Below are positions 1 through 48,420 of a stretch of 48,420 nucleotides of DNA, one piece after another. The DNA comes from Intoshia linei (Eukaryota > Animalia > Orthonectida). Where the stretch lies: the NCBI GenBank assembly GCA_001642005.1, contig LWCA01000141.1, forward strand, positions 1 through 48,420. Direction: 5' to 3'. The notes under the pieces are model-generated. The model was not told the origin of the DNA and searched no databases. It saw only the letters and a list, made by a program, of their open reading frames with translations. The position numbers were made by a program, and so were the translations under genes. How positions within the stretch are numbered: position 1 is the stretch's first letter; every line of letters begins with the position of its first letter.

Positions 1-670
1 AATTTGTATTATTTATTTATCTCTATTCTTGTGAGGTTATCCCACAGTGGCTTTTAACACTACTCTTCTCTACTCTCCGTTAAAGATGAATATGAGTCTA
101 CCAGGGTAAAAAAGTATTATATCTCTTCTCTCTATAGGTCATTATTTATACTATCTAAATACAAATTTTCTTTCTTATCAAAATATACTTTTGTTAATTC
201 AACGGAAAGTTTAAAAAGTGGACACCCTATTGTACATGTATATTACAATATTGTATTACAATCAAATTACCTAAAACAATTTGTAAATTTAGACAAATTA
301 CAATTCTTTATAATTTTAAAGGTGTTTTCATTTACAATTGGTTCTGATTTTACTTTCATTTAATTTAAATTTTAAATGTTTAATATGTAATTTTAAAAAA
401 AAGAAGTCGCTGCAATAATAAAGTAATTGTTCTGATATGGAAATTAATAAATGACAAAATTTTTCTAATATAAAATTACAAGCTGTTGTAACAGTTCAAG
501 TTGAAGTGAACTGTAACTTCACTGTTATATTAAACCTGTTATCGCAGTTGTAATTCTTACTTATTAAACATTATTTGTTAGATTCGGGACTTAAACCTAC
601 AAGCTTTGATTGAACTTCAGCTTTAATTCCTCTATCTATCATTAAACCACTACACAAGCGTTCAAGTATC

Positions 671-935
671 CAGTGCCGAACCTACTGTACCGAGACATCT
701 CGTCTGGGGACCTCGATGAAATTTACCCTCATTTTTCCAAATTGAGCATTAAAAAATTATATTCTTGAATATCGTGAATATATTGTATAATATAATATAT
801 TATATATAATTCATAAGTATTTTGTGTTAAATTTAAAATATCAAGTCAAGAGCTTTATAAATATCATTAGGGTTATATGACACTACGCATCATCTGTAAA
901 TTTTTTTTAGCCTTATATATCATTTTCGGCGTCGG
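671..935 (+). repeat. Dispersed repeat, second copy at about 31774-32035 (probably a degenerate DNA-transposon MITE)
   Basis: Colinear blocks AACCTAC..TACCGAGA, CGATGAAATTT, CCTCATTTTT, AAAATATCAAGTC.AGA and ATATGACA.TA.G.ATC occur in both copies. Confidence 0.55.
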
Positions 936-1029
936 GTTTGATAGGTTATTAATTCATAAAAATTTTGAATTTTTACAATTACTTAATGTTTTTACAAACA
1001 AATAAATCTAAATACATAAATATAAATAA

Positions 1030-2810
1030 AAGTAAATCTTAGCCTCAGATCCCCTCCATGGTCAAAACCACACATTACCCTTTTTTTTTTTTTAAATGAA
1101 ACATCCTAAAATTTTATAAAACATAAATTTTGGGATAGTTTTTAAAATAATAAGCATTATCATAATTGGAAACCTCAAAAATAGTGATTGTGCCGGGAAA
1201 AAAACCGGGACAAAATTCCCGGGACTTCTCGAAAAAAATTGAGACATACCTGTATTTGATTTATGTTTGTCATTACTATGTTAATATGAATATATTATAA
1301 TAATCAAAAATACTATTCCAAGCCCTCATGGAAAAAATGACTTACACCGATATCCTAATCAAAAATCCGATTTTACGAAATCTAATGAAAAAATACACTT
1401 CATCAAACCACAAATAAAAAATCTCATTTTCCAGCCCTTAATAGAAAAATATCCTTTTTCCAATACTTTTTTTAAAAACCTGTTATTCCGACCACAAATT
1501 ACTAACGCTTATTAGTACTATTCTTTTTTTCCAATATTATTTTAAAAAATATTATGAGTTAATACAAACTGGAACGCTATCATCAAGATTGTTAAAATTA
1601 AAGGAAACCCTTATGACCGTTCAATCTACGTCAACACAAAATGACAGAAATTTCTTTACTGCTTCTAATTTCGTTACAAAACGTAGAACGCGTTTAAAAG
1701 ACGAATCTATCAATATTATGTGTGTTTTGAAACATTTTTTTAACAATCTAAAATAAATACATTTTTTTCTAATTAAATTTGTCAATTTCAATTTAGATTC
1801 ATGTTATTTCATTAATTAAATTTCTTTTTGTTTCTAAAATTAATTAAGGTCTTTAAAATTTTTAATGCCTCTATACTATATATAAATGAAACATTTTAAT
1901 TTTTCCCGGGAAATCACAATCACTACTCAAAAAAGGTAATTATCACTATCAAAACCTCAGATTACGTTTTTTTAAAAAATAAAAACTACATTTATTACAA
2001 ATATTCAATACACTACAATTCACTACATTTATATTCAATAAATTTTATAAAAAATACAGATGATACAATTATAACCTGTTAACACATTCAAAAAAATGTC
2101 TTCACGGTCAAAAAAGCATTTTAGTATTTATTTTTTTTTATTTCGAAACTATTTTATTAAAACGAAAAATAAGAAATAATTAACGGTACTACAATTAATT
2201 AAAATTATTCTGATACAACTTATTCCAGTTGATATAAATACAAAATTTGAACCCCAGAAATTTACGCATTCCCGGTGAAAATAACTTTTAATATATTATC
2301 AACCAATATTTTTCAAATGTTGGATTAAAATTAAAAATATAAATAATAAGTTATTATCCTAAAATTTCAAAAAAAATCTGTATTGAATGTCTACACATTT
2401 CCAATTGTAGTGCAATAACAATATATCTTTATTTAATACGCTATTATCGTTATCGCACTAGAACATACTCTCAAGATTATTTTAAATTTGTGATTAAACT
2501 TATTGTAGTATCGTCACAGATACTAACTAAACTTATCTTATTCTACTATAAATATAAACGGGTTATCACTCAAGATCTTTCTTTCGAATAATGTATTTAA
2601 CTTGTAAATAGTATATAACTTATTTTAGCTTAATTAATTAATAAACGTATTTACTACACTTATAAACACTAAACCAATAAAGAAATGTGGGTGGAAATCT
2701 ATAATTGATTCCTTCGAGATTTTTTTCATTGCTACGCAATTTTTAATTCTAAAATACTCATTTTCAAAAAATTTAAAATTTCTTTGTACAAAATTTTAGT
2801 CAAAAACTAC
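1030..2810 (+). mobile_element. Helitron-family internal fragment(s), interrupted by a hAT element; boundaries approximate
   Basis: Shares the blocks CACGGTCAAAAAAGCATTTTAGTATT and CTTATTCCAGTTGATATAAATACAAAATTT..ACCCCAGAAATTTACGCATTCCCGGTGAAAAATA with the 42592-43978 element. Confidence 0.7.
1182..1925 (+). mobile_element. Internally deleted hAT (Ac-type) element with a C-terminal transposase dimerisation-domain relic (about 1560-1756)
   Basis: TIR TAGTGATTGTG...CACAATCACTA; perfect 8-bp TSD CTCAAAAA (1174-1181, 1926-1933); peptide LMTVQSTSTQNDRNFFTASNFVTKRRTRLKDESINIMCVLK*. Another end of the same family lies at about 39670-39731. Confidence 0.88.
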
Positions 2811-2937
2811 AACAAAGTTTCTTTTATCGAAAATTAGATTCTCATAAATTGAGTCGTTCAGGATAATAAACCTAAATTACGCTTTTTGTTGAAATGAAAA
2901 GAGTCACATGATTCACCATTTCTGGGACAGTTATTAA

Positions 2938-3149
2938 CCCTTTCACTGTCTGTATTCTATACTATACACAGCAATTTCACTTCACACGTCTGTATATTCT
3001 GATATACACAGCATAATTTTGAAAAACTTTATTCTTTTATTATCATATATTTTCACATAGGTAATTTAAATATAATAAAAATTTACATTAAAACATAAAT
3101 TCCAGACGTGTGATAATAGTACATAAAATTGCATCAGATAGTGAAAGGG
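2938..3149. mobile_element. piggyBac-type MITE (212 bp)
   Basis: TTAA|CCCTTTCACTGTCTG ... CAGATAGTGAAAGGG|TTAA. Confidence 0.85.
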
Positions 3150-3458
3150 TTAAAATGATGATTATTATCATAAATCGCCACTTAAAACCTGCATTTTCAC
3201 GGCCATAACTACATATTACTCTTTTAATAAAATTAATATTAAGATACATATATTAATGTAGTCTTAATTTTTAAAAAATTTCATGACTAATACAGTTATT
3301 TCCAAGTAAATGAACTAAAATTCACATAAATAATTTCAAATATCACAAAATTAAGCCTTCATGGTCACTTTATTTAAGAATTTATTTTTTGGTACTGTTC
3401 GTATAAAGTACATAAAAGTCAATCCATTTGTATAATAAAATTTTAATCATAAAAAAAA

Positions 3459-6400
3459 CTATTGTGTTTTGTACTTATTGTCATCCAAGTTATGTTGGTT
3501 AGAATTGGTATCATAAGAGTAATTGGTATAGTCTGTATTGACTTTAATAGAAATGTTTTCAATATTAGAATTTGAAGAGGATTCTGTATTTATTTTGGTA
3601 TTGAAGCATTCTTTGCGGTATAATGAATTACAATTATTTCTATTATTGAGTGGATGTTTGTACATATTTATATCAGTAATATTAGGATTATTTGAGAAGC
3701 CATATTGAATAGTATTTCTATTTGAAAATCGATGACGGTTATTTTCATTATCAAATAAACCAGAAATGTGTGCGTTTGTTTCATTAGGCTTGTGGTAACA
3801 GCACGTGGGAATGTAATCAAATAAATTCTCATTTTGATTCTGGTTCTGATTTGGTATAAACTGGTTTAAGTAGTGGAAATTTTCAATTTGTGGTAAATTC
3901 ACCTTATTTGGCATCATGTAAGAATTTGGAACCCTCATGGCATTATAGTTTACATTTGAGTACTGGTTTAACAATCCACTTGTCCCATTTACCAAATTTC
4001 GCATATTTTGAAATTGTAATCCTTCGGAAATGTTAGGAATACTGTTTCGGTATACTGGAAAATTTAACTGATTATTCATGATTCCATTTTTGGATGTACT
4101 ACAATCGTAAGAATGGCTTTGTTTTATATCCATTTTTTTAAAGTTGTCTTTTTTTCTTAAATTTACGAAATAGTCAAATGTACTGCTTTTTGTGTGTGCT
4201 TTGTTTCTATTTCTGGTTTGTATAACTTCTTTTTTCATTGATAGTGGACGTTTTACCTATATTAAAAAATTAATAAACGGTTGATGTGAGTTTTATAAAA
4301 CTTTTAAAATTTTTTCCATATAAAAAATAAAAACATACCAAAATGGCCTCAAGATCTAATATACCTTTCATTATTTAAAAAATGCTTCTCACCATACTTA
4401 TTATAGGGTCTACGTTAAATGTTTCGTTAATTGAACCATTAATTATTTAATTTTTTAAATATCAAATGAAATAAAAATAATAAATTTTGAAATTTTAAAC
4501 ATCCATCATAAAATACATAGTTTATTAGTCTATTTGTTTGTAACCATTTATTTAAGAAAGTGAGATGCGTAGAGTTTTAAAAACACCAATTTTTAATACA
4601 GTTTTTATAAGGTGAGGTTATGACGCAAATTTCATTTTCAGAATGGAGTCCTTTAGGGTCAAAAACTGAAAGTATCCTTTTTTTAAAAATCAAAAGATTC
4701 TTAAAATTATTGAAAAATCACCTTTACTACAACTTTTTCCAGTTAAAATGTATAAAAAATAGCAATGTCACAAAGTGAAGCCTTCACAGTCAAAACAGCA
4801 ATTTACTTTTCATTATATTTTTTTGGTAAAATTACAAAAACTAGTCCTCAGTAGAGCTAGGTGGTGTGTGTACGAAGTACATAACAGTCAAGCTAGTGTT
4901 GAAATAAGAAAATTAATTAAATCGAAAACAGTTTAAAATGTAAACAAATGCATTTTATATATCCGTAGGCTATATTTAATTGGCCATTAAAACAAAAACA
5001 TGATAAATATAATTACTAGTATATTAAGATTTCATGAATAGCTCTGGATTTGACACTGAATAAACATATAGGGAGATAGGCGGTATGTGTCAATACTTTC
5101 AGTGTAAATTGCATCATATAATTACAATAACGTAGAAACATTTCAAAATTTAAATTTGATAATCTGTAATTTACCATTCACTGTTTATCCAAAAAGTGTC
5201 ATAAATCTGAAATCTTAATTAGTCGTTTACTTAATTAAATTTTTGTTAATTCTAATCCTAATCCAAAATATTATCCTATAATATATTCTAAAGCACATAC
5301 TTAACATTAATATTATACATGTTATCATAATGAACTGCACATATTTTTGAATATATATTTATTAAATTTTTGCAGCATGTTCTTCAACCAAATGTATTAA
5401 TAACAATTTCAAATTTATGAATATGAAATTTTGAAATTTAAAAAAATTGATTCATCTGATATGTTGAAATACTTGCAACAATATTAATACACTCTGTACT
5501 AAAAAAATTAACAATGTATGATAAACATTCTTTATAGTAACCGAACGAAAAGTTTGTAATATCCGTTGTATTTTGATATAATAGATAAAATTGTTTTAAA
5601 ACACAATGGGAAACCAAATGAAAGTTACCAACGACTGATGACAATAAAAATTACCAGTGAATAGTTTAATTGTAGCGATAATTTTACTAAATACGCTAAC
5701 CGTTACAAGCTAAGCTTCTCAATTTAGGATTAATTGTTAAGGATAATTAATAATATGGGTAGATTGACCGCAAAATAGGATTATATTATCTGATTACATC
5801 AACTGATTTAATGATAAGAGTGTTTACGTTATAATGGTAATAAAGTTAAAAACCAAACCAAACTCAAACAAACCCAATGGACAGTTACACTTGCGAATTT
5901 GAGATACAATTGGGATTAAATGAAATTTAACAATCAATCACGCCACATGCAAACATGAATATTATATAAAAACTATAAAACGAAAACTGAAACAAGATAA
6001 ATAATGAAAAATGAAAAATAACCTTGTGAAGTTTATAATACAGACCACAGGCATTGCAAACGGCATCTCCGAGTTTATTTCTTCGCCACAATGTTGTTTG
6101 GTGAGTTCCACAATTTTGGCACTTTACATTAGTTTTTTTTGAAGGTGTCTACATTAGGTAAATTAAAAATATTAAATATGTACATCAGTTATAATCTGAT
6201 GGGCAGGTGTAGTAACAATAAAAAGTAACCACTTAAAAAAAGTAAATGTTATAATTTAGAAGCAGATGATACCAAGATTTATGGGCAACGTCTTATCATT
6301 GATATATGTTTTAGTTAAAGATAATCTTGAATATAAACTGATTTATGGCTCATATATCATATTATCTGATTTTAAATGGTATATATCGATTTAATATAAA

Positions 6401-8869
6401 TTTAATTTAATTTAAAAAAGATAAATTAAAATATTTTATAAAAAGAATACATTCAAAGGTTAATTTGCGATGCGTTTCGACAGTTTTAAATGGTTAAATT
6501 TTATTTTATTTGACATATTAATCAGTTGATCTAATCTCGTTAAAATATGACGCTTTTGTTTTAATGTATATTGTATGAATTAATTTACCAGTCTTTTTTT
6601 TAATTTGGATATAGGCCGATTAGCGTTATTCATTTTTCTAAATAAACCGCATGCATTACACAAATATTGTCCATTATCATTTGCACGGCGCCAAAGAGGT
6701 GTTTGTGTAGTACAACAGTTTAGACAGGTCCTTTTTGAATCTATACAAATATTAGCAAAATTTAAAAATCTATTACATGTATTATGTTGGTAATTTGTAA
6801 TAATAAGGTTAGACATAGCTTCAGGTTATCAATAAATTTTGTTGAAATTAATATCATGTCAATACCAAACAAAATGGAAAATGCCAAACAAATTTTACCG
6901 ACACTTTTTAACATGTAATTAAATTTTTACATGGTGAAATGAAAATTTTTAATTTTGTTAAATTATTAATACATTATATATTTATCAAAATTAATATTAA
7001 AATACATTTTTTACCAATTTCAATTTTTTTGGAGGAATTTGTTCGATTTGTGTAATTCACAGAAACATTGGAATCATTAATGGGTTGACATGGTACAGAG
7101 CGTCGATTTTGTAGATATTCATTTTCTGGTTTAAATTCTAAGGTACTCAGATCCAAACTTTTTGAATCACTAAATTTTAAGTTGGAGGAATGAGGAATTT
7201 GATATTTTTGCTTTTCAATAACATTTTCCATGTGGTCGTCGGTTTCGCATTTTAATTCGTTAGTAAAATAATTAAACCTAAATGTCATTTTTTATATTTT
7301 AATTTTAATATTTTTTTACCCATCAATTTTTTCACAAATTTCTTGGTGTTTGACTTGTTCCATGTCTTCAATATTGTACAGTAATTTTTGGTTTACGGTG
7401 TCACCTTTATTTAATACTTGGTTTGTCCAAAAATTATCGCATGTTTTTGTTTCCAGGCTGTTATTTTCGTTCAAGTTATTGGTATACTCTAAAAATGAAA
7501 AATGAAAAATGAAAAATATAAAATATAAAATATTAAATTAAAAATGAAAAATTAAACTTTGCATTGAAGAGTTTTAGAAAAGTTTTGACATGCTTGTATT
7601 GTTGTCTGAAACGTTTATATAATATAGTAGGCACTGGTCAGATTATTATTATAAACCCATATACAAATAAAAATAAAAATATTTTTTGGTCCCGTATTTA
7701 ATTCCATTGCTTAATCTGACAATTATAATAGCTGAGGTCCTATTTCTAATTTACATGATAAAAATTAAAAAAATTACACAATAAAAGTTTTTATTAATTT
7801 TAAACTATTGAACATTTGAACATTCCAATTTTTCAATTTTTAACTCACAAAATGAACAAAATGAAAAAATTACTTATTAATATATAATTTATAATATAAG
7901 ACCCGTTGAGTGGATCCAGTCACACGCCTATGATTTCTATTTTATCATAATCATAATTATTATCATTATCCTCTCGGCGATGATTATCTCGTGTGTATTT
8001 GCTACCAATTCTGTCATGTTAGAGTTGAATTTTGCTCTCATAATTACGCATCTACAGTTCGTATTTGCAAATGTACTATATCGTTTACAGGGCCCTGGAA
8101 AAACAAAAGTAGACTAATATAACCGATTAAAAGATAAATTAAAGTTTCCTTGATTCAACTAAAAAAGAAATTTTCTGAAAATACCTATTATTGTATAATT
8201 TAGAATATTATACTTAATAACAGGCGATAAAAACGTAAGACCCTACTCTCCATACTCTGACCGTTGACCTTGAAAACAAGGTCATGGAAAGGCAAAAATT
8301 GTACCAAACCAGATTAATCACCCATTATTAGATTCAACAAATTATCATTAGCACTGACGATTAAAATTAAATTAAAAATTTTGATGAAATAGCAGCTCCA
8401 AACTTGGAAATACAAAAAATTATTGAATAATTTAAAAATTACCTTGCAATTTTAAATTTTTAAAGGAATTTTCGTTAATTTGTTTGTATTTATTTTGAGA
8501 AAAAGAAAAATAATTGGTACCGCCATTATTTTTTAAATAATTTCCGTTTGTTTCGTTAAACGATTGATTACTGAATACACAATTTTTAATTGACGCGTTT
8601 TGAATATCGGAAAAAGTGGTTGAATTTAAATTTTCCTTTGCATCTTGTACATTTAAAAAATTTATCGGTTGATAAAATGTATTTAAAGTTTCATTTTTTT
8701 TCGTAATTAAATTAAAATTTTTTTCATATTCTAACGGTGTAATGTGATTCTTGTCACTGTCCACATTTAGATATGATTGTGTTTTACCATTTTCCAGTAA
8801 TTGTTCAGATTCCGTGTCGTTCTTTGAACAATTTGATAAAGTTTCATCAAGAATAGAATGTGAATCCAT
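3459..8869 (-). CDS. GATA transcription factor, GATA1/2/3 (grain-like) class, two zinc fingers, ~644 aa; exons (5'->3') 8869-8443, 7488-7320, 7277-7015, 6740-6589, 6148-6023, 4256-3459
   Basis: All introns are GT-AG with compatible phases (1935 nt total). N-finger [27 protein letters not shown]-finger [33 protein letters not shown] (exon 6148-6023, absent from the ORF track). Basic tail [17 protein letters not shown]; YYKLH and TRNR match the GATA1/2/3 class rather than GATA4/5/6 (TRKR). The three N-terminal exons rest on splice phase and open frame only. Confidence 0.92.
4502..4896 (+). mobile_element. Short non-autonomous Helitron in the last GATA intron
   Basis: A|TC start at 4502. The 3' end GAGCTAGGTGGTGTGTGTACGAAGTACATAACAGTCAAGCTAG|T matches the family terminus. 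Confidence 0.75.
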
Positions 8870-10359
8870 GTTTCTATAAATTTTAATTTAAAATGAGTAA
8901 ATTGTAAAAAAACACTAATGGTTTGTCGAAATGATATCTTGACATTATTGATGTAATGTGTGACTTTTTGAATTTGTACAATTATTAATTTTATTGTAAA
9001 ATAATACTAATAATAATATAATAAAATTGTAACTAATCTTTGTGATTTAACAATTAGGGCTATCGGTGTACATTGTACAATGTATAAAGTGTGAAGTACC
9101 AGATACTTGCAAGATAAAATCAAAAACGATTAAAATTTATCCATTGCTGATGAAACGATAAAAATAAAAAAACAATAAATTTACCTTGAACAATAATGTT
9201 GCAACAAATTTTATAACAGTTTTCAAATGAAATTTCAGTTGTATTATATAAACACAACCTATTAACTACAATTTCGAGCCATGTTTTAATAATGACTGTT
9301 AGATTATTGGCTATATTTGTTTATTATATGCATTAAATTACTAGTCTGCTGTATGGACTCAAATATTTGAATATCATATGAATTAAACAGTTTGTACTGC
9401 CCACTTTATTAAAATGTTTTGTATATGCTGCATTGTGCATATTATAGATGCCATCGAAAAATTTAGATACAATTTAAGTATTCAAATCAAACAGTTTTAC
9501 ATAAAAGTTTAACTGTAGATTAATGTTTTATTTTGATTCACATATAAATTTACAGTTTTCACTTATTTTTGAAGACTTATTTAAAATCGAATTGAAATTG
9601 AAAATATACACATGAATAATTAATATAAAATTTTTAAATTGATACAAGCAACTATAAACAATTTATTTTTATCTGATAATCTCAATAATTATTGATAATA
9701 CGTCCTAAAATAATGTATCCTGTTTATCTTTGATTTATCAATGGTTAATAGATTGTTGAGTATGAATCACAGTTTCAATGACAAATTTTAACTTTCAAAA
9801 TGTTTCCATATTTTTTTAATGTTTTTAAATGTTTTTAAACGTTATACGTTTGTAATTACAGTTTTGCAAATTTACAAAATAAAGTAATGTGCATTTAAAA
9901 TCAACCCATTATTATAAATATTAATTTATTATTATTACATTTTTCAGTTTTATCATTTCATATTCTTATTAACATATGTAAAGTAATAAAATAAGCATAA
10001 TGTCAATAGAGTGCATTTTAATTACCTAAAAATGAAAGATTATTGTTACATTCCAAGTTTTTATTTACATTAGTTTAATTTTACACGTTTATAATAATTC
10101 ACTTTATTCTCAAATGGTGTCGGATTTTTCTACATAAATATAGCTGAAACCAAATTCAATTACTTTTAGATTGATTGACATTAAATTTTAAAGGTCAAAT
10201 CTTGAATCAAGATTCTTGATAAAAGAAAAATGTGAAAGTGTTTTTTTTAATTTAATACTATCTAATATGGGGAAAATTTATAATGTTTTCGCGTCTAATT
10301 CCATATCATATATAGCATATACACTAGAATTTTCACGGTATGAAACTAATCTGTAATAT

Positions 10360-10900
10360 AGTGCTAACAAATGTTAACAAACAAAAAATTAAGATAAAAT
10401 AATTCAGTTTAAAGTAGAAAGTAATGTGATATAATGGTTCCACCTGAAACAAATTTTGGAACCACTCCTTTAAAGGATTAATAATAGTGAATAGTAGGAT
10501 TTTTAAATTAAATTTTCAACGTGAATTTATTTTTTAAGTATAATAAAAATGTGTCCTCGGCAGAGTTAGGTCCTGTTTGTACGTGGTACATAACAGTCAA
10601 CCTAGTATTATATATAAACTGTCAAATAGGGCTGTTTCATTAAAAAAATAAGGGTAATTTGTGATTTTGGCCCTGAAGATATAATTTTTTTAAATTTAAA
10701 TTTATGACAATGTTTATGATTTTAAAAGCCGTATCAGTGTATATATTTTTTGCTTTTAAAAACTATCCGAAAATTTATGTTTTATTATATTTTAAGACAT
10801 TTTTCATTTTTAAAATAATGTGTAATTTTGGGGTTTGACTATGAATGTAGTCGTTTTTGAGGCTCAGATTTACGACAATGTTAATGATTTTAAAATTTAA
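10360..10900. mobile_element. Helitron 3' fragment (+, CTAG at 10602-10605) followed by an oppositely oriented internal fragment
   Basis: CTCGGCAGAGTTAGGTCCTGTTTGTACGTGGTACATAACAGTCAACCTAG|T, then GGGTAATTTGTGATTTTGGCCCTGAAGATATAA as seen in the minus-strand copies. Confidence 0.75.
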
Positions 10901-12186
10901 AAAAATGACCATATTAAATGCAAACATGACCATTAGAAAATTTATAATATTTATAAAAAGCGTGAATAGTAATTCAGGTAATATTCATAAATAACTTTAT
11001 GTTCATTCTGATTTCTTATTAAAATTTCATTCGGTCCGCGCCTGACCAAACCTTAATATTATGATTTACAAATTTATATATAATACCCTTGAGGTAAATG
11101 GGAATCATTGCCGGGTATACTTTTTCTATAAAAAAAAGTAGGACACTCTAATGACCATATCAACATCAAACATGACCTTCATTGTGCAAACATGACTGTA
11201 TCAATAGAAAACAGAAAAATAGAAAATATAAATAGAAACATCTATAAGTAAAGAATTTATCAAAATTAGTCATGGGACGATTCCGATTTTAAAAATTTTT
11301 AAAAAATCAATTATAATTGATCTAAAACTAATTACATAATTAATAGTTGGTCCTTTATAACTTAAAAAACACATTATTTATTTTTGAAAATAATTCGAAA
11401 AAAAATTGTAATAGAGAAATACAGTTTGATTGATTTTATCATTAGTAAATTATAGAGATGCAACTACAACGTGTAGTTTATGCAGTAATTCTTTTGTATA
11501 CTCAATAGACCAATCATATTTATTGTATATGTAGTGGTTGCTCTTCAGAAATCTCGAGAAATTTAAATATACAATTACTAGCTTGACAGTTTTCTACTAC
11601 GTAAACTCTATAGCTAGCTGTGCTGAAAAAGCATGTTTTAATTTTACTAACCAAATATTATATTTAACTTTGCATGAAATAAACATAATATTACTAATCA
11701 TTCTACTACTCAATTTTACATGTCCTTTAAATCAGGGCTTCCGTTTTTTAGAAAGTTCCAGTTATGTCAATTAAACTTTTTTCTGTAATTAAAATTTACC
11801 ATTACCCAAATGTTATCATAACATCACACGTACATTACATTTTAATGTCTAGTTCAATAAATAGAATTAATTAATTAATTAGGTAACTTTTACATAAAAA
11901 TAATTTTTTGAATGATTTATTAAAATTTTTTTATAGTTCTCAAAAAATCAGTTATTTTCAATGATCAAGATTTTTTTTCTTGTTGAATTTCATCAATTAT
12001 ACCCTATATTTGAGGAAGTTTATCTGGTAAGTTTTGCATGTAGTATTGATTTGAATTTTTCTTTTGAACAAAGATATGCATCATAATTTGTAACTGTATT
12101 TACCTTTTTGTTATGCTCATCATCTTCAGAATCAGATTCGCTTTTCTAGTTCAATTCTTTCAATTGTTTTAACATATCGACTTTAA

Positions 12187-12940
12187 CTATAACTTTAACA
12201 TCAATATTTCATTTTGTACTTCTTTATTAACACTATTATGAATATCTAACTTTGCATTTTCCATTGATTTCAAGAAACAATTTTTGATGCATTTTATTGT
12301 TACATTAATCCAAGATTTATTAATCCACATAATGGAATTGTAACATGTAATTTTTTTACACCAATTTTCTTGTGAAACATCTGTGCTTGACGTTTCATAG
12401 CATAGTGATTTCATTGATAATTTTTTATAATTGTCCTTGAAAGAATAATATTATCCCCTGGTCTAATGGTTGAATGAGTGCAGTGGTATTTAGAGGAAAA
12501 TAAAATAGTTCGATATTACTCAATTCTATATCTTTCAGATGAATTACCAATGACATCCAAGCTTTTAAATTATATTCATATTTTACAGGTAGGTTACTCA
12601 TTATGATATTTTTGAAGCAACGTGGCTTTTTCGATTTTGCAATGACCAATGGCTGCAATTTTTCGCCTTTTATGCTAGCCGCAAGCAAAATGGTCATTCT
12701 CTCCTTTGAAAATTTTCCACTAGCTTTGTCTTCTGTACCATAAACAAATGTTTTGTTACTACTGCATTTATAAAATAGATCAGTTTCATCACAATTAAAG
12801 ATGTGAATTTTGTGTTGATCCAGTTTTAACTTGTATATTTCCGAAAAGTTTAAAATACTTTTTTTACTGACAGATCGCAATTCACCAACTATTTTGCGCG
12901 ATGAAATCATTGCGATGAGTAGAAGATTTATCTTCATCAA
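12187..12940 (-). pseudogene. pogo/Tigger (DDE_1, CENP-B-like) transposase relic
   Basis: IFNCDETDLFYK, SKERMTILLAAS, KSKKPRCFKN, KAWMS, FPLNTTALIQPLDQGII. The HTH region and the segment with the second catalytic Asp are missing, and the frame is broken after DQGII. Confidence 0.88.
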
Positions 12941-13583
12941 ATAATATAATTAGTTTCTTTTTGTCATTAGTTGTTGGATCAATTTATTTTTTTTCTTATA
13001 TTGGTGTTCATAATAAAACAATAAAAAAATGTAAATATCACGGTAAATGAACGATAAAAAATAAGATGATGAAATTAGATTTTGTGTTTTTCGAATTCTA
13101 AGATTATTTTAATTTAAAAAAATGGTAACTTGGGGGTTTTGACCTTATATGTTGACCGTAGTTTTTTACTTGTGTCTTTTAAATTAATTCATTATTTAGA
13201 TTGCATTTATTTAGGTTTTGAATTAATAAATTCCATAAATTGGTCATCAAAACCATAAAATTAGAGGCAATTAATGTTGGTGAAACCCAAAAAATATTTT
13301 TTATAATTGATAGTAGCAAAACTGACTTATAGATATGAAATATAAATAAAAGCATATAAATTTTTTTTAGGTTTGCTTTGAAAAATCATTAACGAATAAC
13401 AGGTTTTGCATAAGAATCATGAGAACTAATGTTTTTTTGAAAATTGTGAACAAATAACGGAATAAGCGAATAGTCGAAACAGCCAAATCTACCAAGCTCG
13501 AGGCCACCGAAAATAAAAATAGGCTCCTAACCAATCTGTTAACCAATCAATTTCACTATGGTAACGCAATCAATACTATAGAC

Positions 13584-14590
13584 CAGGGGTGCACAACCTT
13601 TCCACCAATTTTATTCACAATACTACTTTTCTCATTGATACTACGGCCGCAAAAATTTTACTTCGACAGTGAGAAAGTTTACTCTGGACCTAAATTTTAG
13701 GTCCAGTATAGTAGTAATTTTCTGGAAATTTTAATATCAGCAAGTTTTAATTAATAATTTTCAATTAAAATTAATCCTTAATTCACTCATATAAATTAAT
13801 ACCACATTTATCATTTATCTGAATCTGAATAAATAGCAATAGTAAGATTAATGGAGTGCTTCTCATGGGGGTTACTGGTCACCCCAATGGGTAAATACGA
13901 AAATTTAGAAGATTGTAGGCGAATCTACAATTTTCAACATATTTCATTGAATCATCCCATTTAATATAATTTTATGAGAAAAAACCAAGATTTTACGACC
14001 CCTTAAGGAAGAAATCCATTTTTACCAATATTTTTTTTAAAAATCTATTTTTACCAAAGTTTTAGAATAAAAACTACTCTATCTGATTCCAAAAGAAAAA
14101 ACCAAATTTTACCAACCCTTAAAGAAAAAAATCGATTTTACCAATATTTTTATGAAAAATCCCATTTTACGAATTTTTTAGATCAATAATTCATCTTACT
14201 GATTCCATAAGAAAAAACCTGATTTAAAAAAAATTTGAAAAATCTTCTTTTATTAATATTTCGGTAAATAATTAATAATAATTGGACAACAGAAAAAAGT
14301 CCGATTAAAAATCGATTTGTTGATATATTAGAGTGGAAGACATAAAAAAATGTAAATATTAATAATGACATAAAAAAGATATCAGTGACTGCCTTAATTT
14401 TGTGTGTTCTTCGCTAACATTTGAGAAACTGGGGCAAAGTCAAGAATGTAACTTTTTGATTAAAATGTTTTAAATAGATTTGAATAAAATCTCATTTCAA
14501 CTTTTCAATTTGAAGTAAAATGATATATTGCATTATGATCAGAGGTATTGCCCACGTATTGGCCGTACGGCCGCACGTTGTGCACCCCTG
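13584..14590. mobile_element. Non-autonomous hAT (Buster-type) element, 1007 bp
   Basis: Perfect TIR CAGGGGTGCACAAC...GTTGTGCACCCCTG; perfect 8-bp TSD CTATAGAC. Confidence 0.92.
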
Positions 14591-14962
14591 CTATAGACTA
14601 TAGTATAGTTTGTAACGATTGGCATATAAGAACTCAGATAAGTTCATCTTAAATAAAAAGATGTCCAAATTTTGATTCAAATTTAGCCACGCAGAATACA
14701 ATTATATGACTATAACCACTCTGCTAGTTAGACATCACAAGTGAGTTATATTAAAAGTATATATTCGAATCTCAATTAGTATGATAGCAATATATCACTA
14801 CATAGTTGAACATTTTTTATTCATCTTCTCTTCATAAGACCAAAATTATAAAATTTGACATAAAATTAGATTTGATTAGATTATATTTAAGAAAATATAG
14901 TCATATTAGTAACAATATAGCAACATTAGAGTAAATATCGTTAACTATACTTCACTCTAGAG

Positions 14963-15294
14963 CAGGGGTGTCAGACTCAATTTGCTTGGAGGGCCAAACG
15001 TGAAAAAAAATTATTACGCGGGCCGCACAAAAAAATTTATACTCAAAAAATTATGTTAAAACTAACAGATTTAATTAATTTATAATAATTTTAATTCATA
15101 AAATGGAATAAGTGTATGAATAAAAATAATGTTAAAATTGTAATAATAAATAAATAAATCATGAAAAATAAATGAAAAAATTGTAAAATAAGAAATATGT
15201 GTAAAAAATTGTTATAAAAAATAAAAATTTTTATTATAACGCATATTCGCACATTCCATAATTGGCATAAAGTGTTCCATAATTGACACCCCTG
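14963..15294. mobile_element. hAT (Buster-type) MITE
   Basis: TIR CAGGGGTGTCA...TGACACCCCTG; TSD CTCTAGAG/TTCTAGAG (7 of 8 match). Confidence 0.85.
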
Positions 15295-15367
15295 TTCTAG
15301 AGTCTAGAATGAATATATTATGTTAATTAATTTTCTACATGAAATATAATGTTTGGTATATAAGTTT

Positions 15368-15822
15368 CTATACCATTTACATTTTAATTTCGCCAAACTG
15401 AAATTCATTTTCGCATTATTGTTAAAAGTATTATTTATTGTCCTTATTAAACTTGAAGTTTTCTTTCAGATTTAGAAGCATTTTAAATTTTAAAGTGATT
15501 TAAAACTTACGTACATAAAATGGTAACTAAATTTGAGAAGTAGTTTTAAACTTTTATATTTTAAATGAATGCCGAGTAAGAGAATTGGCGAGTATGAGAG
15601 AGAAATGAAGAAATGAACTGCCATTCTTAAATTAAATTAAAGCACGAGAAATTATATTAACGATAAAAAATTAATAAATATTAAATAAAACGCCAAATAT
15701 AATAAAGATCAGAAAAGGGTAGGTTTCTTTGATGCGAAATTAAAAATCAGTTTGAAAAAAAAAAAATTCAGCTACACAAAAATGAACTTCAGTTTGGCGA
15801 AATTTAAATGTAAATGGTATAG
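15368..15822. mobile_element. MITE with ~44 bp terminal inverted repeats, TA-rich ends (possibly Tc1/mariner-type)
   Basis: CTATACCATTTACATTTTAATTTCGCCAAACTGAAATTCATTTT ... AAAATGAACTTCAGTTTGGCGAAATTTAAATGTAAATGGTATAG. Confidence 0.8.
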
Positions 15823-18800
15823 TAGTAATCTATTGAAGTTACTGCTAGTACTTAATATCATTATCTCGTTGCAGAATTTATTTATAACTTCATTTTTATG
15901 AGCTATACCTACGATTACGTTATTATATTAATAAAAGAAATTTCGGAAACCCAAAAACTGGTTGTCACCCCTGGAGTGCCGGTATCAGGTTAAGAATCTA
16001 CATAATCTATAATTTACATTACTTTTTTCATAAAAACGTAAAATATGTTAAACTTAACTTAATTTAAAATGGAGAGATTGACATAATATTGTTCATGTAG
16101 TCCAGGCATTCTCAACCCTTTTCACTGTAGACCCCTACAATGATATTAAAAAAACTTGTGAAAAAACCTGATTATAAAATATATTGTATCGTAACTTACG
16201 ATTTATTTAAAAATCACACTTTTTAATACAGTTTTTCAAGAGTGATGCTGTATCACTGATGCAGTATCGAAAATTTCATTTTGCGAAATTAATTTCTATA
16301 GAGTCAAAAATATACCATAAAAACATAAGATTAAATAAGTAAATTTGATAAACCAACAACTAAAAATTCCACGGATGCTTTTTTTTAAACTTTTAAAAAA
16401 CTCAATGATTCAATGTTTATTCCTAATGAAGTTGTCATTTAATAAATTTTTTTTCGAATTTGTTAAAATAGGATATGAGGATTCGAACAGAGAAATTATC
16501 CCCATTGATCATTAACCATATAAAATTAAATTTTTAAATTAATGTACATAATGATGTATTACTTAGTGATAATAATATATTAATTTGTTTGAGAGTGGTA
16601 GAAATCAAAATCATTTCTGTTATTTATTTTTTAATACATTTTAGAGATAAAATCTTTTAAATTTAAAAAATAAATAATTGAAGAAATATATTCTTCATTC
16701 ATCTTATAATTCTTTATTAGTAACTTTATTGAGTCGTTTTTTAATTCTTGACCCAGATATTTGAGTCAATACTTTTTAACCAAATATAAAGAAATAAATG
16801 TAAGTATAATAAAGTCACATTCTTGTATATCAAACTTTTGATTCAATATTATATGATTTCGTTTATGAAAAGTTTGTATATACCAATATACTTTAAATTC
16901 TACAGAATTTTAACCATTTAATTTTTTTTTTAGTGGATATAATCATTTAGCCCTTTAAGGAATGCATTACACATATACATGTAAATTTATTTTCACGAAA
17001 TTTATTCATTAAACATATACATGTAAATTTAATTTTACGAAATTACGATACACCAATATATCTACGTTTACCTGGAATAAAGTTCATTTCTAATTTATTA
17101 ATACACTACAATACAATAAACCCTACTCAATATACACGATTTTGTATAAAACTTAATACATTTTATCAAATTGTTTGCAAATCCTATTTTTTTAATTTTT
17201 TTATAAAATGTTATTTTATCAACACGGGGACCATTGCTCCCGGAATAAGGCATGGAAATATTATTAGATTTATTTTGAAAAATTATTTGCCAATAACGGA
17301 GGTTTTATATAAAAATCAAAAGAAGGATAGTTTTTGTGATTGAATAATGGAATCGGTAAAAACACACTAAAATTGATTCAATTCCCTTTGAAATTAAACC
17401 AATTAAAGACTCTAGTTCAAAAAATGCTAATGTGAAATAGTACGAAGAATGTTAATTATGCCATAAATGGCATATCATTACACTTATTGTTGAATAGCGA
17501 AATTTACAGATAATAAAAAATAGTAATTTTGTATATACATGTTGGTTTTATTTAATCCTTCCTTACATCCAATTCAATGGGAGTGAGATATAAGAGTTTG
17601 TGTGTTTGCAATCAGAAATTATTACATTAAGAGTTTTGCATTTTCCAAACACAAAATGAAATTTAATTTCAATCTTCAATGTCAAAATATTACCAGTTTA
17701 CCATTCGTTATTTTGCAAATTATTTTATTGAAATAGAAATTATTGAAATAGCCCTAGTTAAATACTCATATAATTTACCTCAAACGGAAAATTTAAAATT
17801 CAAAATTTAAAACAAAAATATGATAAATTAAAAAACTCTCAACATGTGTTCATAACGCGGTATATAAAAAACATTTTGCACATATATAATAATACATATA
17901 TAATGATTAATAATAATCTTAAATTGTACATTAATCCAATTTTGAATTTTCCGTGTCAAGTCTAAAGAAATATCATTTATTAAAATAAAAAATTAATAAA
18001 AATATTTATTAAGCATGTATAAATGAATGGTTAAAAATATCACTATAATAAAATTAATAATAAATTGAAAGTACATTTTAGTATTATATCCAATGAGTTG
18101 TAGATGTAAATTAAATTAAAATTTACTTTATATAAAAATAGAGAAAAATTGCAATATTGTTTGTTATTAGTTTCATTAAAATAGCTAACATGTGAGAGTT
18201 TTGATAGATTTTACAAGACTCATTTACAAATATATACCAGTAATAAGCTAACATTTATTGACAGTTGAAATTTATTTGTAAAAATTAAACGGTGTCTTTA
18301 ATTTTCTTAATTAATAAAATGTAAAAATATCATGTTTTTTTTCAAATGTTTTTTTAAATTATTTGTACATTGTCAATCTATTCATTCAACGATAATTTAT
18401 AATTTACAATGTACATTTGTAAATTTATATAAAAACAGTTTAAAATAATTAAAAATTACAAAATGATAGTTTTTATAGATATTAATACAATCGTTTTTTA
18501 AAAACTTTTTAATTTACAATTCTAGTTTTTAACATCATTCAACCTTAAAAATATGTTTAATGCGACTTTGAATAAAATTATGTGAGGTTTACATATTGAC
18601 CAAATTATAATGTAAATATTTAAAATTATATCAAATACAATTTATGGCATACATCCAAAATCAAGTAACAAAACTGTAAATTAGTATTTAAGTATCTGCA
18701 TCTGTATTTTAGCATTTCAATTTTCATTCAATTTTTCATTTTTCGTCAATATAATACGTGTTGTATTAACAATATAAAATATATAATGTAGAATATCAAA

Positions 18801-19789
18801 ATATAACCATTAGGATTTATTTGGTTAATACATGTGTATTACACATCGTGTATGCTGAAAATCACCGTATGGGTGTAACTATATTGTACACTGCTCCGAA
18901 TTGCATAAAAAGTAGAATTATACATTTGATAATTTATGTCAAGATAAAAGTATGCTCCACGAGAATTTTAAACGTTAAAATATTATATACTTGTATTTAA
19001 TCAATTAAACTGTTTATACAAAAACATTCTAATTTAAACAGCTTCGCGATTATAAACACACAATAGAATATGGTTATTTCAAAATACTTAGTATAACTGG
19101 GTGATCAGAGAGGGTGTAGGTACGGTAAGTAAATCAGGTGTAAGCAAGGATTGTGCAACGATGAATAGATTTTTAAAAAGGAACACATGCGTATGATAAT
19201 ATAGCCGCTATATGACACTACAATTTGTTTGCGAAAATTTGTTTTGAGGGACCTAATTTTCATTTTCGGGTGGTCTCGAGCGGGCAAATCATTTTAATTA
19301 TCTGTTATGCAACTGTTATAAAAAAATAAAGGTACATAAAATTTACTTAACCGAATACGATTTTATGGTCACTTCTATGAAAAGTATGGTTTAGTGTTTT
19401 TGGTTAATTTACCATATAGGGGTGTAAATTTAATTTTTTAAAATATATATTGAGTTGTAAGGACAGTTGCATTCCATTGAAAACTATATTATTATATTAT
19501 TGTATTAATATTAATATGTTATATTTTTAATTATATATTAATAATTTATAATTTACATATATTGTACATTAAACTTCGTAAAAATCACAATAATGAAGAC
19601 AAAAATTAATTTAAAAAAGTAAATTGTACACCCGAATACGGTAAAGGAATCAAAGAAATTGAATAAGTACAAACGATAGTTAAATTAATATTACATTACA
19701 TTTAGCAAATTAAAGTTACTTTTAATTTTTCATTAATATTTTTGTATGATAATTACAAAATGGTGTGAGCAACTCGAATAGTATTTTTT

Positions 19790-21219
19790 TTTAAAATAAA
19801 TAACATAATTATATTGATTGTAACTATTTGCAGAAAAAAAATTCTGGGATGCGCTTGAAATTCATAAACATTGTTTTAAATCTCAACCTCAGAACTTACT
19901 CATTTTTTTACTTTGACCTTTTTTTAAAATGAAAAAAATCCTAAAATTTTATAAAACATTATGGCTGATACAGTTATATCCAGTTAGTTCACTCAAAGAA
20001 TTTCAATGTGACAAAGTAATACCTTTACAATCAAAAAAACATTTTAGTATTCATTTTTCATTTTATTAAAAATTTAAAATAATTAACGCTCCTACAATTA
20101 AAGAAAGAAAAGATTTTTCTGATATAGCCTATGTAATGGTTTCCATAACCACCATTAACAAAATAAATGAATATTAACATTTGCTACTGATACAAATTTA
20201 ATATCACTAATTCATCTAATTTAGAATAATCTCATTTTCAAGTAAATAACTATATTTAATTATTTAACTTAATGTATAGATTATTTATTAAACATTACAG
20301 CCTATTTCAGTTGATATAAATATAAATTTTTAACTTAAGAAATCTACGCATTCCTGGTGAAAAATAATTTTTAATATATTATCAACCAATATTTTTCAAA
20401 TTTTTGGATTAAAATTAAAAATCAAAATGTAAATATTTATTCTACAATTAAAAAAAATGGTTTTGAATGTATACACATTTGAAATACATATATAACGGTT
20501 TCAATGTCATAAATTGATTCCTTCTGATTTTTTATCATTGCTATGTTATTTTAGTTTGAAACTAATGATAAATTTACTATAGTTTATAATTCAAAAAATT
20601 TTTAAGTTTACAATCAAATGCAGTATAACTTTGTTACTATCATATTGAATTAATTTTATTGAGATTAATTTCAATGTTGAAAACATTCACCCGCAATATG
20701 TTTTGAATGTGGAAATGGGTGTCTTAACGTGATACAACTGTACCATCTGTATTTTTTTTAAATTATAGGATTGTTTTCATTTAAAAAAAAAAATGGCAAT
20801 GTGGGGTTTTGATCGTGAAAATTATTTTTTTTGAGGTTTCCATTTATGATAATGTTTATCATTTTAAAAACTATCCAAGAATTTATGTTTAAAAAAATTT
20901 TAGGACATATTTCATTTTTAAAACACAGGGTAATTTAGGATTTTGGTTATGTAGTATGCGTTTCTGAGGCTGAGATTAACGAAAGTGTTAATGCTTTTAA
21001 AATGCGTTCCAGAATGTATGTTTTATTACATTTTTGGGTTAATTTTGGGCTGATTTTTTTAAACAAAAGGGAAAATTGGGTTTTTGACCCTGAAGGACTT
21101 AAATTCTGAAACTGAAAAATGGATAAAAATATATCTTGGGAAAAACAGTATTAGAAATTGCGTTATTTTCAATAAATGGTTATACAGATACAGACATTCA
21201 TTTTTATATAAGTAAAGGA
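19790..21219. mobile_element. Two Helitron-family fragments (+ about 19790-20560; - about 20755-21219 with TC 5' end at 21219)
   Basis: Family blocks are present (AAATCTACGCATTCCTGGTGAAAAATAA). The minus-strand start TCCTTTACTTATATAAAAATGAATGTCTGT resembles the start at 29714. Confidence 0.65.
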
Positions 21220-21625
21220 AGTAGTGGTCACTTTTAAAACTAAAATAAATGTACAATGTACATTACTATAATTATTTTTTTGGGAAGTATTTTATTTATC
21301 AGTATTTTAATAAAAAATTTTAAGTATTTTCAACAAAAATTGTCAGTATAAATATTAAAATGTCAATAATAAAATTATTTTGTCATATTCAATTACATAT
21401 TTCTCAGTATATACTGTATAGTCAAGGATATACTGAGTGTATATTAAAAGTACTGACAAAATAATTTTTTTTACTGCCATTCCAATTTAAATACTGACAA
21501 TTAATTATTTATACTGACACCTAAAATACTGACACTTTACTGATTAAAATATTGACGCTATAAATACAAGCCATATAATTTTGTTATAGCATCTAAATTA
21601 TAGTTCACTTTTTGAGTTTCTACTG

Positions 21626-21958
21626 CAGTGCTTTCTAACCATTTTTGGTTGGCGACACATATTTCAATATCAAAAAATTTCGCGACACACCAATCAAAAA
21701 AATAAACGATTGATTAATAAATATACAAAATATAATGTAGTTGAACCAATTTTTTTCTAATAATAATCTGAAAATAAGCTATGTAAAATTTATCATCATC
21801 ACTAAAAATATCTTTGATTTGCATTTTTACGTCTTATAATTGTATTGTCTGCTAATGGAATTTAAAAAAAAATTAAATAAAATTTTAAGTTTGGCGATAC
21901 ATTTGGAAATCATTGGCGACACACAAAAGTGTCACGACACACCGGTTGGAAAGCACTG
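21626..21958. mobile_element. hAT (Buster-type) MITE
   Basis: TIR CAGTGCTTTCTAACC...GGTTGGAAAGCACTG; TTCTACTG on both flanks (one extra A on the right); subterminal GCGACAC repeats. Confidence 0.82.
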
Positions 21959-22767
21959 ATTCTACTGTATTATAAGATTGTATTGTATTTATTCTAGTAA
22001 ATCAAAAATATTTAAATATTATGACACTAAATTGAGTTAAATTTAAAAATTTTTTAAACGGACATAAAAGTAATTTTGAAAAGAGTAACGATTTTATAAA
22101 ATAAAATAAAATGACAAACATACTGGTAATTTTAATATTAGTTGAAGTTTTTTAGATCCTTTTCGACTGATACAAGATTTATGAACTTGAATTACCAAAT
22201 GATAAATTGAAGATTACAAATTTAAAAAACTGTATATATGAAAACATATGTAATAAATTGTAGAATAAATTTATGGCATAGACAGTGAAACTGCACAAGT
22301 TTTGGACATATAACATATTTAATTTGGAACATATTTTAAAAAGTTTAAAATGTAAATATTAAAATTAACGTTTTGAAGTAAATTTAAAAATTTAATTAAA
22401 ATTGTGAATAAATATGCTATTTATGTTATCTTAAAAAAAAGTAGAATATATGTTACATTAAAGTTGTAATGTAATGTAATTTACAACAGATTTTTCTTAC
22501 CGCGGAGTCGCGTGATTTTATTCAAAATTTTAAGTAATTTTAACAAAAATCTATATTATTATGATTATTATTATTTATTTATGTTTATTATTATGGAAAT
22601 TATATTATAATATCGCTTGAATTATCATTCAATCAGATGGTACTTAAATTATTTTATTTTCTATTGAAAATATTTTTATAAACATGGTAAACTGGTTAAA
22701 TATAAAACCTTTTATTTCTTTTCTTCTTATCACACCAAAAATCAAAAAAATAGATCTGATGGAATAA

Positions 22768-23060
22768 TGAAATCAAGAAAACGTACATATAATAATGCTT
22801 TTTTAAAATACGGGTTCACATTTGAAATAAATAATTAACATAAACCAGTTTGTTTCTTTTGTGGTTTATGAAAGTTTGAAACCTGCCAAATTAAAAATGC
22901 ACCTTAAAAAACATTGAGTTTAAAATAGTGACACTTCATGGAAAGAAGAAATGCGGTAACATAAACCTGACATTATTAAAACTAAACATTGAATAGTCGA
23001 TTATTTACACGTCTATTTGCAGATATGGGTTCCAACTATCAAAATGTATTACTTCACACC
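22768..23060 (+). pseudogene. Buster/Charlie (ZBED5/SCAND3-like) hAT transposase relic
   Basis: Broken peptides MKSRKRTYNNAFLKYGFT..KPVCFFC..ESLKPAKLKMHLKKH (BED-like finger) and LNSRLFTRLFADMGSNYQNVLLHT, with stops, frameshifts and a large deletion. Confidence 0.75.
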
Positions 23061-23869
23061 AGGGATTGAAAATAATTGATTGCAATCAATTATTTTGTAT
23101 AAACCAATTGTTTGCTAAATATTAATTTTTCAATTAATTTTTTTGCAATTAATTAATTTCTTTCATATAACTGAAAAAATATAAATTGAATTTTTTTATT
23201 GACAAATGGTTGGATGAAAAAATTAATTAAATTTTTTTATGTTCCGTATGCTTTATTTATTTCCAAATTCAAAGAAATAAATAATATGAAAAAGATTTTC
23301 TAAATACTATTTTGCAAATATAATATAATGCAACTGAAAAAAGTGCTGGAACCTTTGACATAGTTCGTTGTTTCAACATTTTTTAATTTCTTTGAATGTA
23401 CAGTTTGTAGAATTAAAAACCAGTCCTTTTACATCACTGAAATAATGTTACCCCTGTTTTAAATGTATTGATTTTACAAATAAATAGTTATTCTTTTTTT
23501 TCTAACTACAGTATTTTTGTACAAATACATAAAATATAAACAATTCTATATTTTTATATTTTTACGCATATACAAAAAATTTTCATTTAGGAAGCTTTAA
23601 TGATTGAAGAAGATTGTCTTATAGAATCGTTTAAATTAAAAAAATATTACTATACAAAATTTATGGAAAAAAAATTAATCTTGTAGAAAATACTAATGTC
23701 AAAATTATTCAACAACCTGATAAAACATTTACCCCTTTTACCAATACTGAATCTTACAACTCCAAAGCTCTAGAACAATCAGTCTAACAATTTGATTTGA
23801 AAAAATTGCAAATAGAACATTATTCTATAGAAACTCTTAACATTTAACATTTTTATCAATTTATATGTA

Positions 23870-24330
23870 TCCTAAGTTAGGATTTCTAACTAATATAAAA
23901 GGCTACGCGATCTTTGTGTGTGTGTTCCACTTTATTGAAATAACTACCTGTCTTAGAATTTTATAAAGACCACATTTCAATTACAGTTTTTTCCGGAACG
24001 TTTAATAAGATAAATTCCAACCTCTTAATTTCTTATCATACGGGTCAAAAACCCCAGTTGTTCTTCTTTTTGAAAATCAAACGAGTTGGATAATTAAAAA
24101 AATATATACGCTAATGCGCATTTAAAAATCATTAACATTATCATAAATTTAAATTTAAAAAAATAATATCTTCAGGGCCAAAACCCCAAATTATCCTTTT
24201 TTTTAACGAAAACAGTCCTAAAATTTCAAAAAATTTACAGGTGGTATAGTTGTATCCTGTTAACACACATAAAAAATTTCAATCCGAATAAGTGACGATT
24301 TCACGGTCAAAAAAGCATTTTAGTATTCAT
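23870..24330 (+). mobile_element. Helitron 5' fragment
   Basis: GCTACGCGATCTTTGTGTGTGTG...CACGGTCAAAAAAGCATTTTAGTATT is colinear with the 5' part of the 42592-43978 element. Confidence 0.75.
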
Positions 24331-24776
24331 ATATAAATTTTTGAAAATCCGATTATTCGAAATATATTAATATTATTTTTCTTCGATTATTGTAAACGAT
24401 TAATCGGGTTTTCGATTAATCGAATATTATTACCTAATAGGCAAGAGAACCTGGGTACTCATGTAATCTGTTTCTTTTAAATTCAAGTTTTTAATTGTTT
24501 TAATTGATTATTTCTAAAGTGTGTGTTTATAACATGAAAACACATCTTTTATATCACTGGTACAGAGCCTAGCTTTCATTGCTAATAATTTTAATATAAG
24601 ACTTAATTACAGATCTATGAAAATTATTTTATCGTAATGCAAATTGATTAAACAAAACCGTATATTAATTCAAAGGTGTAACTAGCAATTGTAATTGACA
24701 AATTACTATTTAATCATTGAATCCAAGTTATAATAAACAAACAAAAAAGTTGAGTGTAAAATTTTAATAGTAATAA

Positions 24777-27700
24777 ATGACAAAGTCCAATAATTTCACT
24801 ACGAAACGGACATCATCATCATTTACCAGCTTGTCGAATGATAAAAATTTGGAAGATGATAAGAATGTTGTAAAAACGAATGGGTATAGAGGGTATTTTT
24901 CAGAATTGCTTAGCACTTCAAATCGAAAGAATATACAAGTAAATATTAGAATATAATCGAAAGATAACGCAAAGATTTTTATATTTATACGAATTTTGAA
25001 TATTATATTAACACAAACTCTCACAAATTAAAGCCCTGCAATGGGTATATGTAAGCCGGTGAGTTCGGAGCGGGTAACCCGTGAATTAATGAAATTCAAT
25101 AAGTGACAAATTGAATTAAACTGCATGTATAATTTGGGAATGTCGATCGGTACAGGGTTCCAAGACAAATGTTAAAATTTAGATGTATAGTGTTAACCCA
25201 TTAGAGAAAACTGTATTTATATTTGACAAAATGCCGTATTTTTTGAAATTTTTTATTAAAATGTAAATATAAATAACTATGCAAAATTTAGTTTAATTTT
25301 AAGTATTTAAACATATTAGAAGTCGGTAAACGGAGAATGACTATATATTTAGTCATTGGCTATGTAACGACAATTCTAACCATGCAATCTACATCTGTAT
25401 TAATTTTTAGATTTGATAATAAGATATTCTACGGACAACATAATTTAAAATAATTTATTTCTTCTATTCCACAGTTAACCTCATAAGGTGTGTTGAAACG
25501 TTTAATATCTAGTAATACCATTACCAATATTCACCGTTATTTAAACACCATTTTTAGAATGATTAAAAATGAAATAATTATCGTAATTTTTGAAATATTT
25601 GTTATATTTTCGTTTTAATAATCCGTGATAAATGTTATAGTAAATTACCGATTCGTGGTGAAAGAAGTGTGGAACCACTGGGTTAGCCATTTAATATCTA
25701 TGCATAAATTGGTAGATTTGTAAGGTATAGTGGTAGTTTAATATGGTATTTTAATTAATTAATAATATTAATTTCAAATTTTTAAAATTTATTCTGTTAA
25801 TTATGCATGTAGCTGCTTCAACCGGATATAACCAAAAATATTAATTTAAATTGGAATATCGAAACAAAAAAATATTCACCCATTGGTAATTTTTATTAAT
25901 TAAGATAATCAAAATTGCAGTGTTGTACATTCACATACGAACTATTGTGCAATTGTATAAATATTAGGGTTTGCCTTTTTTTAAAAATATCCTGAAATCA
26001 ATTAATATCCTAATAAATGTATATATTAGAACTTTTAAATAGGTGATTCGCAGGTCAATTATGTTGGTGTAGATGTGTCGCGAATTTTTCGAAATTTATA
26101 TTATTTCATTTTGTAAAAAATCGAATTTGGCTTTTTGACCTCAATTTCTAAAAATTAAGTTTGCGATAAAACATCACTCTCAAAAAACACTATTAGAATA
26201 TGATTTGTTTAAATTCTAGGACTCATTTTTTAATTAAACGGTAACACACATACAGAAACATATACAGACGTTCATTTTAAAATAAATAGAGCAGAGTGTC
26301 ACAATGGGAGACCCTAGGAGTCTCAAAAATTATTTTGGGTTACCAGTTCGTCTTATACTATAACTCACACTTTATGATTCATAAATTATAAATATTTTTA
26401 AATATATTCACGCATTTTTAGTGATGTAAATTTTTAATAGAATTTTTTTAATTCATATAGTCAAGGTTACACTAAATATAAATTATTATAGGGTACGAAT
26501 TTTTTTTGTGAGTTTCGAGATAACAAATGTAAAGTATGTTGAGAATGGCTGATGTAGATGACCATTATACTTATTTGTACTAAGTACATTGTACTCATCC
26601 TAACTTATATCATATGCTACGCGATTTTTGTTTGTGTGTGTGTGTCTGTGTGTCCTGCTTTATTTAAATAACTACCCGTCTTAGAATTTTATGAAGTCCA
26701 CATTTCAATTACAGTTTTTTCCGGGGGTGTTCGCAAACTTAATTTCCACCTCCCTGTTTCACATCTTACGGGTCAAAAACCCCACTCACTCTCTTCCTCC
26801 CTCCACCTCTCTATCTCAAATCAAAGTAATTTCTGGTAGTAATTATTTGTATTATTTTAGTCAAATCTTACACATTACCTCCAATAGATAAAAAAAATTT
26901 GAAAAACATTACAAATTATGAAGAATATGATCAAAATCAAGACGAATCAGTAATTTAAATGAATACATTTATTATTTATGTAACTATTATTTTAATACTA
27001 GCTTGTCTGTTTTGTACTTTTTACAAACAGTAACTAGTTCTGCCAAGGGTGCAAGGTTAAACTACTCTTTTATAAATTAGAAGATTAGTATATTGTTAAT
27101 AATCATATAAAATGTATGTTTTTGGTCTGGAAGATGTAAATTTCTGAGCGTAATATTTTCATAAACTATATTAGATTTGAAAAACTATAGTTTAATTTAT
27201 AAATTAATTTAATAGCTTATAGAATTTGTGAATTTTAAATCTATAATTGGGATCATACACAAACATTCAATTTTATATAATAAATTCCTTGTCATTACTC
27301 AGAGCTGAACACGTCAATTTTGAGTACACAAGAAAATGACAAATAGGACCTCAAACAAATTTCCTAAACCAGTGGTTATCAACCCGTGTTCCGTAGAAAC
27401 CCAGGGGTCCCGCGAAATTTAATTGGGGTTCCGTGAAATATAAATGCAATATTTTTCAATTTGAAATGAAACAACATCATTTCTCAAATTTAAATCAAAT
27501 AAGTTTTAATAAAAGTATTATACGGTATGAGTTCAGTTTATCTTTATGAGAAATATTGTAAAGAAGGTGGGTTTTTATAGGCTTATGACTCAATAAAATA
27601 TAAATATAACCCGACTCTCTTGAAATAATTTAAATAAGTTACTTACCTCTTTATAATAATATTTAACTAAAAAGTTATCTCTCACGGGCCTGGATGCTTC

Positions 27701-30700
27701 TTCGTTGTGTGAGGGAGGCAACTGGTTTTACCGGCTAAATTCCGTGTGTTATTAATTTTCTAATTAAAAATCAAATTTATTTATATATGCGACATGCGAA
27801 AAAAATTTTTGATCATGCTTTTAGGTGCGGCGATTTTTTGAAATTTCATAAGGTTCCGCGCAGTAAAAAAGGATGAGAAACACTGTTCTAAGCCATAAAT
27901 CGTATCATATAACCTAGTAACTTTTCCAAGGGTCTTAACTTGACATTTTACATTTAGCACACAAAATAATTTAATATTCATAAATATATTTTTTTAAATG
28001 CTTAATTTGTAAAAAAATTAAGCCCCGATTTTCGATAAATTTCGTCTACACCTCACGAATTTGTCGAATTATTCATCGCGGTACGGTATGTTTGGCTCTG
28101 TTCGTAATCGATTTTGTAATATACTATAATTTTTTTTTACGAATCATACCCTTTTCGAAATTTTTTTTGCAACAGTAGCATGGTTCATTTTATATTTATA
28201 ATTTATAATGATGTGTATTTTGTTCAACGTTGATGAATTATTTAGTAAATTTGTTGTATTTAGAATTTTACCATAATTTCCGAAAAACCAAAAATACAAA
28301 AATCATTTTACTCAAAACCGGGTGAACTTCCAAGAAAAATAGCAATAGAAAGGTAGAAATAAATATTTCATTTTTAATTTACTAAATTTAATATACTATA
28401 GTAATTATTACATATAAATAATATGATATTACAACCTATAAAAATATTATAAAAAAATATTGGTAAAAGGGGATTTTTCTTTAGGGGTTGGTAAAATTAG
28501 GTTTTTTCTTTTGGAATCAAATAGAGGAATTATTGATCTAAAAGGTTGGTAAAATGGGATTTTTCAGAAAAATATTGGTAAAAGCTGTTTTTTTCCTTAA
28601 GGTTTGGTAAAAGTAAGTTTTTTCTTTTGGGATCAGCTAGCGTGGTTTTTGTTCTAAAAGTTTGGTAAAATTAGATTTTTAAAAAAAATATTGGTAAAGG
28701 GATTTTTTCCTTGAGGGCTGGTAAAATTTTGATTTTTTCTCATAAGATTATGCTAAATTGGATGATTGAATGAAATATGCTGAAAATTTTGAATTAGCCA
28801 ACAATCATCTAAAATTTTTTTTTTGATAACAATAATATTATTTATTCATGGAACGAACGTGTGTTGATAACAAAATATTAATTTTATCTATAGAAAAAAA
28901 CGCTGTTATAAAAGTTTAAATCTAAATGAATTATTAAAAGAATTAAGCATTGATTCTAATCAACTCGTACCAAAGGTTTCTATGGATATATCTTCACCCT
29001 TTATGAGTGAAAAGGACACTAATATAACTTTTCCATCTTATTTGGCATTAGAAATTTTTGATAATGATGATTTTGATTGCCGCACACCTCAGGAATGGAT
29101 AAATTTGGGACGGTGTACCACAAATAATGCAAAAGATGAAAACTACAGTTACAAACCAATCAGAGCTAAAGCTTTGCTTCCAGAGAATGTAGAATTAATG
29201 AACAAAAATGTGTTTGGTAAGAATTTCTGTAAATTAGCATTATGACATCCTTAGAATAATCCGTAAAATTGATGAATAATAATAGTCACACTGAAGTCTT
29301 TAACAAATACATTTAAACATTTAAATACATTTGTACATTTAAATACAAATGTAGATAACTTGAATACATAAAAATTATAATAATAAATATGTAGTGTGTT
29401 TATAGTAGTTAGAACTTTGTTACCATTACTTGTATAAGGTAAAATTTATAATTACGTGTCCTTGACGCCCCTGTGTGTAACAATTTATTTAGAAAAATAA
29501 AAGGTCCAAAAATTTAAAAAAACTTAAATTCGGAGACATTTTTATACGGTGTAGTAATTAAGATAAATTTTATTCATAGAAATCACATAAATAATGTGTC
29601 CTTGAATCTTAAATAATATAGACTCTAACACATCTTTTTAAGGTTAATTTTGTCTCATAAATTTAATTATCTCAATTTGCATATTCATAGTGAAAACCTT
29701 AAATTACTAATTATCCTTTACTGGTATCAAATTGAGTGTCTGTGTGTTACCGTTTATTTAAAAAATTAAAAATTGTAGAATTAAAAAAAACCCAATTTCT
29801 AATTAAGTGTTTAACGGGTGATGTTTATATGTGAGCTTCAATTTCCGAAAATAAGTCCTTGAGCATGAAAAACCCAATTTTCCCTTTTTTCTAATAATAA
29901 AATAAGCCTGAAAATTAAAAAAAAAACACACATTATGGGAAGCATTGGAAATTCATTAACATTATCGTAAATCTTAATCTTAGAAACTTTCCCTTTCACG
30001 GTCAAAACTACAAGGTACCCCTTGTTTTAAAAATTAAAAAAGTCTACTAATTTTATAAAACCTAATTCTGTGATATTTTTTAAAATCATAAGCATTATCA
30101 TAAATCGTAACCCAAAAAACTAAAATTTTCACAATTAAAACCCCAGATTACCTTTTATTTAAAAAATAAAATAGTCGTTGGTTAATAGTTGATAACATTG
30201 ATTCATCTGACAGTCGTGATATAAAGAAGTATGTACTTTATGTAATTAAAATTATATTATTTTGGAATTCATGTTATTTATGACTATTTTTAAGTGTTGT
30301 AACTATAATTGAATTGTTTTTAAGATTATAAACTTATTGTCTATAATTATAATCAATTAAAAAATTAGATGAAAATGATTTAAAGTCAGTCCGTTTGAAT
30401 TGGTTTGACGTTGGAGTATTTGATTATAACGAAGAAAGCAAATTATTCACTGTAAAAAGAATAAATGAAAAATCAAGTGGCCTCTCTACAATAAAACGTA
30501 AAGGGGATAAAAACACAAATAACAAAGGTAATTTTTTATAAAAATAATCATAATCAGGGATTCTATCACTGATCTCAGCAAATAATTAAAACATAATAAT
30601 AAATAAATTCACATAATTTTTATTGTAGTAATCAATTTTTTTATATTAATTGTGAAGTTTCTTATCTGTCTGCTAGATTACAAAGTTGCAAATGCTGTTT

Positions 30701-33700
30701 CACTAAATTAATCAAAATTTAGATTACTTTTCAAAAACATCATCTAAAATTCAAAGAATATACTTATGCTTCAGCTCCGAAGATCCAAGAATTTTTGCTC
30801 GGCGAATTAAACATGCTGTAAATTTAAGAAGTTACACTGAAGCTTTAATAAGATATAATCTTTATATTGACTGTATGCCAATGGATGGTGTAGCTGAACC
30901 TGAGCCTGTATCTATGAAAAGAATTCTAAATTTGGCTAAATCTGTAAAAAGTTTAAAAATTGAAAATATAGACGATGTATTTAAAAATTTGGAAAATCAA
31001 ATTACTATTGATTACTGTCGGTCAATGAATAAAATTATTTTTGATAATGCCGTCAAATCTAAATCTAAACAATTTAAATTTGTGACTTTGCCCAAGATTA
31101 AAAAAAAAAAAATTCCTGACATTGGTAAACTTTAAATTAATTAGACACATTAAATTATAAATTAGCTACATATATGGATGTTCCAGTATACAATTTTACC
31201 GAAATTTATGAAACATTTGCATTTAATACAATATTAACTAAACCTGAGGTTATACAATGTTTATTTAAAATAAAATATGAATGCGATACTATTTGTAATA
31301 TGAGCTTAATGCAAACGACAGCGACCAAACATATGCGATTGGATGAATTTGAACAAATTCAGAGTTTAACAACTTCTCGTGTAGTGTCCTTCCTCAAGGA
31401 AGGATGGATCAATAAATTAACCCTAACCATCAAAAGCTGCTTGCGTGATGTCGGGAAAGGGTGGTATAATATAAATCAAGATAATCACGATATTTACAAA
31501 ATATCTAAATTGAGTAAATTGATAGAAATGATCAAGTATTGCATGCAGGTATAAAATTGGTTTATTTATTTTTTGGGACGTTAAACGACGTTATTAAGAT
31601 TTTAAACTTATATTGAAATTTAGGATTCAATCAGATATTTGGTGATGAATTCTTTGAGGGATTATGAATTCCTATTTAAAGAAGCTACAAATTGTTTATT
31701 AGACTTTAATGAATCTACGCCGTGGAACACAGATTTAATTTTTTCAAATTTTAAGTAAGTTTTTAGTAAATTGTCAGAGGCAAACCTACCATACCGAGAT
31801 TTTTGTTCGGGTTAGTGGCGGTGGGCGATGAAATTTTGTAAAAAAGGGCCTCATTTTTTTAAATAGCATTTAAAATATTTTCTTGAAAATCATAACTATT
31901 TTTCATGTTATTTTTAAAATATCAAGTCGAGACCCTTGACGAGATGGCTAGAGACCATATGACATTATGTATCGTTAACGAAATCTTTTAGGGTCCAATT
32001 TTCATTTGCGGTGACCTTGAGCTTGGTGGGCTATGTTTATACTAATCAAATTTAATTTGATGTTGAAAGTATATATGAATATTGCAACATTTGATTGAAA
32101 TCTTATACATTGAACAGTAAAAATCATTATTTTAAATTACAAATGTAATTGATAAAAATTTTTTAGACCCAATAATCATACCATATTTTATATTGATTTG
32201 GTTTTGGAGAAGGACAATATTATGTTTAGTAATGAACTTGAAGATTTTTCTAGGACAGTGATAGATATCATAAATTTTGCAATTGATTTAACTCAAAACA
32301 TTCCGCAATTACAACAGGTTTTTACCAATTATAATTCATTTTTTTTATTATTTATTTATTAGTTAATTGTGGTAAAACTTTATGGAAGAGTTACTGAATA
32401 TTTGGAATCGGTTGGATCTAAAGAACCATTTGTTGTAGCTATAAGAGAAAGGATTAGAAATTACATACATAAAGCCGTTTTAGCTTTAATAGTATATTCT
32501 CGTCAATATGAAAAATATATTGAATTATCCATGTTAAACGTCAAGGAATATGTTGAGTAAATTTATTATAATTTATAAAGTATTGTAAACTACACAGTAC
32601 ATTAAGGGTGTGAACGAATTTTTATATGAAATTTTATTTAAGAAAATAAATCTAATTTATCATTTAAATTTTTAATATTTTCATATTCAATGTAGAGAAT
32701 GGGGTTATAAATTAAACTTCAATTGCATCTTTTACATAAAAGATAATTTTAGTAATTACGAATCAGAAAACCATACAGCCGCGCAAGTCAAAGAAGAAGT
32801 GGAATTACAATTAAAAGCAAAAATTGAAATTGAAAATAACATTCCAAGCAATATTATAATTGGCCCTTTTCTAGTAAACACCGAAAACACGAGACAAGTT
32901 TTAGCTAAAAAAAGAAAATCTTTAGCTACGTCAATTTTAGGAGTATTAGCTAGAAAATTAAGGAATCAATCTGATCAAGTAAACTTAAATTATTTATTAA
33001 CCCTTCATTTATCTGGTTTGAATTTAAAAAATATTTGACGATCTGATATTTTTGAATTTTTCAACATCTGCAATGTTTATATAGCCGGACTACAAAAAAT
33101 GTGATTTTTTTAAGATATGAAAATAAATTCCGTTGGAATGAATTATATAGATTTTCACCCATATTTCTATATTGGAAATGTGTAGACGTTCAATGCACAT
33201 TTTTTTTGAAATTGTAGGATCAAATTTACATTTTCATTTTTGATTTTTAATTGATTTATTTGAAAAATATTGGTTGAATATATTAAAAGTATTTTTCACC
33301 CGGGAATGCGTAAATTTCTGGGGTTGAAATTTTGTATTTATATCAACTGGAATAAGCTCTATCAAAATAATATTTTTTTAATTTTTCGGACATTTAATTA
33401 TTTCACATTTTTTGTTTTAATAAAATATTTCGGAAAACAAAAATATATGAAAACCAAAATGCTTTTTTGACCATGAAGGCGTCACTTATTCAGATTGAAA
33501 TTTTTTTAAATTCTAGGGCTGTTTTCATTAAAAAAAAGGGTAATTTAGGGTTTTGGCCCTGAAGATATAATTTTTTTAAATTTAAATTTATGATAATGTT
33601 TATGATTTTAAAATCCGTATCAGCGTATATATTTTTTTAAATTCTCGAACTCGTTTGATTTTCAAAAAAAAGACAATTGGGATATATATTTTTTTAAATT

Positions 33701-36700
33701 CTCCAACTCGTTTGATTTTCAAAAAGAGGGACAATTTTTTAAATTCTCCAACTCGTTTAATTTTCAAAAAAAAAACAATTAGGGTTTTTGACTCGTAAGA
33801 TGTGAGTTTGTGAGGTTGAAATTTATTTTGTGAACACCCCCGGAAAAAACTGTAATTGAATGTAGACTTTATAAAATTCTAAGATGGGTAGTTATTTACA
33901 TAAAGCTGAACACACACACACATAAACAAAAATAGCATAGCATATTATATAAGTTAGGATATAAATACAATAAAAAATACTATAATTTACAGTTAAAAAA
34001 TTTCTAGTACTTTTATAATTCTTTATTGATTTATTTGCGATTCTTTATAAATATTATATGATCTATACTAAGATACATACTTTTTTTTGGACAAATGGTT
34101 CATGGTAAAAAAAGTTTGTGAAACACTGTTATACACCTAATAATTGTATTGTGTTGTAATTGGATTAACATTAATTTTTAAAAAGCTTTCAAGTAATCTA
34201 AATGATTGCCCACTGCTTTAGTATTATAAAAAATACTTACAAATCCTGATATGTATTTCATTTAATGTATATTCTTTTTAGGCATGCAATACGTTTAAAA
34301 AAATAAGTCAACGTTTGTACGAAAAACCAAATAGTATAGAAGAATTGGATGAATTACGGGAATGGATGATATTGGTTCCAGATAAAATCAAAGAACATCA
34401 GGTTTGTAATTTATAACTACTGTACATTGTAAATTGTTAACTTTAACATTTTACACCATTTATAACTCTTTTTTGCAAAAACTGAAATACAAAATTATAA
34501 TACTAAAATTCAATTTTGCAATTAATTTCGCTGAATTATATCCATCAGTTGATGTATTCTCTTCCATTCTTATACATTCATTACAAAAACTATTAACACA
34601 TTTTTACCAACTTTTACTTTACTGAAAGTATATCTTTATCTATATCAGTATAAGTATAAACCGAATTTTACCAAATCTTATGAGACAAAACTTTAATTGT
34701 TTCATAAATGTTTTATATTTTATATTTCTTTTGGGATCAAAAAAAATAAATATTTTTAAATGGGGTTCGTAGTACACCATTTGAATCGGGAACCACTTGT
34801 TTACATGTATTTTTTTTTTTTACAGTTTTTTATATATTTTTCATGATTTAGTATTCATGATTACAATTTCAAAATTAGTTAATACACTTATTTAATCCAT
34901 TATTATTATTTTTTATTTTATTTACTCAATTAAGTTAATTAATTAAAATTATTATTAAATAATTAAAACTGTTAGTTTAATAATGGTTTGAGTAATCATT
35001 TTTTTGTTGTACCCACTTAATAATTTATTTTCACATTTGGCCCACCTAGCAAATTAAGTCAGAGACTCTGATCTATGTAAACAAATGTGACAGTTTAATT
35101 TAGGATCAAATCGATCAATCAGTTTCCGACTATGAATTAATCGAAGATTTTTGTGTCAATTTATCGGTGGATGATTTTAATGCTAGATGGACAACAATCG
35201 GTTGGCCAAATAAATTGGAATTGATGATGTCACAAGCTGAGAAAACATTAAAAGTAGATGAAGAACGCTTCAAGAAAGCTCAAATTCAAGATAATGCCAA
35301 CGTTTATAATAAACTGGATGAATTAACAATGTCAGTAGCTGGTATGTCGGCATATACTGATATTGGTAAAGCGCATGAAACTGCTAATGAAATGAGACGT
35401 ATAAATAAACAATTGAATGAAACACAAAAATTGACACAAACTTACAACAATAGGGAACGATTATTTTCGCTTCCAGTTACAAATGTAATTTATGACAATT
35501 TTTTCATAATTTACAATTATATTTTCATCAAACTCCAAATATGAATAAAATAAAAATCATAAAAAACTTACATACCAAAACGGATATAGTTTCATTTTTT
35601 TTAAAATTAATAATGTCCTCTAACGTCATTCCTCCATGTTCATTATTCTGCCAACCTTATACATATTAGTGTATATTCTATAAAAAATTAATCAATAGTA
35701 ACAATTTACGAATATACCAACTTTTAGTATGATAAATTAAAAGTGTTAATGAATGATTTTGAACCTTATCGAAGTTTATGGATTACAGTTTCAGATTGGA
35801 TTAGAACTTATGACAGCTGTCTTGATGATCCTCTCAATTTAATTGACTCTGAAACAATAGAAAAAGTGGTCAATGATTCTTACAAATCTTTACACAAGTC
35901 GATCAAACACTTTAAAAATGTTTCAGGTAAAAAAATTATTATTTTAATGAATATATTTTACTATATTATACTATTATAATATTAATACTGTTTAAAAGAT
36001 GTTCTTGACGTTGCTACTACTATCAAAAACAAAGTACAAGAGTTTAAACCATACATACCATTACTTCAAGGACTTCGTAATCCTGGAATGCGTCATAGAC
36101 ATTGGACGGAAGTAAATTTATATTTATTAATTTATATTCAATTTGTAATATTAATAACATGAGTAATTATTATATTTTTAATTTTTTAATTCTCACGAAT
36201 TTTGTTTAGTTATCGGAATCAATTGGAATACCAATTGTACCCAATGACAGTCTAACGTTTACAAAATGTTTGGAAATGAATTTACAAAATTATGTAGAAG
36301 AAATTAGTAAAACTGCTCAAGTTGCTGGAAAAGAATATGCAATTGAACAGGTACATTGCATGTCATCATCCATTGAAATTAATTAAATGCGCCATCCATT
36401 ATTACATAAATAATTTAGGCCTTGGATAAAATGGAAACTGAATGGAAATCCATTTTCTTTGAAGTTTTACCTTTCAAGGAAACTGGAACATGTATAATAA
36501 AATCATCTGAAGAAGTTTCTCAAATGTTAGATGATCACATTGTTATGACTCAAGGGATGTCATTTTCTCCATTTAAAAAACCATTTGATGATAGAATTAA
36601 TAATTGGGAAACTAAATTGAGAATTACGCAAGTATTAATGCATAATGATGAAATAAACAAAATTTAGGATGTTATTGATGAATGGATATTTTGTCAAAAA

Positions 36701-39700
36701 CAGTGGCTTTATCTTGAACCTATTTTTAGCTCTGAAGACATTAATTTACAATTACCGGTAGAGAGTAAAAGATATCAAACAATGGATCGCATGTGGCGAA
36801 AAATTATGAAAAATGCAAAGGATGATCCGATGGTAATATTTTTAAATTTATTTTTTATTTCTAAAATTTCAAATTATTGATAAGTTAATAAAATTTTTAT
36901 TAGGTTATTTCATTATGCCCCGATACGCGACTCTTGGACAATTTAAAAGAGTGCAACAAATTATTAGAACAAGTACAAAAAGGTTTAAGTGAATATTTGG
37001 AAACGAAACGTGCAGCTTTTCCCAGATTTTACTTTCTATCTGATGATGAATTACTGGAAATACTTTCACAAACAAAAGATCCGACTGCAGTCCAACCACA
37101 TTTACGAAAATGTTTCGAAAATATTGCAAAAGTAATTTTTCAAACATCAATACGCACTAGATATCAAGATTATGGAACCATTTATATATGATTTTATTGT
37201 TTATCTAAAAAAGATTTCCAGGATTTTTGTTAATGATTGCAAAGTATATCTAGGAAATTTTTTAAATATATTTTTTGAAAAATACCGACTACATATGATG
37301 TGATCAAGAATCACCGACTGTATCTAAATTTGTTTATTTAAATTTTTTTAACATATACTTACCAATTTAATTAGTTGGAATTTCAAGATGATTTGCAAAT
37401 TACAGCAATGTTCAGTGGTGATGGTGAAAGAGTACCGTTCTGTGAAAAATTGTTTCCAACTGGAAATGTTGAAGATTGGTTATTGCAAGTTGAACGTGTT
37501 ATGAAAGCAAGTATTCGGTCCATTCTGGAAAAAGCTATCAATGAATATTCTGACGTATTTAAAATTAAATATAATAATTGCAATGTAGAGTCACTTACCT
37601 GTCGGGTTTGCGATATATTGTTTACCCACCTTATTAACTATACAATATTATGTCTGGTCCTATTTTCTCACTCAATTTTAAGGTATTAATGAGTTAGTGT
37701 TAGGGTTATTGATTGTTTACCTATTCAATACTTACACTTTTCAATCTGCCCTAAAAACGAAATTTGAAGACATTTTTAGAGTAAAGTTTGCAATCTTTTT
37801 GTCAAGCGGACTGGTCTGCCGCTGTATTGGTATAAAAAATATATTATATTTTTGAGTAAGAGTCATATCTAACAGGTACTTCCAGCGTTGTCAGTGACAA
37901 CTTGACATTATACAATTTTATACGTTTATAAAACTACATGACTCACATTTTTAATTAATAGGAAAGTCGAATGAAATGGGTGCTAATGTGGCCTGGTCAA
38001 ATTGTTATTGCTGGCAGTCAACTATTTTGGACTCAGAATGTTACAAATTGGTTAACTAAAAATAATTTATCAGAAGGATTAAATATGTTTTTAAAGCAGG
38101 TATTTTTATTTATGTAAACCAGAGGTTATAAAGTAAAAACAATACAATTATAGTTAAAACCCTCAAAAAAAATTAATTCATGTTGAAAATCTAACTTAAA
38201 AATCCTAATATTCACTATTATTAATCCTTTAAATGAGGGGTTCCCAAATTTGTTTCAGGTGGAACCATCATATCATATTACTTTTTACTTTAAAGTGAAT
38301 TATTCCATCTTAATTTGTCATTTTCAATGTGATGACATATATTCAGTATCAATTTAATAAATACTTAAAAATACCAATTGTGTATCAATAATTAACTGAA
38401 TCTTCACTTTATAAATATTTCAGTCAAATTTTACCATTATTGCAAAGAATTGTAATATAAAAATGATATTAACAAAGTTTTTTTAGTTTTGTTGTTGTAG
38501 TTTCTTATTTAAATTTTAATGTTTTAATATAAATATTTTGAAAATGTAAATTTGAAATTTAAAATATGCGTAGCAATGAAAAAAATTCCGAAGGAATGAA
38601 TTATATAGATTTTCACCAAGAATGCGTAGATTTCTGGGGTGAAAATTTTTTATTTATATCAACTGGAATAAGCTCCATCAGAATAATCTTCTTTTTTTTA
38701 ATTTTCAGACAGTTAATTATTTCACATTCTTTGTTTGAATAAAATATTTCGGAAAAAAAATATATTAATACTAAAATGCTTTTTTGACCGTGAAGTCGTC
38801 ACTTATTCAGATTGAAATGTTTTGTGTGTGTTAACAGATACAACTGTATCACTTGTACATTTTTTAATTCTAGTGCTGTTTTCATAAAAAAAAGGGTAAT
38901 TTGTGGTTTTGTCTCTGAAGATATAATTTTTTTAAATTTGAATTTATGATAATGTTCATGATTTTAAAATCCGTATCAGCGTATATATTTTTTTAAATTC
39001 TCTAACTCGTTTGATTTTCAAAAAAAGGACAATGCGGGTTTTTGACCCATAAGATGTGAGTTTGGGAGGTTGAAATTTATNGTTTGATTTTGCTTTAATT
39101 TCTAATAAACGATCCTCCCTGTTGACATTTTTCTTGGTCTTCCTTTTTTAAGTCGATTAGAGTTAGATCTTTTTGGTGCTTTTTAATTATTCCTTGAACT
39201 GCGCGTCTAAATATACGGAAAGCTCTCTAGCAATTTTTACTTGGGTATACCCTCTATTGAAATATGTGACAACTAATTCGTGCTTTTGTATATTTATTTG
39301 ACGCATTTAGTTGAAATTTATAAGAAGAATAATATTAATTACCTATATTTCAAAAAATATGTTTTTGAAAGTAATGAAAATGAAAGTGCTCAAAATATTT
39401 GAACAAGTAAATATTTTTATTTATATATAAATCAGTTTTTATTAAATTTAATGTATCATCGCAACCAAAACAATTATTTAAGGAATGGAATTTATGTTAT
39501 TAAGTAAGTTAGCCACTTAAAAAATTATAAAATTGAAAATTTATACAGATTGCGGCAATTTTACTAAGTGCTCAAAACATATGGACGGGTCTGTATTTTT
39601 ATAGTAATAACAAACATAAATCAAAAACAGAGGATATATTTAATATATATAGATATATTATATATTTAATAATTTCCGGGAATTAAATTTCCCGGGAATT

Positions 39701-42700
39701 TTGTCCCGGTTTTTTTTTGGCACAATCACTAGTACAAACAAGCATACGTAAAATAATTATTTTTTTTTATTTTTTTGTACATGAGGATTAAAACGAAACT
39801 TCATTTTAAAATATTGCTTGGCAATTTTTTTATATGATATATAATAATATTTATTATATATGTAACATATATTAATACTATAAAATACAAATCAAAACTT
39901 GTAACGCGTTACCCAAAATTAGTAATAAGTCAAATGTTTGACTTCGATTTTATAAAATCAATTATTATTTAAAAAAAGTTAAAGTTAAAATATAAAGGGT
40001 ATGTTCAATATTTTATTTGATTAATTAATAATAAATTTAGAAAACTAAAAAATTTTAAATTCATAAAACAATGCTTAAAAACTAGTGAACAGAGATTGAA
40101 TTATTTAAATATAAAAAGATGCAAAAAAGAAAGCACAATTGATATGCCATTAGGTATATAACACAGTACACCATTTTAAGACTTTTGATATAATCGTTAT
40201 TTTCAAAAAAAATTAGAAAAAGTGAATTTTTCTCTTAAGGGTTGGGTAAATTTGGATTTTCTCTTTATAATTAATTCCTGCAATAATATATTACTTTAGC
40301 CGTGGACACCTTTGAGAAGCAATTATTTAGACTATATTTTTTAATGTTGTGTCCCGCGAAATTTGTAAAATTTATTTTTTGACCCTCACTCGCCATGTTT
40401 TTGGACCAGCCTGGTCTATTTCATCATAATTTGTTTAATCACTAGTAATTTTTGCTCTTCAGAAAGTGACCCAATTGTTATGAAATGTTGGTCATATCTG
40501 CTGTAGAGGTTTACGTGTAAAACTCATTATAATGAGTTATTGTTTTTCTCATCTGTTTTAAATATAAATACAATTACATTTTAGAAAACATTTCTCAAAT
40601 TAACAACTTTGAAGTAGCAATAAATGAAATTAATAAAAATTACTACGATTGTGAATCAAACAAACTATTAATTGAAAAAATTGAATTATTAGTGAAAACT
40701 GAAAATTTATCAAATATAAAAAATTTACATTTAAATTTCACAAATATGCTTATTAATTTTGTCGAAAATTCAGATATTCACCTCAAATCATGGACTTTAC
40801 TAAAAAATTATTTTGAATCTAGTATAATTTTAATATTGTTTGATTTCTTTTTATTGTAGTCGATATAAATGAAATGTACCTACCAAACGAATTCCTTAAT
40901 GTCTTATTAGAATCATCTAAAGTAATTTTTAAAATTTTTTTATTTTTCTAGTTTTAATAATTTATTTATCATTTTTTTAATTGATTTTATTTTTAAAACG
41001 TATAGTTTTAGTAAATATATTTTGTATATTTCAAATTAGGTACACATCGCTAATGACATGATATTGTGCGAAATACTAAAAATAATTAAAAGAATTTCCT
41101 CTAAAGGTTAGTTTTAACAAATTTTTTGAATATATGGTAACACAATCAGACATTTAATTTTATATAAGTAAAAGGCTAACTAAAAAATTACATGAATTTA
41201 TTAATAAAATTTTTTTGAAATTAAAATTAATGAATTGTCAAAAATATCTTTGGGAATCCTGGATTTTAGTTCAAACGCTAGTTATATATATAAGGTTTTA
41301 ATTGAAAAATAAACGATTAAATATGTTTTTATAAACATGTTTAGAAAAAGTTAGTATATTCTTGGTGAAACATGAATTTTTGAATATCATTAAACTAATA
41401 ATGGAAATCAAGATACAGTCCTGTAATAATGATGAAACATCTCTAAATGTAGTGAAATTATCTCTATGCTCCTTCTGGTCTACAACCATATTTGGTATTT
41501 TACTTTTATTTTGTTTGAAATTTTTTGACTTAACAATAAAGTAAATTAAAATAATTAACAGATTCAACAAGAATACACTTTATAAAAGACAATTATATTA
41601 CACCCATTGTGGAGTTGCTTAAAAAATATACCGACCATGAAGAAATAATTAGTGAAATTTATCCCGCCATAATGTCATTAGCTCTAGAACGTAATTTTTA
41701 CAAATACCGTATAACTACAATTAGTCGAAATTTTTTCAAATTTTCGTATATATATGTATATATATGACGTACATTATGAATATTAGAATTATATGAATTA
41801 TGAATTAGAAGATTTCGTATAGATCTACTGTACTAATATAAATCATATACCATATTATTGTGGTTAGTTAATCTATACTTATTTCAGCTTCCAGTTACCC
41901 ATTAATAGTGGACATGAATATTATTGATTATATACTCCAAGGAATATTGAAATTTAAAAGATCCTCCGATTTAATAAAAAACGCAATTTGTGCAATAAAC
42001 ATTTTGTGCTCAAATAGCGGTAATTTTTTTCAAATTTACTATATATATTGAATATTAATATAATATTTTAATATTTGAATATAAAACAGAAATGTGCGCA
42101 TATCAACTTTTGTTGAACAATGACGATGAAACTGAGCATTTGTCAACAATAATAGAATTATGCTTGGAAAATATAGATTCAATTACAATGGTTGAATCTT
42201 ATATGAATCTATTTTTAGATTTGCTATTTTATGGTAAATTTAATGTGTCAGTGTTTTATCGATACATGATTAAAATATCTAAAACTTAATGTAGAGGAAG
42301 TAATGCATAATATGAAACTATTTAATATTGAAAAATTAATCTTTAAAGTTTGTGAAATGTACAAAAATAGCGATGTAATTATATTTTTAATTTTTTTCAT
42401 AATATTGAATTTTAGGATATTATGATACCTACGAAGGAAATTATGAAAATATTAGACATTAAAATGGAATAATTCGTTAAAAGACAACGATATTTAATAA
42501 ATTCGTTTTTTATTTTCAATTGTTTTGTATTTATAGTTTTTAACCAATTTTTTTGGTTTGTAAAAGATAATTACTTTATTTTATCATTACACTAGGTTGA
42601 CTGTTATGTACTACGTACTAACAGCACCTAGCTCTGCCGAGGGCACATTTTTATTTTACCAACAAAATAAATTCATGTTGAAAATCTAACTTAAAAATTC

Positions 42701-45700
42701 TACAAATCACAATTATCAATTCTTTAAAGGAGTGATTTCCAAACTTGTTTCAGGTGGAACCGTCATATCACATTAATTTTTAATTTAAAGTGAATTATTC
42801 CATCTTAATTTTGTTTTGTTAACATTTGTGTAACGAATTTTAAAATGTTGTTATCCCATTTTTTTAATTTATTAGACAGAATGTGTGTATAATATTAAAA
42901 ATAAAGTAAAAACAGTCCAATCCTAAAAATTGTCATAAATAGCATAAATTCCAAAAAAATAAAATTAGTCCAATACTAAAAATTGTCATAAAGGTGTGAG
43001 TTTTGGAAATTGAAATTTATATTATTATATGCAAAAATTGTAATAAATAGCATAAATTGCAAAAAAAATAAAATTATAAAAACCTATTTTTTGATTTCCA
43101 ATGTGATAAATTATCACTGATAATATATATTCAGTACCAATTTAATAAATACTTAAAAATACCAATTATGTATGAATAATTAACGGAATCAGCACTTTAT
43201 AAACATATTTCAAATGAATTTTACCAATATTGCAAAGAATTTTAATAAATATAAAAATTATAATATCAAAGTTGTATTACTTTTAGTAATTGTTGTTGTA
43301 GTTTTGATTTAAATTTTTATTTTAATCGAAATATTTGAAAAATATTAGTTGATAATATATTCAAAAATTATTTTTCACCGGGATTGCGTAGATTTTTAGG
43401 GTTGAAATTTTGTTTTATATCAACTGGAATAAGCTCTATCAGAATTATCTTTTTTTTTTAATTTTCGGACCGTTAATTATTTCACATTTTTTGTTTTAAT
43501 AAAAAATACATGAATAATAAAATGCTTTTTTGACCGTGAAGTCGTCACTTATTCAGATTGAAATGTTTTGTGTGTGTTAACAGATACAACTGTATCACTT
43601 GTACATTTTTTAATTCTAGTGCTGTTTTCATAAAAAAAAGGGTAATTTGTGGTTTTGTCTCTGAAGATATAATTTTTTTAAATTTGAATTTATGATAATG
43701 TTCATGATTTTAAAATCCGTATCAGCGTATATATTTTTTTAAATTCTCTAACTCGTTTGATTTTCAAAAAAAGGACAATGCGGGTTTTTGACCCATAAGA
43801 TGTGAGTTTGGGAGGTTGAAATTTATCTTAATATACGTCCCGGAAAAAAACTGTAATTGAAATATGGTCTTTAAAAAATTCTAAGATGGGTAGTTATTTA
43901 AATCAAGCGTAACACACACACAAACAAAAATCGCGTAGCATTCTATAATATGCTAATATATAATTATATAAGTTAGGATATAATATAATAACTTAAATTT
44001 CAAAAAACTGAAATTGTAAATAACTTTTCCAATGTAAGTAAATAGTGGGAATATTAGTTGGCCCATAGCGGCATTGTGGTCTCTGGTTAACGAAAATTAT
44101 TTGATTAATTTTAATAAAATATCGTTCTAGTATCAGAAGAAATGAACAGTAAATAATGTCTATAATATATATCACATTAAGAATTATTATTTTAATTTTT
44201 TAAAAAAAAATTTAGTTGAAAATTCATGATATATTTGAATTTCAACTGTCAACAAAGTATCCCAAACCTGATGATTATTATTAATAAATACAAATATAAT
44301 TGGCTATAATAATATACATATAATAATATATGTTTAATAAGCATTGTTTATTTTATAAATTAATTTCACATTCTATATTAGTTGGATGACTTACGATATC
44401 TAGTTACTCAAGATTTATTACCCATTGAACGTCAAATAATATCACCACTCATTGTCGTTGAAGTACATTCACGTGAGGTTATTCTAAAACTGATTGAAGA
44501 CAAAGTGCATAATATAAATGATTTTGAATGGATTAAACAATTACGTTATTATTGGGAAGAAAAAAATATGTCAATGAGAATCATAAATGCTTCATTTCCC
44601 TATGAATATGAATATTTAGGAAATAGGTAATACATTTCGATTTTACATAATGAAATCACAGATTGTTAACATGTTTAAATAATTTTATTCATCCTCACAT
44701 GTTGATCAAAATGATATGAATCATGCTTGAAATGAATCAATTACTATATTGAAAAATTAATTATTTCATTCAGGATTGAAAATTTGACATTATATCATTT
44801 TACTTTATTAGTTAACTAGGTTGATTGTTAATTACATAGAGCACGTAGTTCTGCAAGGGGACTTTTTTAATTCTTCCAAAAAAAATAAATTCAATTATAA
44901 AATCCTACTTAAAAATGCTACTATTCACTATTATCAATCCTTGAATGGAGTGGTTCGATAATTTTTTTCACCATGGACCGTAATTCCACATTATGTTTTA
45001 ATTTATAGTAAATTATTCCAACTTAATTTTATTTTGTTAATATTTGTGATCCTATTTTTTTAATTCTAGGACTATTATCATTTTTTAATATAAGATTAAT
45101 CTGTTGTTTTGATCGTGATTTTGACACTTTTTTGAGATTATGATTTATAATAATGTTTAAATTTTAAAAACTATTCTACAATTCATGTTGCATAAAATTC
45201 TAGGACCTTTTTAATTTATCAAAAAAAGGTTTATTTGGGTTTTGGCCGTGAAAATATCAGATTTTGAAATTGTAATTTATCATAATGAAGACTCTTTAGG
45301 CCCCTGGTGGGTCCAAGCCCCAACAACTGGACTAGATTACTGTTATGTACTTCGTACGAACAGTGTTTAGCTCTTCCCAGGGGACTTTTTAAATTTTAAC
45401 AAAAATTAATTCAATAATAAAATTTTACATAAATATCTCACAATCAGTTGAATTAAAAAAATTAGATTTATCTACATATTTAAATGTATATGGTTTTATA
45501 AAGAGCTTATTAAGATTGTTACTTTTGAGAGCGATCAATATTGTAGATATGTATACTAATTTAATATAAAATAAATTTTTAATAATGCAGTATCGTACAG
45601 TGTATGTTATTTAATATTTTAGTGGACGGCTGGTTATTACACCTTTGACGGATCGTTGCTATTTAACTTTAACTGGAGCTTTACATCTGAAATTGTAATT

Positions 45701-48359
45701 ATTGTTTTAAATTAAAATTATTGATATAGTGGTGGAGCACCGGCAGGTCCGGCGGGCACAGGCAAAACGGAAACAACTAAAGATTTAGCTAAAGCATTTG
45801 CTATTCAATGTGTTGTTTTTAATTGCTCAGACCAGCTTGATTATATGGCAATGGGAAAGTTCTTTAAAGGCTTAGCTTCTTCTGGTGCTTGGGCATGTTT
45901 CGATGAATTTAATCGGTAAAAATTAAAAAAATGTTATCCTTTATTTATAGAATCTATGTCGAAGTTCTTTCGGTAATTGCTCAGCAGATTACAACAATTC
46001 AGAAAGCTCAACAACAAAAAGTCGATAGATTCATATTTGAAGGTGCTGAAATTGATTTAAAAGCTTCTTGTGCTATTTTTATTACTATGAATCCCGGATA
46101 TGCAGGTAAATTTTAATCCCATGTCATAATTTTAACATAGGTCGAACGGAACTACCAGATAACTTGAAGGCGTTATTTAGACCCGTTGCTATGATGGTTC
46201 CAGATTATGCAATGATTGCGGAAATTTCAATATTTTCGTATGGATTTAGAGACGCTAAAAATTTGTCAAAAAAAATTACCATTACTTTTAAACTAAGTAA
46301 GTGATTATTTGATGTGTATATTTAATATTATAAGTTTTTTCTTATTTAAATTAATATTGTTTTATTAACTTATTGAAATTATTAGGTTCCGAACAATTAA
46401 GCAACCAAAACCACTATGATTTTGGTATGAGGGCTGTGAAATCGGTAATTCTTGCTGCCGGTAATTTAAAACAACAAAATATTGATATGGATGAATCTTT
46501 ATTAACTTTACGTGCAATTAAGGATGTAAATGTGCCCAAATTTTTGGAAAACGATAAAAAGCTTTTTAATGGAATCATTTCTGATTTATTTCCAAATATT
46601 GATGAAACTCCAATAGATTATGGTTTATTCTACGATACATTATGCAAGGTCGCGCAAGAAAACTACAACTTGGAACCAATCGAGTCCTTTATCGATAAAT
46701 GTATTCAACTTTATGAAACAACAGTTGTTCGTCATGGTTTAATGATTGTGGGTCCAACCGGGTCGGGTAAAACAATGTGTTATCAAGTTTTACGTGATAC
46801 AATGACTCAATTAAATGGCGAACCGAATCCATCTGGTTCAAATTTCAAACCTGTCCAGTCACACGTTTTAAATCCCAAGGTATACTATGAGAAAATTATT
46901 ATATAGCAGATTTTCTTAAATAAGAGATAAAAATAAATAAATTCACTCATTTTTTATTTTGGTTAAAAATCTTTCAATTTAAAAATTCGGAGGGACGAAA
47001 TTTCATAATTTTGGAATGAAAATTTAAACCCCTGTTATATATTAATTTTTATCTAAGTTTCTAATTTTTGTATATTTATCTATTTTTATCTAGTCTATTA
47101 CTATGGGACAATTATATGGAGAGTTTGACGCAATGACTCATGAGTGGACAGATGGAATATTGAGTTATATGATTCGTACAGACGTTTCTTCACAAACTAG
47201 TGATTACATATGGTATATATTCGATGGACCCGTCGATGCAATATGGATTGAAAATATGAACACGGTTCTAGATGACAATAAAAAATTATGTTTGGCAAGT
47301 GGAGAAATTATAAAATTAACAGACGTTATGACGATGATATTCGAAGTAATGGATTTAGCGGTAGCCTCTCCAGCTACAGTAAGTCGATGTGGTATGATAT
47401 ATCTTGAACCATCATTATTGGGATTCAAACCATTCATAGATTGCTGGCTTAAAAAAATACCAGAAATTTTTTCAAAATATAAGGAAAAGTTGCAAAATCT
47501 CTTTGATACATATTTAAGAAATACAATATCGTTTTTAAGAGAAAATATGACAGAGATTGTTTCCACCATGGATAGTAATCTAATATTTAGTATGCTGAAT
47601 TTAATTGATTGTTTTTTTGCAAATGTGGTTAAAGACGAAAATATTTTCCTAAATATCCCTCAACAAAGGTTAGACAGGTTACAAGATTTGATTGAACCAT
47701 GGTTTTTCTTTTCTTTGATATGGAGTGTTGGTGTGACAAGTGATTCCTTATCGGACAGAAAAAAATTTGATTTTTGGATTAGAAATGAAATGAAGAATAA
47801 CAATGAAAATATGATGTTTCCAGAAGAAAATCTTGTATATGACTATGCTATTGATGAGGCGTCAATTTATAGCCCAAAGCTTGAAGATGAAGAAGAGGAA
47901 GAACAATTATTGAAAAAGGAAATCAAATGGATTAATTGGATCGATACGATACCAACTTATAGAGCTGACCCCTCGTGCAAATTTTGCGATATTATTGTTC
48001 CGACTTCTGATACGACTGCCACTTCTTTTTTACTGAAACATTTGTTACTCAATAATAAATTGGTTCTTATTGTTGGACCAACTGGAATAGGAAAAACGTT
48101 ATCGATTACAAACACATTAGCTAATCAATTACCGTCATCTTACTTATTGGAAATATTGACTTTTTCAGCTAAAACTAGTGTTAATCAAACTCAAGATACT
48201 ATAGATAATCGACTTGATAAACGAAGGAAAGGAGTGTATGGGCCACCCTTAGGAAAATACTGCATTTTCTTTATTGATGATCTAAATATGCCAGCACCAG
48301 ACACTTTTGGGTCTCAGCCACCAATTGAACTTTTGAGACAATGGTCTGATTGGAAATCC
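24777..48359 (+). CDS. DNAH1: Axonemal inner-arm dynein heavy chain 1-like, 3' partial; exons 24777-24938, 25813-25885, 26861-26949, 28264-28352, 28894-29216, 30369-30527, 30723-31124, 31166-31548, 31624-31754, 32167-32317, 32363-32556, 32753-32978, 34282-34401, 35104-35484, 35728-35926, 35999-36111, 36210-36350, 36419-36631, 36668-36832, 36904-37131, 37375-37554, 37962-38099, 44382-44626, 45623-45694, 45730-45915, 45951-46105, 46141-46296, 46386-46879, 47094-48359
   Basis: Continuous frame across 29 GT-AG exons. DNAH1-type N-terminal motifs [13 protein letters not shown] and [15 protein letters not shown]. Linker [25 protein letters not shown]1 GPAGTGKT...CFDEFNR, AAA2 GPTGSGKT...[28 protein letters not shown]3 GPTGIGKT...FIDDLNMP. 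The first three exons are inferred from phase and open frame only and are less certain. Confidence 0.93.
26598..26790 (+). mobile_element. Helitron 5' fragment in dynein intron
   Basis: A|TCCTAACTTATAT..ATGCTACGCGATTTTTGTTTGTGTGTG. Confidence 0.75.
27370..27885. mobile_element. hAT (Buster-type) MITE in dynein intron
   Basis: Imperfect TIR CAGTGGTTATCAACC...GGATGAGAAACACTG; degenerate TSD TCCTAAAC/TTCTAAGC; subterminal GTTCCG repeats. Confidence 0.7.
28455..28815. repeat. Degenerate minisatellite (TTGGTAAAA-rich subunits, ~120 bp higher-order unit); reverse-complement relative of about 13900-14180
   Basis: Repeated AAAAATATTGGTAAAA..GATTTTT..TTAAGG.TTGGTAAAA..GTTTTTTCTTTTGG.ATCA; the adjacent unique flank is also shared with 13900-13980. 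Confidence 0.75.
29714..30175 (+). mobile_element. Helitron 5' fragment (second 5'-end type) in dynein intron
   Basis: A|TCCTTTACTGGTATCAAATTGAGTGTCTGTGTGTTACCGTTTATT followed by family internal modules (CACGGTCAAAAC; GCATTATCATAAAT). Confidence 0.6.
33110..33959 (-). mobile_element. 3'-truncated Helitron in dynein intron, with an internal ~50 bp triplication (about 33632-33782)
   Basis: The 5' end AAGTTAGGA|T lies at 33959 and the copy is colinear with 43320-43978. It carries three copies of TTTTTTAAATTCTCCAACTCGTTTGATTTTCAAAAA. Confidence 0.8.
38165..39080 (-). mobile_element. Helitron copy cut by an assembly N at 39081
   Basis: Colinear with 42665-43826; the last 309 bp are identical to 43518-43826. 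Confidence 0.8.
39081..39081. other. Single N: probable contig join
   Basis: The only ambiguous base seen. A Helitron on the left and a Tc1 relic on the right both stop abruptly at it. Confidence 0.85.
39082..39593 (-). mobile_element. Left end of a Tc1-like transposon with frameshifted transposase N-terminus, truncated by the N
   Basis: TA|CAGACCCGTCCATATGTTTTGAGCACTT terminus. ATG at 39306 gives [29 protein letters not shown] / [10 protein letters not shown]...KKGRPRK (paired-like HTH plus GRPR). Confidence 0.75.
40041..42472 (+). CDS. 5'-partial 10-exon gene (~389 aa) inside the dynein intron; helical/ARM-like protein resembling the post-kinase C-terminal half of STKLD1 (SgK071); exons 40041-40153, 40585-40821, 40860-40921, 41040-41106, 41345-41494, 41562-41690, 41888-42019, 42090-42233, 42295-42374, 42416-42472
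   Basis: Ten consecutive GT-AG exons splice in frame without stops to TAA at 42470-42472, followed by AATAAA near 42496. The C-terminus [24 protein letters not shown]...[39 protein letters not shown] follows the residue pattern I recall for the STKLD1 C-terminus (NA..L....SE..A...L..I........VE....L..L..YEE). The gene structure is more certain than the STKLD1 assignment. Confidence 0.8.
42592..43978 (-). mobile_element. Full-length non-autonomous Helitron (~1.39 kb)
   Basis: On the minus strand it starts A|TCCTAACTTATAT...GCTACGCGATTTTTGTTTGTGTGTGTG and ends with the hairpin CTGTTAGTAC-GTA-GTACATAACAG then TCAACCTAG|T. It sits between A and T with no TSD, and many partial copies occur in the window. 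Confidence 0.88.
44816..45440 (-). mobile_element. Two tandem Helitron 3' fragments (CTAG at 44816 and 45332)
   Basis: ACTAGGTTGATTGTTA... and ACTAGATTACTGTTATGTACTTCGTACGAACAG match the family 3' terminus. Confidence 0.7.
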
Positions 48360-48420
48360 GTAATTTTATATTAAAAATTATTTTTCATCGAGAATGCGTA
48401 GATTTCTTGGGTTGAACTTT

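Follow-up and report, generated by a model that had tools for sequence, protein, structure and literature searches.

A candidate ten-exon nested gene in an intron of a DNAH1-type dynein heavy chain gene of Intoshia linei

The window, which is the whole stretch of Intoshia linei DNA analyzed here (48,420 nucleotides of contig LWCA01000141.1, GenBank assembly GCA_001642005.1, forward strand), carries a gene encoding a DNAH1-type dynein heavy chain. Two adjacent exons of this host gene are separated, in the sequence as assembled, by an intron that holds a second series of exons in the same orientation, referred to below as the guest. The host features are:

37962-38099, plus strand: host dynein heavy chain exon of the linker region, which ends in phase 0 at the donor GTATTT and corresponds to residues 1429-1474 of the public protein OAF70501.1
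38100-44381, plus strand: host intron as assembled, 6282 nt, defined by mapping the public protein on the window
44382-44626, plus strand: next host dynein exon, which starts in phase 0 and corresponds to OAF70501.1 residues 1853-1933

Searches of the PDB with phmmer related the exon at 37962-38099 to DNAH1 and DNAH3 chains (E 7e-7 to 4e-6), with its residues 3-40 aligned to residues 1426-1463 of DNAH1 (9fqr_X1), and the exon at 44382-44626, from its residue 2, to DNAH1 residues 1472-1551 (E 4e-21). According to these alignments the two exons leave no more than about one residue uncovered between them; they are contiguous in DNAH1-type dyneins (DNAH1 ~1469 / ~1471) and in the correct order across the join. 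This agrees with the preliminary description of the locus, in which both exons adjoin and no dynein sequence is missing. The remaining introns of the host gene range between 35 and 1314 nt, and its short introns measure 35-45 nt. Every guest exon lies inside the single intron between these adjacent dynein exons, on the same strand, and no N separates the guest from the dynein exon that follows at 44382.

The guest was reported in the preliminary description as ten GT-AG exons which splice into one stop-free frame of ~389 amino acids with its own stop and AATAAA. An independent script, which only required GT/AG boundaries and continuity of the frame, recovered the same and only chain: ten exons between 40041 and 42472 with a total of 1171 nt, giving 389 codons followed by a TAA at 42470-42472. 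Its exons and the downstream motif are:

40041-40153, plus strand: guest exon 1, which begins in phase 2 (exon-chain script and public-model mapping)
40585-40821, plus strand: guest exon 2, with 78 full codons (exon-chain script)
40860-40921, plus strand: guest exon 3 (exon-chain script and public-model mapping)
41040-41106, plus strand: guest exon 4, with a phase 0 start (exon-chain script and public-model mapping)
41345-41494, plus strand: guest exon 5, phase 1-1 (phase 1 at start and end), with roughly the length of one helical repeat (exon chain, public-model mapping and inter-exon alignment)
41562-41690, plus strand: guest exon 6, phase 1-1 (exon chain, public-model mapping and inter-exon alignment)
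41888-42019, plus strand: guest exon 7, phase 1-1 (exon chain, public-model mapping and inter-exon alignment)
42090-42233, plus strand: guest exon 8, phase 1-1 (exon chain, public-model mapping and inter-exon alignment)
42295-42374, plus strand: guest exon 9, which ends in phase 0 and from which the public model goes to 44382
42416-42472, plus strand: guest exon 10, with the stop TAA at 42470-42472, missing from the public model
42496-42501, plus strand: AATAAA, 24 nt past the guest stop

Phase arithmetic also bore out that the first guest exon begins in phase 2 and that entry in phase 0 is possible at exons 4 (41040) and 10 (42416). The AATAAA is weak evidence of a poly(A) site because local non-coding DNA contains this motif 4.3 times per kb. 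Guest introns range between 38 and 431 nt with a median of 70 nt, intron 1 being the longest (431 nt), and these sizes fit the Intoshia linei genome, whose published median intron is 57 bp (PMC6543705). The GC content is 25.0% in the guest exons versus 20.9% in the guest introns. Codon scores of the proposed frame are at least equal to those of both other frames in seven of the ten exons and lie above those of nearly all non-coding open frames; the overall codon-usage score is low, with 0.055 bits per codon versus a dynein-exon median of 0.297. Furthermore, the guest unit is present as a single copy in the 41.6-Mb assembly and therefore is not a transposon gene.

Homology searches did not place the guest product in any family. 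Pfam analysis of each guest exon, and of the guest region (residues 1475-1852) of OAF70501.1, retrieved no family; the nearest was Arm_3, on exon 2 only, whose 15.8 bits are not significant against a cut-off of 28.8. A phmmer search with exon 2 against 1.84 billion representatives found OAF70501.1 and one low-complexity repeat protein, without any real homologue, and a word search with OAF70501.1 residues 1482-1852, which reached proteins of 1490-4742 amino acids, found only OAF70501.1 itself. Protein searches with exons 2, 5, and 8 detected no paralogues in the own genome. Exons 5 to 8 each contain 43-50 codons in a phase 1-1 arrangement, with a mutual identity of 16-22% and a shared amphipathic/hydrophobic pattern, and the best PDB match of a repeat-unit profile built on them was CAND1, at a non-significant E value of 0.23. 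AlphaFold modelled exon 2 as four helices, an all-helical fold, at a pLDDT of only 55. In the ESM Atlas, the clusters nearest to exon 8 are generic HEAT/ARM families at 0.91-0.93 with few shared features, a weak lead, and exon 2 gave no usable match, with low ESM recognition values. The guest thus resembles HEAT/ARM alpha-solenoids in its repeat-sized exons 5-8, the helical model of exon 2, the clusters of exon 8 and the Arm_3 and CAND1 best hits; however, it differs from them in that no match is above threshold and no specific family can be named. These weak signals suggest that the predicted product may be an orphan alpha-helical HEAT/ARM-like repeat protein without detectable relatives. As such, it says nothing yet on cilia or sperm.

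The preliminary description had compared the product to the C-terminal helical region of STKLD1, a resemblance that found no support in the Pfam and homologue searches, nor in a search for a kinase domain on the contig. STKLD1 combines a kinase-like domain with a C-terminal helical region, and no sequence evidence links the guest to it. The likeness is general only: the ~390 predicted helical-repeat residues could equal the C-terminal half of such a protein, with the N-terminal part missing. None of the 147 Pkinase matches of the genome is on this contig (C658) and OAF70501.1 contains no kinase family. A kinase-bearing 5' part could lie in the assembly gap described below or on another contig; five kinase-bearing contig starts were examined for the remainder of the Tc1 element that borders this gap, and none carried it.

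The 3' end of the guest contains both the stop (42470) and the AATAAA (42496). At the 5' end, exon 1 shows an in-frame ATG at 40144 preceded by out-of-frame ATGs at 40071 and 40119, and no ATG-bearing first exon was found upstream, between 38100 and 40005. One or more upstream exons may lie in the sequence missing at 39081, on the far side of a Tc1/mariner insertion; alternatively, translation might start at Met 40144 and give a protein of ~355 residues. The gap and the repeats of the host intron are:

38166-39080, plus strand: copy 1 of a dispersed repeat of ~1.37 kb, without its first ~85 nt and cut by the N 121 nt before the element end
38772-39080, plus strand: 309 nt directly before the scaffold join, an exact duplicate of 43518-43826 by pairwise alignment
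39081, unstranded: single N of nominal length marking a scaffold join, the sole N in the window
39082-39596, minus strand: first ~514 nt (HTH end) of a Tc1/mariner element of ~1.55 kb, cut at the N with ~1 kb missing
39594-39731, unstranded: short MITE-like element, palindromic at its core, with ~20 copies that are 72-78% identical
40326-40438, unstranded: dispersed ~110-nt repeat in guest intron 1 (~40 copies at 80-91% identity)
42577-43947, plus strand: copy 2 of the ~1.37 kb dispersed repeat, full length, same family as copy 1

The ~1.37 kb repeat, whose boundaries were set from other copies, is abundant: over 40 of its genomic copies were scored, and a first look gave 5443 candidates. Copies of the Tc1/mariner element elsewhere are 85-94% identical, many of them at contig ends, and the fuller ones bear DDE_3 (E 9e-16) and HTH domains. 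Two direct repeats around the guest could indicate an LTR retrotransposon; this was rejected because the repeated element is abundant and stands alone, the sequence between its two copies occurs once in the genome, and no match to gag, pol or any other transposon family was obtained there.

The nesting rests on an unverified join, since the 309 nt before the N exactly repeat 43518-43826. Around this stretch the two copies align with 323 of 326 positions identical, the three mismatches being all in the first 17 nt, and upstream of the exact 309 nt identity drops sharply to 85-92%; 30 other copies of the family are 68-90.5% identical over the same stretch, mostly 87-90%. The left contig piece thus ends inside a repeat with an exact copy further on, so a direct 39080-to-43827 join can still be drawn. 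If that join were the true one, the placement of the guest would be an artefact: the dynein intron would consist of 38100-39080 and 43827-44381 (~1.5 kb), and a 4.4-kb piece (39082-43517) from elsewhere would have been wedged in by the scaffolder and fused at ~43518 through a chance repeat overlap, so that the guest exons would form a real gene, although not a nested one. The left piece ends 121 nt before the end of the repeat, as if it overlapped the downstream sequence, both ends of the 4.4-kb piece are repeats, the guest lacks its 5' end at the boundary of this piece, and an intron of ~1.5 kb would approach the longest of the others in the host (1314 nt). Furthermore, contig C1435 shows a parallel signature, 283 exact nucleotides flanking a 2.2-kb piece with Ns on both sides; this 283-nt duplicate is essentially unique sequence, and from the sequence the middle piece would look inserted or polymorphic. 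Single-N joins recur across the assembly.

Several observations argue against misplacement, however. The guest piece continues without an N into the repeat and dynein exon 44382; it is single copy, so the scaffolder must have had links to place it; and no other contig of the assembly contains either a continuation of the guest piece or an empty-site version of 43948-44700. The family is star-like, and the subfamily structure of 30 copies does not tell from which of the two copies the exact 309 nt come. The exact repeat is best explained by an assembler re-using a collapsed repeat, by recombination or conversion between copies, or by a deletion allele, explanations which serve it as well as misplacement does. 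In the last case, recombination between the direct copies would have removed the guest and left a population deletion allele in the pooled sample, and the guest might then be a presence/absence polymorphism inside a dynein intron. On balance we consider a misplaced piece unlikely, but it is the most probable of the alternatives.

A less probable alternative, which we regard as doubtful, is that the chain is not a working gene, either because it is a 5'-truncated relic which the Tc1 insertion or some rearrangement has cut and which has not decayed yet, or because a chain of open frames was over-fitted in AT-rich DNA. The local non-coding DNA is rich in open frames of 40-130 codons (over its six frames, 35 kb contains 155 with 40 codons or more), and with bare GT/AG boundaries the minus strand of the same region also yields a ten-exon chain, of 1159 nt. 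Because of this minus-strand chain the bare GT-AG criterion alone is weak, and an open chain of this kind is within reach of chance in a 25% GC genome. The lack of relatives, the empty search for an upstream start codon, the low codon score, the low ESM recognition and the low pLDDT would also fit a non-gene.

Chain length was also determined with the splice consensus of the host dynein introns, GTA donors and YAG acceptors, as the only sites allowed. Under this restriction, the plus strand of the region gave a chain of 1255 nt, about 8 sd above 100 dinucleotide shuffles (456 +/- 97 nt, maximum 695) and longer than the chains of all 16 natural non-coding windows (348-860 nt) and of the minus strand of the region itself (718 nt). 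Dynein windows gave 1364-1834 nt, and of 62 windows on other contigs only three, including one that covers a kinase gene, reached 1255 nt. With these sites the chain is thus far longer than those of the shuffles and of the natural non-coding windows, and its length is one seen for real genes. All nine guest introns show host-like GTA or GTT donors and YAG acceptors: GTA donors are found in eight of nine guest introns and in 13 of 15 host introns versus 38% of background GT sites, and YAG acceptors in nine of nine guest introns versus 49% of background AG sites. The higher GC content of exons than introns and the architecture of one repeat per exon with symmetric phases likewise argue against a fortuitous chain, and an old relic would have gained stops over 389 codons at 25% GC.

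The preliminary description had called the gene hidden. Exons 1-9 are however already in GenBank within OAF70501.1, a protein of 2710 amino acids in which they are fused in frame into the dynein; its predictor independently picked the same splice sites for these nine exons. One exon is exclusive to this model:

39979-39998, plus strand: connector exon of 20 nt, present in the public fused model only, with the acceptor AAG (public-protein mapping on the window)

An AAG acceptor is used by none of the 24 host and guest introns, and 27 alternative open connectors occur by chance in 38140-40005; the connector exon is probably a patch introduced by the predictor. The in-frame joining in OAF70501.1 is not achieved through credible splice sites, given this acceptor and the bypass of exon 10, and the model is a gene-prediction fusion in which exons 1-9 are read as a 378-residue dynein insertion. 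Fusion of same-strand nested genes is an ordinary failure mode of ab initio gene prediction. OAF70501.1 is like other chimeric models of this origin, with dynein and guest exons 1-9 joined, a 20-nt connector and the terminal exon skipped.

The guest exons might nevertheless belong to dynein transcripts, either as a 378-residue HEAT/ARM-like linker cassette immediately ahead of AAA1, the form shown by OAF70501.1, or as alternative 3' terminal exons of a tail-linker protein that enters the guest in phase 0 at 41040 or 42416. Besides the public model itself, this would be in line with the phases, since exon 9 ends and the exon at 44382 starts in phase 0, so that a 42374->44382 junction keeps the frame, and since splicing from 38099 into exon 4 or exon 10 would be in phase 0. 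The guest shows no upstream start codon of its own, and the site of the junction, between the aligned dynein blocks, is a short stretch outside the alignment. Against it, entry into exon 1 requires the 20-nt exon, with its unused acceptor class and its chance competitors, and the full fusion must skip exon 10 in spite of a strong TTTTAG acceptor only 41 nt after exon 9. The aligned blocks are ~8-60 residues apart in the solved DNAH1 and DNAH3 chains, which therefore leave no room for a 378-residue insertion; exon 2 is matched by no other protein and the whole region by no long protein, and the codon usage and GC content of the guest are unlike those of the dynein exons. We thus consider it very unlikely that dynein transcripts include these exons, and slightly more improbable still that the dynein gene itself uses them for a HEAT/ARM-like linker domain before AAA1 or for a motor-less tail-linker capped by helical repeats.

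With moderate confidence, we interpret the locus as a real same-strand nested orphan gene whose 5' end is missing or whose start is Met 40144. The ten exons would be a real protein-coding unit of Intoshia linei located in an intron of a DNAH1-type inner-arm dynein heavy chain gene. We infer that the guest most likely has a transcription start of its own within the intron, as well as a stop and a poly(A) site of its own where it ends, in which case the dynein pre-mRNA would have to splice 38099 -> 44382 across all the guest sites.

Same-strand intronic nested genes are exemplified by F8B, in intron 22 of human F8, and many nested genes are intron-poor. The guest resembles same-strand intronic nested genes of animals in being multi-exon, in having its own stop and poly(A) signal and in that the host exons are contiguous in the protein. 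It differs in that it is known here from sequence only, within an intron that contains an assembly gap, and in having nine introns.

These results have consequences for the use of this genome. At 25% GC, open frames and GT-AG chains form readily, which calls for caution, and single-N joins beside exact duplicates of ~300 nt mark spots where the assembly order is unproven. Residues ~1475-1852 of OAF70501.1 are not dynein, which matters for phylogenies of Intoshia dyneins and for comparisons of their motor domains. If the nesting is real, a compact, fast-evolving parasite genome would hold a multi-exon guest gene on the same strand as its host, an arrangement of an already known type.

A script based only on GT/AG boundaries and frame continuity recovered a single consistent ten-exon chain, the guest, which as assembled lies within a DNAH1-type dynein heavy chain gene of contig C658 (the entire window, 48,420 nt), in an assembly of 41.6 Mb with ~25% GC:

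40041-40153, plus strand, guest exon 1
40585-40821, plus strand, guest exon 2
40860-40921, plus strand, guest exon 3
41040-41106, plus strand, guest exon 4
41345-41494, plus strand, guest exon 5
41562-41690, plus strand, guest exon 6
41888-42019, plus strand, guest exon 7
42090-42233, plus strand, guest exon 8
42295-42374, plus strand, guest exon 9
42416-42472, plus strand, guest exon 10

The chain has 1171 nt, starts in phase 2 and encodes 389 codons plus TAA, which reproduces the stop-free GT-AG chain with its own stop proposed in the preliminary description; the phase-0 starts of exons 4 and 10 were also confirmed, and the AATAAA is present 24 nt 3' of the stop. As previously claimed, the flanking dynein exons are consecutive and the 6282-nt host intron (38100-44381) lacks no dynein exon. 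According to the alignment, residues 3-40 of exon 37962-38099 correspond to DNAH1 residues 1426-1463, exon 44382-44626 corresponds from its residue 2 to DNAH1 residues 1472-1551, and seven query residues lie between the aligned blocks versus eight in DNAH1. The observation behind the proposed nested gene stands, and its interpretation is supported in part.

Several criteria used in the preliminary description are weak in the AT-rich genome of the orthonectid parasite Intoshia linei. The six frames of 35 kb of non-exon sequence contain 155 open frames with 40 codons or more (one of them with 130), AATAAA occurs 4.3 times per kb, and under bare GT/AG the minus strand of the guest region gives a ten-exon chain of 1159 nt. 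Two ORFs illustrate how long an open frame can become by chance at such AT content:

16951-17340, plus strand, 130-codon open frame, no Pfam match, translation not protein-like
41298-41570, minus strand, 90-codon ORF antisense to guest exon 5

The discriminating test was the best chain of up to ten exons under the genome's own splice consensus (GTA donors, YAG acceptors). Host introns show GTA donors in 13 of 15 cases, otherwise GTT, and TAG acceptors; guest introns show GTA donors in eight of nine, otherwise GTT, and YAG acceptors in all nine, with background frequencies of 38% for GTA donors and 49% for YAG acceptors.

Best GTA/YAG chain by sequence set
Guest region, plus strand: 1255 nt
Guest region, minus strand: 718 nt
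100 dinucleotide shuffles: 456 +/- 97 nt, maximum 695
16 natural non-coding windows: 348-860 nt
Dynein windows: 1364-1834 nt

On other contigs, only three of 62 windows reached 1255 nt, and one of these three covers a kinase gene. Furthermore, GC content is 25.0% in guest exons versus 20.9% in guest introns, and the in-frame codon score equals or exceeds that of both other frames in seven of the ten exons, although at 0.055 bits per codon the guest is far below the dynein exon median of 0.297. Guest introns range between 38 and 431 nt, consistent with the short host introns of 35-45 nt and with the published median intron of 57 bp (PMC6543705). We hold with good, if not complete, confidence that the guest exons are real coding sequence.

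The guest had been described as hidden; it is instead mis-filed. Exon 2 is 100% identical to GenBank OAF70501.1 ('hypothetical protein A3Q56_01728, partial [Intoshia linei]'), the 2710-aa dynein model for the contig, whose residues 1482-1852 are guest exons 1-9 in frame. This model enters the guest through a 20-nt connector exon (39979-39998) and exits from 42374 to 44382, omitting exon 10. The fusion of dynein and guest is most likely a prediction artefact, since the connector acceptor is AAG, used by none of the 24 host and guest introns; 27 equally open connectors occur by chance within the same 1.9 kb; the TTTTAG acceptor of exon 10, 41 nt downstream of exon 9, is bypassed; the aligned blocks of the solved DNAH1 and DNAH3 chains are only ~8-60 residues apart, without room for a 378-residue insertion; and residues 1482-1852 matched no long protein besides the model itself. 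The public protein is marked partial because the dynein gene runs past the contig end, which it leaves within the AAA3 region (48359-48420), the AAA_7 match stopping at profile position 132 of 181. Upstream of the dynein gene, the contig has minus-strand exons of a GATA-type zinc-finger gene (3459-8869), with a GATA domain at 6580-6816 (PF00320, E 2e-11) and neighbouring Asn/Ser-rich ORFs without Pfam matches. A pogo/Tigger-type transposase remnant lies at 12187-12940 on the minus strand (DDE_1, PF03184, E 5e-16).

Pfam searches of the guest, exon by exon, gave nothing beyond a sub-threshold Arm_3 match, and those of OAF70501.1 gave dynein families only (DHC_N2 ends at 1422 and AAA_6 begins at 1926). 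No relatives of exon 2 were found among 1.84 billion representatives, and the genome itself has no paralogue of exon 2, 5 or 8. Pkinase has 147 matches genome-wide and none on this contig, which gives no indirect support to the suggested likeness to STKLD1. Exons 5-8 have 43-50 codons each, are all phase 1-1, and are mutually alignable with an amphipathic pattern; exon 2 is predicted to fold into four helices with low confidence. The nearest language-model clusters of exon 8 are HEAT/ARM families (0.91-0.93, few shared features), and the best match of the repeat-unit profile is the HEAT protein CAND1 (E 0.23). The product is best described as an orphan protein, probably an alpha-solenoid.

The host intron is a patchwork of repeats with a single N:

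38166-39080, partial copy of a ~1.37-kb dispersed repeat, first ~85 nt missing, ending 121 nt before the element end
39081, single N
39082-39596, minus strand, first 514 nt of a ~1.55-kb Tc1/mariner element, cut at the N
42577-43947, full-length copy of the dispersed repeat
Within the intron, two small MITE-like repeats

The dispersed repeat is non-coding, and its copies are 77-93% alike without subfamily structure; a first look gave ~5400 candidates across the 41.6 Mb, or about one every 8 kb. Fuller Tc1/mariner copies carry DDE_3 and HTH domains with partly open reading frames (e.g. L026:1501-2979, elsewhere in the genome), and many copies lie at contig ends, so this family often breaks the assembly.

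The 309 nt that precede the N match 43518-43826 exactly, with a sharp identity drop directly upstream; 30 other repeat copies are 68-90.5% identical to this stretch and show no subfamily structure able to assign it to either copy. Exact duplicates at Ns can result from double use of a collapsed repeat by the assembler, from conversion or recombination between two direct copies, from a deletion allele in a pooled sample, or from overlapping contigs with a piece wedged in between, and only this last cause would take the guest out of the intron. Contig C1435 of the same assembly has the same signature, in which 283 exact, near-unique nt end at the first N and restart at the base after the second (1968 and 4162 of L062, C1435:10000-16000), with a 2193-nt largely unique piece in between. 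Here two contig ends probably overlap, and the piece between them is wedged in or polymorphic, which is a warning on single-N joins in this assembly. The order as assembled at the guest is supported by the single-copy state of the guest piece and by its N-free continuation into the downstream dynein exon; the assembly has no alternative continuation or empty-site contig, which also favours this order. Given real exons, we consider it fairly likely that the guest is truly nested in one haplotype or more.

Between 38100 and 40005, no first exon with an ATG was found that fits the phase-2 acceptor, and the sole in-frame ATG of exon 1, at 40144, is preceded by two out-of-frame ATGs; therefore, either the guest is without its upstream exons here or its protein begins at 40144, with transcription starting very close by. 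If nested, the guest would have its transcription start inside the host intron and its end at a poly(A) site of its own. Dynein transcripts would need to continue beyond this site and to join 38099 to 44382, skipping nine guest donors and ten guest acceptors of normal strength. Phase arithmetic bears out that direct splicing from 38099 to exon 1 is out of frame and that exons 4 and 10 are in frame; entry at either of these would yield truncated tail-linker products. As a same-strand nested gene, the arrangement belongs to a known kind, and the guest has no known relatives; in practice, the scaffold join is flagged as unverified and the likely outcome is a correction of OAF70501.1.
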